From a virus (Duplodnaviria; Caudoviricetes): 56,707 bases of DNA. Below, piece after piece: positions 1 through 56,707 of the stretch (the stretch's first letter is position 1; each line of letters begins with the position of its first letter). The stretch covers positions 1 through 56,707 of the IMG/VR virus record IMGVR_UViG_3300044620_000273; one strand, given 5' to 3'. The notes beneath the pieces were generated by a model, which saw only the letters and a program-made list of their open reading frames with translations, did not search any database and was not told where the DNA came from. Made by a program: the position numbers and the translations under genes.

Positions 1-127
1 CCGAAGGATCTCGGCAAGCCGAAAGACTTGTCAGTTAAGCGCAAGGCCGCCGCAAAACGTCGCGCCAAAGCCGCTGGACGACCCTATCCAAATTTAATCG
101 ACAATATGGCTGCGGCCCGCAAGAAAG
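1..127. repeat. Terminal direct repeat (identical to 56581-56707); circular assembly overlap
   Basis: First 127 nt match the last 127 nt exactly; the reading frame starting at 56539 runs through the junction. Confidence 0.95.
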
Positions 128-136
128 GTAAGTGAC

Positions 137-823
137 ATGGACGGATTTAAGAACAGCACTCGTACCCAGTATATGAAGGGCGGCGCTTGCGAGGGTTACG
201 CCAAGGGCGGCTCGGTAAAGGGCGCAGCCAAGATTGCCAAAGTCATGGGCGAATTTAAGGCTGGCACGCTTCACAGCGGCTCGAAGAAGGGCCCTGAAGT
301 AACCAGCAAGAAGCAAGCCACGGCCATCGCCCTGAGCGAGGCCCGCAAGGCTGGCGCGAAGATACCCGTAAAGAAGGGACGCGGCGGCATGATCGAGGAA
401 GGTATTTCCACGCGCCCCACAACCGCCTCTGGCCGTCGCATGACGAACGAAGAACTTGGCATGACGCCGGGAGGCGTAGCGCCTAAGAAGATGCCCCCTG
501 CGGTTAAGGGCGCTGCGTCTGGCGCTGCAAAGGGTCTTGGCGCGCGTGCTGCGAGCGAGGCTGCAAAGGGCCTTGGCGCACGCGCTGCGCGTCCCCTCCC
601 GAAAAAGGCGGTGCCAGTTGCCCCCCGTGAGCCGTTGATCTCGCCATCCTTGATGCGCGAAATCAACATGCGCTCCATGGCGGAGAAATATGGCAGCAAA
701 AAGGGCCCAGCTACTGGTCTAGGCGCGGTTTCAGACAGCGACATGCGGATGCTGCGGAACGCTTCTGGATACAAAAAAGGCGGGTTGTCCGCCATGCCGA
801 AGAACAAAGGCGGCAAATGTTAA
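137..823 (+). CDS. Basic Lys/Gly-rich virion/core protein with DUF6496-like segment
   Basis: KIAKVMGEFKAGTLHSG..KQATAIALSEAR resembles DUF6496; repeated YxKGG motifs; in the head gene cluster. Confidence 0.65.
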   Translation: MDGFKNSTRTQYMKGGACEGYAKGGSVKGAAKIAKVMGEFKAGTLHSGSKKGPEVTSKKQATAIALSEARKAGAKIPVKKGRGGMIEEGISTRPTTASGRRMTNEELGMTPGGVAPKKMPPAVKGAASGAAKGLGARAASEAAKGLGARAARPLPKKAVPVAPREPLISPSLMREINMRSMAEKYGSKKGPATGLGAVSDSDMRMLRNASGYKKGGLSAMPKNKGGKC

Positions 824-843
824 ACAAGAAGGGGGCGGCTGAC

Positions 844-872
844 TTGTCGTTTGCCGCCCAATCTTGTATAAG
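844..872 (+). promoter_or_regulatory. Sigma70-like promoter candidate
   Basis: TTGTCG-N17-TATAAG in the intergenic gap upstream of the gene at 937. Confidence 0.45.
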
Positions 873-936
873 ATGACAGCCAGAGATGCTTGCCCAACAT
901 GGCGAGCTGCTGCGATAACCAAGCGAGCAAAATCTT

Positions 937-1923
937 ATGGCGTATTCAGGTACCATTTCACAGACTGTTTTTAACACGCGGCGCGTCATTGAGAACGCGA
1001 CACGTCGGTGCAAGTTGACTGCACAGCAGCTCACCTCTGAGCATGTCGACATCGCAAACGATCAGCTTTTCCTCCTCCTCTCCGACCTTGCCAACCGAGG
1101 CATCCAACTTTGGTGCATTGAGAAGCAGATCTACCCGCTCTACAGCGGCGTGGGCGACATCACCACGGACGTCGGCACCGTCGACATCCTGAACAGCAAC
1201 CTGCGCTGGCTTCAACAGGTCACGGGTATCAACTACGACACGAGCACGTACCGCGAGGTGGATTTCACCGACGCGACCTTTGTGACGACTGTGGGCGTCC
1301 TCTGGTCCGCCGCATCCGTGCCGATTGTCCTCGAACGCTCCGACGACAACGTGACGTGGTTCGAGGTGCAGTCCGAGACGCCAAGCGCAACGGCAGGGCA
1401 GTGGACGTGGTACGATCTGGAAAGCAGTGTAGCCTCCCGCTACTTCCGCGTCCGCGCAACGTCCGGCACGCTCGGCTTCAGCCAAATCTATTTGGGCAAC
1501 ACGCCCACCGAGATCCCGCTGGCCCGCATGAACCGCGACGACTACACGAACTTGCCTAACAAGAGCTTCCAGTCGAACCGTCCGCTGCAATATTGGTTTG
1601 ACCGCCAAGTCCAGCAGCCAATCATGCACTTGTGGCCTGTGCCAAACGATCAGGCTGAGACCTACCAGATCGTTCTGTGGCGGCAGCGTTACATCATGGA
1701 CGTCGGCAGCATGACGCAAGAGATCGAGGTTCCGCAGCGTTGGTACGATGCCATCGTTGCGATGCTGGCCGCAAAACTGGCGCTTGAGTATGTTGAGGTC
1801 GACGCGCAGCTCATCCCGCTGCTCGACGCCAAGGCGAAGGAAACACTCTATTTTGCCCAGCAAGAAGAGCGCGACAACAGCCCGATGATGATCGCGCCCA
1901 ACATTGCGATGTACACGAGGTAA
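937..1923 (+). CDS. Head-tail adaptor / tail tubular-like virion protein
   Basis: 328 aa; N-terminal helical segment (ANDQLFLLLSDLANRGI) and C-terminal PQRWYDAIV typical of podovirus adaptors; central beta-rich insert (SRYFRVR). Confidence 0.55.
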   Translation: MAYSGTISQTVFNTRRVIENATRRCKLTAQQLTSEHVDIANDQLFLLLSDLANRGIQLWCIEKQIYPLYSGVGDITTDVGTVDILNSNLRWLQQVTGINYDTSTYREVDFTDATFVTTVGVLWSAASVPIVLERSDDNVTWFEVQSETPSATAGQWTWYDLESSVASRYFRVRATSGTLGFSQIYLGNTPTEIPLARMNRDDYTNLPNKSFQSNRPLQYWFDRQVQQPIMHLWPVPNDQAETYQIVLWRQRYIMDVGSMTQEIEVPQRWYDAIVAMLAAKLALEYVEVDAQLIPLLDAKAKETLYFAQQEERDNSPMMIAPNIAMYTR

Positions 1924-1925
1924 GG

Positions 1926-2159
1926 GTGCCGAACGAGGGCTTCCTTGATACTCGCGGCAAACAGTGGCTGGCGATTGGCCTGTGTGACAGGTGCAAGCGG
2001 AAGTTTCCGCTTGAGGAGCTGTGGAGCGACCGCAACAACCCCGGCCTGAAAGTCTGCAAAGACGATCTGGACGAGTACGACCCGTGGCGGCTTCCGGCGC
2101 GTGAGGGCGAGCAGATCGCCCTGCGCTTCCCCCGCCCAGATGTGGCGCTCGACGGATGA
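1926..2159 (+). CDS. Small CxxC-containing protein (paralog of next gene)
   Basis: AIGLCDRCKRKFPL..NPGLKVC..DPWRLPAR; GTG start. Confidence 0.7.
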   Translation: MPNEGFLDTRGKQWLAIGLCDRCKRKFPLEELWSDRNNPGLKVCKDDLDEYDPWRLPAREGEQIALRFPRPDVALDG

Positions 2160-2476
2160 CGCTCTATCTCAACACGCGCGGACGCACGACGCTTGCCATC
2201 GGGATATGCTCGCGGTGCAGCCGCAAGTTCCCGCTTGACATGCTGCAACCAGATCCGAATTATCCGGGGCTGCGCGTCTGTGACGTGGACAAGGATCAAT
2301 TTGACCCGTATCGTTTGCCTGCGCGGCAGCCCGACAACATCGGACTGCCCTTCTCGCGACCTGATACGCCGATCCCAACCAATCCGGCGGGCGTTATCAC
2401 CCAGAATGAGGACCAGTTCCTCATCACTGAAGACAACGACGATTTTATCATTTTCTTTGAGGATGAAGAGTTTTGA
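2156..2476 (+). CDS. Small CxxC-containing protein with acidic tail
   Basis: AIGICSRCSRKFPL..YPGLRVC..DPYRLPAR; ATGA coupling to the upstream gene. Confidence 0.7.
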   Translation: MTLYLNTRGRTTLAIGICSRCSRKFPLDMLQPDPNYPGLRVCDVDKDQFDPYRLPARQPDNIGLPFSRPDTPIPTNPAGVITQNEDQFLITEDNDDFIIFFEDEEF

Positions 2477-5400
2477 GCAACGTCCCTACAAATCTCATCC
2501 CTACCAAGATCACTGGCTTGCCGGAGTACACCGGCAGCAGCACCCTCGGCTATTTGCCTTACGTTCTCGAAGGACGCACGTATAAGGTTCAGTTCGCGAA
2601 CATCGCGGCTGTCGGTGCCGTGCCCTCGACCCGCGAGATCAACACCGGCAGCGGTCTGGGCGGCGGCGGAGACCTGTCTGCCAACCGCACGCTCTACATC
2701 TTGCCGGGCGGTGTCGATGACAGCCGCCTGAGCGTCACGGGCGTCACGGCGGGTACTTACGGCGCAGCCGACACCATCCCCGTCTTCACCGTCAATGCGC
2801 AGGGCCGCGTTACAGATGTGACCTTGGCACCTATCGTCCTATCCAATTATGTCCCCACCAGCCGCACAATCACGGCTGGCGCGGGTCTGACCGGCGGCGG
2901 AGACCTTTCCGCCAACCGTTCGTTCGCTGTAAACTTTTCATCTACAACGCCTGAGCCTCTCGGTATCGGATCTTCCGGTGTCTCGAATGTTGCCGCGCGT
3001 GGAGATCACGTCCACCCTGCGGTGGACTTGAGCGACACCACGGAAACGCAAGGCGTGCTCCCCTTGTCCCGTGGCGGCACCGGCAATAGTCTGTCTCCTG
3101 TTGCCGGTGCCATCGTCTATTCCAGCAATGACAAGCTGTACCTGACCACCGCCGGAAGCGTCGGGCAGGTTCTGCGCTCTGGCGGCCCCGGCGGCGTGCC
3201 CTTCTGGACCGACGTTGGTGCAGGCACCGTAATCAGCGTTGCCGTCGCGACCGCAAATGGCTTTGCGGGCACTGTTGTCAGCCCGACACTGTCCCCAGTT
3301 ATCACGCTCTCGACGACTGTCAGCGGTATGGTCAAGGGCAACGGCACAGCCGTGTCTGCGGCCACCGCAGGCGTTGATTACGTCGAGCCGGGTGCATACA
3401 CCGCCAGCGGCCTCACAATGGCTACAGCGCGGCTTCTGGGCCGCACTACGGCATCAGTCGGCGCGGCGCAGGAAATCAGCGTCGGCACAGGCCTTACGCT
3501 CTCTACCGGCTCTCTGGTCAACGCTGCGCCCGATCAGGTGGTCTCGCTGACGGCAGGCACCGCAATTTCGATTACTGGCACATATCCGTCGTTCACGGTC
3601 ACCAACACCGCGCCCGATCAGGTTGTGTCGCTGACAGGCGCGGGCACGACGACCGTTACCGGCACGTATCCATCGTTCACAATCACATCGAACGACAGCA
3701 CATCGGGCACCGTGACCAGCGTCAATGCCAGCGGCGGCACAACGGGCATGTCGTTCACTGGCGGCCCAGTCACGTCGGCGGGCACCCTGACCCTCAACGG
3801 CACGCTTGCCGTGTCGAACGGCGGCACTGGCGCGACAGACGCCGTGGCTGCTCTCACGAACTTAGGCGCGTATCCCGCAAGCAACCCTGCCGGATACACG
3901 TCGAACGTAGGTACGGTGACGTCAGTCTCAGGCACCGGCACCGTCAGCGGCCTGAGCCTGAGCGGCACAGTGACGTCCGCAGGTTCGCTGACACTCGGCG
4001 GCACGCTCGTTGTCACGCCATCCGACTTCGCGTCGCAGACGGCCAACACGGTCCTTGCGGCACCGAACGGCTCGGCGGGCGTCCCGACGTTCCGCGCCAT
4101 CGTTGCGGCGGACATCCCGACGCTCAACCAGAATACGACCGGAGTGGCCGCAAACGTCACGGGGATTGTCGCTGTAGCCAATGGCGGCACAGGCGCGAGT
4201 GTGGCCTCCACGGCGCGCACGAACCTCGGCGCGGCGGCCTCTGGTGCGAACACCGACATCACGTCGATTGCGCTCACCACAGGCACGATCAGCACGTCGC
4301 CAGTTAACGGCACGGACATCGTCAACAAGGCGTATGCCGACAGCATCGCGTCGGGCATCAACTTCCACCAGTCCGTGCGCTTGGCGACGGCTGCGGCACT
4401 GCCTGCCAACACCTACAACAACGGCACGGGCGGCGTCGGCGCGACGCTCACGGCCAATGCCAACGGCGCACTTTCGGTCGATGGCGTGGCTGTGGCGGTG
4501 GGTAACCGCATCTTGGTCAAGAACGAGGTGGCGGGGGCCAACAACGGCGTCTACGTTGTCACGGATACCGGCAGCAGCGGCGGCCCCGGCCCCGGTCCGG
4601 GTGGCAGCAACCCATACATCCTGACACGCGCAACGGACTTCGACAGCGCAGGCACTGGTGTTGACCAGATTGACGCGGGCGACTTCTTCCTCGTCACGGC
4701 GGGATCGACGCTGGCAAACACGTCGTGGGTGCAGCAGACGCCGCTGCCAATCACTGTCGGCACGACGGCGATTGTCTTCTCGCAGTTCGCCGCGCCGGTC
4801 CTGTACTCGGCGGGCACTGGCCTGTCGCTGACCGGTACGGTCTTCAGCATCACGAATACGGGTGTAAGCGCATCGACCTACGGCAGCGCGTCGTCCGTCC
4901 CTGTCATCGCAGTCAACGCGCAGGGTCAAGTCACGTCTGCATCCAGCTCGTCGATAGCCATAGCGGCCTCGCAAATCACGTCTGGCGCACTTGCCATCGC
5001 CAATGGCGGTACAGGTGCCACGGACGCGTCTGGCGCGCTGTCGAACCTCGGAGCGTATCCTGCGAGCAACCCTGCGGGCTACACGTCCAACACCGGCACC
5101 GTCACCAGCGTCAACCTGACTGCGGGCACAGGCGTCAGCGTCTCTGGCGGCCCTATCACGGCCTCTGGCTCCATCACCGTCACCAACACGGCCCCAGATC
5201 AGGTCGTGTCGCTGACAGGGTCTGGCGCTACGACCGTGACAGGCACATATCCGAACTTCACCATCTCCTCGCCTACGGCTGGCGCAGGCACCGTGACCAG
5301 CATCAACGTCAGCGGTGGCACCACCGGCCTGACGACGTCGGGCGGCCCAGTCACCAGCAGCGGGACAATCACGCTCGCTGGCACGCTGAATGTCGCCAAC

Positions 5401-8400
5401 GGCGGCACAGGCGCAACGACCCTGTCGTCGGGCTACGTCCTCAAGGGCAACGGCACGTCGGCTGTCAGCGCGTCTGTGGTGTACGACGATGGTACGAACG
5501 TCGGGGTCGGCACGACCTCAGTCAGTGCTACCTACGGAAAACTTACAGTTGCGGGCGGTATACGGACTACAGACGACACAAGCTCAAAGCTGGAACTTGG
5601 CCGCTATAGTGCTGGCGCTCCGAACAGCTACATCAAACTTGGCGCAAACAGTGCTTCCTTGAGGTTCACCAACGCTGGCGACACCGCAGATTTAATGACG
5701 CTGACAGACGCTGGTAACTTAGGGCTTGGTAACGCTTCCATACCCTACACCACCAGTGGGCGTACAGTACTTAATGTCAACGGCACTAGCTCCGCGATAA
5801 CGTCGTTTCAGACGGCTGGTTCCAACCGTGGTTATATATACGCCGACGGTTCGTTAATTTCCCTTGAAACTGAAACTGGCGTTACTCTAAGGCTGCTTAC
5901 TAACGCCCCGCAACCCATCACGTTCTTCACTAACGGGTCTGAGCGTATGCGCATCGACAGCGCGGGCCTTGTCGGGATTGGTACAAGTGCGCCGGGGTCG
6001 TACCCCTATGGTGGACTACTCAATGTCGCAGGTAGCATCTCCATGTCACTTGGCGAACGGCTTGGTTGGGGTATCACCGATGCCTTTACGCTGAACGGCG
6101 TCACCACTGCGCATTATGGGTTCACATACGGCGGCGGCACGAACCTCGTCACTTCATCGGGCTATTACGGATTAAACTTCGCTACCCTCGGCTCAGAACG
6201 TATGCGCCTCGACACTAGTGGCAACTTGAGCATCGGAACGAGTACAGCGGCTAACAGGCTTACTGTTTCCGCCACAGGTTTGAATATCACTGGTGGTAAC
6301 GCCATAGACGGCACAAACATGCAGGGTATACGTCTTCAGAACACTCTGAATGACAACAGTTCCCTCGGCCTCTGGTTTGGCACAAACAATGTCCACTGGG
6401 CGGGTATATCTGGGCAACGCACGAATTTTGCGGGTGATTGGACCACAGACTTACGTTTCTATACACACGAAGCAGCGTTGGTTGATATAACCTATGCGCG
6501 TGAACGGATGCGCATAGCTGGCAGCGGCAGCGTCACAGCCTACGTCGATATGCGTGCGCCAATCTTCTATGATAGCGACAATACTGCGTTTTATGTCAAC
6601 CCCGCAAGTGGCACGGTTCTTGGTGGAAGCTTTACGGTAGCTGGCAGTCGGCCACTTACATACTCTCCCAGCGGCGGCGATTTAGCTATCCAAGGTGACG
6701 CTGGCGGGTGGGCCACCGGTTTATATTTCCGTGGTTCGGCTGGTACAACCCGTGGCGGGTTTGGAGGCACTGGAGGTGCTGACGCATTGTCCTACCTATG
6801 GGCGGGGAATGCCTATAACGATGCCGCGCTTTATCTCTATGCGGCCAACTACGCCGAAAGCCCCGGTTCTTTCCGTGCGCCAATTTTCTACGACAGCAAC
6901 AACACTGCGTACTACGGTGACTTTGCTTCTACTTCCTCTTTAAATTCGCTTATTGTCGGAAACAATGGTAGCACTCTAGCTTATAACGCTGCGGCTACCG
7001 GAAATTTGTATTTTGGTTCGGCGGGTGGCGACGCCTCGACAAATTACCACATCACCACCAACATGGAGAATGTTGGGGGCAACTACTCGAAGCTCGATTT
7101 TAAGTGGTATACGGGCCAGCGTTTTTACGCCCACTATGCCTATGGCGGCTTCCGCTTTAAGGAAATTACCACTGGCAATACGCTGTTCTCAGTGGGCGAA
7201 GGTGACTTGCGCGTCCGTGTTTACGACAGCATTTCCGCACCAATCTACTACGACAGCGCCAACACGGCGTACTACCTCGACCCAGCGAGCACAGGAACGT
7301 CACTTATTACTGCGGGTGGAGTTTACGCTGCTGGTCAAGTCCGTGCTGCTGGTTGGTGGGGCGATGCTTCTGCTAGTGCCACAGGTTTGGCTGTTGAAAT
7401 TGGTGAGAGCGGCGGTCGTGGCTACGTTCTGACGTATAGCCGTGATGCCTCTGCTTATGGCCCGATGTCGTTTGAAGCGACGGACTTTACCTTCACAGGC
7501 ATCAGTGGCGGGTTCATTGGGGTTAATACCAGCGTTCGCGCACCTATATTCTACGATAGCAGCAACACCAATTATTACATTGACCCCGCCGCCAATCTGG
7601 GGCCACGGGCCGGTTACCTAGATGGCAACTTGTGGATTAACCCGAAATCAGAAAGCTATGGCGAAGGCGTTACCTTCAATATGCCTAGCCAAGGGACGTG
7701 GGGCGGCTTGCGTTGGTACCGCAACAGCAGTCCTTTCACTGGTAACTGGGCCTTTGGCTATTTCGGAAACGAATTTAACAACGACATTGGCTTTCACAAC
7801 GGCACTAACGGCTGGCGGCTAGACCACTCGTTCAACAATACTGTGAACGGTTCTGTCCGCACACCCATCTATTACGACAGCAACGACACCGGATACTACT
7901 TAGACCTCAACTCTACCAGTGAAGCGGCTATGCGGATGCGTGGCGGCGCGTTGATTGGGCCTAATACAAGTTACGGTGCGTATCTTCGTGTGGGAGCAAG
8001 CGGCTGGACTGGTGACCATTCTTCAGTCTTTGTAACCAACGGGAACCTTCACCTCGACGCGCAACCGGGATTTGATCTCTATCTAAACTGGTACAGTGCT
8101 CGCCCAGTTTGGAGTGAAGGTGGCGCTTATTTCCCGATATATTACGACCGCAACAACACCGCGTTTTACCTCGACCCCGCAAGCACCTCGGTGCTTTCGA
8201 CTGTCCGCGCCGCGACAATCCAACATTCGTCCGGTAACAGGGCTATTACACTTAACGGCTCTACGTGGACGGAGTTCTGTGACGTTAACGGGTCTACCAA
8301 ACTGTGGCTTGGTGGGAGCGGCGACCCAAACAACTATTACAATGCTGGTATTCACTACTTCCGCAACACGTCCAGCAGCACCACGATGACGATTGATAGC

Positions 8401-8712
8401 TCTGGAAATGTCGTAGCCACAGCAAACGTCACCGCATATTCAGATGCTCGCCTCAAGAAGGACGTTGAGACCATTGGTGACGCGCTTGGTCTCGTCGGTA
8501 AAATGCGCGGCGTGCGGTATACCCGCATCGACACTGAGAAACGTAACGTCGGTGTCATCGCGCAGGAGATGTTGGAAGTTATACCTGAAGTGGTCCATCA
8601 AGGCACGGGTGACGACGACACGCTCTCTGTTGCCTATGGTAACCTTGTTGGTGTATTAATAGAAGCAATCAAGGAACTTGAAGCCCGCGTGGCCGAATTG
8701 GAAGGAAAGTAA
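2473..8712 (+). CDS. Long tail fibre with C-terminal peptidase S74 intramolecular chaperone
   Basis: 2079 aa, Gly/Thr/Ser-rich, VANGGTGA repeats; C-terminal YSDARLKKDV..GVIAQE..VAYGNLVGVLIEAIKEL. Confidence 0.9.
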   Translation: MSNVPTNLIPTKITGLPEYTGSSTLGYLPYVLEGRTYKVQFANIAAVGAVPSTREINTGSGLGGGGDLSANRTLYILPGGVDDSRLSVTGVTAGTYGAADTIPVFTVNAQGRVTDVTLAPIVLSNYVPTSRTITAGAGLTGGGDLSANRSFAVNFSSTTPEPLGIGSSGVSNVAARGDHVHPAVDLSDTTETQGVLPLSRGGTGNSLSPVAGAIVYSSNDKLYLTTAGSVGQVLRSGGPGGVPFWTDVGAGTVISVAVATANGFAGTVVSPTLSPVITLSTTVSGMVKGNGTAVSAATAGVDYVEPGAYTASGLTMATARLLGRTTASVGAAQEISVGTGLTLSTGSLVNAAPDQVVSLTAGTAISITGTYPSFTVTNTAPDQVVSLTGAGTTTVTGTYPSFTITSNDSTSGTVTSVNASGGTTGMSFTGGPVTSAGTLTLNGTLAVSNGGTGATDAVAALTNLGAYPASNPAGYTSNVGTVTSVSGTGTVSGLSLSGTVTSAGSLTLGGTLVVTPSDFASQTANTVLAAPNGSAGVPTFRAIVAADIPTLNQNTTGVAANVTGIVAVANGGTGASVASTARTNLGAAASGANTDITSIALTTGTISTSPVNGTDIVNKAYADSIASGINFHQSVRLATAAALPANTYNNGTGGVGATLTANANGALSVDGVAVAVGNRILVKNEVAGANNGVYVVTDTGSSGGPGPGPGGSNPYILTRATDFDSAGTGVDQIDAGDFFLVTAGSTLANTSWVQQTPLPITVGTTAIVFSQFAAPVLYSAGTGLSLTGTVFSITNTGVSASTYGSASSVPVIAVNAQGQVTSASSSSIAIAASQITSGALAIANGGTGATDASGALSNLGAYPASNPAGYTSNTGTVTSVNLTAGTGVSVSGGPITASGSITVTNTAPDQVVSLTGSGATTVTGTYPNFTISSPTAGAGTVTSINVSGGTTGLTTSGGPVTSSGTITLAGTLNVANGGTGATTLSSGYVLKGNGTSAVSASVVYDDGTNVGVGTTSVSATYGKLTVAGGIRTTDDTSSKLELGRYSAGAPNSYIKLGANSASLRFTNAGDTADLMTLTDAGNLGLGNASIPYTTSGRTVLNVNGTSSAITSFQTAGSNRGYIYADGSLISLETETGVTLRLLTNAPQPITFFTNGSERMRIDSAGLVGIGTSAPGSYPYGGLLNVAGSISMSLGERLGWGITDAFTLNGVTTAHYGFTYGGGTNLVTSSGYYGLNFATLGSERMRLDTSGNLSIGTSTAANRLTVSATGLNITGGNAIDGTNMQGIRLQNTLNDNSSLGLWFGTNNVHWAGISGQRTNFAGDWTTDLRFYTHEAALVDITYARERMRIAGSGSVTAYVDMRAPIFYDSDNTAFYVNPASGTVLGGSFTVAGSRPLTYSPSGGDLAIQGDAGGWATGLYFRGSAGTTRGGFGGTGGADALSYLWAGNAYNDAALYLYAANYAESPGSFRAPIFYDSNNTAYYGDFASTSSLNSLIVGNNGSTLAYNAAATGNLYFGSAGGDASTNYHITTNMENVGGNYSKLDFKWYTGQRFYAHYAYGGFRFKEITTGNTLFSVGEGDLRVRVYDSISAPIYYDSANTAYYLDPASTGTSLITAGGVYAAGQVRAAGWWGDASASATGLAVEIGESGGRGYVLTYSRDASAYGPMSFEATDFTFTGISGGFIGVNTSVRAPIFYDSSNTNYYIDPAANLGPRAGYLDGNLWINPKSESYGEGVTFNMPSQGTWGGLRWYRNSSPFTGNWAFGYFGNEFNNDIGFHNGTNGWRLDHSFNNTVNGSVRTPIYYDSNDTGYYLDLNSTSEAAMRMRGGALIGPNTSYGAYLRVGASGWTGDHSSVFVTNGNLHLDAQPGFDLYLNWYSARPVWSEGGAYFPIYYDRNNTAFYLDPASTSVLSTVRAATIQHSSGNRAITLNGSTWTEFCDVNGSTKLWLGGSGDPNNYYNAGIHYFRNTSSSTTMTIDSSGNVVATANVTAYSDARLKKDVETIGDALGLVGKMRGVRYTRIDTEKRNVGVIAQEMLEVIPEVVHQGTGDDDTLSVAYGNLVGVLIEAIKELEARVAELEGK

Positions 8713-8713
8713 T

Positions 8714-9085
8714 ATGGCACTTACGTACACTTGGGCGATCACGTCCTTGAAGAAAACCACAGATGGCAGCATCGACAACGTCGTCGTGCAATCCACATGG
8801 ACCTGCACCGGCACGGACGAAGATGGCGACAGCGGCACGTTTAGCGGCGCTACGCCTTTCCCGCTTTCCAGCGTAGACCCTGCTACGTTCATCCCCTATG
8901 AAGATTTGACCGAGGCTGACGTCCTTGGTTGGATACAGGCCGTCGTCGTTGGTTCTTACAAAGACCACGTTGATGCTCAGATCAACAAGCAAATTGCCCT
9001 AGAGAAAGACCCTGTAGTGGACGTTCCTGAAGGCGATTTCCCGTGGGAAGAACCCACACCAACCCCAACACCACCAGCTAGTTAA
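8714..9085 (+). CDS. Hypothetical protein, tail-fibre associated
   Basis: ATG 1 nt after the fibre stop; MALTYTWAITSL..FIPYEDLTEADVLGW. Confidence 0.7.
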   Translation: MALTYTWAITSLKKTTDGSIDNVVVQSTWTCTGTDEDGDSGTFSGATPFPLSSVDPATFIPYEDLTEADVLGWIQAVVVGSYKDHVDAQINKQIALEKDPVVDVPEGDFPWEEPTPTPTPPAS

Positions 9086-9097
9086 AGGAGACAGAAT

Positions 9098-9301
9098 ATG
9101 AACCCCGAATTGGACCATCTCGATGTAGACAATCAGGCGCAGGCTGCGCCACAGGAACCAGTTGTAAAGTTGGAACTGGCCGTCAACGACATAAACCTCG
9201 TTCTCGCCGCATTGCAGGAGCTGCCACACAAGATAGCCGACCCGATGCTGCGCAAGATCATGGAGCAGGCAAACGCCCAGCTCGCTCCGAACGGCGCGTA
9301 A
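9098..9301 (+). CDS. Hypothetical protein
   Basis: AAGGAG RBS; 67 aa helical. Confidence 0.7.
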   Translation: MNPELDHLDVDNQAQAAPQEPVVKLELAVNDINLVLAALQELPHKIADPMLRKIMEQANAQLAPNGA

Positions 9302-9302
9302 C

Positions 9303-9665
9303 ATGATCGAGGAACTCATCAGCCGCGTGTTCTACGCACGCAACGTGGCGCACTTTGAGCACTGGCGCGCCAAGGGTGATGGTAGTTTCGCAAAGCACAA
9401 GACATTGGGCCGCTTCTACGACGACGTCATCGACGCAATCGACCGTCTCGTAGAAGCCTACCAAGGCGCGTTCAGCATCATCGGGAACATACCCGCTCCC
9501 GATGTGTCTGAACGCGACGTGCTGAAGCTGCTTGAGGCCGACGCGGCATGGATTGAAGAGCATCACGAAGACATCTGTCAGGGCAACCGCGCAGTGGCTA
9601 ATTTAATTGACGGTGTCACAGAAGTGTATCTGTCGGCGGTGTATAAGCTACGGAACTTGAAATGA
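9303..9665 (+). CDS. Ferritin/Dps-like four-helix protein (DUF5856-like)
   Basis: AHFEHW..FAKHKTLGRFYD..IDRLVEAYQG resembles Dps-type ferroxidase helices. Confidence 0.6.
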   Translation: MIEELISRVFYARNVAHFEHWRAKGDGSFAKHKTLGRFYDDVIDAIDRLVEAYQGAFSIIGNIPAPDVSERDVLKLLEADAAWIEEHHEDICQGNRAVANLIDGVTEVYLSAVYKLRNLK

Positions 9666-9874
9666 ACTTCGACATCAATACCCTCGTGACCGTGCTGACC
9701 TTTATCGGGGGCCTGATAACCGTATGGGTGAACCTCAACAGCCGTCTGACGTTGCTTGAGGCGCGTCTTGGCTTTGGTGACGAGAAGTTCAACGCCATCG
9801 ACAAGAAGTTCGACGAGGTGATGATGCACCTCCGCCGGATTGAGGACAAACTGGATAATAAGGCGGATCGATGA
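9662..9874 (+). CDS. Small membrane protein, holin-like
   Basis: N-terminal TM helix followed by coiled coil (RRIEDKLD). Confidence 0.55.
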   Translation: MNFDINTLVTVLTFIGGLITVWVNLNSRLTLLEARLGFGDEKFNAIDKKFDEVMMHLRRIEDKLDNKADR

Positions 9875-10872
9875 TGAAACGGTTTCTGTTTGGTTTTGTG
9901 GCCGCCACCAGCGCGGCCTCTCTCGTGTTTGCGCAGACTGCTCCCGTGTCGGTGGCTCCGACGGAGTATATCTACAACACGACGACCAACAGCACGTCGA
10001 ACAACACCAACACGTCCACCAACACGTCCACCAACACGAACAACAACAATTCCACCAGCACGTCGACGAACACGAACACGAACAACAACGTGAACACCAG
10101 CACGAGCACGTCGGTCAACACGAACAACAACGTGAACGCCAGCACATCGGTCAACACGAACAACAACAATAACGTGAGCACGTCGGTCAACACGAACAAT
10201 AACGTCTCGACGAACACGAACATCAACCAAAATACTGGCACGATGACGAACATCAACCAGAACACCAACGTCAATTCTGGCACGATGACGAACATCAACC
10301 AGAACACCAGCACGTCGGATAACGTCAACCGGAACATCAATACCGACACGAGCAACAGCACGATCAACCAGAGCGTGAATAGCAGGTCCGATAACACCAA
10401 CCGGAACATCAACAACGACACGTCGAACTCGACAATCAACAGCACGACGAACAACGTCAACCAGAACAACAACGTCAACGTCTCCGACAGCAAAAGCTAT
10501 AGCGAGAACGTCTCTCGGCAGGTTATCGATCAGAACATCAAGTCACCGCCTCCGAGCGCCATCGCGCCGAGCATGATGTCCTACAGCCAAGACCTCTGCA
10601 CCACCGGCCAGTCTGGCGCTGTGCAGACGCAAATCATCGGCCTGTCCGCTGGGCGCACTGTGCGTGATCAAAACTGTGAGCGGATGAAGCTCTCGAAGAC
10701 CCTGTACGACATGGGTATGCGCGTGGCTGCTGTGAGCCTCCTGTGCCAAGACACCCGTGTCTTCAGGGCGATGGAGATGGCTGGTACGCCCTGCCCGTTC
10801 ATGGGCGCAATCGGTGAGGCTGCGACAGCGGCATGGGAAGAAAATGCCGACCGCCGCCCCGACGCAGACTAA
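9871..10872 (+). CDS. Exported Asn/Thr-rich protein with Cys-containing C-terminal domain
   Basis: Signal peptide (MMKRFLFG..VFA/Q), about 170 aa N/T/S repeats, then PPPSAIAPS..C..CERMKLSK..LLCQD..PCP. Confidence 0.7.
   Translation: MMKRFLFGFVAATSAASLVFAQTAPVSVAPTEYIYNTTTNSTSNNTNTSTNTSTNTNNNNSTSTSTNTNTNNNVNTSTSTSVNTNNNVNASTSVNTNNNNNVSTSVNTNNNVSTNTNINQNTGTMTNINQNTNVNSGTMTNINQNTSTSDNVNRNINTDTSNSTINQSVNSRSDNTNRNINNDTSNSTINSTTNNVNQNNNVNVSDSKSYSENVSRQVIDQNIKSPPPSAIAPSMMSYSQDLCTTGQSGAVQTQIIGLSAGRTVRDQNCERMKLSKTLYDMGMRVAAVSLLCQDTRVFRAMEMAGTPCPFMGAIGEAATAAWEENADRRPDAD
9975..10482 (+). repeat. Low-complexity AAC/ACG coding repeats (TNNN / NINQNT)
   Basis: Repeated ACGAACAACAAC, GTCAACACGAACAAC and ATGACGAACATCAACCA units. 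Confidence 0.8.
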
Positions 10873-12487
10873 GCGTCTAATCTCTTTACTGGCTGCATTG
10901 CTGGTCAGTACATCTGCGGCTGCGCAGACCTATGAGCCTGCCTTAATCCCCCCGCAAATCAACGGCGCGCCTACCACAATGACGCCCCTCAATCTGGGTG
11001 ACGATGGCACGCGGAACGTCAGCCTTGGCTTTGAATTTGAGTATTGGGGCCAGACGTTCACCGACGCGTGGGTTTCGAGCAATGGCTTTGTGTCGTTCCA
11101 GAGCGGCGCGCATCTGTGCTGCAATGGTCAGCCTATCGAAATGGCGCAGCGCAACACAATCTACGCCTACTGGTCAGACCTAATCAGCTACACTGGCAAC
11201 CCATATTATCGCCGCGACGACGGCTCGATCCTATTCGGCTGGTATGGCGTGAACGAGTATGGCACGAACAACAGCAGCACCTTCGAGATTGGCCTCTTTG
11301 CCGACGGTAAGATACAACTGAATTTTGGCAATCTGGGCTTCTCTGGCTACCGCGACTTTACTGCGGGCCTCACCGGCCCAACTGCCGACGATAACATCCC
11401 GCTCTTCTACGGGCGCAACGCGCAGTTCCTTCAGAACCAGTCGGGCCTCTTGTCGTGGATTGCGCCCGAGCCAGAGGTTGTGCCTGTTGACTGCAACGCA
11501 ACGCCCATGGACCCCACTTGCCCACCGGCATCCGTAGCCATCGATGTCGGCGCACCTGATCCTACGGAAAGCACATCGGACACTGCCGTTGCTTCAGTCG
11601 AGCAGACGCCGCAGGAAGAAGTGCAGATGGAAGATGTGGCCGAGCAGGAGATTGAAGAGGCGCAACAGGCGCTGGAGACTGCCGAAGTATCGCTCGAAGC
11701 TGACGCCGAAACTGAGGAGGCTGCCGTTGAAGAGGCGGTCGAAGACGACACCGTCGAAGAACTGGTGTCGGAACAGGATTTAGAAGATCTTGATGACGAG
11801 CGCCTTTCGCCTGAAGAATTGGCTGCATTGGCGGCGCAAGGCCCCGAAGATGATAAAGAAACTTTAGCCAGTGAAACCTTGGCGTCGCTGGAAGGCGCAG
11901 AGAACGCTTTGGAAAGCCAAGACGCATCGGGCGCGGAGCAAGAAGCAAATGCTACGGCGCTTGAGGAGAGCGCGCAGCAATCGGCCTTCTTCGAGGAGGC
12001 CGAACAGGCCAGCCAAGCGTCGGCCTTTGAAGGCAACGCACAATCGGTGCAGGGCTTTGCTGGCTTCCAAATGCGCGTTGATTTTGGGTCGAGTGCTTCC
12101 GTTGCAGGCGGCAGCGGTGTCGGCCTTGGTTCGTCACCCCTCGACGCCGCCATATCAGTGGGCAGCCCTGTTTCGATGGCTAATACCTTTGAAATTCTGA
12201 ACAGCGTCGGCGGTCAAAGCAACGCCGCGCCCGCTGCGGCAACCGCCTCATCTGAAAAGTCAGAAAACGAGATGTCGGAAGGCCAATCGGAAACCATCAA
12301 TGAAATGGGGGCCGTGCCGGGTTTCGCTGCGTACACTCAGACATCCCTGCAAGATAGGGCTGACTTTTACGCAATTCGTGATATATACAGCCGACGTAGG
12401 CTGCAAGACGCAAACTTTGAATTGTATCGACTGATGCAGACGAATGATGCCCGCTGGCAGGAGATGGTAGATGAGCAGTACAGATGA
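10844..12487 (+). CDS. Exported protein with nidogen(NIDO)-like domain and acidic linker
   Basis: Signal peptide; LGFEFEYWGQTFTDAWVSSNGFVSF..IYAYWSDL resembles NIDO; Glu-rich middle; start ATG at 10844 inferred. Confidence 0.6.
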   Translation: MPTAAPTQTKRLISLLAALLVSTSAAAQTYEPALIPPQINGAPTTMTPLNLGDDGTRNVSLGFEFEYWGQTFTDAWVSSNGFVSFQSGAHLCCNGQPIEMAQRNTIYAYWSDLISYTGNPYYRRDDGSILFGWYGVNEYGTNNSSTFEIGLFADGKIQLNFGNLGFSGYRDFTAGLTGPTADDNIPLFYGRNAQFLQNQSGLLSWIAPEPEVVPVDCNATPMDPTCPPASVAIDVGAPDPTESTSDTAVASVEQTPQEEVQMEDVAEQEIEEAQQALETAEVSLEADAETEEAAVEEAVEDDTVEELVSEQDLEDLDDERLSPEELAALAAQGPEDDKETLASETLASLEGAENALESQDASGAEQEANATALEESAQQSAFFEEAEQASQASAFEGNAQSVQGFAGFQMRVDFGSSASVAGGSGVGLGSSPLDAAISVGSPVSMANTFEILNSVGGQSNAAPAAATASSEKSENEMSEGQSETINEMGAVPGFAAYTQTSLQDRADFYAIRDIYSRRRLQDANFELYRLMQTNDARWQEMVDEQYR

Positions 12488-12992
12488 GGAACCCAAGGTC
12501 GCCTTTGATGAGAGCGGCTTCAGTTTTAAGATTGGTGGCCTGAGCAGTGGCAAGATTGCCATTATCTTCGCGGCTATATCGACCATTGTCGGCGGCCTCT
12601 GGGCTGGCTTTCAGGTGTACCAGCAGTTCCTGACTATGAAGGAAGTCACAGCGGCTTATGTGCCGCCTGACCTGTCTGCCATTGAAGGACGCATTTCGGT
12701 GCTGGATGAGCGCGTCACGAGTGTCGAGCGTCTGACCAAGATTAACAGCGAAGCCCTAAATTATATGACGGGCAGCATTTCCAGCAGCGTTAGTGGCACG
12801 CGCCAGACGGTTGACGCGGTGTCGAGCAGCGTTAGAAACAGCGATGCGCAGAACATGGCGATGCAGCGCGCTGTCATAGAGCAACTGCGTCAGCAGGATC
12901 AGGAGCAGCAGCGTCGCATCAAGGAACTTGAGGCTGAGACTGCCGAACGTATTCAAAAGACGCTGGCGAACCCGCTGGCCGGAAAGGACTGA
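12471..12992 (+). CDS. Single-pass membrane protein with coiled coil
   Basis: TM IAIIFAAISTIVGGLWAGF then coiled coil ending LANPL. Confidence 0.7.
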   Translation: MSSTDEEPKVAFDESGFSFKIGGLSSGKIAIIFAAISTIVGGLWAGFQVYQQFLTMKEVTAAYVPPDLSAIEGRISVLDERVTSVERLTKINSEALNYMTGSISSSVSGTRQTVDAVSSSVRNSDAQNMAMQRAVIEQLRQQDQEQQRRIKELEAETAERIQKTLANPLAGKD

Positions 12993-13483
12993 TGATGGAA
13001 GATAAATTAATGGATGCGCGCATCAAGGCGCTCTTGTTGGCTGCTCGCACGATGGCATTTGTCATCTGCACGATTACCATCGCCATGATCGCAGGCCTGT
13101 TCGTGTCGAACGAGATTATCGACAACAAGGACGTCTTCGGCCTCCTCAGCTATGTCATGACCTCGGTTGTCGGCGCTGTGGCTGGCTCCTACGCCACGTT
13201 GATGGGTATGAAGGGTGAGCTGGTCCCACCGCCGCCTGAAGACCGCAACGACCCTGAGCCAGAAGAGCCTGCGCCAGCACCACTGCCGCCGCTCGACCTG
13301 ACGGCAGAGATGGCACCAAAAACATACGACGATCCGCAAGCCACCGTCTTTATCGACGAAGACGACGATGACGATGACATGGAGCCTTGGGAAAAGTATC
13401 GCAACGATATGCGCTATGACGCCAACGGTGACGGCGTAGTCGATGAACTTGATTTCCCTGATTGGCGGAGTGCTGGCAAATGA
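12992..13483 (+). CDS. Two-TM membrane protein (holin candidate) with C-terminal Ca-binding loop
   Basis: Two hydrophobic helices; DANGDGVVDELD EF-hand/dockerin-like loop; directly upstream of the endolysin. Confidence 0.6.
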   Translation: MMEDKLMDARIKALLLAARTMAFVICTITIAMIAGLFVSNEIIDNKDVFGLLSYVMTSVVGAVAGSYATLMGMKGELVPPPPEDRNDPEPEEPAPAPLPPLDLTAEMAPKTYDDPQATVFIDEDDDDDDMEPWEKYRNDMRYDANGDGVVDELDFPDWRSAGK

Positions 13484-14094
13484 GCATGATAGAACTTCAG
13501 AAGAAGATTGGCGTAACGGCTGACGGGGCTTTCGGCCCCGGCACGCTGAAGGCCGCCGCATCCTACTTCAAGCTAAACAAGAACCGCGCTGCCCACTTTT
13601 TTGCTCAATGCGCGCACGAGAGTGGCAACTTCAAAGCGTTCAGCGAGAACCTGAACTACGGCGCAAAGGGTCTGCGCGGCATCTTCGGAAAGTACTTTCC
13701 GACCGATGCGCTGGCTAAGGCTTACGAGCGTCAGCCGATGAAGATTGCCAACCGTGTCTATGCCAATCGCATGGGCAATGGTGACGAAGCGTCGGGCGAA
13801 GGTTTTCTGTACAAAGGCCGAGGTCCCCTCCAACTCACTGGCAAGAACAACTACCGCGCATTCGGTAAGTATATCGGGCGCGAACAAGAGATTTTGGACA
13901 ACCCAGACCTCGTCGCTACCGAACTCGGCTTTGAAAGCGCCCTGTGGTTCTTTGACGCAAACAAGCTCTGGTCGATCTGCGACCAAGGCATCAACGACGC
14001 TGCGATCCTCGCACTGACGAAGCGGATCAACGGGGGCACTCACGGCCTCGATGACCGTAAACTGAAAACCAAGAAGTATGCTACTTGGCTCTAA
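13480..14094 (+). CDS. Endolysin, glycoside hydrolase family 19 with short PG-binding segment
   Basis: ADGAFGPGT; AAHFFAQCAHESG; YKGRGPLQLTGKNNY; TKRINGGTHGLDDR. Confidence 0.9.
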   Translation: MSMIELQKKIGVTADGAFGPGTLKAAASYFKLNKNRAAHFFAQCAHESGNFKAFSENLNYGAKGLRGIFGKYFPTDALAKAYERQPMKIANRVYANRMGNGDEASGEGFLYKGRGPLQLTGKNNYRAFGKYIGREQEILDNPDLVATELGFESALWFFDANKLWSICDQGINDAAILALTKRINGGTHGLDDRKLKTKKYATWL

Positions 14095-14105
14095 GGAGAA
14101 GAACA

Positions 14106-14279
14106 ATGGATTTGAAAAGCGTATTGAAGAAGGAAGCCGAAAAGGCGATCCTCAAGAAAGCCACCAACAAGATCTTGCCGATGGCCGGAGACGCGCCGAA
14201 GTTCGGTAAGAAAAGCAAAATCGCAGCCGTTCTTATCACTTTCGCAGGCATTGCAACTGCCCTCGCCGAATATCTGTAG
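14106..14279 (+). CDS. Small basic protein with C-terminal TM (lysis accessory?)
   Basis: AAGGAG RBS; Lys-rich N-terminus and hydrophobic C-terminus. Confidence 0.55.
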   Translation: MDLKSVLKKEAEKAILKKATNKILPMAGDAPKFGKKSKIAAVLITFAGIATALAEYL

Positions 14280-14323
14280 GCGGTGTCTGTCCAAACCAAT
14301 AAAAAACAGGTATAGAGGCCCCT

Positions 14324-14977
14324 ATGTCCACGACGATGACCTTCGAGAGCCTTCAACAGGATGTCCGCCGCTACCTTGAGCGCGGCGCGACACTCGCGTC
14401 TGACGCTGTCGTTTACGAGCAAATCCCGCGCCTCATCAACTTGGCGGAGCGCAAGATTGCTCGTGAACTCAAGGTTCAGGGCTTCATCAATGTCGTGACG
14501 GGCGAGCTCAACACTGGGCAATCGGTTTACCCTAAGCCCGACCGCTGGCGCGACACCGTGTCGATTAACATCGGCACGGGCGCAACGGGTGACAATCGCA
14601 AGTTCCTGTTCACGCGCGATTACGAATATATTCGCACGTACTGGCCCAACGCGCTCGACACCGACCAGCCTGTTTTCTACAGCGACTATGACTATAGCCA
14701 CTGGTTGATCGCGCCAACGCCCGATCAAGATTACCCCTTCGAGATCCTCTATTACGAATTGCCGCCGTTGCTCGACGACAGTGTGCAGACGAATTGGGTC
14801 ACGGAATACGCTCCACAGCTTCTGCTTTACGGCACGCTGGTGGAAGCCACGCCGTTCCTCAAGAACGACGAACGCATCCAAGTTTGGCAGAGCATGTATG
14901 ATCGCGCGGCGGCGATGCTAAACGGCGAAGACCTTGGTAAAATCCTCGACCGATCCGCTGTGCGCAAGGAGGCCTAA
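14324..14977 (+). CDS. Head-tail adaptor-like protein
   Basis: IPRLINLAERKIAREL..APTPD..TNWVTEYAPQLLLYGTLVEA, typical of podovirus adaptors. Confidence 0.65.
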   Translation: MSTTMTFESLQQDVRRYLERGATLASDAVVYEQIPRLINLAERKIARELKVQGFINVVTGELNTGQSVYPKPDRWRDTVSINIGTGATGDNRKFLFTRDYEYIRTYWPNALDTDQPVFYSDYDYSHWLIAPTPDQDYPFEILYYELPPLLDDSVQTNWVTEYAPQLLLYGTLVEATPFLKNDERIQVWQSMYDRAAAMLNGEDLGKILDRSAVRKEA

Positions 14978-14979
14978 TA

Positions 14980-17900
14980 ATGTCCACATCGTTCACTCAG
15001 GTCTTCGGGGGCAGCACGATCTACCCCTCGGACGTGTCGTATCTTCCGCTGTCGCTGTCCGGCGATGTAACGCTTGAGTGGCCGCTTGAGGCCACCACCG
15101 GCAACAACGTCGTCGCCCGCATCATCGATGTAACGCCGACTGGCGTCTACACCATCATCATGCCTGACGCGACGAAGGTCGGCGTGGGCCAGACGATCCT
15201 CTTCAACAACCTCGGCCCTAGCATCGTCACGGTCGACACTGCCGCAGGCAACGCCATTCTCAGCATGAGTGCAGGCGAGCAGTGGCAGATTTACCTGACG
15301 GACAACACAACGGTCGCAGGAACGTGGCGCGTCTTCCGTTACGGCGCGGCTACCGCACAGGCGCAAGCCTCTGCGCTCGCAGGCCCCGGCCTCGTTGCCC
15401 TCGGCTCAACCCTCGCGCAGAACGCCGAGGTTGTCGATTTCTCCTCAACGCCAGTCACGACGACGACAGGCGACCGCGCTAAGACTTTTGTCTGGACAGG
15501 CGCACTGGGCACGTTGAACTTGCCAACTTCCGTCTCGGCGACTGACGGCTGGTTCATCAACCTGCGCAACAGCGGCACGGGCGACCTTGTCGTCGACCCA
15601 TCTGGCGCGGAACAGATTAACGGGGCGAGCACGCTCACCTTGCAGCCGGGCGACAGCGCCAGCATCGTGACCGACGGCATCCAGTGGTACACCATCGGCC
15701 TCGGCCAGCAGGCGGTCTTCGCCTTCGACTACACGTCTGTCGCCGTCACTACAGGCACGTACACGCTGAGCGGATCTGAACTGAACCGGATTGCCTACAA
15801 GTTCACAGGCACCCTGAGCGGCAACGTGACTGTCGTCGTGCCTGCCACCGTGCAGCAGTACTGGATCAATAACCAGACGACGGGTGCCTTCACCCTCTCT
15901 GTCCGCGTGTCGGGCAGCTCATCCCCTGTTGTTGTGACGCAGAACACGACGGGTATCTACTATTCCGACGGCACGGACATCATCACCGCAACGACTGCGG
16001 CGGCATTCGCAGGCGTGGTCGGCATCTCACAGGGCGGCACCGGCGCGACCAGCGCAGGCTCCGCGCTGACCAACCTCGGCGGCACGGGCATCGGCACCGC
16101 CGTCTTTACGGCATCCACAACGGCTGCTGCCCGCTCCGCCATCGCGGCGGCTGCCTCTGGCGCGAATAGCGACATCACCTCGATTACGGGCCTCACAACG
16201 GCCCTGACCGTTGCGCAGGGCGGCACAGGATCTACGACAGCCGCAGGTGCGCGCTCTAACCTCAGCGCGGCCCAGTCGGGCAGCAACAGCGACATCACCG
16301 CGCTAACCGCCTCTGGCGGCGTACAGGTCGGCGCGCCGACGGGTGGCGCGCAGGGCACAGGCACGATCAACGCGACGGGTCTATTCATCAACGGCGTGGG
16401 CGTCGGCACGGGTTCAGGCTCGGTGACCAGCGTCGGGCTGACCGTCCCCTCGTTCCTGTCCGTCACCGGATCTCCTATCACGACTTCAGGCACGCTCGCC
16501 GTCTCGCTGTCAGGCACTGCGCTACCTGTCGCCAACGGCGGCACGGGCCAGACCTCGTACACCGACGGCCAGCTTCTGATTGGTAACAGCACCGGCAACA
16601 CGTTGACCAAGGCAACCCTAACGGCTGGCTCGGGCATCAGCATCACTAACGGCGGCGGCTCGATTACGATCACGTCGACGGCTGGCGGCGGTACGGTTAC
16701 CTCAGTCGACGCCTCGGGCGGCACGACGGGTCTCTCCTTCTCCGGTGGCCCTGTCACTGGAAGCGGCACGCTGACGCTTGGCGGCACTCTGGCCGTCACG
16801 AATGGCGGCACAGGTGGCGCTACGGCCTCTGGTGCGCGTCTGAACCTCGGCGCGGCTGCCTCTGGCGCTAACAGCGACATCACGTCTCTATCGGGCCTCA
16901 GCACGCCTCTGAGCATCGCGCAGGGCGGCACAGCCTCCTCGACGGCTGCGGGCGCACGCAGCAGCCTTGGCGCGGCTGCCTCGGGTGCAAACAGCGACAT
17001 CACGGCTCTATCGGGCCTGACGACCGCATTGAGCATAGGACAGGGCGGCACGGCATCGACGACGGCTGGAGGCGCGCGTACCAACCTTGGCGCGACGGCC
17101 ATCGGCAGCAGCATGTTCACGCTCGCCAACCCGAGTGCCGTTACGTTCCCCCGCTTCAACGCAGACAACACGGTCTCGGCTCTCGACGCGGCGTCGTTCC
17201 GCTCGGCCATCGGCGCGGGCACCAGCTCCACCACCGGCACCGTCACCTCAGTTGGCGGTACTGGATCGGTCAACGGCATCACGCTCACGGGCACCGTCAC
17301 CTCCTCGGGTAACCTGACGCTCGGCGGCACACTGTCTGGCGTCAGCCTGACCACACAGGTCTCAGGCACTCTGCCTGTCGCCAACGGCGGTACAGGCGCA
17401 ACCGACGCGGCAACTGCTCGGTCTAACCTTAGCGTCCCCTCGGCTACTGGTTCCGGCGCGTCGGGCACTTGGAGCATAAGCATCAACGGCAACGCGGCGA
17501 CCGCCACCTCGGCTACGACTGCTGGGTCCGCCACCTCGGCAACTACGGCTGGCTCGGTCACCAATGCGGTAACCTTTAACAATACCGGCGGGGCAGCGGC
17601 GGGCACGACGTTCAACGGGTCGGCAGCACGCACGATTGACTACAGCACCGTTGGTGCTCCTAAAGCAGACGGCACAGGCGCATCCGGCACTTGGGGTATT
17701 AACATCAGCGGCAACGCGGCGACGGCAACGTCGGCTACAACAGCTACCTCCGCTACAACCGCTACAACAGCCACCAATGCAACAAACGCGACGAATGCGA
17801 CGAATGCGACGAACGCAACGACGGCGACCACGGCAAACGCGCTCAACACCAGCAACAACTATCAGGTCAACAGCCTTGGCGTTGGCACTGCTGGCTCCGG

Positions 17901-18258
17901 CACTGCCGGTGAAATCCGCGCGACCAATAACGTCACGGCCTACTATTCGTCGGACGCGCGTCTCAAGGAGAACGTGCAGCCGATTGAAAACGCCCTCGAC
18001 ATCGTAACGACAGTCGGCGGCAAGACGTTCGACTGGACCGACGCATACATCGCAGAGCATGGCGGCGAAGACGAATACTTCGTCAAGAAGTCCGACTTCG
18101 GTGTCATCGCGCAGGACGTGGAGGCTGTGTTCCCGCTTGCTGTCCGCAAGCGCCCAGACGGCACGCTGGCCGTTGACTACGAGAGGCTGGTCGCCGTGGC
18201 ATTTGCTGCCATCAAAGAGCTAAAGGCGGAACTGGACGAGCTACGAGGAGCTAAATAA
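14980..18258 (+). CDS. Second tail fibre/spike with C-terminal peptidase S74 domain
   Basis: AQGGTG / GANSDITSL repeats, ATN tripeptide repeats, C-terminal YYSSDARLKENV..GVIAQDV..VDYERLV. Confidence 0.85.
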   Translation: MSTSFTQVFGGSTIYPSDVSYLPLSLSGDVTLEWPLEATTGNNVVARIIDVTPTGVYTIIMPDATKVGVGQTILFNNLGPSIVTVDTAAGNAILSMSAGEQWQIYLTDNTTVAGTWRVFRYGAATAQAQASALAGPGLVALGSTLAQNAEVVDFSSTPVTTTTGDRAKTFVWTGALGTLNLPTSVSATDGWFINLRNSGTGDLVVDPSGAEQINGASTLTLQPGDSASIVTDGIQWYTIGLGQQAVFAFDYTSVAVTTGTYTLSGSELNRIAYKFTGTLSGNVTVVVPATVQQYWINNQTTGAFTLSVRVSGSSSPVVVTQNTTGIYYSDGTDIITATTAAAFAGVVGISQGGTGATSAGSALTNLGGTGIGTAVFTASTTAAARSAIAAAASGANSDITSITGLTTALTVAQGGTGSTTAAGARSNLSAAQSGSNSDITALTASGGVQVGAPTGGAQGTGTINATGLFINGVGVGTGSGSVTSVGLTVPSFLSVTGSPITTSGTLAVSLSGTALPVANGGTGQTSYTDGQLLIGNSTGNTLTKATLTAGSGISITNGGGSITITSTAGGGTVTSVDASGGTTGLSFSGGPVTGSGTLTLGGTLAVTNGGTGGATASGARLNLGAAASGANSDITSLSGLSTPLSIAQGGTASSTAAGARSSLGAAASGANSDITALSGLTTALSIGQGGTASTTAGGARTNLGATAIGSSMFTLANPSAVTFPRFNADNTVSALDAASFRSAIGAGTSSTTGTVTSVGGTGSVNGITLTGTVTSSGNLTLGGTLSGVSLTTQVSGTLPVANGGTGATDAATARSNLSVPSATGSGASGTWSISINGNAATATSATTAGSATSATTAGSVTNAVTFNNTGGAAAGTTFNGSAARTIDYSTVGAPKADGTGASGTWGINISGNAATATSATTATSATTATTATNATNATNATNATNATTATTANALNTSNNYQVNSLGVGTAGSGTAGEIRATNNVTAYYSSDARLKENVQPIENALDIVTTVGGKTFDWTDAYIAEHGGEDEYFVKKSDFGVIAQDVEAVFPLAVRKRPDGTLAVDYERLVAVAFAAIKELKAELDELRGAK

Positions 18259-18821
18259 TGACGCTCAACTCTTCAGGCCCAATCAGTCTGGGTGGCAGCA
18301 CGGCGGGGCAGTCCATCAACCTCGAACTGGGTAAATCCGCTACCGCCACGGTCTCGCTGAACGACACCGACGTCCGCACGCTGGCGGGCGTTGCGTCTGG
18401 CGCTATTGTCATGCCGACCAACTTCTACGGCAAGAGCAATGTCCTTATTACTTTCAGCGATTACGGCGTTTTCGCTGCGGGTTTTGGGTATTCCGAAGCA
18501 GCGTACGCAATTTTCGGTGCTGGTGCCGCCATCGGCCAAGTATATGAGGCGCTTAACGGTGGCTCTTATATGTATGTAGAACAGTGGTGCACACCAACCA
18601 GCCAAGGTGGAAACTACGAAGTTTACGCTAGTGTGACAGCCGGTTCGGTTACTGGCACGGTTAACTCTTGGGTAGCGACGACTGCCAACCCCGCTTGGCT
18701 CGTAGATATTTCTGGGTCAGGAAACTCTGCGTATGCCCAACTAGCCTTCCAAGTTCGCCGCACTGGCACTGCCACGGTGCTTGATACGTGGACCGTAGAC
18801 CTCAACGCGGAAGCTCTGTAA
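18258..18821 (+). CDS. Fibre-associated protein, possible adhesin
   Basis: TAATG-coupled to the fibre; N-terminal SGPISL..ELG..FYGKS; aromatic beta-rich C-terminus. Confidence 0.55.
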   Translation: MTLNSSGPISLGGSTAGQSINLELGKSATATVSLNDTDVRTLAGVASGAIVMPTNFYGKSNVLITFSDYGVFAAGFGYSEAAYAIFGAGAAIGQVYEALNGGSYMYVEQWCTPTSQGGNYEVYASVTAGSVTGTVNSWVATTANPAWLVDISGSGNSAYAQLAFQVRRTGTATVLDTWTVDLNAEAL

Positions 18822-20596
18822 TGGCAGACAACGTCGTCCAGATCCGCTCTCTCCCCGGCATCAAGCGGGACGGCACCAAGTTCGAGGGTGACCAGTACGT
18901 TGACGGGCAGTGGGTCCGCTTTCAACGTGGCTTGCCTCGTAAGATGGGCGGCTATCGCTCGGTCAACAAGTTCCTGCGCGGCTTGCCCCGCACGCTCACG
19001 GAGTACACGCAGGATCTGCTGACCTATGTCCACGCCGGATCGGCTAACCTCGTCGAACGGTTCTACATTGACGGCACGTACAACACGAGCGTCATCAGCA
19101 ACCGCACGCCGACATCGAGCTTCACGGCCAACGACGGAAATCTCTGGCAGTTTGCCCTCGGCTATGATCTGACGAACGGCAACCAGCTTGTCGCGCAGGT
19201 CGCGCCGAACTTGAACTGCATCTGCAACAGCGACGGCGGCGAGCTCTTCGTCGGCGACCTTCTCGCCACGACCGCCTTGACGCGAGTTACGGCTGTTCCC
19301 GCAAATTTCAGCGCCACTGGCGGCGTCGTATCGCTGCCTCCCTACACTGTTGTTTTTGGCAATGACGGCTACGTTGCGTGGTCGGTTCCGAACGGACCTG
19401 ACGACTTCACCAGCTCCGGTGCGGGGAATGCCTATGTGACCGGCCAAAAGATTGTGCGCGGCATGCCGTTGCGCGGCGGCCCCGGTAACAGCCCCTCGGG
19501 CCTCTTGTGGTCCGCAGACAGCATTGTGCGTATGACATACATAGGCGGAACGCCAGTCTTCCAATTTGACACAATCAGCACCGAGAGCTCAATCCTGTCG
19601 GCGCAGTCGGTCATCGAGTATGACGGCGTCTTCTATTGGATTGGGACCGACCGCTTCCTGATGTTCAACGGCGTCGTGCGCGAGGTCCAGAACAATCTGA
19701 ACATCAACTTCTTTTTCGACAACCTGAACTATGCCCAGCGGCAGAAAGTGTTCGCGGTAAAGGTGCCACGCTTTGGCGAGATCTGGTGGTGCTTCCCGTT
19801 CGGCGACAGCCTCGAGCCGAACCACGCCGTTGTCTACAACGTGCGCGAAAACATCTGGTACGACACGCCGCTGCCCAACGGTGGTCGCGGCGCGGGCTTG
19901 TTCCCTGCCGTGTTCCGCAAGCCGCTCATGTCGGGCGTCGAGCAGCAGAATTACGAGGCCACTGCGGTCACAATCACGGCGGCAGGCACCGGATACGCCG
20001 TGGGCAACACCCTACTCGTCAGCGGCGGGATCGATGTCTTTCCGACTGAGCTGACTGTGACGACGGTCAACGGCAGCGGAGGTATTACCGGCATAACCAT
20101 CACCAACGCGGGCAGCTACACAACGCCGCCAACCAACCCTGTGTCGGTCACAGGCGGCGCAGGCTCTTCGGCCACGTTCACTTTGACCTTTGTCCAGCCC
20201 TACAAGTTCTGGGTGCATGAGGTCGGGACGGACGAGATTGACGGCACAGTGGTTAACCCAATCCTCTCCTACTTCGAGACGGGCGACATGTCGCTTCCAG
20301 TCCAGTCGCAGACCAACAAGGCCCTTCAAGTCCTTATGCTGGAACCTGACTTCGTGCAGTCTGGCGACATGACCGTGCAGGTCATGGGCCGCGCCAACGC
20401 TCGCGCGCCGGAAGTGAACGGCGAGCTCAAGACGATCTACGAAAACCCGCAAACGCCGCAAGAGCAGGTCATCTATTTTAAGGACCAGCGGCGCGAGATG
20501 CGCTTCCGTTTTACGAGTAATGCCATCGGCGGAAACTACGAGATGGGCCTTATTCTTGGGCACGTCCAGCCCGGCGACGGCACGGTCATCGGCTGA
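18821..20596 (+). CDS. Tail nozzle / P22 gp10-like DNA stabilisation protein
   Basis: About 590 aa, beta-rich; PGIKRDGT..WVRFQRGLPRKMGG; FGEIWWCFP..VVYN. Confidence 0.6.
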   Translation: MADNVVQIRSLPGIKRDGTKFEGDQYVDGQWVRFQRGLPRKMGGYRSVNKFLRGLPRTLTEYTQDLLTYVHAGSANLVERFYIDGTYNTSVISNRTPTSSFTANDGNLWQFALGYDLTNGNQLVAQVAPNLNCICNSDGGELFVGDLLATTALTRVTAVPANFSATGGVVSLPPYTVVFGNDGYVAWSVPNGPDDFTSSGAGNAYVTGQKIVRGMPLRGGPGNSPSGLLWSADSIVRMTYIGGTPVFQFDTISTESSILSAQSVIEYDGVFYWIGTDRFLMFNGVVREVQNNLNINFFFDNLNYAQRQKVFAVKVPRFGEIWWCFPFGDSLEPNHAVVYNVRENIWYDTPLPNGGRGAGLFPAVFRKPLMSGVEQQNYEATAVTITAAGTGYAVGNTLLVSGGIDVFPTELTVTTVNGSGGITGITITNAGSYTTPPTNPVSVTGGAGSSATFTLTFVQPYKFWVHEVGTDEIDGTVVNPILSYFETGDMSLPVQSQTNKALQVLMLEPDFVQSGDMTVQVMGRANARAPEVNGELKTIYENPQTPQEQVIYFKDQRREMRFRFTSNAIGGNYEMGLILGHVQPGDGTVIG

Positions 20597-20832
20597 TGGC
20601 TATCAATCCCATCGGTATGTCATTGCTCGAATGGGCAGATGCTGTTATATTGACCACGAATGATGCTTGGGCGTTTGGGAAACTGGACGACGAAGCTGAT
20701 TGGCAACGATGGGCCACAGGGTTTGTACGCGCGTCTCCCTTTACGCAGCGCGCCCTGCCTGACCCCTTTCAATTTACGGACTGGCGCGAGTGGGCTATGC
20801 GGGTTTATCCAATGCTTGAGGAACAAAACTGA
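20596..20832 (+). CDS. Hypothetical Trp-rich protein
   Basis: Coupled on both sides; LPDPFQFTDWREWA. Confidence 0.7.
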   Translation: MAINPIGMSLLEWADAVILTTNDAWAFGKLDDEADWQRWATGFVRASPFTQRALPDPFQFTDWREWAMRVYPMLEEQN

Positions 20833-23027
20833 TGTATATCCCCGGCTTCACCAACTATTTGGAAGCGTCCATACCTGAGTATGGCGCGGAACCAATCATG
20901 GATGCGCCCCAGCGTGCGCTGGTCGAGCCGATGACACAGGAGGCCGTCGCGCCTGCCGAAGTGCCCTTCGATATTAATAGTTTGGCTGGCTTGGATTTAA
21001 GCGGCCTGAACAGCCTGTACGGGATGAACTTCGGTTCTAACTTCGGCGGCGGTGGCGCTGGGGGCGGCATATACCAAGCCGATCCGAACCTACAATACAT
21101 CGGCGCACCAAAGTCTAACAAAGGCAACCCCACCTCGCGAACCGGCGGCAACACGTTCGCGGTGCGGGCTGACCAGCCGGTGCGCCTCGTTGACCATCGC
21201 ACCAACCAGATCGTGTTCGAGGGCACAGGCTTTGACGCCGCGCGCAAGGCAACTGAATTAGGTCAGGGCTTGACGAACCAGTTTGGTCGCAAAGCGAACT
21301 ACAGCATTCAAACCGCCGACCCGTCCGGTAACTACTCAACCGTTGCGTATGAGAAGAAGAACAAGAGCGTTCTCGGCAAGATTGGTGACGTAGTCGGCAC
21401 GGTGGCTCCTTTGGCATTAGGCTTCGTACCGGGCTTCGGCCAGCTTAGCCTTCTTGCAAAAATGGGCGCTGCCGCTGGCGCAGGTGGCTTAGGCGCTGCG
21501 CTCAAGGGCGACGACATCCTTAAAGGTGCCTTACTCAGCGGCGCTACTGCGGGCCTAGTAAGCGGCACGGGCCTTGATAAAGCGATTGGCGGTGCCCTGA
21601 GCAATGCTACCAAAGGCGTAGCACAAGGCGCGGCGCAGGGAGCCGCACAAGGTTTAAGCGATGACATCGTTGTCACCGCGCTTTCTCGGCTTGCCCAAGG
21701 CACAGGCGGCGCACTCGGCCAAGCGGCTCTATCGGAGGCAGGCAACGCCGCCTCGCGTGCGCTAAGTGGCTACAAAACGCCAGCCGAGCAGTTTGCGCAG
21801 CAGCCGCTGCCCGAGGCATTTCAGCCTCCAATAGACGACACTATTAACGTAATCGCAAACCGAGCGGCGTCCGCTGCGCCAAATTACGGCGGAGCACTAG
21901 CCAACACCCTCGGCCCTATAGCCACAGAGTTTCTACCGAAGGGTGCTTTGCCCGAACCTCTGCCGTCGGAACCAACCCCTGTAACGGAACCAACCCCTGT
22001 AGCGGAACCCGCGCCAGTGGACGACAGCATCGTTGTCAGCGGCAACAGGTTCGTATCTGGATCGGGATCACCGTTCGCAGCGGCGGTCCCTATCCCCGTA
22101 AACGCAATGCTTTCAGGCGCGTTGAGCGCCGCAGAGCCTGCGCCTGCGGAAAAGACAGCAGAAGAGATTGAAGCCGAAAAGAACCCGATTGTCGTCACAG
22201 CTCCGACAAACCTGTTGCCCGCTGACTTCGTCACCTCTGCCGCAGCAGCCGCAGCCGCCAACGCGGCAAACGGCATGGGTGACGCCCCCGACCGTGCGGA
22301 GATGACGGACGAGGAACTAGACACGTACATGAACTCCGACGCGGCGACTAAAGGCTTGTCCCTTTCGGACATCGCCGACTATCTGCGCCTCGGCAGCACA
22401 GGCGTTGGCCTAATCGGTGGTCTGATTGAGGGCGGCAAGGGCGGCTCCTCGGGCGTTCGCTATCCGGGCGGCGGCACGGGGACGCTCAACCCGCTGTTCT
22501 CAGCCAAGCTTCCTGCACCGAACATGCCCGGCGCGACTGGCAACTTCGCCGCTCGGCCACAGTCCGACTTTGCCGTAGTAAACGGCCAACCTCGTGACTG
22601 GACGCGGTACGGCTTCGGCCCCGAGGCGAGCTTCTTTAACTACGCGTCGCAGCCCGGCTCTGCGCCTGTCAGCGCGCCTATCACCACACCTATTCCAAAC
22701 GAGCCTAGCGCCCCTGCGATGTACGCCCCCGACGTCGACAACATGCGCTTCGCACGGGGCGGCTCGCCCAAGCGTAACGCATTTGCAGTCAGCGGCCCCG
22801 GCACTGGCCGCAGCGACGACATCCCTGCGGTGCTGTCCGACGGCGAGTATGTGATGGACGCGGAGACCGTGGCCCTGCTGGGCGACGGATCGAGCAAGGC
22901 GGGTGCCGAAGCTCTGGATCGGCTGCGCGTTAATTTGCGCAAGCATAAGGGACAAAAACTTGCTAAGGGCAAGTTCAGTGTAAATGCAAAACGGCCAGAG
23001 CGTTATCTGGTAGGAGGACGTATCTAA
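20832..23027 (+). CDS. Putative internal virion / DNA ejection protein
   Basis: Gly/Ala glycine-zipper segments; C-terminal FARGG..GPGTGRSDDIPAVLSDGEYV motif. Confidence 0.6.
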   Translation: MYIPGFTNYLEASIPEYGAEPIMDAPQRALVEPMTQEAVAPAEVPFDINSLAGLDLSGLNSLYGMNFGSNFGGGGAGGGIYQADPNLQYIGAPKSNKGNPTSRTGGNTFAVRADQPVRLVDHRTNQIVFEGTGFDAARKATELGQGLTNQFGRKANYSIQTADPSGNYSTVAYEKKNKSVLGKIGDVVGTVAPLALGFVPGFGQLSLLAKMGAAAGAGGLGAALKGDDILKGALLSGATAGLVSGTGLDKAIGGALSNATKGVAQGAAQGAAQGLSDDIVVTALSRLAQGTGGALGQAALSEAGNAASRALSGYKTPAEQFAQQPLPEAFQPPIDDTINVIANRAASAAPNYGGALANTLGPIATEFLPKGALPEPLPSEPTPVTEPTPVAEPAPVDDSIVVSGNRFVSGSGSPFAAAVPIPVNAMLSGALSAAEPAPAEKTAEEIEAEKNPIVVTAPTNLLPADFVTSAAAAAAANAANGMGDAPDRAEMTDEELDTYMNSDAATKGLSLSDIADYLRLGSTGVGLIGGLIEGGKGGSSGVRYPGGGTGTLNPLFSAKLPAPNMPGATGNFAARPQSDFAVVNGQPRDWTRYGFGPEASFFNYASQPGSAPVSAPITTPIPNEPSAPAMYAPDVDNMRFARGGSPKRNAFAVSGPGTGRSDDIPAVLSDGEYVMDAETVALLGDGSSKAGAEALDRLRVNLRKHKGQKLAKGKFSVNAKRPERYLVGGRI

Positions 23028-24100
23028 TGGCGCTCAGCGACTTCTTGAACAACGGCCAAATCCCCGCAGGATCTGCGGTCAAGTCTACGACCAGCCAGAC
23101 GGTGCTGCCCGAGTGGTACACCAACTACGCTATGCAGCTCTTGTCGAACCAGCAGGCTGTCCAGAACCGCCCATACGAGACGGCTCCGATGCCGCGCGTT
23201 GCGGAGTTTACACCGGGCCAGCAGCAGGGCTTCGGGATGACCAACACGGCGGCCAGCGCGTACCAGCCCGGTCTGACGGCGGCCACAGACGTGACCAAAG
23301 CGGCCCTCGCCGCTCCCGGCGCTCTGCCCACCGCGCAGCCATATGTGACGCAGGCAGGACAAAGCACAGTCGCCAACATCGGCCAGTACATGAACCCATA
23401 CACGGAGCAGGTCGTCAAGCGGATCGGTGAAGTGGGCCAACGCAACCTGACCGAGAACCTTCTTCCCGCTATCGAAGGCCGCTACATCCAATCAGGTCAA
23501 CTCGGCTTCGGCGCTCGTGAGGGTGCGGGAACGCCATCAGGAATGCTGACGGACACGGCACGCGCTCTCCGCGACACCAGCTCCGACATCCTCGGCAAGC
23601 AGACAGAAGCCCTTCGCAGCGGCTTCACTGAAGCTGCGGGTCTCTCTGCGGCTGATCTGGCGCGCATGGGCCAACTCGGCCAGATCGTCGGCGGCCTGCA
23701 AACTTCCGACCTCACACGCCTCCTTTCAGGCGGAGAGCAGCTCGGCGGTCTCGCCGCATCCGAACAGGCCCTCGGCCTCAAGGGCGCGCAGGCTGTCACG
23801 GGCGTCGGCGCAGAGCAGCAGGCTCTCAACCAGAAGAACCTTGACGTCGCCTACAGCGACTTCCTCAAGCAGCAGGGCTACCCGCAAGAGCAGATTGACA
23901 AGGCCCTCGGCACGTTCCGTGGTCTGGCGGGCGCAGCACCCGGCGCGACGATTGACGAGGGCATCGTTCCTAGCGGCGTGGACTATAAGGGCACGCCAAC
24001 GACTGCGGCGACAATCGCAGGCGCTCTGTCGGGCCTTGGCGGTGTACTGGCTGGCGCTAAGGAAGGCTCCGCCCTCAGCAAGTTGCTGGGCTTCGGCTAA
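23027..24100 (+). CDS. Putative DNA ejection (pilot) protein
   Basis: Gln/Gly/Ala-rich, YMNPY motif, C-terminal glycine zipper. Confidence 0.6.
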   Translation: MALSDFLNNGQIPAGSAVKSTTSQTVLPEWYTNYAMQLLSNQQAVQNRPYETAPMPRVAEFTPGQQQGFGMTNTAASAYQPGLTAATDVTKAALAAPGALPTAQPYVTQAGQSTVANIGQYMNPYTEQVVKRIGEVGQRNLTENLLPAIEGRYIQSGQLGFGAREGAGTPSGMLTDTARALRDTSSDILGKQTEALRSGFTEAAGLSAADLARMGQLGQIVGGLQTSDLTRLLSGGEQLGGLAASEQALGLKGAQAVTGVGAEQQALNQKNLDVAYSDFLKQQGYPQEQIDKALGTFRGLAGAAPGATIDEGIVPSGVDYKGTPTTAATIAGALSGLGGVLAGAKEGSALSKLLGFG

Positions 24101-24951
24101 TGGATAAAACTTTTATCACCCAGCAGAACTATGATGACTTGGTTGCGCAAGAAGGCCAAGAGGCGGCTGACCAGTTCATGCGCAAGTACGACCTTGCGGT
24201 CCGCCCGAACGAAGTTGAATTTAGGCCCGTTTCTGGTATGAGCGCCGGTGGAGAAGACGATATGGACCCCGAGGCAGATTTTGCTGTTGCAGATGAGGAC
24301 GCCGCAGACAACACAGGCGAAGAGGGATCGAGCCTTGCCGTTGCGGGCCCCAAGTCTGATACCTACACCGACTGGGAACAAGACCAACTTGCCTTCATGA
24401 AGAAGGCACAGGACCAACGGTTGAAGCAGTTCAATGACGCAAAGGCCTACATCGAGAAGAACTATCGCGGACCTAGCCTGTCCGAGCAGCTCTTCGCAAT
24501 GTCTCAGGCCTTTCTGAGCCCAACCAGCATGCCCGGCTTTAAGGGCACACTGGCGAACATCAGCCCTGTCTTCGGCCAGATTGCCAAAGCGCAGCGCACC
24601 GCTGAAGAGCAGCGCGCCGAGGCTCTCATGAAGCTTCAGCAGCAGTATCAGACGGGCGAGTTGGGCGCGGAAGGCGAGGCGCTCAAGAACCGTCTGGCCG
24701 TCATCAAAGCGCGCGCAGCCGCGAACAAGCCGCAGTATATCCGCACTGAAGATCCTGTGTCGGGCAAGGTCACTATCACGCCTGTTTTCCCGAATGGGCA
24801 ACAGGGTACCGCAGCGGGGAACGGCCCGACGCTTGAGAACACGCGGTACATCCGCAACCAAGCCGACATGATCAGGCTGCCGCCTGAAATCAGATACTTC
24901 ATCGCGGTGGACGACCCGAACCAGACACCACGCCCGATCCCCGGAAGGTAA
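24100..24951 (+). CDS. Putative internal virion protein
   Basis: TAATG-coupled; helical; within the ejection cluster. Confidence 0.55.
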   Translation: MDKTFITQQNYDDLVAQEGQEAADQFMRKYDLAVRPNEVEFRPVSGMSAGGEDDMDPEADFAVADEDAADNTGEEGSSLAVAGPKSDTYTDWEQDQLAFMKKAQDQRLKQFNDAKAYIEKNYRGPSLSEQLFAMSQAFLSPTSMPGFKGTLANISPVFGQIAKAQRTAEEQRAEALMKLQQQYQTGELGAEGEALKNRLAVIKARAAANKPQYIRTEDPVSGKVTITPVFPNGQQGTAAGNGPTLENTRYIRNQADMIRLPPEIRYFIAVDDPNQTPRPIPGR

Positions 24952-24956
24952 AAGCT

Positions 24957-27758
24957 ATGGCTCAAAAGAAAGATTGGTGGGAAAGCTACGAGGAGGCAGG
25001 AGGTCAAGGCTCCCCCTCGCGCAGCATCGTTGTGCAGCCCGGTTCCCCCGTGAAAGAAAGGGAAATCGAAGCGGGGATTGGGCAGAAGCAAGCGGGGGCC
25101 GCATCCTCGGCAGCTTCTGCCGAACAGACGCGGACGCTGCTTCCTGCCAAGGCGAGCAAAGCTCAGTCTGACGCCGAGCTGGCGCAGATTAAGACTGAAG
25201 CCGCTCGCATGGCGTTGGAAAAGGCAAAGGCGCTCATGCGCAACCGTCCGGTCGGCGACGCGCTGACCGAGGCGCAGAACCTTGTTCTGACAGAAATCAG
25301 GAACGCTGTTAAGGCACGCAAGCTTAGCCGTGACATGTTCGGCGCAAGCGGCCTCGGGCAGGGTATCACGTCAGCGTCTATATTCTCCGGCTCTCCGGCA
25401 AACAGCGTCCTTGCGCTTCTCAAACCCATTCAGGCGAACACGGCCTTTACCAAACTGCAAGACATGCGCGCCAAAAGTCCAACGGGCGCGGCACTGGGTG
25501 CCGTGTCGGATCGTGAACTTCAGTTGCTCTACAGTACTGAGGACGCGATTGACCCTGCGGCGAGCGACGAAGTCTTTCAGGACGGCATGGGCACGGTCAT
25601 CAGGAACCGACTGACAGTCGCCAACCGCCTCGGCATCTCCCCCGAAGCTTTGGCCGAGGCCCTCGGGCCAGAAGAAATCCAGACCTTTGGCTCGGACATC
25701 AAGTCCTACCGCTTCGTCCCTGAAGATGTGAAGGCGCTTCAGGCGTATGTTGCGAAGACCAAGAAGGATGGCACCTTCGACCCGACGGACTTTGCCGCAC
25801 TTATGGGCAGCGCATACTACAACGCCACTGGCCGCGAACCAGACGAGAACTTTGTAAAGAATGCTCTCGACACCGGCATGAACTTGCAGACCAGTGAGGG
25901 CGCAGGTCTTTCGGACTTTAGCTATGAGCAGGCCGACAAGGACGCGCAGAAGATGCTCGGCGTTCAAGCCAATGCTGGGGGCAAGACCGAACTTGGCTGG
26001 GGCGAAGTGCTCGGCGGCGCGGCGTTGAACTTTATCCCGAGCACCTTTGAGCTTGCATACGATACGGCCAAGGCCCTGACTGTCGATCTGCCTGACACGG
26101 TTGAGAGCCTTGTGAAGGTCGTTGGCGGCGCGACTGGCCTCACAGACGACACCCAGTATGAGGCCCTGAAGAAATACTACATGGATCGTTACGGGAGCAT
26201 TGAGGGCTTCAAACAGGCCCTCATGACAGACCCAGCGTCTATCGCCGCTGACATCGCGGGCCTCGCAACAGGCGGTGCTACGATCCTTGCGAAGACTGCG
26301 GGCCTTGCGTCCAAGGTCGGGAAGATCGGCGCACTATCGAACGCGGCCAAAGCCGCTGAAGGTTTCGCCAGTGTCGCTGAAGGCTTCGCCACTGGTGCGA
26401 GTAAGCTGGACCCAACACGCTTGGCGGTTGGCACAACCAAACTTGGCGCAAAGGCCCTTGGCAATGTGGCGGAACAGCTCGCTGTGAACGCCCCTGCTCG
26501 CATGGTTGGTGCGACGGGCGCTGACGTCAAGCAGGCCTTCAGTGCTGGCAAGCGCGGATCTCAGGAGTTTGTTGAGCAAGCAACGGAAACGGGCGACGTT
26601 CTCGATCCCTTGGCTAAGGCCGACGCAGCCCTTAGCGAACTCTATCTGAACCGCAGCCGTGATTATACGCGCCGCATGAAGAAGCTAAAGCAAAATCCAG
26701 AAATCTTGTCCTTTGACGATGTCGAACAGGCTATTGAAGGCGTCCGCAATGTTGGGCGGCATAAAGGCATCGACATTTCTGGTGCTGGCGGCGTGTGGGA
26801 CGAAATCGACGCGAAGTACATGGAGTTCTTCGACAAGGGTCTGAACAGCATCGAAGACTTTGATGCGATGAAGCGCGCGATTAAGGAAATCGGCAGCCGC
26901 TACCAAGTCGGTACGCCTGAGTTCAAGGTCGCGAATGATGTCGCAAAGTCGATCAACGCCACCATCACCGCAAAAGCTCCCATATACTCCAAGGTTATGG
27001 GCGACTATCGTCTAGCGAGTGATACCCTCGCCGACGTGAAGGCATCGATTGGTGCAGGTGCAAAGAGTGCAGATACCACCCTCTCGAAGCTCATGCGTGC
27101 GCAGTCCGGTAAAGGCCCGCGTGGCAACTCGGTTATCCAATTACTTGAGAGTACGAAGAGCGGCAAGGGTCTTGGGGACATGCTGGCAGGACGCAACCTG
27201 TCGAGCACTGAACCCCGTGGCATGGCACCAAGCATGATGACGACTGGGGGTGCTGCTGCGGGTTCTCCTGAGCTTCTTCTCGCCTCCACGCTATCGCCTC
27301 GCGGCCTTGGCATGAAGGCCTATGAGCTGGGCGAAAAGTACGGCGCAGCAGAGCGCGGTATTGGCGCAGCGGGCCGCATGATTGGCGCGGATCAGTACAT
27401 CCCGAAGGCAGTCAATCTGGTGCAGGAGTATACGCCGGGCGTGAAGCGCGCCGTCTTCGGCATGCAGCCTATCATCCAGAGCCAGCAAGACCCGTTCACC
27501 CTCACGACGGTCACTCCTGAAGAGCGCAAGAACGCCCTGATGGCGCGCTACGCCGCAACGGCCATACCGCAGGCTGCCTTGGTGGAGCGCGCGCCGCTGT
27601 CGCTTGAGCAGTACCGCGTTGGCCTTCCGGGGGAGGGCAGAACGGATCTGACCGAGCTTTTGAAGATGTATACAGGCGAAGACAACGAACAGCCCGTTGA
27701 AGAAGAGCAGCCCGGATTTGCGCGCGGCGGCATCGTCATGGCACCGAGCATGTTCTAA
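24957..27758 (+). CDS. Large internal virion / DNA transfer protein
   Basis: 933 aa, helical Ala/Gly-rich; GAALGAVSDRE motif; ends GFARGGIV. Confidence 0.6.
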   Translation: MAQKKDWWESYEEAGGQGSPSRSIVVQPGSPVKEREIEAGIGQKQAGAASSAASAEQTRTLLPAKASKAQSDAELAQIKTEAARMALEKAKALMRNRPVGDALTEAQNLVLTEIRNAVKARKLSRDMFGASGLGQGITSASIFSGSPANSVLALLKPIQANTAFTKLQDMRAKSPTGAALGAVSDRELQLLYSTEDAIDPAASDEVFQDGMGTVIRNRLTVANRLGISPEALAEALGPEEIQTFGSDIKSYRFVPEDVKALQAYVAKTKKDGTFDPTDFAALMGSAYYNATGREPDENFVKNALDTGMNLQTSEGAGLSDFSYEQADKDAQKMLGVQANAGGKTELGWGEVLGGAALNFIPSTFELAYDTAKALTVDLPDTVESLVKVVGGATGLTDDTQYEALKKYYMDRYGSIEGFKQALMTDPASIAADIAGLATGGATILAKTAGLASKVGKIGALSNAAKAAEGFASVAEGFATGASKLDPTRLAVGTTKLGAKALGNVAEQLAVNAPARMVGATGADVKQAFSAGKRGSQEFVEQATETGDVLDPLAKADAALSELYLNRSRDYTRRMKKLKQNPEILSFDDVEQAIEGVRNVGRHKGIDISGAGGVWDEIDAKYMEFFDKGLNSIEDFDAMKRAIKEIGSRYQVGTPEFKVANDVAKSINATITAKAPIYSKVMGDYRLASDTLADVKASIGAGAKSADTTLSKLMRAQSGKGPRGNSVIQLLESTKSGKGLGDMLAGRNLSSTEPRGMAPSMMTTGGAAAGSPELLLASTLSPRGLGMKAYELGEKYGAAERGIGAAGRMIGADQYIPKAVNLVQEYTPGVKRAVFGMQPIIQSQQDPFTLTTVTPEERKNALMARYAATAIPQAALVERAPLSLEQYRVGLPGEGRTDLTELLKMYTGEDNEQPVEEEQPGFARGGIVMAPSMF

Positions 27759-27792
27759 TGGCACAGGATTATAGCTCGAAGGGTTTAGGTTA

Positions 27793-29883
27793 ATGACTGG
27801 TAGCGTTTCATCCCGCAAAAAGAATGCCGAAAGGGCCCGCCAACGTCGTATCGATGCGATGAAGGTGGAACGCCGCCGCGCCAATGAAGCCGCGACATCC
27901 AACGCAGGAAAGCTCGGCAGCGGGATTGCGTCGATACCGAGCCGCGTCGTGAAATACGCCAAAACCTCTACGCCTTCGAGCGTTGTTCGTGACGTCAAAA
28001 ATATTGCCACGTCCACTTACGATGCGGCGGTGGAAGATCCGAACGCGTTTATCGAAGACGCGATATTCTCTCCGCTTGCGGCTATCCGTGACTTTGGTGA
28101 TGCGCGCGCAATGGCGCAAAAGCTCCGTGAGCAGGGCCGCTATGCCGAGGCAGAAAAGATGGAAGCACTGGCGGGCACTGCTGTAATGGCCGCCGTGCCT
28201 ATCCTCGGACGGCCCGCAGGTGTTACACTGCGCAACGCAGTGAAAACCGCAGAAAAGACGGCTATAAAAGACGCGGTGAAAGGTGCTACGAAGGCGGCAC
28301 CCTCGGACCTAACTGTAACGCCGAAGGCGACCACAATAATCGCCGGTGTCGAAGAGAAGAAACCTTCGCGGGCCATCCAGCGTTTTGCCGAGCCGCGTTC
28401 TGGCCCAAGCACAAAAGAACGCCCCCTCGCCCAAACAAGGACACCTCTACCCGAAACAGCGCCCGCGCTACCGTCCAGCGTTTCTGGTTCGTTTGATGCC
28501 AGCCAGAACGTCCCGATGACCTATAAGGGCATGCAGCCTTGGGAACTGACTAGCACCCAGATGGCTGATCTCGGCGATACGCTGGGCGTGCCAAATCTTG
28601 GGCCACTGAACGAGCCTGTCTCCTTTCCTTATGAGGCAGGCGGTGGTGAACGCTTCGACATACCGGGCGGCCTCGAAGGCAGGTTCACCTATGAAGACAT
28701 GGCGAAGATGAAAGCTTCGGGCATCGATCCATCGCGGATTGATCCTGAACTGCACCGTGGCATCCAGCGTAAGCTGATGCTGTCAATGGACGAGCCTGAA
28801 GGTCTCTCGGACGCCAAGGTGCTTTCGGGCCTGACCTTTGGCTACACCTCACCAAACAACCCGCTGACACCAAACCAACTCGCGACATCGCGCCTTCGTA
28901 TGAACTCGATGGAAGATTTGGATCGCATCATAAATAGCAGGCCGTGGGAGCTTTCCGACGCGGTCACGAAAGATCAGCGAGAAGCTTTTAGCGAAGATCT
29001 TGCCAATCGGTTGGGCTTGGGTGCTGCCTCAAAGGGCGGGATAGGCGCACGCGGCAGCGTCGACTATTCCGGTTATACCGACTTTTTAGATCTGTTCCGT
29101 CGCGACCCCTCCTTCTTCCACCGTGGTGCGGACGAAGCATGGCCCGCACTGGTGGAGCGCATAGCAACGCAGGTGCCGGGCTTGTCGAACAAGACTGGAT
29201 CTTTTGGCGTTGCGTGGCAGCCAAATGCTGGGGTGTCGGCTATCGACCGCCACATGGCAAACAGGTACATGGACACAATCTTGGCTGATCCAGCCAAGCG
29301 AGATGCCTTTGAAAAACGCGCCTTGAACCTTGCGGCGACCCGTGCTGCCAAAGAAGGGAAAGAGGCACCCACGAACTTTGCTGATTTGAACAAAGGTCTG
29401 GTGCAAGAGCTTCTTCTGGCGGAAGTTGGCAACTCGCCTTCTCCGAAGTTCCGCATGAAGTCTGGTGAGGTGAACCCCGCCGTCCCCGACTATCTTGCCG
29501 ATGTTGACTGGATCTCTGAACCGCAAAAAGCGGAACTAATGGGGCAGACCTACAAGGACGTCGTTAACGCAAACGAAGAGGCGATGGCCGGTTCAGGCCT
29601 GCACCTGTTCGGCAACCAGTGGAACATCTGGGATCGCATCCGCCAGCGCCTTGAGCCGCATGAGAATATGTTCCCCGGCCTTGAAAACATCCCGAGGCTG
29701 AACGTCGACCAGATGCGGGTTATCGACACCGCCCACGGTCTGACCGGACACAAGAACTACAGCAAAGATAGCGACTTCAGGCTCCAGCCAACGAAGGCTG
29801 GGGACTACCGGCGGTTCCGTTATTTCTCGGATGGGGGCTTCGCTGTAAAGAAGCGTGATGAGGCTTTTGCTGTCCACAAATAA
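27793..29883 (+). CDS. Putative virion-delivered protein with HhH-GPD/Ogg-like glycosylase motif
   Basis: VPGLSNKTGSF..VSAIDRHM; last gene of the late arm; ends YFSDGGFAV. Confidence 0.5.
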   Translation: MTGSVSSRKKNAERARQRRIDAMKVERRRANEAATSNAGKLGSGIASIPSRVVKYAKTSTPSSVVRDVKNIATSTYDAAVEDPNAFIEDAIFSPLAAIRDFGDARAMAQKLREQGRYAEAEKMEALAGTAVMAAVPILGRPAGVTLRNAVKTAEKTAIKDAVKGATKAAPSDLTVTPKATTIIAGVEEKKPSRAIQRFAEPRSGPSTKERPLAQTRTPLPETAPALPSSVSGSFDASQNVPMTYKGMQPWELTSTQMADLGDTLGVPNLGPLNEPVSFPYEAGGGERFDIPGGLEGRFTYEDMAKMKASGIDPSRIDPELHRGIQRKLMLSMDEPEGLSDAKVLSGLTFGYTSPNNPLTPNQLATSRLRMNSMEDLDRIINSRPWELSDAVTKDQREAFSEDLANRLGLGAASKGGIGARGSVDYSGYTDFLDLFRRDPSFFHRGADEAWPALVERIATQVPGLSNKTGSFGVAWQPNAGVSAIDRHMANRYMDTILADPAKRDAFEKRALNLAATRAAKEGKEAPTNFADLNKGLVQELLLAEVGNSPSPKFRMKSGEVNPAVPDYLADVDWISEPQKAELMGQTYKDVVNANEEAMAGSGLHLFGNQWNIWDRIRQRLEPHENMFPGLENIPRLNVDQMRVIDTAHGLTGHKNYSKDSDFRLQPTKAGDYRRFRYFSDGGFAVKKRDEAFAVHK

Positions 29884-30025
29884 ATGCTGTTGATAGGCAT
29901 GAAGAGAACCAGAGGCTGATCTCGTGTAGATCGGCCTCGTCCTTCACCGCCATAAACGCTTTTGCCCACGCATCCGCGTCAACGCACATGTCCTGTTCTA
30001 GTTTCCGTCTGACCTCGTGTGTCAA
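29777..30025 (-). CDS. Hypothetical protein
   Basis: TTGA-coupled to the upstream gene, but overlaps the convergent gene by about 107 nt. Confidence 0.35.
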   Translation of the reverse strand: MTHEVRRKLEQDMCVDADAWAKAFMAVKDEADLHEISLWFSSCLSTAFICGQQKPHHASLQRSPHPRNNGTAGSPQPSLAGA

Positions 30026-30399
30026 CGCCCCTCTCCTTTGGCTTCGGCCAGCAGCGCGGCATAGGCTATGTTATCCTCGGCACTATCGGCGTGATACTCG
30101 CTGCGCGTGAACAGGCGAACAAGCTTGACCTGCTGCATGAACATCCAGCCTTCGCTCTCGGTCAGGTCGCGGCCTGTGATGGCATTGAAGGCCGTCACGA
30201 TCTTGCCCATCGACCGTTCGCCCTCTGGCTCGTCGTAGGTCGCAGATCGGTCGTGCATGTGCGCCGCAGCGCGGCCCAGCAGCTCGGCGGCCTTCGGCTC
30301 TGGCATCTTGGGTGTCGCATGCGACTGGAAGCAGTCCATCGTCTTCGTCAGCGTATCATACTCGACGTCGCAGAAACTGCATATAAAGCTCTTGCTCAT
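30022..30399 (-). CDS. DUF6378-like protein with N-terminal CxxC
   Basis: DRSATYD..GWMFMQQVKLVR..HADSAEDNIAYAAL. Confidence 0.65.
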   Translation of the reverse strand: MSKSFICSFCDVEYDTLTKTMDCFQSHATPKMPEPKAAELLGRAAAHMHDRSATYDEPEGERSMGKIVTAFNAITGRDLTESEGWMFMQQVKLVRLFTRSEYHADSAEDNIAYAALLAEAKGEGR

Positions 30400-31754
30400 T
30401 TCGTTCTCCGTTTCAGTGCTTCCAACAAAACCTCTTGTATCGTCTTCTTGGACGTGAGGCGGTGCATAACGAGACTATCGACCGTGTTGCGGGCGAGGAT
30501 AGGGTAGATGAAGACTGGGCGATCATAACCCGCCTGCTTCTGCCGCATCGGGCCGATGCGCTCAATGATCTGCATATGCTCTTCGAGGTTCCAGTTGACC
30601 CCATAGAAGGCCAATATATTGCCCCCATCGGCAAGGTTCAACCCGTGGCCTGCCGACGCAGGGTGCGCAAACAGGATCGGGATCTGCCCGGCGTTCCACT
30701 GCCTAATCGTGTCAGGGTCTGCGTCCAAGACCCGACCGTTACGAAAGCGATCCCGCAGCCGCGCCAAGTCATGCTTGAAATTATAGGCCACCAACACGGG
30801 CGCGCCGTTGGCTTCCTCGATGATGCTTTCCAGCGCATCCAGCTTGGCCGCGTGAACTGGCTCCCAGTTGCCCTCGTCATCTACGTACATCGCGCCGTTG
30901 GCGAGTTGCAAACACTTCTGCGTGCGCACTGCCGCGTTGACGGCCTCGACACCCTCCTCACCGATCTGCGCGAACATCTCGGTCTCCATGTCCGTGTACA
31001 TGTCCCGCGCGTCGGGCGGCAGGTCGATGTAGATCGGGTTGGTGATTGGCTCGTCGACTGGCAGGCCGCGCACGGTCAGGCAGATGTCCTTGAGCCGCTC
31101 CTCGACCTCGGCCTGCGTGTGATCGTAAGGCACGAGGCTGTAGCCGTCATAGCCCTTGCGGAACCAGCGCATGGCGAAGGCAGAGAAGCTCTGACCCAGA
31201 CGCTCGCCCTTGTCGAGGAACCAGATCTGGCCCCACAGATCCTTGACGCCGTTTGGCGCGGGCGTGCCTGTCAGGCCAATGAAGCGGTCGACGTGCGTGT
31301 GCGCCACCTCACCCAATGCCCGAGCGCGAGATCCGCCCTGCCGCAAGCGGAAGGACTTCAGGCGCGTGAACTCATCCGCGATCACAGTCTTGAAGGGCCA
31401 CGCGTCGCCCACCGCCTTCCGCAGCCAGACAAGGTTGTCATAGTTGGTCGTGTAGATGTCGGCGGGCGTATCAAGCGCCGCTTGACGCTGCTTAGGCGTG
31501 CCGGTGATGACGCTGACGCGCAGGTGCGACAGGTGCGGCCACTTCTGGACCTCGTCAGGCCACGTAGAGCGCGCAACGCGCAGCGGGGCCAGCACAAGGG
31601 CCGGATAGACGTCCTCGACCACGGAGAGGGCCTCCAGAGCCGTCAGGGTGGTTACGGTCTTCCCGCCGCCCATCGGCATCCACAGGGCTGCCCTGCGCTC
31701 CTTGTATAGGTGCGCGAGGGCCTCTTCCTGATAGTCGTGTGGTTTGAAGGTCAC
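30396..31754 (-). CDS. SNF2-family helicase
   Basis: PHDYQ, MPMGGGKT, ADEF, GLTGTP, AGHGLNL motifs. Confidence 0.9.
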   Translation of the reverse strand: MTFKPHDYQEEALAHLYKERRAALWMPMGGGKTVTTLTALEALSVVEDVYPALVLAPLRVARSTWPDEVQKWPHLSHLRVSVITGTPKQRQAALDTPADIYTTNYDNLVWLRKAVGDAWPFKTVIADEFTRLKSFRLRQGGSRARALGEVAHTHVDRFIGLTGTPAPNGVKDLWGQIWFLDKGERLGQSFSAFAMRWFRKGYDGYSLVPYDHTQAEVEERLKDICLTVRGLPVDEPITNPIYIDLPPDARDMYTDMETEMFAQIGEEGVEAVNAAVRTQKCLQLANGAMYVDDEGNWEPVHAAKLDALESIIEEANGAPVLVAYNFKHDLARLRDRFRNGRVLDADPDTIRQWNAGQIPILFAHPASAGHGLNLADGGNILAFYGVNWNLEEHMQIIERIGPMRQKQAGYDRPVFIYPILARNTVDSLVMHRLTSKKTIQEVLLEALKRRTK

Positions 31755-32443
31755 GCTGCTTCCTCGAACTTGGGCCGGGCGATTATGGTCTGCGGCACGC
31801 CGTCGCGCAAGTCATGCGCCTTGATGGTGGCCTTACCGCGAACCTTCTCGCCGCGCTCAAACGCGATGCTGCCCTTGTAGACGATGACGTTGTTGCCAGC
31901 GTCGCGGAAGATCGTGATGTAGACCGTGCCGAACTGGCTGTCGAAGCTGTGCGTGCGCTCGGCGGTCAGGTCGAAGTCGCGACGCTCGCCGACCGTGCCA
32001 ACGTGGTTGGTGTTGGCATCAGCGGCATTAGCTTCGGCGCGGGCAACCTCGCGACCGGCCAGCTTGTCCTTGGCTGCGGCAAAAGACTTAGCGACGGCGG
32101 CGTGCTGACCGTCGGTCAGACCGCCCCACTCATCGATGGCTTTGCGCATGCTGTCGAGGAAAGAACCGCGAGCGTAGAACGACAGGGGGTGGCTGACGAT
32201 CTTGCACCCGCAGACGCCGTACTTGTTGTCTTCATGCTCATACGTGCCGTCGGCATAGCGGCAGCAGCGCGAGCCGAGCTGCTCAACACCAATGAACTCA
32301 CCCTCGTTGAACAGCCAGTCGTGCAGGGTCTGCGCGTCTTCGTGCGCGGCCAGCCACTTGGCGCGGCCTGTCTTGGCGCGGTTCGCTTGGATGCGGCGGC
32401 GGATAGCGGCTTCGTAGCGGGCTTCGTTTTCGATGTACGTCAT
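31751..32443 (-). CDS. Early protein with C-terminal OB-fold-like domain
   Basis: GGAG RBS within the shared early leader; HVGTVGER..FG..IFRDAGNNVIVYK. Confidence 0.7.
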   Translation of the reverse strand: MTYIENEARYEAAIRRRIQANRAKTGRAKWLAAHEDAQTLHDWLFNEGEFIGVEQLGSRCCRYADGTYEHEDNKYGVCGCKIVSHPLSFYARGSFLDSMRKAIDEWGGLTDGQHAAVAKSFAAAKDKLAGREVARAEANAADANTNHVGTVGERRDFDLTAERTHSFDSQFGTVYITIFRDAGNNVIVYKGSIAFERGEKVRGKATIKAHDLRDGVPQTIIARPKFEEAA

Positions 32444-32451
32444 GTCGGTAA

Positions 32452-32500
32452 CTCCGTGTTGCTGATGCCCCCTAGTGGCATATGCAACGTCAGGTTGCAA
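32452..32500 (-). promoter_or_regulatory. Early promoter/operator/leader element, copy 1
   Basis: TTGCAAC-N5-GTTGCA palindrome then ATCAGCAACACGGAG. Confidence 0.7.
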
Positions 32501-32783
32501 CCCCCTTCTGCACTTTTTTCACTATTTCGTCGATTTCTTCTATCGACCGGGCGATGAACACCGGAAAACCGTCGTTTCTCATGCGCTCAATCTCGCGCTG
32601 CTGGTGCCCGCTAACGCGGTCCCCATCGGCTTTGATCTCGATGAAGGCCGCCTTGGGCCACGTCCACCAGACAAAGCAGTCTGGGCAGCCCCTGCGGCCC
32701 TCCCAGCGCACCTTGCGGTACTGACCGCCGCTCTTCTGCACGACGTGCTTGAGATGGTCCTGTAGGCGTCCTGCGGGCGTCAC
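32490..32783 (-). CDS. VRR-NUC domain nuclease
   Basis: GRRGCPD..FIEIK..SGHQ; GTG start next to the polymerase stop. Confidence 0.85.
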   Translation of the reverse strand: MTPAGRLQDHLKHVVQKSGGQYRKVRWEGRRGCPDCFVWWTWPKAAFIEIKADGDRVSGHQQREIERMRNDGFPVFIARSIEEIDEIVKKVQKGVAT

Positions 32784-32784
32784 G

Positions 32785-34749
32785 TCAGTCCTTCCTGTAC
32801 CGCTTGGTCTCAAAGCCCGCAGCGGCCAAAGGCAGGCCGCCAGACCAACTCGGGTTGGTGGACATGAGCTCGGCCAGACCGTCGCTGGTGTAGGTTGGGT
32901 TGTCCGGCGTCTCGCAGACCAACTCGTCGTGGACGCGGATGCAGACGTCGAAGCCGTCGACCTCGGCGCGCAGCATGCCGGACATGAAGACGTCGCGGGC
33001 GATTGCCTGCACTGCGTTCTCCGTCAGCTTGCCGCCATAGGTGTCGAGGCGCTCCCACTTGCGGGTGTACTGGTTCATGCCCTCATGCGTGATTTTGCCG
33101 CTCTCCGACACCTCTGGGCTCGGATAGCACAAGTACCGACCGCTCGGCAGCCGCATGCGCAGCCATGCGATGCCCTGCGTGTCCGCCTTGACGTCGAACG
33201 TGATCAGATCGCGCACGCCAAAGCTTTCGCCCAGATTGTTGATCGCCTCACGCGCGGCGGCCTCCATGTCGTACCACAGGCTGCGCGTGCGCGGGTGCGC
33301 CTTGCGCCATGCCGTGACGATCTCCTGTATGGCCTCGTCGCTCATCGCGTCAAAGACTGCGCCGCCCATCTTCCGATAGGCCCCGACGCCGCCCTGATAG
33401 CCCCCAGCGAGCTCAGGCACCTTGCCCTGAAGCTGCCGCTCGGTCTTTGTGATGTCGCCCGGATCTTTGCCGAGGATGCGTCCAGCGGTCACCTTATACA
33501 AATCGTGCCCGTCGCCGCTGTCATAGGCTTTGAAGGCTTTGATCTTCCAATCCTCGCCCGCCAGCCACGCCAGCACGCGCCCTTCGATGTTCGACAAGTC
33601 GGCGATGACCAGCTTCTTGCCCGGAGACGCGATCAACGCGCCGCGCACGCCGAAGGCGCACCGCTCGCTGATGTTGTCCCAGATGAGATCTTCGCAGTCT
33701 GCCTTAAACGCCGCGACCGTCGTCTCTTGCACGACGTCGTCAAACCAGTCAGGCGAGCGGGGCAGGTTTTGCGGCTGGAACAGACGGCCCGCATCGCGCC
33801 CTGTGCGCGCCGCGCCGCAGAACTGGATCAGGCCGCGCAGGCGACCGTCGCGTGACGTGCCGTTGAGCAGCACAGTGTATTTGGCCGGTGAAGTCGCGGC
33901 GGCCTGCTGGCGGATCTCCAACAACTCGCGCACCTGCGGATCGAGATCCCCGTCGAGCAAGTTGCTGAGGGTGCCACCCGTCAGATCTTCAGGCTCGAAG
34001 TTGAGCTTGTCCTTGAAATGGTCGAGCAGCCGCTGCCGCTGCGTGGCCGAGGTGACGTTGCCGCCAGTCAGATGGGTTGCACGAGCGGCCAGAGCTCTTG
34101 AAGTTCGGTCAAAAGCTCGGAGAGCGGATCGGGCGAAGTCGAGGTCAACGGCGATGCCACGGTCATTAATTCTTTGGTCTGTGAGCCATAGGTTGCGCTC
34201 ATAGCTAGTATCGTTCCAATGCGGCAGGCGTCCATGTACGTCGCGCATCGCGTCCACATCAAGTCGGGCGTATTCGATGAAGGCTGTCCACTCATTGGGG
34301 TGCGTCTCCCGTGTTGCTCGCCGCAATTTCCAGTTCTTGGGACACGGCTTGGTGAATAGATGTATAAGCTTTTTACCTGCTTTGTCTTTAGCTTTGTCAG
34401 TCGGCACGTTCAGGACGTCGCAGAGCTGGCCCAGAGAACCCGGCAGGCTGTGCTGTAGAGCCAGCACCATCGTGTCGATGATCTTCTCTACAGGGATATG
34501 CACGCCCTGTTCGCGCAGCACGGTGCGGTCGAAGTTGCTGTTGTGAATGACGACGCTGTCGGCGCTGTCGATCAGCTCCTGTAACACCTCACGCCAGTTC
34601 GGCATGTCCTGCGTGTCCCAGACGTCCACAGGCGCGTTGTCGGCGGCCAGCGCGACGAGCATCACCTCTGCCTCTTCGGCATAGCGGTACGCCCCGTGCC
34701 GGATGTTGACGGCGCAGAAGGTTTCCAAATCGAGGTATAGGATGGTCAT
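32785..34749 (-). CDS. DNA polymerase family A (APSE-type) with 3'-5' exonuclease
   Basis: YLDLET, HNSNFDR, ADLSNIEGR, RQLQGKVPELAGGY, VHDELV. Confidence 0.92.
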   Translation of the reverse strand: MTILYLDLETFCAVNIRHGAYRYAEEAEVMLVALAADNAPVDVWDTQDMPNWREVLQELIDSADSVVIHNSNFDRTVLREQGVHIPVEKIIDTMVLALQHSLPGSLGQLCDVLNVPTDKAKDKAGKKLIHLFTKPCPKNWKLRRATRETHPNEWTAFIEYARLDVDAMRDVHGRLPHWNDTSYERNLWLTDQRINDRGIAVDLDFARSALRAFDRTSRALAARATHLTGGNVTSATQRQRLLDHFKDKLNFEPEDLTGGTLSNLLDGDLDPQVRELLEIRQQAAATSPAKYTVLLNGTSRDGRLRGLIQFCGAARTGRDAGRLFQPQNLPRSPDWFDDVVQETTVAAFKADCEDLIWDNISERCAFGVRGALIASPGKKLVIADLSNIEGRVLAWLAGEDWKIKAFKAYDSGDGHDLYKVTAGRILGKDPGDITKTERQLQGKVPELAGGYQGGVGAYRKMGGAVFDAMSDEAIQEIVTAWRKAHPRTRSLWYDMEAAAREAINNLGESFGVRDLITFDVKADTQGIAWLRMRLPSGRYLCYPSPEVSESGKITHEGMNQYTRKWERLDTYGGKLTENAVQAIARDVFMSGMLRAEVDGFDVCIRVHDELVCETPDNPTYTSDGLAELMSTNPSWSGGLPLAAAGFETKRYRKD

Positions 34750-35039
34750 CGTTTGCCGTGCAGGATCTCGCTGATGCGACCGATGTTAATGTTGTGCGCC
34801 TCGGCAATATCTTGGTGTGTCATATCGGGGTTGTTGCCCGCCATGTGGCGCACCGACGCGCGGACGTCTGCCGTGATGCGTTTGCTCTTCACCGGCGCGC
34901 GGCTGTAGGTCCGACGGTATGTCTCCTGCATCAACGCGTTGATGCGCAAGTTTATCTCATACTGCCGACGGGACAGCTTTACGCCCTCATCGGTCAGCTC
35001 AGAAATCAAATCGCGGATTTGTGGTATGGTAAGTTTCAT
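34746..35039 (-). CDS. HTH DNA-binding protein
   Basis: MTHQDIAEAHNINIGRISEIL; AAGGAG RBS; ATGA-coupled to the polymerase. Confidence 0.75.
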   Translation of the reverse strand: MKLTIPQIRDLISELTDEGVKLSRRQYEINLRINALMQETYRRTYSRAPVKSKRITADVRASVRHMAGNNPDMTHQDIAEAHNINIGRISEILHGKR

Positions 35040-35170
35040 GCTGATAACTCCTTCTTTCAGGTGAGCCGCGCGCTTCGGTTATCAGCAACGCAGGAGCAAC
35101 CCGCACCCGCGCGCGGCTCGCCAGAAAGAAGGTACGCCCGCCGACGATACATGAGGAGAGCGGGCGTACC
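35039..35170 (-). ncRNA. Structured intergenic RNA element (two hairpins; loop antisense to the shared early leader)
   Basis: 22/24-bp inverted repeat 35050-35073/35109-35132; perfect 11-bp stem 35131-35141/35160-35170; alternative 10-bp pairing 35039-35048/35078-35087. Confidence 0.6.
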
Positions 35171-35182
35171 ATGACTATAGAC

Positions 35183-35437
35183 CTAAAGTAGGTCTAAGCC
35201 AATAGCCGAGGCATAGGTATCGAGTATCGCGAAATGTTCGTCCCTATCTTCCTTCGACATCTTGCGGATGCGCACGATCTCACGGAGGATTTTCGGCACA
35301 TATCCACGGGCCTTAGCCTCAGTGTACACGTCCCTGATGTCTTCCGCGATGCCCTTCTTCTCCTCTTCGAGACGCTCGATGCGCTCGATTAAAAGACGGA
35401 GCGGATCGCCCGCACTATTGTGTCCTACCTCGCTCAC
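35183..35437 (-). CDS. gapR: GapR-like (DUF2312/UPF0335) nucleoid-associated protein
   Basis: LRLLIERIERLEEEKKGIAEDIRDVYTEAKARGY..ILREIVRIRK. Confidence 0.88.
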   Translation of the reverse strand: MSEVGHNSAGDPLRLLIERIERLEEEKKGIAEDIRDVYTEAKARGYVPKILREIVRIRKMSKEDRDEHFAILDTYASAIGLDLL

Positions 35438-36018
35438 AGGATGTCGTCCGCGTCGGCCTTAGCCTTCGCCAGACCAGCGAACTCGTCCGCCGATGCTGGA
35501 GCGGAACCGCCACCGAAGTTCTCACCTTCGCCGGTCAGCATGACGCCGCGCAGCGAGCAGTTGATGCGACGGCCCCACTTGTTGTCCTGCGCCCAGATCT
35601 CGACCGAAGCGTTGACCAGCGCGCCGCTGAACGCCTTGGCTTCAATCTCGCTCTTGCCGCTCAGCTCTTCACCGTACTGATTGAACACGGTGGGCTGGGT
35701 CTTGGCGTTGCGGGCAGACAGATAGTGCATGCCGTCAAAGCCCTGATAGGCTTCGCCTGTCTTCTTCGAGCGGTAAACCTTCTTGGTGAAGGCAACCTTG
35801 CCATCTTCTTCAAGCATCGACAAAACGCTGTCGGCCTTGTCCTTCCAAGCTTCCTTAGCTTCGGCCAGCATAGCAGCCTCGATGGCCTTCTGCTGTTCGC
35901 TATTTGGCTTGATTGGGAACTTGGCACCATAGGCAGGTTCGCCTTCGCCAAATGCCTGCGGTTCGGCCAGAGCCGGAAACGCCAGTGTGATGCCTTTGAG
36001 CATAATACGTGTAGCCAT
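35434..36018 (-). CDS. ssDNA-binding protein (DUF2815 / Enc34-like)
   Basis: LAFPAL, SARNAKTQP, SGALVNASVEIWAQDNKWGRRINCSLRGV, acidic tail. Confidence 0.85.
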   Translation of the reverse strand: MATRIMLKGITLAFPALAEPQAFGEGEPAYGAKFPIKPNSEQQKAIEAAMLAEAKEAWKDKADSVLSMLEEDGKVAFTKKVYRSKKTGEAYQGFDGMHYLSARNAKTQPTVFNQYGEELSGKSEIEAKAFSGALVNASVEIWAQDNKWGRRINCSLRGVMLTGEGENFGGGSAPASADEFAGLAKAKADADDIL

Positions 36019-36036
36019 TATCAATTATCCACTTCT

Positions 36037-37275
36037 TCAGTTTGCAGTTTTAATAAGATCGCTGAAATCATCAGCGACCGATTGAACGGTCAATTCTGAC
36101 CGCTTATCCGAGGCAAATGCCACAGATGGCTTACCGTCGCTGCGGGAGGTCAGGGCTTCGACCTTCTCCCACCGCTTGGGGTTACTCTTGAACATCTTCT
36201 CCGCCTTTGTCGGGGAAATCAAGCTCATATCATATATTTCGTCCTGCCGCAGGCGGAAAGACTTGAACAGGGCCTCGACCTCAGCCTCATCCTTCCATTT
36301 GCGGTTGCCCTTGCGGCCTTCGACCAGCTTGAAGCCGTCGATCTTTTGTCCCGCCAACAGCCGACGCTCGACCTCGGCGCGGACGGCTTTGCACCAATCC
36401 TCGACCAGACCGACCTTCGCCATGGCGATGGACAGATAGTTGTCGCCTGTCTGCATGTCTGGCACCTCCGGCAGGAAGGCCTCGAACTCATCCAGCGTGG
36501 CCGCAGCCGATCCGCCGACGACCTCGGTCATCTCCGCACGCAGGGCTGGGCACGTCGCCTTGGCCTTGCAGAAGCGGCACTGCTTCTCACCGGGGGTGAA
36601 GAAACCCTTGACCAGATCGTCGGTGGGATCTGACATGTCGAGGCTCTGGCCCAGTTGAACGTGCCCTGCGGCTTCGCGCACCTGATCGGCAAACTTGAGC
36701 AAATCCTCTGTCGTCATGTGGCACTCGCCGACATAGTTGAGGCGGGGCATGTGGATGTACATGCTGACCGTGTCGAAGTCGCATAGGACGCCGTACATCT
36801 CCAATGCGCCCAGCGCATACATCATGAGCTGCGGATTGTTTGTCGCGTCCACGGCAACGCCCACGCCGTACTTCAGGTCGACAATGGACAGGTTGCGGCC
36901 CGCCACGTCCACGATGACCACGTCGCTGGTGCCTGTGGCTCCCTCTTCGCCTGTCAGGTGGCCGATTGGCACCTTGCTCTCGACATACAGGGTCTTGCCC
37001 TGCGACAGCTCGCGGACGAGCTTCATGTAGTCGAGAACGTGATCGATCATATCCTGCCCGACGGTAAAGTCGAAGCCGTCGACGGTGTGCTTGGTGCCGA
37101 GGTACACGGGCGTGTACGTGTCGTTGAGCAAACTCTCCGACGCAATCTCGTGCGCCAGCGTACCCTCAGCGGCGTAGATGCTGCTGTCGTCTGGATAGGC
37201 CGCCTCAAGGACGACGCTGCCCGGACAGGCCATCCAGCGGTGCGCGCCGGACGGACTAAGCTTTGCGTGTGCCAT
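36037..37275 (-). CDS. DUF2800 Cas4-like PD-(D/E)XK exonuclease
   Basis: HAKLSPSGAHRWMACPGS, GTSD, IVDLKYG, NPQLMMYALG, QCRFCKAKATC. Confidence 0.88.
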   Translation of the reverse strand: MAHAKLSPSGAHRWMACPGSVVLEAAYPDDSSIYAAEGTLAHEIASESLLNDTYTPVYLGTKHTVDGFDFTVGQDMIDHVLDYMKLVRELSQGKTLYVESKVPIGHLTGEEGATGTSDVVIVDVAGRNLSIVDLKYGVGVAVDATNNPQLMMYALGALEMYGVLCDFDTVSMYIHMPRLNYVGECHMTTEDLLKFADQVREAAGHVQLGQSLDMSDPTDDLVKGFFTPGEKQCRFCKAKATCPALRAEMTEVVGGSAAATLDEFEAFLPEVPDMQTGDNYLSIAMAKVGLVEDWCKAVRAEVERRLLAGQKIDGFKLVEGRKGNRKWKDEAEVEALFKSFRLRQDEIYDMSLISPTKAEKMFKSNPKRWEKVEALTSRSDGKPSVAFASDKRSELTVQSVADDFSDLIKTAN

Positions 37276-37721
37276 TAGGCGATCTCTGCTTCGAGGCGAG
37301 CGATCAGCTCAGGCCACAAACCGTCGTCCAGATCCGAGGCGCGGACGCCGCCGAACTCAGACAGGACGTCCTGCACAAATGGCTTACCCTTTGCGGCCAC
37401 CGCACGCAGCACCACCGGCGCAACGTCCAACTCAAAGTTGAGCGGCTCGGAGGCCGATGCCGCAGGAGCAGGGGTAGAAGAGGGTTCCGTCGTCGTTGGC
37501 TGGCTCTCGGAGCCAGCCGCAGCCTCGGCACTCTTGGGGGCCGGAGTAGGGTCCACGGGTGCGGCTTCGGCTACCCCCATAACTTCTTCGATTGTCTGAG
37601 CACCTGTGCCCCCGTTGGCGATGGGTAGAACAGCCGTGGTGGCCCGCAAGCTGGCACCGATAGCCAACAACTTGTCAGCCACTTCGGGGATGCTGTTGCC
37701 TGTTACTTCGATCTTAATCAT
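37275..37721 (-). CDS. Hypothetical protein
   Basis: Pro/Ala linker plus small helical C-terminal domain; coupled to DUF2800. Confidence 0.7.
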   Translation of the reverse strand: MIKIEVTGNSIPEVADKLLAIGASLRATTAVLPIANGGTGAQTIEEVMGVAEAAPVDPTPAPKSAEAAAGSESQPTTTEPSSTPAPAASASEPLNFELDVAPVVLRAVAAKGKPFVQDVLSEFGGVRASDLDDGLWPELIARLEAEIA

Positions 37722-37724
37722 CTA

Positions 37725-38009
37725 TCAGTTTCCTTTTTTCAGTTCTTCAATAGTTTCGTCACGCTGGCTAATCATCAGTTCGAGTTTGTTGATTTCCATT
37801 TCCAGTTCATAGACCTTGTCTTCGAGGTGGCTCACCTCGCGGTTTGCGTCGGCGGTGCGCTCGTTCGCTTCATACAAATCCGTTTCGGCTTCGAGCATTA
37901 TGTCATCCAAACGCTCGGCCAGCACAACGGCCAGCTCCGAGTTCGGGTTGTACTTCGCCTCCTCGAGCAGTTGCTGATCCTCTTCGGTGCGGTAATATGT
38001 GCGGTCCAT
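37725..38009 (-). CDS. Coiled-coil hypothetical protein
   Basis: GAGGGG RBS before ATG; acidic heptad repeats. Confidence 0.7.
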   Translation of the reverse strand: MDRTYYRTEEDQQLLEEAKYNPNSELAVVLAERLDDIMLEAETDLYEANERTADANREVSHLEDKVYELEMEINKLELMISQRDETIEELKKGN

Positions 38010-38020
38010 TTCAATCCCCC

Positions 38021-38197
38021 TCAAAAGTTCCACGGCTGCGCGCCGTACTGTTTGGCGAGCTGACGCGCTTCACGCTTGCCGCTCACGTTGAAGCCGATCA
38101 GGTGCGTGCGGTGCCCGCCCACGATCCGCGTAAGGTACACTGTCGCGGGGACGTTGCGCCCCCGTGACGTGAACTCTGCTGCAAGGATGCCCAGCAT
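38021..38197 (-). CDS. Hypothetical protein (58 aa)
   Basis: ATG 4 nt after the upstream stop; VSGKREARQLAKQYGAQPWNF. Confidence 0.55.
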   Translation of the reverse strand: MLGILAAEFTSRGRNVPATVYLTRIVGGHRTHLIGFNVSGKREARQLAKQYGAQPWNF

Positions 38198-38201
38198 GCG
38201 C

Positions 38202-38513
38202 TTAGGCCTTGCGCGCCACGACCTTGACGGTCGTGTAGCCCTTGGTGGTCTTCTGGTTCTTGCTGAACCAGCGACCGTCGACGCCCAGCTCACGAAGCTT
38301 GGCTTCGGCTGCCTTGGGGCAGAGCGACTGGCGCTCGGCGATCTCGGACACGGTGGCGCGGAAGGTGTCGCCCTCGTGGGCACCTGCGCCAAGATCCTTG
38401 ATTTCGTCGGTCAGAAAAGCTTCGATTTCCTTCAAGCGGGCGATCTCGGCCTTGATGTCGCCCAGACGGTCGACTGGGGAAATGTTGGAAATGGTTGCGG
38501 CTACAGTTGCCAT
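38202..38513 (-). CDS. Hypothetical early protein
   Basis: Shared leader with GGAG RBS; VDRLGDIKAEIARL. Confidence 0.75.
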   Translation of the reverse strand: MATVAATISNISPVDRLGDIKAEIARLKEIEAFLTDEIKDLGAGAHEGDTFRATVSEIAERQSLCPKAAEAKLRELGVDGRWFSKNQKTTKGYTTVKVVARKA

Positions 38514-38521
38514 GATGCGTA

Positions 38522-38576
38522 CTCCTATTTGCGTTGCTGATAAACATCATATAGTCGCTGCAATTAGGCATTGCAA
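38522..38576 (-). promoter_or_regulatory. Early promoter/operator/leader element, copy 2
   Basis: TTGCAA-N17-TATATG with TGCAAT-N5-ATTGCA palindrome, then TTATCAGCAACGCAAATAGGAG. Confidence 0.75.
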
Positions 38577-38591
38577 CCCCCCTAAGCAAAA

Positions 38592-40661
38592 TTATTCGTA
38601 AAAAATTACAATGCCTTTTTCCATGCGCAGAGGGCCGTCCTTTTCCTTGCTAAGTTGCTGAATTGCCCTGACAATCGATTGACGGCGGATGTCACGCTTG
38701 CCCGGCTCAGGCGGTGGTAACATATCGCAAGCCTTCTGGATGAGCTCTTCTGAACGCACGACGGCGTCTTCTGCAAAGGTCGTCATGACCTCAAGCACAT
38801 GCGTCTCAAGCCGACCGCGACGCTTCACGGATTTCTTGTCCTCGGTCACGGTCGACCGCACCTCGTCCTCGACTGCGACGCAGCTTGTGATCTCGTCACC
38901 GTCCTCGTCGAAGCCCAGCAGGATCGTCTCCAACTTGAAGCCCCAGCGCAGGCCGTCCTCGCCGTCCTTCTGCTTGCTGGTGCGGATCTGGCGTGCGCCG
39001 CTGTTCTCATCGCGCGTCACTTCCAGCTCAGCGTCGACGGCGGCACGGATGCCTGACCAGCCGCGTGAGCCTCGGTGGGCGTCCTTGCCTGCGTGATGCA
39101 CAAGCTCGACCGTCGCGCCTGTCGCGGTGCGCAGGACGCGCACGTTGGCAAGGGCGAGGCCCATGTCCTCTGCGCCGTTCTCATTCGCGCCGGGCGTCAC
39201 CTGCGCAAAGGTGTCGATCACGATCAGGGACACGCCGCCGACCGCCTTGATCGATGCCGCCAACTCGGTGACGTCGCCCTCCTCCATGAGGTTGGGCGGC
39301 ACCACGATCACGCCGATGTCCAGATCCTTGGGCGAGATGCCCAGATGCTGCGCCAGCGCCTTGATGCGCTTGCCGTAGCTGCCTGCGCCTTCCGCCGCGA
39401 TGATCACGACGCGGCCCTTCTCGGCCTTGTGGCCGCGCCACGGCACGCCCAGTGCGATGCAGGCCGCCATCTCAAGCACGACAAAGCTCTTGCCTGAGCC
39501 CGACGCGCCAAAGATCGTGACGATGTCGGCGGCAGGCACGACGCCCTTGATGAGCCACTTAGCCGTCTTCTGGCTGCTCATCTCATCGGCAGACAGGACT
39601 GGGAACTTGCCGGTGTAGCCCGCAGGCGAATAGACGCCCTCTGACGCTTCCAGATCGGCGACGAGCGCATCGGCCTTGGCCGACACCTCATAGGCGCTCG
39701 CCGCCTTACTGGGGCGCGTTGCTGCGGCGTCCTTTACCATCTTGATTACGGAGGCCATGGTGACCTGCTTGCGGTTGGAGCCCTTGCGCCGCTCGAAGCT
39801 GTCCCACTGGACGCGCAGCCCTTCGGTGCCGGGGTAGGTGTAGCCTTCGCTCGACCAGTCGTCCCAGATCTCGAAGCCGTCATCGCCGCCGTCGGTCTCA
39901 TGGGCCAGAGCCATGCCGACCTTAATCCACTGCTCGCGGCCCATGTCTGGATCGAGGGCGGAGACTAGCTCCTCCATGCGCTCAATGGTCAGGCCCAGCC
40001 TCGGCTCGCGGCCTGCCATGAAGTCGTCGGGATCGATGACGTTATTCTGCACCGAACCGAAGCGGGTCTCGCATAGGTCGACCGTGTACTGGTCAACGTC
40101 GGCGACGGTGTTTTTGAGGCCGATCATCTCGCAGGCTGGCAGGATGTTGCCGGTGAAGGTCACAAAGCCTGAGCTGCTGAACGTCTCGAAGCCGAAGCGG
40201 TCGGGCGTGGCGTGGCTCTTGTGGTTGCCCAGATTGCCCCTCAGCGCGGCGCGGATGCCTTTGCCGCTGGGGCTGTACTCGGCGTAGGTGCGCACGATGA
40301 TGCGCTCGATGTCGCTGGGGATCTCACCGTTCGGCCCGACGCAGTGGTCGAAGTCGAGGAAGGTGTAGCCAAAGTCAGGCAGGGGCGCGAAGCCGACGCC
40401 GTCATAGCCCATGCGCGCGGCTGCGTCGCGAGCGGCGGCGAAGGTCGTCAGCCGTGTGCGGTCGGTCGGGGAGCCCTGCTGGCCGTGCCTGATCGTGCCG
40501 TCGGTCCAGTAGGGCACCTTACGCGGCTTGGGTTCGTTGTGGTACTTTTCAAAGCGCCAGATGAGCCACGCGGGAACTGAACGCAGTTCCTCTGGCACTT
40601 CTAACGAGAGAAGTTTGGGCGCAATTGCCCTTACGCTTGCCATGTCGTCATCCTCTCCCAC
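38592..40661 (-). CDS. Primase-helicase (PrimPol-like, PriCT-2, AAA_25/RepA)
   Basis: FLDFD, EYSPSGKG, WIKVGMAL..WDDWS, GASGSGKS, IVIDT, HHAGK. Confidence 0.88.
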   Translation of the reverse strand: MGEDDDMASVRAIAPKLLSLEVPEELRSVPAWLIWRFEKYHNEPKPRKVPYWTDGTIRHGQQGSPTDRTRLTTFAAARDAAARMGYDGVGFAPLPDFGYTFLDFDHCVGPNGEIPSDIERIIVRTYAEYSPSGKGIRAALRGNLGNHKSHATPDRFGFETFSSSGFVTFTGNILPACEMIGLKNTVADVDQYTVDLCETRFGSVQNNVIDPDDFMAGREPRLGLTIERMEELVSALDPDMGREQWIKVGMALAHETDGGDDGFEIWDDWSSEGYTYPGTEGLRVQWDSFERRKGSNRKQVTMASVIKMVKDAAATRPSKAASAYEVSAKADALVADLEASEGVYSPAGYTGKFPVLSADEMSSQKTAKWLIKGVVPAADIVTIFGASGSGKSFVVLEMAACIALGVPWRGHKAEKGRVVIIAAEGAGSYGKRIKALAQHLGISPKDLDIGVIVVPPNLMEEGDVTELAASIKAVGGVSLIVIDTFAQVTPGANENGAEDMGLALANVRVLRTATGATVELVHHAGKDAHRGSRGWSGIRAAVDAELEVTRDENSGARQIRTSKQKDGEDGLRWGFKLETILLGFDEDGDEITSCVAVEDEVRSTVTEDKKSVKRRGRLETHVLEVMTTFAEDAVVRSEELIQKACDMLPPPEPGKRDIRRQSIVRAIQQLSKEKDGPLRMEKGIVIFYE

Positions 40662-40666
40662 AGTGT

Positions 40667-40915
40667 TTACAGTAGATCTGCGCTTGCGCTCGGCGTGTTC
40701 AGGGCCCGCATGAGATCAGGGTTCATGAGGTCGGAGCGCGGGATGGCGAAGATGGCCTCGATGATGATGGCCTTCTCGACGGGTGCCCAGCCGCGACTTT
40801 TCCACGCATAGACGGCCTGATGCGTCAGGCCCATGCGCTTACAGAACTTGACGATGCCGCCGCCTCGCTCGATGGCGAGGTCGATGGCGGCAATGCGTTC
40901 TTGTTTGGTGGTCAT
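40667..40915 (-). CDS. Cro/YdaS-like HTH regulator
   Basis: AIERGGG..MGLTHQAVYAW..IPRSDLMNPDL. Confidence 0.8.
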   Translation of the reverse strand: MTTKQERIAAIDLAIERGGGIVKFCKRMGLTHQAVYAWKSRGWAPVEKAIIIEAIFAIPRSDLMNPDLMRALNTPSASADLL

Positions 40916-41100
40916 GCGGCTACTTTCGTTTCTTGCCTGAAGCTCTCTTCTCGGAGGCCCCAGACGCGGGTGATGACCATGTGCTCGGTCCTAAGTTGGG
41001 TAATTTGGTTGTTGATGGCGCGCAACTCGGCTTCGAGCTTGTCGCGCTTGATGAAGGCCTTGCGAGCCTCGGCGTGGATGGTCTTGAGATCCCGTGTCAT
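40912..41100 (-). CDS. Hypothetical protein
   Basis: ATGA-coupled chain. Confidence 0.65.
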   Translation of the reverse strand: MTRDLKTIHAEARKAFIKRDKLEAELRAINNQITQLRTEHMVITRVWGLREESFRQETKVAA

Positions 41101-41327
41101 TTGAAACGCTCCCCCTTGCGGCCCAAACGGCCTGTCTTCGGATTGCGGAAGTGTGCCTGCTTGAGCAGATCTTGGAGACGCTCAAGCTCGGTGCGCAGGA
41201 TACGCTGATGCAGTGCATGCTCTTTCAGCTTCAGCTCAAGCCTACTGTTCATGGCGTACAGACGGTCGGCTTCCAACTTGTAGGCTTCAATCGCCTTGCG
41301 TGCGGCCCACGGCCAGATGATGTTCAT
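41097..41327 (-). CDS. Hypothetical protein
   Basis: ATGA-coupled; coiled coil; RNPKTGRL tail. Confidence 0.65.
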   Translation of the reverse strand: MNIIWPWAARKAIEAYKLEADRLYAMNSRLELKLKEHALHQRILRTELERLQDLLKQAHFRNPKTGRLGRKGERFK

Positions 41328-41638
41328 GCGTACTCTCCCAGTTTTCCGGCGGCGATTGCCTCCTCGATGATGTCGGTAAGTTTGGCTGCCAGCTTCTCGT
41401 AGCTGACGGCCCAGTCCATGGATGCGTAGCGGTGGGCGTCCGTGCGCTCATTGATGTCGAACGAGGTGCCGTGATCCCAGACGACGATGTCTGTCGTCTC
41501 TCCTTCGAGGTAAACGTCGAAGTCGGCAGTCGCGCCTTGCTCAGGCTCGTAGCCGTCCCAACTGACGGTGATGTCGAGCTGGGTGTGCGCCTTGAGAGCC
41601 TTGTTGATCTGGCTTTCGGTGTATTCGGGGTGGTCCAT
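41324..41638 (-). CDS. Hypothetical acidic early protein
   Basis: Shared leader with GGAG RBS before ATG at 41638. Confidence 0.7.
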   Translation of the reverse strand: MDHPEYTESQINKALKAHTQLDITVSWDGYEPEQGATADFDVYLEGETTDIVVWDHGTSFDINERTDAHRYASMDWAVSYEKLAAKLTDIIEEAIAAGKLGEYA

Positions 41639-41646
41639 GTTGTGTA

Positions 41647-41696
41647 CTCCGTGTTGCTGATGAGCCATCCCTAATCGATGCAATCAGACATTGCAA
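41647..41696 (-). promoter_or_regulatory. Early promoter/operator/leader element, copy 3
   Basis: TTGCAATGTCTGATTGCATCGATTAGGGATGGCTCATCAGCAACACGGAG. Confidence 0.75.
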
Positions 41697-41807
41697 TACC
41701 CTATCGATGATTTTTTTGGTACTCGTCGATTGCTCGACGCAGCCAATCCCCTGCCCAGACCGCGCCCAGCACCAGTAGGATGACACCGATAAAGAGAGCG
41801 GCCTCCG

Positions 41808-42062
41808 TCACGCGTTGCCCGCCACGTCACTGAACATGGTCAGGTCCGTATGTGCCCGCGACATAATCATCCGAGCCATGGCTTGGGTGACCTCGGACAC
41901 GTCCTGAACGTCGTCCATCGCCATGAACTCGGCGTACAGGAGCTTGATCAGGACTTCCGCCCGGCAAACCCGCTCACTGTCGGCGAAGATGTCCCAGAGG
42001 ACGTCGGTAATCTCTTGCTCCGCTGTTTCGTGCGATAGGACGTGGCGCTCTTCTTCAGTCAT
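41808..42062 (-). CDS. Hypothetical protein
   Basis: 84 aa ORF in the early arm. Confidence 0.6.
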   Translation of the reverse strand: MTEEERHVLSHETAEQEITDVLWDIFADSERVCRAEVLIKLLYAEFMAMDDVQDVSEVTQAMARMIMSRAHTDLTMFSDVAGNA

Positions 42063-42204
42063 CTTTTTTCCCTTCGATTAGGTGGTTCAGCCCGAGGCGC
42101 ACGGCCTCGCGCTCAAGGTGTTGGACCTTGCGCCGAGCCAGCTCCAGTTGCTGCGGCAAGATCTTGATGCGGTACTTCATGTACCGCAGGGCTTCTGGCG
42201 TCAA
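42055..42204 (-). CDS. Hypothetical microprotein (49 aa)
   Basis: GAGGAG RBS, TTG start, fills the gap. Confidence 0.45.
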   Translation of the reverse strand: MTPEALRYMKYRIKILPQQLELARRKVQHLEREAVRLGLNHLIEGKKDD

Positions 42205-42278
42205 AATCTAATCTCCTCGTCGGCCCAGTCGTAAATGTCCCAGCCGAAATTATCGAACAGGAATTGGCGCAGGGTCAT
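42201..42278 (-). CDS. Microprotein (25 aa, MTLRQFLFDNFGWDIYDWADEEIRF)
   Basis: ATGA-coupled to the upstream gene and TTGA-coupled to the downstream gene. Confidence 0.45.
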   Translation of the reverse strand: MTLRQFLFDNFGWDIYDWADEEIRF

Positions 42279-42562
42279 TTGCGGTATTCCTGTAGGACTG
42301 CGTTCACCGCCGCTAGCACAAACTCTTCGTCTTCTGGCGTTACGTCAGATGGGTCAACGTATAGGTAGACAAGGCTACGCAGTCGCTCGTTCTCTGCTTT
42401 CAGCGCATCGGTCTGTTGTTCCGCTACCGCTTTGATGGCAGATGCGTAGACTAATCCGATTTCCCCGACGGATAGCCCCTGCTCGGTCTGGGGTTGGCGG
42501 AGGGCTTTGCCGCATGATGGACATTCGTCTTGTCGTATCTTTTTAAGATATACTTCGGTCAT
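42275..42562 (-). CDS. Hypothetical protein with CPSC motif
   Basis: ATGA-coupled; GGAG RBS. Confidence 0.6.
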   Translation of the reverse strand: MTEVYLKKIRQDECPSCGKALRQPQTEQGLSVGEIGLVYASAIKAVAEQQTDALKAENERLRSLVYLYVDPSDVTPEDEEFVLAAVNAVLQEYRK

Positions 42563-42696
42563 TTGCGTTTCTCCCGTATGTAAAACCAGTCAGCCCACGA
42601 AATGCGGCCAGACCTGCTCCCCGAAAAGTAGAAGCAGCTTCGGCCCTTGCGTTTGTCAGCCATTTCAATGCGCTTAGTTTGGATTGGGTTGGTCAT
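42559..42696 (-). CDS. Hypothetical microprotein
   Basis: ATGA-coupled; start MTNPIQ. Confidence 0.5.
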   Translation of the reverse strand: MTNPIQTKRIEMADKRKGRSCFYFSGSRSGRISWADWFYIREKRK

Positions 42697-42887
42697 TGCC
42701 CCTTTTCCCATGTCAGCGCGTCGGCTTTGCCTGTGAACACTAACCACGCCGCCTTAACCCTCGAGCAGAACGACGGGTAGCCGTATGCCCTAGCCGGGAC
42801 CCATGCCATGCCGGGTGGCACGCGGGTCATGTTCTGGTTGGCGGTTTCGATAATCTCGCGCACCGATATTATGTTCGGGTATTTCAT
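42693..42887 (-). CDS. Hypothetical protein
   Basis: WVPARAYG..RVKAAWLVFTGKADALTW; ATGA-coupled. Confidence 0.65.
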   Translation of the reverse strand: MKYPNIISVREIIETANQNMTRVPPGMAWVPARAYGYPSFCSRVKAAWLVFTGKADALTWEKGQ

Positions 42888-43255
42888 TGCCCCTTCTCCC
42901 GTATCTCCAGCCCACGGGCGTCCAGTGCGGCGCTCAATGATGGCGCACAACTTTCGATGACAGCATCGGCCCACCCAGCCTGTTTCATTACCTCCACCAG
43001 CGGGTCAGGCTTGGGCTTGGGGATGATGAAGTGTCCAAGGTTGTTCCTGATTGTTGCGCCGTCCTCTGCATCAAGCAAAGCACTTTCAACCGCATCGCTC
43101 ACCTCTTGCTTAAATGCTTCGTGCTGTTCTATGGCGCGGCATAGGGCTTCGTCCATGATAAGTCCGCGCATGATACGGCGTGTAAGTTCCTTTTCGCCTT
43201 CCTCGCGCTCAACCTCATTCACCAGCGCCAAGGCTTTTGCTTCAATGTCGGTCAT
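42884..43255 (-). CDS. Hypothetical protein
   Basis: Start MTDIEAKAL; ATGA-coupled. Confidence 0.65.
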   Translation of the reverse strand: MTDIEAKALALVNEVEREEGEKELTRRIMRGLIMDEALCRAIEQHEAFKQEVSDAVESALLDAEDGATIRNNLGHFIIPKPKPDPLVEVMKQAGWADAVIESCAPSLSAALDARGLEIREKGQ

Positions 43256-43419
43256 CTGAGTAACAGCCCTTCCAGTTCGCGGATGGCCCACTGGATGCCT
43301 TGGATCTCGACGCCCATGTCGTGCAGGCCGTGTGCGTCCTTGGCGTGTAGAAACACCTCCGCCATCTCCCAGCATACTTGTTCGCGCTTGCGCAGCGCCT
43401 CGATACGTTCCTTGATCAT
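43252..43419 (-). CDS. Hypothetical protein (55 aa)
   Basis: MIKERIEALRKREQVCWEMAE; ATGA-coupled. Confidence 0.55.
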   Translation of the reverse strand: MIKERIEALRKREQVCWEMAEVFLHAKDAHGLHDMGVEIQGIQWAIRELEGLLLR

Positions 43420-43480
43420 TGATCCCAATCCTTATTGTTTCTGAACATGTAGGCCAAAAGCCGGTCGATGATGCGGCGTA

Positions 43481-43606
43481 TCAGTCCCACCAGTCTTCCT
43501 CCATCTCTTTGCGCTCCTGTGCGGTGAGCTCAGGCGCGGTCAGCATGAGGTAGGTCGTCAGCAGGCCGAGGCCTACTATGAAAAAGAAGAGTGCGCGCTC
43601 GCTCAT
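43481..43606 (-). CDS. Small single-TM protein (41 aa)
   Basis: ALFFFIVGLGLLTTYLML; ATGA-coupled. Confidence 0.5.
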   Translation of the reverse strand: MSERALFFFIVGLGLLTTYLMLTAPELTAQERKEMEEDWWD

Positions 43607-43797
43607 GCTGCCACCTTCCGGCTCTTACGTGGTGCCTTGTCCTTGCTGCCCTTGGGACGGCCAACCTTGCGCTTGGGCTTTATAACCCGCCGTTCTACAG
43701 CCTCGATCAACAGAACAGCCATCGACCTGAACACAACCTCGCGCCAGTCCAGCCACGCCGCCAGCGAGAACAGTTTCTTTGCCAACCAATTATTCAT
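43603..43797 (-). CDS. Small basic protein with AT-hook-like motif
   Basis: KRKVGRPKGSKDKAPRK; GGAGG RBS. Confidence 0.6.
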   Translation of the reverse strand: MNNWLAKKLFSLAAWLDWREVVFRSMAVLLIEAVERRVIKPKRKVGRPKGSKDKAPRKSRKVAA

Positions 43798-44615
43798 TTC
43801 AGTCCTCCTTCTACTTGATAATCCTTGTGGACGAAGCCCGGTGTCTCGCCCTTAACCATGCAGGCCTGCACCCAGTGCCGCACGCCCTTGCGGCTGGTGC
43901 GGTAGTAGCCGCGCCGCAGGTGTGCTCTGGGCGAGGCGTGCGTGCCTCCTCCCTTGCTGACCTGCCGCGCCTTGGGCGCGCCGATGATCAGCGTCTTGTA
44001 TGTGTAGAGGGGAACGCGCCCCTTGATGCGCCTGACGCGGTTCTCCTTGTCGTCTGGCGGCACGTCCACTAGCTCGACGTGGTTGTTGGCGAGCACAGCG
44101 CACAGGCGCGCAAATAGCGACGTCGCGGCGTCCAGAAGCTCTGCGGCGACTGTAAACGTATCTACCTGTTCCGCGCCGTTCTGCTCCGCCATCATGTCTG
44201 CCAGTATTGGAGACCAGCAGCGCAGTTCGATTGGCACCCAATGATCGATATACTCGTAGCGAACCTCAAAAGGACATATGGCTACGGTGTCGCCTACCGG
44301 AGAGGCGTACACCCGCAGCTTGACGTGTGTACCGAGATCCTCGATCACGATCACATGCTCGGTCGGTCCCTTGGCGTACTCAACGACGGTGAGGGGGTAG
44401 GGCGGTCTCAGGTTTGCGCCGATCAGAGGCTGCTTGTCAGGCAGCACGCCGGGCAGCGTGTCCGTCAGCGCGAAGCGGACGCCATTGCGGTTTGCGCGCT
44501 TCATGTGTGCGACCGTCTCGCGGTGGGTAGACTTCAAGGGTGGCGGGCTGGACGCAACACGCTCCATCCAGTCTATAAAGCGCGGAAGGTAGTGGCCGGG
44601 GCGGATCACTTCCAT
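43794..44615 (-). CDS. Hypothetical protein with HASPRxHxRRG C-terminal motif
   Basis: AGGAGA RBS; THASPRAHLRRGYYR..HWVQACMVKG. Confidence 0.75.
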   Translation of the reverse strand: MEVIRPGHYLPRFIDWMERVASSPPPLKSTHRETVAHMKRANRNGVRFALTDTLPGVLPDKQPLIGANLRPPYPLTVVEYAKGPTEHVIVIEDLGTHVKLRVYASPVGDTVAICPFEVRYEYIDHWVPIELRCWSPILADMMAEQNGAEQVDTFTVAAELLDAATSLFARLCAVLANNHVELVDVPPDDKENRVRRIKGRVPLYTYKTLIIGAPKARQVSKGGGTHASPRAHLRRGYYRTSRKGVRHWVQACMVKGETPGFVHKDYQVEGGLK

Positions 44616-44698
44616 TCTCCTGTCAGTGTCTTGACGATTGCGATGATGGTGAAGGCGAGGACGGCCAAAAAGAAGATGTTCGAGGCGATGTGCATCAT
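44606..44698 (-). CDS. Small TM microprotein (30 aa)
   Basis: IFFLAVLAFTIIAIV; coupled on both sides. Confidence 0.45.
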   Translation of the reverse strand: MMHIASNIFFLAVLAFTIIAIVKTLTGEWK

Positions 44699-44958
44699 GC
44701 TGCTGCCCTCCCCTGATTGCCGATGTGCAGTGCCTCGTCGAGCAGCTCGTTGCGCAGCGTGTGCAGCGCGGCGATGCGGTCGAAGTGCGTGGTGCGGTCA
44801 GCGATGAAGCGGTCACGGTCGCCGAGGTAGTCGCGTCCGTTGGGCGTGACCTGCTTGAGCGCCTCGATGGCGTTCATCAGGTGGTCCATCGCATCGCGGC
44901 GTGGCTGGATGAGGTCAACGGCGCTGCTGCCGTTGATGTTGAGTGTTGGTCGTATCAT
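44695..44958 (-). CDS. Hypothetical protein
   Basis: MIRPTLNINGSS..TPNGRDY; ATGA-coupled. Confidence 0.65.
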   Translation of the reverse strand: MIRPTLNINGSSAVDLIQPRRDAMDHLMNAIEALKQVTPNGRDYLGDRDRFIADRTTHFDRIAALHTLRNELLDEALHIGNQGRAAA

Positions 44959-45155
44959 GCTTCCACCTGTCCGTTGCGGATGATCGTGATCTCGTCGCCC
45001 TCGTTGGGCCAACGCTTGTCAACAACGCGGTATACGTGTTGGTCCCACTTGCTGAAGGCGCGGCCCGCTTCGACGGCCATGTGGGCGAAGCGGAAGGTGG
45101 CGACTGGGTGCCACTTGTGGGTTTCGGTGTCTTTGTGTTCCAGTTCGATTTTCAT
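44955..45155 (-). CDS. Hypothetical early protein
   Basis: Leader TATCAGCAACAGGAG before ATG. Confidence 0.7.
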   Translation of the reverse strand: MKIELEHKDTETHKWHPVATFRFAHMAVEAGRAFSKWDQHVYRVVDKRWPNEGDEITIIRNGQVEA

Positions 45156-45161
45156 GATGTG

Positions 45162-45196
45162 CTCCTGTTGCTGATAGGGTGGGGGCCGGAGCCCCC
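45162..45196 (-). promoter_or_regulatory. Shared leader, copy 4, preceded by a GGGGGC-UCCG-GCCCCC hairpin instead of a promoter
   Basis: UNCG tetraloop hairpin 45181-45196, then ATCAGCAAC-A-GGAG. Confidence 0.6.
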
Positions 45197-45202
45197 GTTG
45201 GG

Positions 45203-45502
45203 TTAGATGCGGTTGGCTGCGACGATGGCGCAGAGGACGGCAGGGTTCTTGTGGGTGCGATAGAAGTCACCGCAGTTGTATTCCCACTCGTCGTCACACT
45301 CGAAGCGGTGGGCGGTGCCGAACAGTTCGCCATCGTAATAGAAGTCGACGGTGTGGAAATCGTACTTTGGATCGTCACCCTTCACGGTGTTGAAGTTCCG
45401 CAGCTCGAAGTCGTAACCGTTGAACGAGAACTTGCTGTCGCGGATGTTGATGGTGGCTTCTTCGCCGGACCAGTTGCTCTTGTTGAAAGTGATGAAAGTC
45501 AT
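45203..45502 (-). CDS. Hypothetical protein, first early gene
   Basis: Shared leader with GGAG; aromatic and acidic, 99 aa. Confidence 0.7.
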   Translation of the reverse strand: MTFITFNKSNWSGEEATINIRDSKFSFNGYDFELRNFNTVKGDDPKYDFHTVDFYYDGELFGTAHRFECDDEWEYNCGDFYRTHKNPAVLCAIVAANRI

Positions 45503-45510
45503 GATTTTTA

Positions 45511-45566
45511 CTCCGTGTTTGCGTTGCTGATGAGCTATCCCTAATCGATGCAATCAGGCATTGCAA
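45511..45566 (-). promoter_or_regulatory. Early promoter/operator/leader element, copy 5
   Basis: TTGCAATGCCTGATTGCATCGATTAGGGATAGCTCATCAGCAACGCAAACACGGAG. Confidence 0.75.
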
Positions 45567-45571
45567 TACAC

Positions 45572-45810
45572 AAAATGCATCTTTTTAAAAATAATTGCAG
45601 CATGCATCATTTGCAGCATTAAGCAGCATGCTGCAAATGGTGCAGCTCGGAGAAATGCAGCATTTATGCAGCATCGGGGGGAGCCTTCTAAAAGAAGGCC
45701 CCCAACTGCTGCAAATGCTGCACCGAGCAGATGCTGTGCTGCGCTGCACTTTTGTTGACCACCCTCGGAACTCAATCGTGCATCATGTTGCGCTGTGATG
45801 CATGCTGTGT
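45572..45810. repeat. Mirror-symmetric GCAGCAT/ATGCTGC repeat array with AT-rich flank; candidate replication origin
   Basis: Non-coding divergence region; repeats largely switch orientation around the central GGGGG-A-GCCTTCT-AAA-AGAAGGC-CCCC palindrome. Confidence 0.55.
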
Positions 45811-45842
45811 TACTCGGATCAAAATCACTAGGGGTTTAGGAA

Positions 45843-46136
45843 ATGAAAAGATACCTCGGGCATAAACCGAAAACGGATGACTGGAATTTTCTCGGGTCGG
45901 TAGAGGCAGACGGAAATTGGTTCGTGTACGTCAGGCCTGATCCGTCGAACGGATGGTCGTCGGTTAAGGTCGTGGCAGATGGCAGGGCCTTGGGCAAAGC
46001 GAACTATTGGCTGGGCTGGAACGGTCAACGCTTTAGCCGCCATGCGGATCTGCCGCTGCTGCTCAATCGCAGTGGGTTGGCTAGAGCCGTAGAGGATATG
46101 CTCAAGGCCCGTGAGGATGGGTTTGATTTGCTTTGA
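45843..46136 (+). CDS. Hypothetical protein
   Basis: 97 aa Trp-rich ORF, first gene of the + arm; KANYWLGWNGQRF. Confidence 0.65.
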   Translation: MKRYLGHKPKTDDWNFLGSVEADGNWFVYVRPDPSNGWSSVKVVADGRALGKANYWLGWNGQRFSRHADLPLLLNRSGLARAVEDMLKAREDGFDLL

Positions 46137-46167
46137 CATCGCGCGGCCTTTCAGGCTTCATGCAGGC

Positions 46168-46202
46168 TGTGGCTCGGCTGATTTGGAATAGGTCGAGCCA
46201 CA
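46168..46202 (+). other. Hairpin upstream of terminase small subunit
   Basis: 12-bp stem TGTGGCTCGGCT/GGTCGAGCCACA with two G-U pairs favouring + strand RNA; TTGACA at 46133. Confidence 0.4.
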
Positions 46203-46268
46203 CCCTCTTGTAGTTTCATCGCGCTGCTGCTATCTGGGGCTTCTGGTAGTCCTGCCAAGAAGCGGAGC

Positions 46269-46766
46269 ATGCAGACAATGGGTCAGACGAAACGAACTTC
46301 TGCCGTCGAGCAGCGTATCATCGAGGGGCTGTGCGATGGCGTCCCGCTGCGTGAGTTGTGCCGTCAGGATGGGATGCCGAGCTGGCGGACTGTGTATGAT
46401 TGGATCTCCGCCGACGAGGAGTTCGCCGCACGCATCGCGCACGCGCGCGAGTTGGGCTTCGACGCCATCGCCGAGGACATCCTCGACATCGCCGACGACG
46501 GCACCAACGACTGGATCGAGCGCCAACGCAACGACGGCACGACCGAACTGGCGATTAACAGCGAGCATGTGCAGCGCAGCAAGTTGCGCATCGACACGCG
46601 CCTCAAGCTTCTGGCGAAGTGGTCCCCCAACAGGTACGGCGACAACGCAACACTGAACCTTGGCAACAAGAACGGTGAGGCGCTCAAGATTGAGACCCAG
46701 CCCGCCGACCCCATGGTGCTGTCCGCAGTGACCCAAGCCCTGCTCTCGCATAAGGTAGACACATGA
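46269..46766 (+). CDS. Terminase small subunit (Sf6 gp1-like)
   Basis: LRELCRQDGMPSWRTVYDW..ILDIADD..RSKLRIDTRLKLLAKWSPNRYGD. Confidence 0.88.
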   Translation: MQTMGQTKRTSAVEQRIIEGLCDGVPLRELCRQDGMPSWRTVYDWISADEEFAARIAHARELGFDAIAEDILDIADDGTNDWIERQRNDGTTELAINSEHVQRSKLRIDTRLKLLAKWSPNRYGDNATLNLGNKNGEALKIETQPADPMVLSAVTQALLSHKVDT

Positions 46767-46939
46767 TCTGGAACCCGTGGCGTCGCGTCCGCGAGCTTCA
46801 GGTCGAGCTGGACCGCGTGCGCGCCGAGCGCACTGCGCTTGATCACGCGCTGCTGCGGTCGACGGAACGGTACGACAAGATCCGCGAGACCAACCTCCAA
46901 CTGCGCGACGCGCTGACGCTGTACCGCAAGGACGCATGA
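46763..46939 (+). CDS. Small coiled-coil protein (58 aa)
   Basis: ATGA-coupled to both TerS and TerL; MIWNPWRRVRELQVEL. Confidence 0.6.
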   Translation: MIWNPWRRVRELQVELDRVRAERTALDHALLRSTERYDKIRETNLQLRDALTLYRKDA

Positions 46940-48435
46940 CCACCGCGCCGCTTACACTCGCGGATGGTCGCGTCGTGCAGGTTGACGTAGTCGACATCCT
47001 GACTGGCGACGAGCACGTCAATACCTTCATGGAGTGGCAGACGCGCTGGAAAAGCACGGCGCGCGACAGCCAGATCCCTCCGTTCACGAAATGGAGCGAG
47101 TGCGGCTTCCTCGCCGGGCGCGGCTTCGGCAAGACGCGCGTCGGCGCAGAGTGGCTGACGCGATCCGTCTTCCTCGATCCGTCAGGCTTCGATAGCTGCG
47201 TGATCGCGCCAACCTATCAGGATATTCAGGTGACGTGCATGGAGGGCGAGAGCGGCCTGCTGTCCGTCCTGCCGCCCGAGCTGCTCGTCGAGCACAACAA
47301 GACGGGCAACTACATCCGCATGCGCAACGTGACTGGCGGCGTCAGCACGATACGCGGCTTCACGGCTGAGAAGCCCGAACGTCTTCGCGGCCCGCAGCAC
47401 TGCCGCGCATGGTGCGACGAGCTCGCCGCATGGCAGTACGATCAAGAGACGTGGGACATGATGATGATGGGCATGCGTCTCGGCCCTGCACCGCAGATAC
47501 TCTGGACGACGACGCCCAAGCCCAAGGAGTTGATCCGCAGGCTGAGCGCGCCCAAGGACCGGCGCGTCATCGTGCGCGGCTCAAGCCATGACAACCGGGC
47601 AAACCTGCCCGACGACTTCTTCTCCAACCTCGAACAGTATGAGGGCACAACGCTTGGGCGTCAGGAGATTTACGGGGAGCTGATTGATCCTGAAGAGAAC
47701 GGCGTCATCAAGCGGAGCTGGATCAACCTCTGGCCTGCCAAGCGCAGGCTGCCGAAGCTCGACTGGATCATCATGTCACTCGACACGGCCTACACCGAGA
47801 AGAGCGTCGACAAGAAGGGCGACACCGACCCGACGGCGTGCGGCGTCTGGGGCGTGTTCCAGTACAAGAACATGAGCCACGTCATCCTGCTCGACTGCTG
47901 GGAGGATCATCTCGGCCTGCCCGACCTGATGAAGCGCGTGAAGAAGGAGCGCAACGTGCGCTACGGCGACGACGACGATCAGGCGCTGATCCGCCCCATG
48001 TTCGGCAGCGCCAAGCCCATGACGTCTGGGCGCAAGCCCGACATCCTGCTGATCGAAGACAAGGGCAGCGGCATCTCGCTGCGCCAGATGTTGGAGCGCG
48101 AGGGCATCGAGGCCTACGCCTACAACCCCGGACGCGCCGACAAGCTGACGCGGCTGCACATGGTCTCGCCGATCTTCGCCCAGAACCGCGTCTGGGTGCC
48201 CGAGAGCGACAAGTTCCCCGGCAAGCCACGCAGTTGGGTCGAGCCGCTGATCTATCAGCTCTGCTCGTTCACCGGCGAACGCTCAATTAAGCACGACGAC
48301 CACGTCGATCAGACCACGCAGGCGCTGCGGCTGTGCATGGATAAACGCATGATCGACCTCACACGCAAACCGCGCGATGACTGGAAGGGTGACAGACCCG
48401 CCCCCACTGTGGTAATGAACCCCTACGCGGCGTAA
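46936..48435 (+). CDS. Terminase large subunit
   Basis: Walker A AGRGFGKT, Walker B WCDE, nuclease SLDTA and HDDHVD. Confidence 0.93.
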   Translation: MTTAPLTLADGRVVQVDVVDILTGDEHVNTFMEWQTRWKSTARDSQIPPFTKWSECGFLAGRGFGKTRVGAEWLTRSVFLDPSGFDSCVIAPTYQDIQVTCMEGESGLLSVLPPELLVEHNKTGNYIRMRNVTGGVSTIRGFTAEKPERLRGPQHCRAWCDELAAWQYDQETWDMMMMGMRLGPAPQILWTTTPKPKELIRRLSAPKDRRVIVRGSSHDNRANLPDDFFSNLEQYEGTTLGRQEIYGELIDPEENGVIKRSWINLWPAKRRLPKLDWIIMSLDTAYTEKSVDKKGDTDPTACGVWGVFQYKNMSHVILLDCWEDHLGLPDLMKRVKKERNVRYGDDDDQALIRPMFGSAKPMTSGRKPDILLIEDKGSGISLRQMLEREGIEAYAYNPGRADKLTRLHMVSPIFAQNRVWVPESDKFPGKPRSWVEPLIYQLCSFTGERSIKHDDHVDQTTQALRLCMDKRMIDLTRKPRDDWKGDRPAPTVVMNPYAA

Positions 48436-48447
48436 AAGGACAACCTG

Positions 48448-51015
48448 ATGCAAGACGAAGACGAACAGGAGTACGGCGAACTCATTGAGCTTGAGGGCCA
48501 AGAGCAGGACGACGTTGAGGACACCGAAGACGGCGGCGCAATCGTGCGCCTCGACGAGGAAGACCCGAAGGCAGGCGAGAGCGAGTTCTACGCCAACCTC
48601 GCCGACGGCATCATCCCCGAGCCGGAGCTGGGCCGTCTGTCGTCACGCTTCCTCGACCTGATCAGCAAGGACAAGGACGCGCGCAAGAAGCGCGACGACC
48701 AGTATGACGAAGGCCTGCGACGCACTGGTCTGGGCGACGACGCCCCCGGCGGCGCAGACTTTCAAGGCGCATCGAAGGTGGTCCACCCGATGCTGACCGA
48801 GGCCTGCATCGACTTCGCGGCGCGCGCCATGAAGGAGATCTTCCCGCCGCAGGGCCCCGCCAAGGACTTCGTGCCGGGCAAGCCCACGGACAAGAAACTC
48901 GACAAGGCGAAGCGCAAGACCAACCTGCTCAACTGGCAGATGACCGTGCAGTGCCCCGAGGTGCGTGCCGAGCTTGAACAGCTCATGACGCAGGTGCCAC
49001 TGGGCGGCGCACAGTATCTGAAGCTGGGCTGGGACGAGGCGAAGAACCGGCCTGAGTTCCTGTTCGTCGCCATCGACGACATGTACCTGCCATTTGCGGC
49101 CACCAACTTCTACACGGCCCAGCGCCGCACGCACGTCCAGTACCTGACGCAGCTCGACTATGAGAACCGCGTCAAGAACGGCATGTACCGCGACGTCGAC
49201 CTGACGCCCGCAGGCATGGAGCCTGAGATGAGCGTGGCGGCGCAGGCCAACGACAAGATCGAGGGCCGCGAGCAGACCAGCTTCAACGAAGACGGCCTGC
49301 GGATCGTCTACGAGATCTACGCCATTGCCGACGTCGAAGGCGAAGGCGCAGCGCCGTACATCATCAGCGTCGACAAGCCCTCGGGCAAGGTGCTGTCGAT
49401 CTACCGCAACTGGGACGAAGAAGACGAGCACAAGGAAGAGTTGCTCTGGTTCGTCGAGTTCCCGTTCATTCCGTGGCGCGGCGCGTATCCAATCGGCCTG
49501 CCGCACATGATCGGCGGCCTCTCCGGCGCGGCGACCGGCGCACTGCGCGCATTGCTCGACAGTGCGCACATCTCCAACAGCCAGACGATGCTCAAGCTCA
49601 AGGGCGGCACGGCAGGCGGTCAGTCTCTGTCCATCCAGCCGACGCAGACCATCGAGATCGAGGGCGGCCTGAACGTCGACGACGTGCGCAAGCTGGCGAT
49701 GCCGCTGCCGTACAACCCGCCTTCGCCCGTCCTGATGAACCTGCTCGGCTTCTTGGTCGACGCAGGCAAGGGCGTGGTCCGCACGGCCTTGGACGACGTG
49801 GCCGACGGCAACCCGAACGCGCCCGTCGGCACGACGCTCGCCAAGATCGAGCAAGGCATGGTCGTCTTCTCGTCGATCCACGCACGTCTGCACGACGCCA
49901 TGGCCCGCATGCTGCGGATCTTGCATCGCCTCAACGCGATGTACCTCGACGACGAGCGGCTGGAGCAAGAGGCAGGCGAAGAGCTTGCCACGCGCAAGGA
50001 CTTCGAGGGGCCGCTTGATGTGGTGCCCGTCTCCGATCCGAACATCTTCAGCGAGGCGCAGCGTTATGCGCAGGTGCAGGCCGTGTCGCAGCGCGCTGCC
50101 GCCCTGCCGCAGCTCTACAACATGCGTGCCGTTGAGGAGCGCCTGCTTGAGACGCTCAAGGTGCCCAACCCGAAGGAGCTTCTGGTCCCGCCGATGGAGC
50201 CCAAGGACCAGAACGCCGTCAACGAGAACGTCGCGGCGACACTGGGCCGCCCGATCACGGCCTTCCCTGATCAGGACCACATCGCACATCTCAAGACGCA
50301 CCTTGCGTACATGATGAGCCCGACCTTCGGCATGTCGCCGATGATCGCGCCCGCCTTCCTGCCCGTCATGCTGAACCACATCAAGGAGCACGTCGCTCTG
50401 TGGTACGCGGCATCCGTCTTCGACGTCTCGAACGAGGCGCTCGGCGAGGATGTGGGCGACATGATGAAGGAACTGGGCAAGGATACGGAAGGGCGCAAGG
50501 CGCTCGACCAGATGCTGGCCGAGGCTGGTGCCGCCGTTGTGCAGCGCGGTGGCGAGATCTTCAGCGATCTGCCGCAGGTTGTGCAGCAGGCGCAGCAGGT
50601 CATGCAGCAGTTCGCACCGCAGCCGATGCAAGATCCGCGCCTCGCCCTTGAGACGCAGAAGCTTCAGGCCGAGACGCAGCGCGATCAGATGCGCATGCAG
50701 CAGGATGCGCAGCAGGCGCAGCTTGAGGCGCAGATCGACCAGCAGCGGATGCAGCTTGAGCAGCAGAAGATGCAGGTCAATGCGCAGCAAGACCAGCAGG
50801 ACAACCAAATCGACATGGCCGAGCTTCAGCTCCGCATGCAGATCGAGCAGCAACAGCAGCAGGCTGAAGATGCACGTAAGGCGGCTGAGCTTCAGGCTCG
50901 CATGACGATGAACTCGCAGGACAATCAGACGGCCATGCAACTCGCGGCTGCCGAGATTGCGTCTGGTGAAAAAATCGCGGTGTCGACAGGCACTGGGATC
51001 AACCCCAACCCGTGA
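48448..51015 (+). CDS. Portal protein with long Gln-rich C-terminal coiled coil
   Basis: Follows TerL; VVHPMLTEA, NAPVGTTLA; P22-like C-terminal barrel. Confidence 0.85.
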   Translation: MQDEDEQEYGELIELEGQEQDDVEDTEDGGAIVRLDEEDPKAGESEFYANLADGIIPEPELGRLSSRFLDLISKDKDARKKRDDQYDEGLRRTGLGDDAPGGADFQGASKVVHPMLTEACIDFAARAMKEIFPPQGPAKDFVPGKPTDKKLDKAKRKTNLLNWQMTVQCPEVRAELEQLMTQVPLGGAQYLKLGWDEAKNRPEFLFVAIDDMYLPFAATNFYTAQRRTHVQYLTQLDYENRVKNGMYRDVDLTPAGMEPEMSVAAQANDKIEGREQTSFNEDGLRIVYEIYAIADVEGEGAAPYIISVDKPSGKVLSIYRNWDEEDEHKEELLWFVEFPFIPWRGAYPIGLPHMIGGLSGAATGALRALLDSAHISNSQTMLKLKGGTAGGQSLSIQPTQTIEIEGGLNVDDVRKLAMPLPYNPPSPVLMNLLGFLVDAGKGVVRTALDDVADGNPNAPVGTTLAKIEQGMVVFSSIHARLHDAMARMLRILHRLNAMYLDDERLEQEAGEELATRKDFEGPLDVVPVSDPNIFSEAQRYAQVQAVSQRAAALPQLYNMRAVEERLLETLKVPNPKELLVPPMEPKDQNAVNENVAATLGRPITAFPDQDHIAHLKTHLAYMMSPTFGMSPMIAPAFLPVMLNHIKEHVALWYAASVFDVSNEALGEDVGDMMKELGKDTEGRKALDQMLAEAGAAVVQRGGEIFSDLPQVVQQAQQVMQQFAPQPMQDPRLALETQKLQAETQRDQMRMQQDAQQAQLEAQIDQQRMQLEQQKMQVNAQQDQQDNQIDMAELQLRMQIEQQQQQAEDARKAAELQARMTMNSQDNQTAMQLAAAEIASGEKIAVSTGTGINPNP

Positions 51016-51026
51016 AGGATGGAACC

Positions 51027-51167
51027 ATGAAGAAGAACGACGCGGCGCTGAGCAAGGGCAAGCACACTGGCCCAATCAACGCAGAAAACACAAACATGCA
51101 CAAGCTCATGAAGATGGGCATGCACCCGAAAACCGAAGTGTCGGGCGGTAAGAAGACCCCCGCATGA
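51027..51167 (+). CDS. Small basic protein (46 aa)
   Basis: Fills the gap; ATGA-coupled to the next gene. Confidence 0.45.
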   Translation: MKKNDAALSKGKHTGPINAENTNMHKLMKMGMHPKTEVSGGKKTPA

Positions 51168-51358
51168 GGATAGAGACCTTGCTTCAACGCATCGAGGCAG
51201 AGCAAACTAAGTTTGCTAACGATGCGTTGTCGCAACCTGCCGGGCGCGACTTGTTCGCGTATGGGCAGGCCGTTGGCATGCACGCGGGTCTTGAACATGC
51301 CAAGCGTATCCTGATCGACCTTGTGGCCGAGAAGGAGCGCAAAGACTTCAACCTCTAA
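51164..51358 (+). CDS. Hypothetical protein
   Basis: YGQAVGMHAGL; helical, 64 aa. Confidence 0.7.
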   Translation: MRIETLLQRIEAEQTKFANDALSQPAGRDLFAYGQAVGMHAGLEHAKRILIDLVAEKERKDFNL

Positions 51359-51377
51359 CCCTGCGAAAGGAGCACAC

Positions 51378-51806
51378 ATGCAGGAACTCGGTAACAAGGT
51401 TGACTTTGGGTATGCGAGCACGGACGAGGCGTTTCCCGCCTGTGATCCGGGCATCACACCCTTTGGCAGCCGTGTCCTGTGTCAAATCAGGACACCGAAA
51501 CAGAAAACCAAGGGCGGGATCATCCTGACCTCGGAAACACGCGAGACAGACGCGTGGAACACTCAGATCGCGAAGGTGATCGGGGTGGGCGAACTTGCGT
51601 TTCGCAACCGCACAACAGGCGAGCCATGGCCCGAGGGCTCATGGTGCCAGACCGGAGACTTTGTCCGGGTGCCTAAGTACGGCGGCGACCGCTGGACTGT
51701 CAAAACCGCAGACGGCCAAGACGAAGCTCTTGTCGTCATTTTCAACGACCTTGATCTGATAGGCAAAGTGACGGGCGATCCGCTCGCCATGAAGGCTTTC
51801 ATATGA
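51378..51806 (+). CDS. GroES-like co-chaperonin
   Basis: PFGSRVL..KTKGGIIL..AKVIGVG..GDFV..KYGG..NDLDLIGKV; AAGGAG RBS. Confidence 0.85.
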   Translation: MQELGNKVDFGYASTDEAFPACDPGITPFGSRVLCQIRTPKQKTKGGIILTSETRETDAWNTQIAKVIGVGELAFRNRTTGEPWPEGSWCQTGDFVRVPKYGGDRWTVKTADGQDEALVVIFNDLDLIGKVTGDPLAMKAFI

Positions 51807-51834
51807 TCAATAAGGCTACAATAGGGAGCTGGTT

Positions 51835-52767
51835 ATGAGTGACCGAAACAACCTAAGTGAACAAGATGAAGACGACTTGATCCCCGTCGAAACGCCCCCC
51901 GAGGAAGAGACCAAGGCTGAAGAGCCCGAGGTCGAAGAGGACGAGGACGATGACGACGACGAGGAAGATGCGCGTCTAGCCGAAAGCGACGACGATCACG
52001 ACGAAGAGGTGTCCAAGAACCAGAAGCGCCGTCAGAAGCGGCGTGAGGTGCAAAAGCGGGCCAAGGAAGCCGCCCAGCGCGAGCTGGAAACGCTTCGCCA
52101 ACTGAACGCGGATCTCATCCGCCGCGTGTCTGCCATCGAGACGCACACGGCCAACAGCAATGCTCAGACCCTTGAGCAGAAGCTGGCGCAGGCCGTTGCC
52201 GAAGTGCAGCAGGCTGAGCATGTAATCGCCAAGGCGACTGAGCAGGGCAACGGTGACGATGTCGTCGCAGCCATGCGCATCCGCGATCAGGCGATCTACG
52301 AAGCCCAGCGGCTGAACGCTGCCAAGCAAGAGTTCGAGCAGACGCGTCAGCAAGCGGCCCAGCCGCAGGCTAACCCGACTGTCGTCAACTTTGCGAAACA
52401 GTGGATGGACGCCAACCCGTGGTACGACCCACAGGGCGGTGACCGTGACAGCGCACTGACCAAGGGCATCGACAACGAGCTGGCGCGTGAGGGTTACAAC
52501 CCCGCATCGCGCGAGTATTGGGAAGAGCTTACGGCCCGTGTCTCCGAGGCAATCGGCGGCAATGACGAGCCCAAAGCGAAGCCACGCCGCAAGGCCCCAC
52601 CGACTGGCGGAACACGCGAACACGCACCCGTTTCGACTAAGAAAGAAATATACGTGACACCCGACCGTAAACAGGCTATGATTGAAGCCGGAGTATGGGA
52701 TGACCCTGTGCTTCGCCAACGCTATCTGAAAGCGTATCAGGCCTATGACACTGGTTCGGCTCGCTAA
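51835..52767 (+). CDS. Putative scaffolding protein
   Basis: Acidic N-terminus, coiled coil, WMDANPWY; between portal and capsid. Confidence 0.65.
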   Translation: MSDRNNLSEQDEDDLIPVETPPEEETKAEEPEVEEDEDDDDDEEDARLAESDDDHDEEVSKNQKRRQKRREVQKRAKEAAQRELETLRQLNADLIRRVSAIETHTANSNAQTLEQKLAQAVAEVQQAEHVIAKATEQGNGDDVVAAMRIRDQAIYEAQRLNAAKQEFEQTRQQAAQPQANPTVVNFAKQWMDANPWYDPQGGDRDSALTKGIDNELAREGYNPASREYWEELTARVSEAIGGNDEPKAKPRRKAPPTGGTREHAPVSTKKEIYVTPDRKQAMIEAGVWDDPVLRQRYLKAYQAYDTGSAR

Positions 52768-52784
52768 AAAAGGAGTGAGACAAC

Positions 52785-53336
52785 ATGACGAATAGTACTG
52801 AAGATGATCGTTTGAAGAAGCCGGAATTTGACGTTGTAGGTCGGCGCGAAACTCGCCGGTCTCAGGACCGGCAGGTCACTGAGAACCGCGAAGTGAGCGA
52901 AGATGACCGGCTCGAAATGTTCCGTAACCAACTTTTCAATGACGCACTTCCTGATCTGCCGGACGTCCCGGGCTATCATATGTGCTGGCTAACCACGCAA
53001 AATCCGCGTGATCCTATCCACCGTCGCATCCAACTCGGCTACGAGCCAGTGCGACCGGATGAGATACCGGGGATGGAATATGCTTCAATCAAGACTGGCG
53101 AATGGGCTGGTTTTATTGGGGTCAATGAGATGCTCGCGTTTAAGCTGCCCACCAGCCTGTACAACAGGTTCATGCAGGAAGCTCACCACGATGCACCTCT
53201 TCGCGAGGAAGATAAGCTTGCCGAGGTTGCGGATGCTATCCGTGAACAGGCTGAGCGAGCCGGTAGCACAATGTACGAGGGCGACGGATTGTCGGAGATG
53301 CGTGATTTCAACCCTCGGGCACCGCAGGTGTGGTGA
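52785..53336 (+). CDS. Conserved head-cluster protein of unknown function
   Basis: LPDVPGYHMCWL..LGYEPV..EMLAFKLP; AAGGAG RBS. Confidence 0.7.
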   Translation: MTNSTEDDRLKKPEFDVVGRRETRRSQDRQVTENREVSEDDRLEMFRNQLFNDALPDLPDVPGYHMCWLTTQNPRDPIHRRIQLGYEPVRPDEIPGMEYASIKTGEWAGFIGVNEMLAFKLPTSLYNRFMQEAHHDAPLREEDKLAEVADAIREQAERAGSTMYEGDGLSEMRDFNPRAPQVW

Positions 53337-53371
53337 CCGAGTAACCGCAACTAACTACGAGGTATAAGACT

Positions 53372-53938
53372 ATGTCTTCGGTATCCCAACCGTTCGGCCT
53401 ACGTCCCGTCTACTCGCCAAGCGGTGTGGTTCGCCCCACCGCCTACTCGATCCTTACGGGCTACGCAGCGAACATTTTACAGAACCAGCCGGTCAAGATC
53501 GTTACGTCTTCGACTGGCGAAGGTACCATTGCTGCGGCAGCCATCGGCGACCGTTTCATCGGCACCTTCCAAGGCGTTGAGTTCACGGACACAGACGGTC
53601 GCCGTCGCGTATCCAACAAGTGGACTGCATCGCAAGCAGGCACCGACATCGTTGCCTACGTCACGCTTGACCCGACAATCGTTTACGAAATCCAGAGCAA
53701 CGCTGCTTTGGTCGTAGCCGACATCGGTAAGCAGTACGACTTCACCACCGTTGGTACTGGTTCGACTGTTGTCGGTATCAGCCAGATGATGCTTGACGTC
53801 GCTTCTGCTGCTGCAAACGCGTCGTTCCGCCTGATCGGGATCACTCCCGGCCCCGACAACAACTGGGGTGACACTTACGTCATCGCTCAGGTCCAAATCA
53901 GCGAACATCAGAACGTCGCTGACGTGGCCGCATACTAA
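53372..53938 (+). CDS. Capsid decoration/cement-like protein
   Basis: PFGLRPV, GTFQGVEFTD, DPTIVYEIQ; immediately upstream of the capsid gene. Confidence 0.6.
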   Translation: MSSVSQPFGLRPVYSPSGVVRPTAYSILTGYAANILQNQPVKIVTSSTGEGTIAAAAIGDRFIGTFQGVEFTDTDGRRRVSNKWTASQAGTDIVAYVTLDPTIVYEIQSNAALVVADIGKQYDFTTVGTGSTVVGISQMMLDVASAAANASFRLIGITPGPDNNWGDTYVIAQVQISEHQNVADVAAY

Positions 53939-53951
53939 GGAGGGCTGAACT

Positions 53952-54866
53952 ATGGCTACCCCAATGCGGAGTACAGACTTCCGCTCAATCGTTGAGCCGA
54001 TCCTGAACGAAGAGTTCAACGGCATCTATGACCAACGCGCTGACGAATGGTCGCAGGTTTTCAAAGAGTTCAAGGGCATCCCTCGGAACTACCATGAAGA
54101 GCCTGTACTGTTCGGCTTCGGTGCTGCACCAGAACTGCCCGACGGCATGCCGGTCACCTATCAATCAGGCGGCGTGCTGTTCATTCAGCGTTACGTCTAC
54201 AAGGTCTACGGTCTGGCATTCGCCCTGACCAAGGTTCTTGTTGAAGATGGTGATCACATCCGTATCGGCCAGACCTATGCACGTCACCTTGCACAGTCGC
54301 TGATCGAGACCAAGGAAACGCTTGGTGCCAACATCCTGAACCGCGCCTTCAACGGCGCGTACACGGGTGGTGACGGCAAGTCGCTCGTTGCAACCGATCA
54401 CCCGATTGCACAGGGCACGTTCTCGAACCAGCTCTCGACCGCTGCAAACCTCTCGCAGACGTCGCTTGAGCAGCTCCTCATCCAGATCCGCAACGCTGTT
54501 GACAACAACGGCAAGCGTATCCGTTTGACACCTAAGAAGATCGTTTCCGGTCCTTCCAACGTGTTCCAAGCTGAGGTTCTGCTGAAGTCCGCACTGCGTG
54601 CAGGCACCGCAAACAACGACGTGAACCCTGTGAAGAGCATGGGTCTCCTCGATGACGGTCAAGCTAACCTTTCACGTATCACCTCGACCACCGCATGGTG
54701 GGTGCAGACTGATGCGCCAGAAGGCCTCAAGCTCGCGATGCGTCGCGGCCTTGAGAAGTCGATGGAAGGTGACTTCGAGACCGACAGCATGCGGTACAAA
54801 GCCACCGAGCGTTATGCGTTCGGCTGGACCGACCCTCGCGGCGTGTACGGTACTCCGGGCATCTAA
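53952..54866 (+). CDS. Major capsid protein (Mu gpT-like)
   Basis: 304 aa; FGAAPE, YGLAFALT, GGDGKSL..HP, MEGDFETDSMRYKATERYAFGWTDPRGVYG. Confidence 0.88.
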   Translation: MATPMRSTDFRSIVEPILNEEFNGIYDQRADEWSQVFKEFKGIPRNYHEEPVLFGFGAAPELPDGMPVTYQSGGVLFIQRYVYKVYGLAFALTKVLVEDGDHIRIGQTYARHLAQSLIETKETLGANILNRAFNGAYTGGDGKSLVATDHPIAQGTFSNQLSTAANLSQTSLEQLLIQIRNAVDNNGKRIRLTPKKIVSGPSNVFQAEVLLKSALRAGTANNDVNPVKSMGLLDDGQANLSRITSTTAWWVQTDAPEGLKLAMRRGLEKSMEGDFETDSMRYKATERYAFGWTDPRGVYGTPGI

Positions 54867-54873
54867 CCGGGTT

Positions 54874-54904
54874 GGGGAGCTTCGGCTCCCCCTCCCTCTT
54901 CTTA
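54874..54904 (+). terminator. Hairpin after the capsid gene (terminator or stabiliser)
   Basis: GGGGAGC-TTCG-GCTCCCC followed by a pyrimidine tract. Confidence 0.55.
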
Positions 54905-54916
54905 AGGAGAAACCAG

Positions 54917-55360
54917 ATGTCACAGACTACTTGGAGCGGACCACTCGCCTCTGGCGACCGCAACGCAGGCGAAAGTGGCGGACCGAACATCGGCCTCGCC
55001 TATCTCAGCCAAACCGCGCTGATCAACTTCGACGCCACGTTGGTACAAAACGCGACGTTCAACATCCCTGCGTCTTCGCAGATTGTTGACTTCTACGTTG
55101 ACGTGCTGACGGCTTACGACAGCGCATCGTCCGCAACGCTCTCGGCTGGTACCGCTTCTGGCGGCACTCAGTATCTGAGCGGCGTGAGCGTTAAGACGGC
55201 AGCTCGCCGTTCGAACGCGTTCAGTGCTGCGCAGCTTGCTGCGATGGACGACGTTGGCTCGAACCGCACGGTTGTCGCAACTGTAACTTCAGTCGGTCAG
55301 CCGACTGCTGGTCAAGTTCGCGTCACCATGCTGTACGTGCAAACAACGGCTGATGACTAA
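54917..55360 (+). CDS. Virion structural protein
   Basis: AAGGAG RBS; MSQTTWSGP..IPASSQIVD; beta-rich. Confidence 0.7.
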   Translation: MSQTTWSGPLASGDRNAGESGGPNIGLAYLSQTALINFDATLVQNATFNIPASSQIVDFYVDVLTAYDSASSATLSAGTASGGTQYLSGVSVKTAARRSNAFSAAQLAAMDDVGSNRTVVATVTSVGQPTAGQVRVTMLYVQTTADD

Positions 55361-55405
55361 GCATTAGTCTTATGCTATAAGAGGGGGTCGCCTTCGGGTG
55401 GCCCC
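55353..55405 (+). promoter_or_regulatory. Promoter candidate plus UUCG hairpin
   Basis: ATGACT-N17-TATAAG, then GGGGTCGCC-TTCG-GGTGGCCCC. Confidence 0.4.
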
Positions 55406-55425
55406 TGATTATCAAGGAACATAAA

Positions 55426-55833
55426 ATGGCAGATGCAGTAGCAACACAGATTTTATTTGATGGCGAACGCAAAGCCATTATGAAGTTCACCAACATTTCC
55501 GACGGCACCGGCGAGAGCAAGGTGACCAAGGTCGATGTATCGGCCCTAAGCCCCAGCTCCTTCGACAAGGCTTGCGACGGCGTGACGATCACCAAGATCC
55601 ACGCCATGACGCACGGCATGGAAGTCGACATGTACTGGGACGCGACTACGGACGTGTTTATCACTTCGGTCCCGCAACAGCAGATGTATTCGATGGACCT
55701 GACCCAGTTCGGCGGTCTGTGGAACAACGCAGGCGCAGGCAAGAACGGCGACGTTTTGTTCTCAACCCGCGACGCCAGCACAGGCGACACGTACATGATC
55801 ATCCTTGAGATGGTTAAGTCCTACGCAGACTAA
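55426..55833 (+). CDS. Virion structural protein
   Basis: MADAVATQIL..KFTNISDGTGES..FGGL. Confidence 0.7.
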   Translation: MADAVATQILFDGERKAIMKFTNISDGTGESKVTKVDVSALSPSSFDKACDGVTITKIHAMTHGMEVDMYWDATTDVFITSVPQQQMYSMDLTQFGGLWNNAGAGKNGDVLFSTRDASTGDTYMIILEMVKSYAD

Positions 55834-56537
55834 TGGGCGCGTTAATGGGCCCTATGGCGTTCGACGCCGCAGCGCAGAAAGCCAAGCGCGACATTCAGGA
55901 TGCGCTTGGTTCCTATCGCCGCATGCCACAAGCCCCACAACCCCGCGCGCAGGCTCAGGTGATGCCGAACGGCATGCAGATGTCTGCGCAGGTGCCTATG
56001 GGCCAGAACCAGATGCAGTTCGGCATGCAGACGCAGGGCATGCGTCCGCAGGATCTCATGGCCCGCTATGCGACGCCTAACCAATCGTTCGGTGTTAACT
56101 ACCAGCCCCAGAACAAGGGCGTCATGGCGACATACGCTCGACGTTTCCAAGAGGGCGGCCTCGCCACCTCGCTGCGCATGGGCGACAATTACGAGCAAGA
56201 CAAAGATTTCGTAGCCGCAGCCAACCAGCAGATGCAAAACATGGTGGCAAAGCCTTTTGCCAAGGGCGGCCTTGCCATGGCCGAGGGCGGCGCGTGGACA
56301 CGCAAGGAAGGCAAGAACCCCGAGGGCGGTCTCAACGCCAAGGGCCGCGCATCGCTGCGCGCTCAAGGCCATGACATCAAGCCGCCCGTCAGCGCCAAGC
56401 AAGCGAAGAAATCACCAAAGGCAGCCGCACGTCGCAAAAGCTTCTGCGCACGTATGTCTGGCATGCCGGGCCCGATGAAAGACGAAAAAGGCCGACCAAC
56501 TCGGAAGGCCCTATCACTGCGCAAATGGGATTGTTGA
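55833..56537 (+). CDS. Protein with C-terminal DUF6321-like basic domain
   Basis: AWTRKEGKNPEGGLNAKGRAS..RRKSFCARM..LRKWDC; three [FM]xxGG motifs. Confidence 0.7.
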   Translation: MGALMGPMAFDAAAQKAKRDIQDALGSYRRMPQAPQPRAQAQVMPNGMQMSAQVPMGQNQMQFGMQTQGMRPQDLMARYATPNQSFGVNYQPQNKGVMATYARRFQEGGLATSLRMGDNYEQDKDFVAAANQQMQNMVAKPFAKGGLAMAEGGAWTRKEGKNPEGGLNAKGRASLRAQGHDIKPPVSAKQAKKSPKAAARRKSFCARMSGMPGPMKDEKGRPTRKALSLRKWDC

Positions 56538-56538
56538 C

Positions 56539-56707
56539 ATGAGCAGCTTCGCCGTAAAACCCGTCTGGGACAAGAAACGTCCGAAGGATCTCGGCAAGCC
56601 GAAAGACTTGTCAGTTAAGCGCAAGGCCGCCGCAAAACGTCGCGCCAAAGCCGCTGGACGACCCTATCCAAATTTAATCGACAATATGGCTGCGGCCCGC
56701 AAGAAAG
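56539..56707 (+). CDS. Small basic protein (58 aa; wraps to stop at 133-135)
   Basis: MSSFAVKPVWDKKRPK..AGRPYPNLIDNMAAARKKGK, in frame across the terminal repeat. Confidence 0.7.
   Translation, partial: MSSFAVKPVWDKKRPKDLGKPKDLSVKRKAAAKRRAKAAGRPYPNLIDNMAAARKK
56581..56707. repeat. Terminal direct repeat copy
   Basis: Identical to 1-127. Confidence 0.95.

Follow-up and report, generated by a model that had tools for sequence, protein, structure and literature searches.

The window analysed here, a stretch of 56,707 nucleotides, is the DNA of a complete, uncultivated 56.7-kb phage that is apparently lytic. Its (-) strand carries, from 5' to 3', a gapR-like gene (35183-35437, 84 aa; Pfam GapR_DNA-bd, E 6e-31), an HTH gene (34746-35039, 97 aa; phrog_23243, E 1e-16, with a weak match to Sigma70_r4) and the gene of a family A DNA polymerase (32785-34749, 654 aa; Pfam DNA_pol_A and DNA_pol_A_exo1) that is 58.8% identical to the polymerase of Caulobacter phage RW. 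The presence of a gapR homologue suggests an alphaproteobacterial host. The HTH gene starts with the ATG at 35039 and its stop codon overlaps the polymerase start (34746-34749), in line with the coupling of the two genes that was proposed in a preliminary description of this DNA.

A scan for promoter consensus sequences identified a candidate extra sigma70-like promoter, TTGGCT-N17-TATAGT (35174-35202, (-) strand; 9 of 12 positions matching), which overlaps the gapR stop codon. The pattern TTGGCN-N17-TATAnn is kept in 26 of the 40 distinct upstream contexts. If the candidate promoter is active, the hairpin that follows it would form the 5' end of a transcript of the polymerase operon.

The spacer between gapR and the HTH or polymerase gene contains two hairpins in tandem, both on the (-) strand. 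The first (35131-35170) is terminator-like, with a predicted GC-rich stem of 11-12 bp, GGUACGCCCG / CGGGCGUACC, followed by the U-rich stretch CCUUCUUUCU, in which 7 of the 10 bases are U, interrupted by C. Its loop exceeds 8 nt, the upper limit in a simple terminator scan, which therefore missed it. A GC-rich hairpin is found at this position in the relatives too. The second hairpin consists of a 5' arm (35109-35132), an apical loop of 35 nt that holds GGGUGCGGG (35074-35108) and a 3' arm (35050-35073). The U-rich tail of the first hairpin is thereby used again, as the anti-SD strand in the 5' arm of the second. A 57-aa ORF (34999-35172) that runs over the hairpins was rejected as a gene, as its ATG is an ACG in relatives.

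Fold, covariation and distribution of the second hairpin

The stem-loop described earlier on the (-) strand (35132-35050) was recovered as claimed, with 22 pairs over the 24 positions of the stem. Its layout is 9 bp, a U.U mismatch, 2 bp, a C.A mismatch and 11 bp, and its predicted energy is about -50 kcal/mol. The 3' arm covers the AAGG of the AAGGAG ribosome site of the next gene (35053-35048), as had been stated. The 161-nt region folds with -72.7 kcal/mol versus -54.1 +/- 4.1 kcal/mol for shuffled sequences (z -4.5), and none of 200 shuffles folds as well.

Across 32 distinct homologues 97.3% of the stem cells are paired, against 42-62% in controls in which the alignment was slid. Both sides have changed in 10 of the 28 pairs (51 cells), an outcome that was reached by none of 500 shuffles. 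An alignment of homologues that mixed both strands was kept out of all counts. The opposite strand folds with nearly equal energy; the coding strand folds better in 36 of 48 cases, and its stem contains 17 G.U cells versus at most 4 A.C cells. In the distant members (L047, L050, L060-65, L090-97 and L244) the stem sequences are entirely different and the architecture is alike. In each of the 32 aligned homologues a purine-rich SD strand forms part of the 3' arm, whatever the downstream gene, so that the downstream SD is paired inside a conserved and covarying helix.

A first k-mer screen for loop and leader pairs proved too noisy, and a covariance model was used for the search instead. It matched the coding strand of 71 of the 112 related IMG/VR contigs at E <= 1e-12. 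In the relatives the element always follows the gapR stop codon, with the GapR C-terminus encoded upstream of it. The downstream genes vary (HTH, polymerase and others), and the HTH gene is optional: at loci with the loop 45-52 nt ahead of the polymerase start, it is missing between hairpin and polymerase. The preliminary description was right to place the element over the ribosome site of the HTH gene in this genome; the proposed tie to an HTH-polymerase unit does not hold, as the element covers the SD of whichever gene follows.

Rfam 15 gave no match in the whole window at gathering thresholds, the C4 antisense RNA included; within 34700-35500 two miRNA models matched below threshold (23.2 bits with a threshold of 51, and 18.8 bits with a threshold of 268). 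Neither a megablast search with 32000-38000 nor a blastn search with the element gave a match among 50,697 phage records. Caulobacter phage RW, the nearest isolate by polymerase, has a small SD hairpin only, with no such loop. In bacterial genomes none of 80 among the listed short-pattern matches fits the covariance model, and these matches are taxonomically scattered and point to no host. Among the papers listed for the 9-mers and for phage antisense, leader or SD terms none describes the element; the 9-mers gave primer-type hits. The one sequencing run that contains the sequence (presumed RNA; share of words 0.33) yielded 33 contigs of related strains, at low depth and without ends or strand.

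Complementarity between the loop and the early leaders

The loop carries UUGCUCCUGCGUUGCUGAUAAC, which includes the anti-leader core GUUGCUGAU (35089-35081) and the anti-SD bases CUCC (35096-35093). The core is the exact complement of the leader sequence AUCAGCAAC. The loop segment CGTTGCTGA is invariant in all 32 aligned sequences. The core is predicted to be unpaired with a mean probability of 0.72 over 48 homologues, and the computed cost of opening it is 0.64 kcal/mol.

The sequence ATCAGCAAC occurs in six exact copies on the (-) strand (32466, 37978, 38541, 41661, 45175 and 45531), five of which are found directly upstream of GGAG and an ATG, the copy at 37978 being intragenic (coding). 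Two exact copies are present on the (+) strand, at 19094 and in the loop (35081). With up to two mismatches the 12-mer has 11 matches versus 3.2 +/- 1.9 expected, and none of 100 shuffles reaches 11. All leader copies are in sense orientation; the sole antisense copy is the loop.

The complementarity of the loop to the leaders of the genes starting at 32443, 38513, 41638, 45155 and 45502, as put forward in the preliminary description, is borne out, as are the perfect matches of 14 nt (38543-38530) and 12 nt (45531-45520). All five leaders are on the (-) strand. The leader of gene 45502 (AUCAGCAAC, 45523-45531) lies at a predicted promoter +1 and has a loop duplex of -24.2 kcal/mol. Those of genes 41638 (41653-41661) and 32443 (32458-32466) also lie at a predicted +1, the latter at that of a promoter downstream of the polymerase gene, and both have duplexes of -19.8 kcal/mol. 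With 14 nt, the leader of gene 38513 (38533-38541) matches the loop over a longer stretch than any other; it lies at the +1 predicted for the promoter of the replication operon. Finally, gene 45155 has a promoter-less copy behind a GGGGGCUCCGGCCCCC hairpin (45167-45175; -19.4 kcal/mol). Over the five leaders the duplexes with the loop segment range from -19.4 to -24.6 kcal/mol.

For the genome-wide ranking of duplexes the conserved 19-nt loop segment was substituted for the whole loop. With this segment as the query the ranks of three leaders among 37,786 windows are 2, 4 and 13, and the other two leaders fall outside the top 25. The leader at 38541 takes the 2nd place, directly after the complement of the loop itself. 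With the whole 36-nt loop as the query the leaders are not separable from GC-rich chance duplexes, and one leader is found in the top 20.

In 94 of 95 distinct promoter copies the -35 box begins 34-36 nt upstream of the leader motif. Given this spacing, the first A of the motif is the predicted +1, and AUCAGCAAC is predicted, on geometry, to form the first bases of transcripts from sigma70-type promoters. The promoters with the motif at +1 to +9 also bear a palindromic operator. The motif is found beside ribosome sites that have no promoter as well.

The loop has a further complement close by. The sequence GUUAUCAGCA (35039-35048, (-) strand), between the SD and the A of the ATG, can pair with loop positions 35087-35078, which is the 10-bp match claimed before. 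Such cis complementarity of at least 7 nt exists in 31 of 49 distinct elements, and the cis target covaries with the 3' flank of the loop (GAUAAC with GUUAUC, GAUACAC with G(U)GUAUC). The 18 elements that lack a cis target still keep the loop motif.

By its own test the preliminary description would fail if relatives kept the leaders and had no complementary loop. It passes: both are kept in the relatives, and loop and leaders change jointly. At least one start-region-linked, exact complement of the genome's own loop core is present in 34 of 38 distinct locus types. Loop core GUUGCUGAG goes with leader CUCAGCAAC in L047/49/58 (1/1 leader per contig), GUUGUUGAU with AUCAACAAC in L046 (3/3), GUUGUUGGU with ACCAACAAC in L060/61/64 (5/5) and CCUUCGUUGCUG with CAGCAACGAAGG in L244 (3/3). 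Mapped on the polymerase tree, these matched core changes go back to no fewer than four distinct events. For 19 loops that share one core sequence, pairing with the own leaders amounts to -28.7 kcal/mol versus -27.3 kcal/mol with those of other genomes, a difference reached by 4 of 5000 permutations.

The leader copies at promoters and in intercistronic positions have 9-16 nt of contiguous complementarity to the loop; a few weaker matches, of 7-8 nt, are mostly intragenic (coding). The agreement is not perfect. The co-variation of the spacer between core and SD is not universal (in L039 the loop has UUC and its leaders GCA), and L011 has one promoter-linked leader with a non-wobble mismatch, AUCAGAAAC. 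Of the three types of single-base leader variant, two retain pairing through G.U (GUCAGCAAC and AUUAGCAAC). The exposed segment is complementary to start regions, and compensatory changes have maintained this complementarity, as in trans-acting antisense RNAs of the c4/CI type.

Possible roles of the element

We favour the interpretation, at a probability of about one half, that the hairpin is an antisense element embedded in an mRNA, of the kind of P1 c4 and P4 CI: the loop would pair with early leaders and start regions, and the stem would throttle translation of the polymerase. With the purine-rich SD of the following gene paired to the U-rich tail of the terminator behind gapR, the ribosome site would be closed both in read-through RNA and in RNA from the candidate promoter at the gapR stop, and translation of the polymerase operon from such RNA would therefore be low. 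The apical loop would expose the anti-leader GUUGCUGAU and, slightly upstream of it, CUCC. Its putative targets are the first nucleotides and the SD of transcripts from the sigma70-type early and middle promoters; a number of internal start regions are further candidates, as is, in many cases, the one that directly follows the hairpin. Base-pairing of the loop in trans with such leaders and start sites would block 30S binding, and as the very stable hairpin RNA builds up, translation of the first cistrons would be expected to fall.

The long stem may in addition be cut by RNase III, which would also free the SD of the polymerase operon. With 22 bp and two 1x1 mismatches it has the length of an RNase III site (about 20 bp). 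As no RNase III gene was found in the phage, the enzyme would have to come from the host. We infer RNA pairing in vivo, repression and processing of the stem by RNase III; for the direction of the regulation and the RNase III step this is pure inference.

If the pairing is real, the element would be a compact natural multi-target riboregulator that links early expression to the replication operon. A more far-reaching version, which is possible but which we put forward tentatively, is that a stable trans-acting anti-leader RNA is excised and pairs with the 5' end and the SD of every early operon. Such an RNA would act as a timer of the passage from the early to the replication stage, and its variants would be specificity classes. 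The leader classes AUCAGCAAC, CUCAGCAAC, AUCAACAAC, ACCAACAAC and CAGCAACGAAGG would then be RNA specificity classes, and related co-infecting phages would be sensitive or insensitive to each other's regulator. Lytic phages would in that case have a heteroimmunity based on RNA. As compensatory mutants supplied by nature, the classes could serve as orthogonal parts for RNA control in alphaproteobacteria.

Alternatively, the shared 9-mer might be a double-stranded DNA site for a single phage or host protein, for instance a shut-off repressor that binds at the +1 of every early promoter. The copy in the loop would then be the same site in inverted orientation, serving as a roadblock or for autoregulation before the polymerase operon, and the RNA hairpin would exist independently of it. 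It suits this explanation that the motif occupies +1 to +9 of promoters with a palindromic operator, and a change in protein specificity predicts equally well that all copies co-vary, in either orientation. We nevertheless consider it unlikely. The motif is asymmetric, no candidate protein is conserved beside it (the HTH gene is missing at the locus in many relatives), and promoter-less copies adjoin ribosome sites. Moreover, the single inverted copy is always found at the unpaired tip of an RNA hairpin that covaries, and the complementarity extends, in a clade-specific manner, to the SD and the following bases. The G.U pairing retained in two of the three leader variant types is a weak argument in the same direction. 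Even if it is a protein that reads the motif, what emerges from the data is a +1 element shared across a regulon, together with a conserved hairpin that locks the SD in front of the polymerase gene.

Slightly less probable still is a hairpin that acts purely in cis, sequestering the SD, probably as an RNase III site, and setting the polymerase level. Its loop would pair only with its own start region, UAUCAGCA, and its likeness to other leaders would stem from one enhancer-like motif common to all start regions. The 31 of 49 elements with cis complementarity, the indel co-variation of the loop 3' flank with the start region, and the 22-bp stem, whose two conserved 1x1 mismatches make it a plausible RNase III substrate, are in agreement with this. 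However, the 18 elements without a cis target include every clade with a changed core (L046, L047, L060-64 and L244), and in these clades the loop follows the distant leaders. Pairing in cis would also require the lower stem to be open, the start region being directly adjacent to the 3' arm.

The toehold-like switch suggested in the preliminary description, in which the 5' ends of early mRNAs bind the loop, open the stem and switch on translation of the HTH and polymerase genes (activation by an anti-antisense mechanism), appears improbable. The SD is indeed sequestered, the trigger-like sequences would be abundant early RNAs, and loop and leaders co-vary. The complementarity is confined to the loop, though: within the first 60 nt of the leader mRNAs, no more than 6 nt can pair with the sequestering 5' arm, and no 10-mer complementary to this arm exists anywhere on the (-) strand. 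Binding of the loop alone should not melt a stem of about -50 kcal/mol.

Very little speaks for the remaining proposals. A (+) strand hairpin that acts as a leader look-alike decoy for a leader-binding factor would fit the almost equal fold of that strand and the resemblance of its loop to a complete leader plus SD, but there is no promoter-like sequence upstream, the (+) strand there crosses different genes in different relatives, its SD-like AGGAG has no start codon downstream and the wobble pairs favour the coding strand. The loop might also mimic a host rRNA segment with which the leaders, as translational enhancers, would pair; an rRNA target, though, should not differ at two positions from one phage clade to a close neighbour.

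Comparison with known systems

To our knowledge, the phages in which antisense RNA control has been described are a few temperate models, and there it usually has one target. The element is a structured RNA without an Rfam family; through several compensatory changes, its loop has stayed matched to the 5' leader that a whole set of operons has in common. A conserved hairpin that covers a ribosome site, and whose loop is the exact and co-evolving complement of the predicted 5' ends of early messages, points to a new form of RNA-on-RNA control of phage gene timing.

The stem resembles the RNase III sites in the T7 early RNA and the lambda N leader, which are long imperfect intercistronic hairpins whose cleavage frees the downstream ribosome site. 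Unlike the element, these sites are not known to have a conserved loop that is complementary to other messages. An SD hidden in a long 5'-UTR hairpin with a trans-acting RNA as the input is known from the rpoS leader with DsrA and RprA, and from synthetic toehold switches. There the stem is invaded by the trans RNA, through base pairing with a toehold or with the strand that sequesters the SD, whereas in the element the complementarity is limited to the loop. C/U-rich anti-SD hairpin loops that act on many mRNA targets are a feature of the alphaproteobacterial sRNAs AbcR and CcsR. These are stand-alone host sRNAs, whereas the element is part of a phage mRNA and combines the CUCC with a specific seed of 9 nt.

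The CI RNA of phage P4 is a small hairpin, cut from the early transcript, that pairs with the repeated sites seqA, seqB and seqC in the same transcripts and controls the expression of the replication genes; in immunity it acts via premature transcription termination. The use of a hairpin RNA against repeated complementary sites would be shared with the element, which differs in that its predicted targets include the SD and in that it matches no Rfam family. The c4 antisense RNA of P1 and P7 is likewise a phage stem-loop RNA within a longer operon transcript. In these temperate phages c4 is directed at sites of the immI operon to which it belongs, whereas the predicted targets of the element are the 5' ends of several operons; unlike c4, the element also locks the SD of the next gene, and it has no sequence or structure match in Rfam. 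Both present exposed bases to ribosome-site regions of phage genes, by predicted pairing in the case of the element, and in both, antisense and target carry matched changes, which would define specificity classes in the element just as in c4 they account for the heteroimmunity of P1 versus P7.

Two hairpins at the gapR-polymerase junction

The 56,707-bp window carries direct terminal repeats at its ends, and the IMG/VR virus record is complete. The replication and early region, on the minus strand between about 29.7 and 46.2 kb, encodes a primase-helicase (38592-40661), a DUF2800 nuclease, an Enc34-type ssDNA-binding protein, a GapR homologue (35183-35437), an HTH protein of 97 aa (34746-35039), a family A DNA polymerase (32785-34749) and a helicase (30396-31754). 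Judged by its polymerase, the closest isolate is Caulobacter phage RW (58.8% identity); no DNA-level match was found among phage records.

Downstream of the gapR stop codon on the minus strand comes hairpin 1 (35170-35131), whose GC-rich stem precedes CCUUCUUUCU. Its U-rich tail is shared by the 5' arm of hairpin 2 (35132-35109), which encloses a 35-nt loop (35108-35074) and forms 22 pairs over 24 positions with a 3' arm (35073-35050) that spans the AAGG of the AAGGAG before the HTH start codon (ATG at 35039). The loop contains CUCC (35096-35093) and the core GUUGCUGAU (35089-35081); in the window, opening the 9-nt core is predicted to cost 0.64 kcal/mol and opening 16 nt to cost 5.65 kcal/mol. 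The coordinates and match lengths of the preliminary description were all correct on re-examination, and the fold that it proposed is found about equally strong on both strands: the 161-nt region reaches -72.7 kcal/mol on the minus strand (z -4.5), with none of 200 shuffles equally good. In many relatives (e.g. the contigs L004, L008, L038, L042, L045 and L052) the hairpin 1 loop carries AUCCACCCUU, which is absent from that of the window. Its CACCC could form a kissing interaction with the hairpin 2 loop, whose GGGUGCGGG contains a GGGUG that hardly varies; this is the only reason we can offer for the conservation of GGGUGCGGG.

A sigma70-like sequence, TTGGCT-N17-TATAGT (minus strand, 35174-35202), overlaps the gapR stop codon, and TTGGCN-N17-TATAnn is conserved in 26 of 40 distinct contexts of relatives, the spacing being invariably 17 nt. 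If this candidate promoter is active, hairpin 1 would be the 5' end of the polymerase-operon transcript and not merely a terminator.

Of 110 relatives found by a polymerase search of IMG/VR, 80 were retained, and two more searches added 33 contigs. The polymerase start is known in 72 sources; in 56 of these the word GTTGCTGA occurs within 1.5 kb upstream of it, without forming a hairpin in one of them (L079). A GC-rich hairpin always precedes the element, usually behind the gapR stop, and the element invariably covers the SD of whichever gene comes next. The distance from the loop to the polymerase start is about 340 nt when the HTH gene comes next, 45-52 nt when the polymerase itself does, and 692, 1056 or 1343 nt with other genes. 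The element is therefore part of the gapR/polymerase-operon junction; its placement over the HTH-polymerase unit, as originally proposed, holds in the window, where the 3' arm covers the HTH SD, but not as a trait of the HTH gene, since other genes follow in relatives. The stretch from hairpin 2 to the polymerase is a mosaic slot (L001, L007, L021, L037, L046, L060, L071) occupied by the HTH gene, by other genes or by no gene at all, which places the loop 45-1343 nt before the polymerase start, and each inserted gene adopts the SD-in-stem arrangement. The L085 contig (about 5560-5610) lacks hairpin 1 and most of gapR: the N-terminal part of the gene runs straight into the 5' arm of hairpin 2, through a real deletion or an error of assembly.

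Covariation of the stem

The stem was examined in an alignment of 32 distinct sequences (the window and 31 loci, all picked by the exact word GTTGCTGA; duplicates and L079 excluded). The RNAalifold consensus is a long stem with a small inner helix. Pairing is kept in 97.3% of 894 cells, as against 42-62% when partners are slid by 1-3 columns, and two-sided changes occur at 10 of 28 pairs (51 cells). None of 500 shuffles, a control that ignores relatedness, reached any of five covariation measures. Distant members (L047, L050, L039, L060-65, L088-97, L244) show the same architecture with wholly different arm sequences.

Changes on one side only are for the most part G.U on the coding (minus) strand: 17 cells, with one pair reading U-G in 9 sequences, as against at most 4 A.C cells. 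This excess, together with the SD fixed in the 3' arm, argues for coding-strand RNA as the functional form; the coding strand folds better in 36 of 48 cases, and energies alone leave the strand undecided.

A covariance model built from this alignment gave coding-strand matches at E <= 1e-12 in 71 of 112 IMG/VR loci and four additional ones (L244, 7e-12; L097 and L102, 2e-8; L070, 2e-5). The model-negative loci are contigs ending before the polymerase start or more distant relatives; the model had no match in phage RW, and no Rfam family matched the element. The polymerase of L036 is nearly identical to that of L037, yet its upstream region differs, with neither element nor leaders within the 8 kb seen.

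Joint change of loop and leaders

Of six copies of ATCAGCAAC on the minus strand, five lie just upstream of GGAG and ATG (45531, 45175, 41661, 38541, 32466), and the leader 12-mer is enriched (11 matches versus 3.2 +/- 1.9 expected). Four of the five leader copies are preceded by a strongly conserved minus-strand promoter (32452-32500, 38522-38576, 41647-41696, 45511-45566) comprising an A/T-rich upstream element, GGGG-TTGCAA, the palindrome TGCAAT-N5-ATTGCA, likely an operator, and a weak -10. Among 95 distinct copies of this promoter in the window and its relatives, 94 have a -35-like box that begins 34-36 nt before the motif; by standard sigma70 geometry, we infer that transcription starts at the first A of the motif. 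The predicted early/middle transcripts would thus begin with AUCAGCAAC, followed by GGAG after 0-8 nt. Promoter-less copies occur between cistrons and beside ribosome sites (45175 in the window; L007, L011, L012, L042). Short GC hairpins with UNCG-type loops adjoin them, before or after the motif (45162-45196 in the window; about +2698 in L007, +2575 in L012 and +2957 in L011 from the polymerase start), and could be processing or stability elements.

The key result, read from sequence comparison, is the joint change of loop and leaders. Most loci combine loop GUUGCUGAU with leaders AUCAGCAAC. The covariation in relatives that the first description had looked to is seen as matched core changes: GUUGCUGAG with CUCAGCAAC in L047/L049/L058 (one leader seen per contig), GUUGUUGAU with AUCAACAAC in L046 (3 of 3), GUUGUUGGU with ACCAACAAC in L060/L061/L064 (5 of 5; the contig of L062 is too short for a leader) and CCUUCGUUGCUG with CAGCAACGAAGG in L244 (3 of 3), where the conserved block is displaced towards the SD. 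At least one exact complement of the own core is linked to a start region in 34 of 38 distinct locus types passing the filter, the exceptions being L007, L008, L062 and L088. In a FastTree phylogeny of 53 polymerases (49 with the element, 4 without), the members with GUUGUUGGU form a single starred clade, L046 falls within GUUGCUGAU members and L047 is sister to L050. These positions give at least four co-substitution events, provided that the polymerase tree mirrors the history of the element, which phage mosaicism could blur. Both internal core changes are transitions, passable via a G.U intermediate.

Outside the core, the 5' half of the loop is often complementary to the SD and following bases (GUUUGCUCC with GGAGCAAAC in L043/L085, GGGUACUCC with GGAGUAC in L042/L068, GGGUGUCUCC with GGAGACACC in L091/L093). 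For 19 loops with identical cores, pairing reached -28.7 kcal/mol with own leaders versus -27.3 with those of other genomes (4 of 5000 permutations, uncorrected for phylogeny). In L070 (57% polymerase identity), the weak model match, some 105 nt ahead of the polymerase start, has the usual SD-locking stem and a different loop, whose UGUCCCUCCA is the complement of a ribosome site, UGGAGGGACA, belonging to a promoter-proximal gene about 2.8 kb upstream; the anti-SD part may predate the 9-nt seed.

The 19-nt conserved loop segment is predicted to form duplexes of -19.4 to -24.6 kcal/mol with the five leaders, against a mean of -10.5 (sd 3.1) over 37,786 windows genome-wide. The loop's own complement ranks first, and the leaders at 38541, 45531 and 45175 rank 2nd, 4th and 13th; neither of the two leaders with AUCAGCAAC-AC-GGAG reaches the top 25. 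With the whole loop as query, the leader signal is swamped by GC-rich chance duplexes.

Proposed antisense action and its alternatives

The exposed loop, strict orientation, anti-SD complementarity and co-evolution with leaders favour an antisense element that is part of the mRNA and represses multiple targets, a reading to which we give roughly an even chance. Its main rival is one protein recognising the same dsDNA 9-mer in either orientation, with which loop/leader co-variation alone would be compatible. However, promoter-less copies adjoin ribosome sites, the inverted copy lies in the unpaired tip of an RNA helix that covaries, and the complementarity reaches the SD region in a clade-specific manner. 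Moreover, G.U retains pairing in two of three types of single-base leader variants (GUCAGCAAC, AUUAGCAAC; the exception is AUCAGAAAC in L011). The toehold-like switch also put forward in the preliminary description, in which early mRNAs open the stem, is unlikely because the leaders cannot pair with the sequestering arm over more than 6 nt and no complementary 10-mer is present on the minus strand. Pairing in cis alone does not account for the pattern: (G)UUAUCAGCA or GUAUCAGCA lies between SD and AUG behind the hairpin in 31 of 49 distinct elements, matching the loop over 7-11 nt and tracking its 3' flank (GAUAAC versus GAUACAC), but is missing in the other 18, including every changed-core clade, so that the co-variation there is with distant leaders.

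In the antisense reading the loop would act as a seed on many start regions, presumably repressing them. The stem alone would explain why translation of the polymerase operon is low and uncoupled behind a terminator and, at about -50 kcal/mol, would be opened only by processing or a helicase. Cleavage by host RNase III is a reasonable guess; the early RNAs of T7 and lambda are cleaved by this enzyme, and the phage genome has no RNase III gene. The exposure of the loop, its orientation, its anti-SD character and its co-evolution with leaders fit antisense seeds such as those of P1 c4 and P4 CI.
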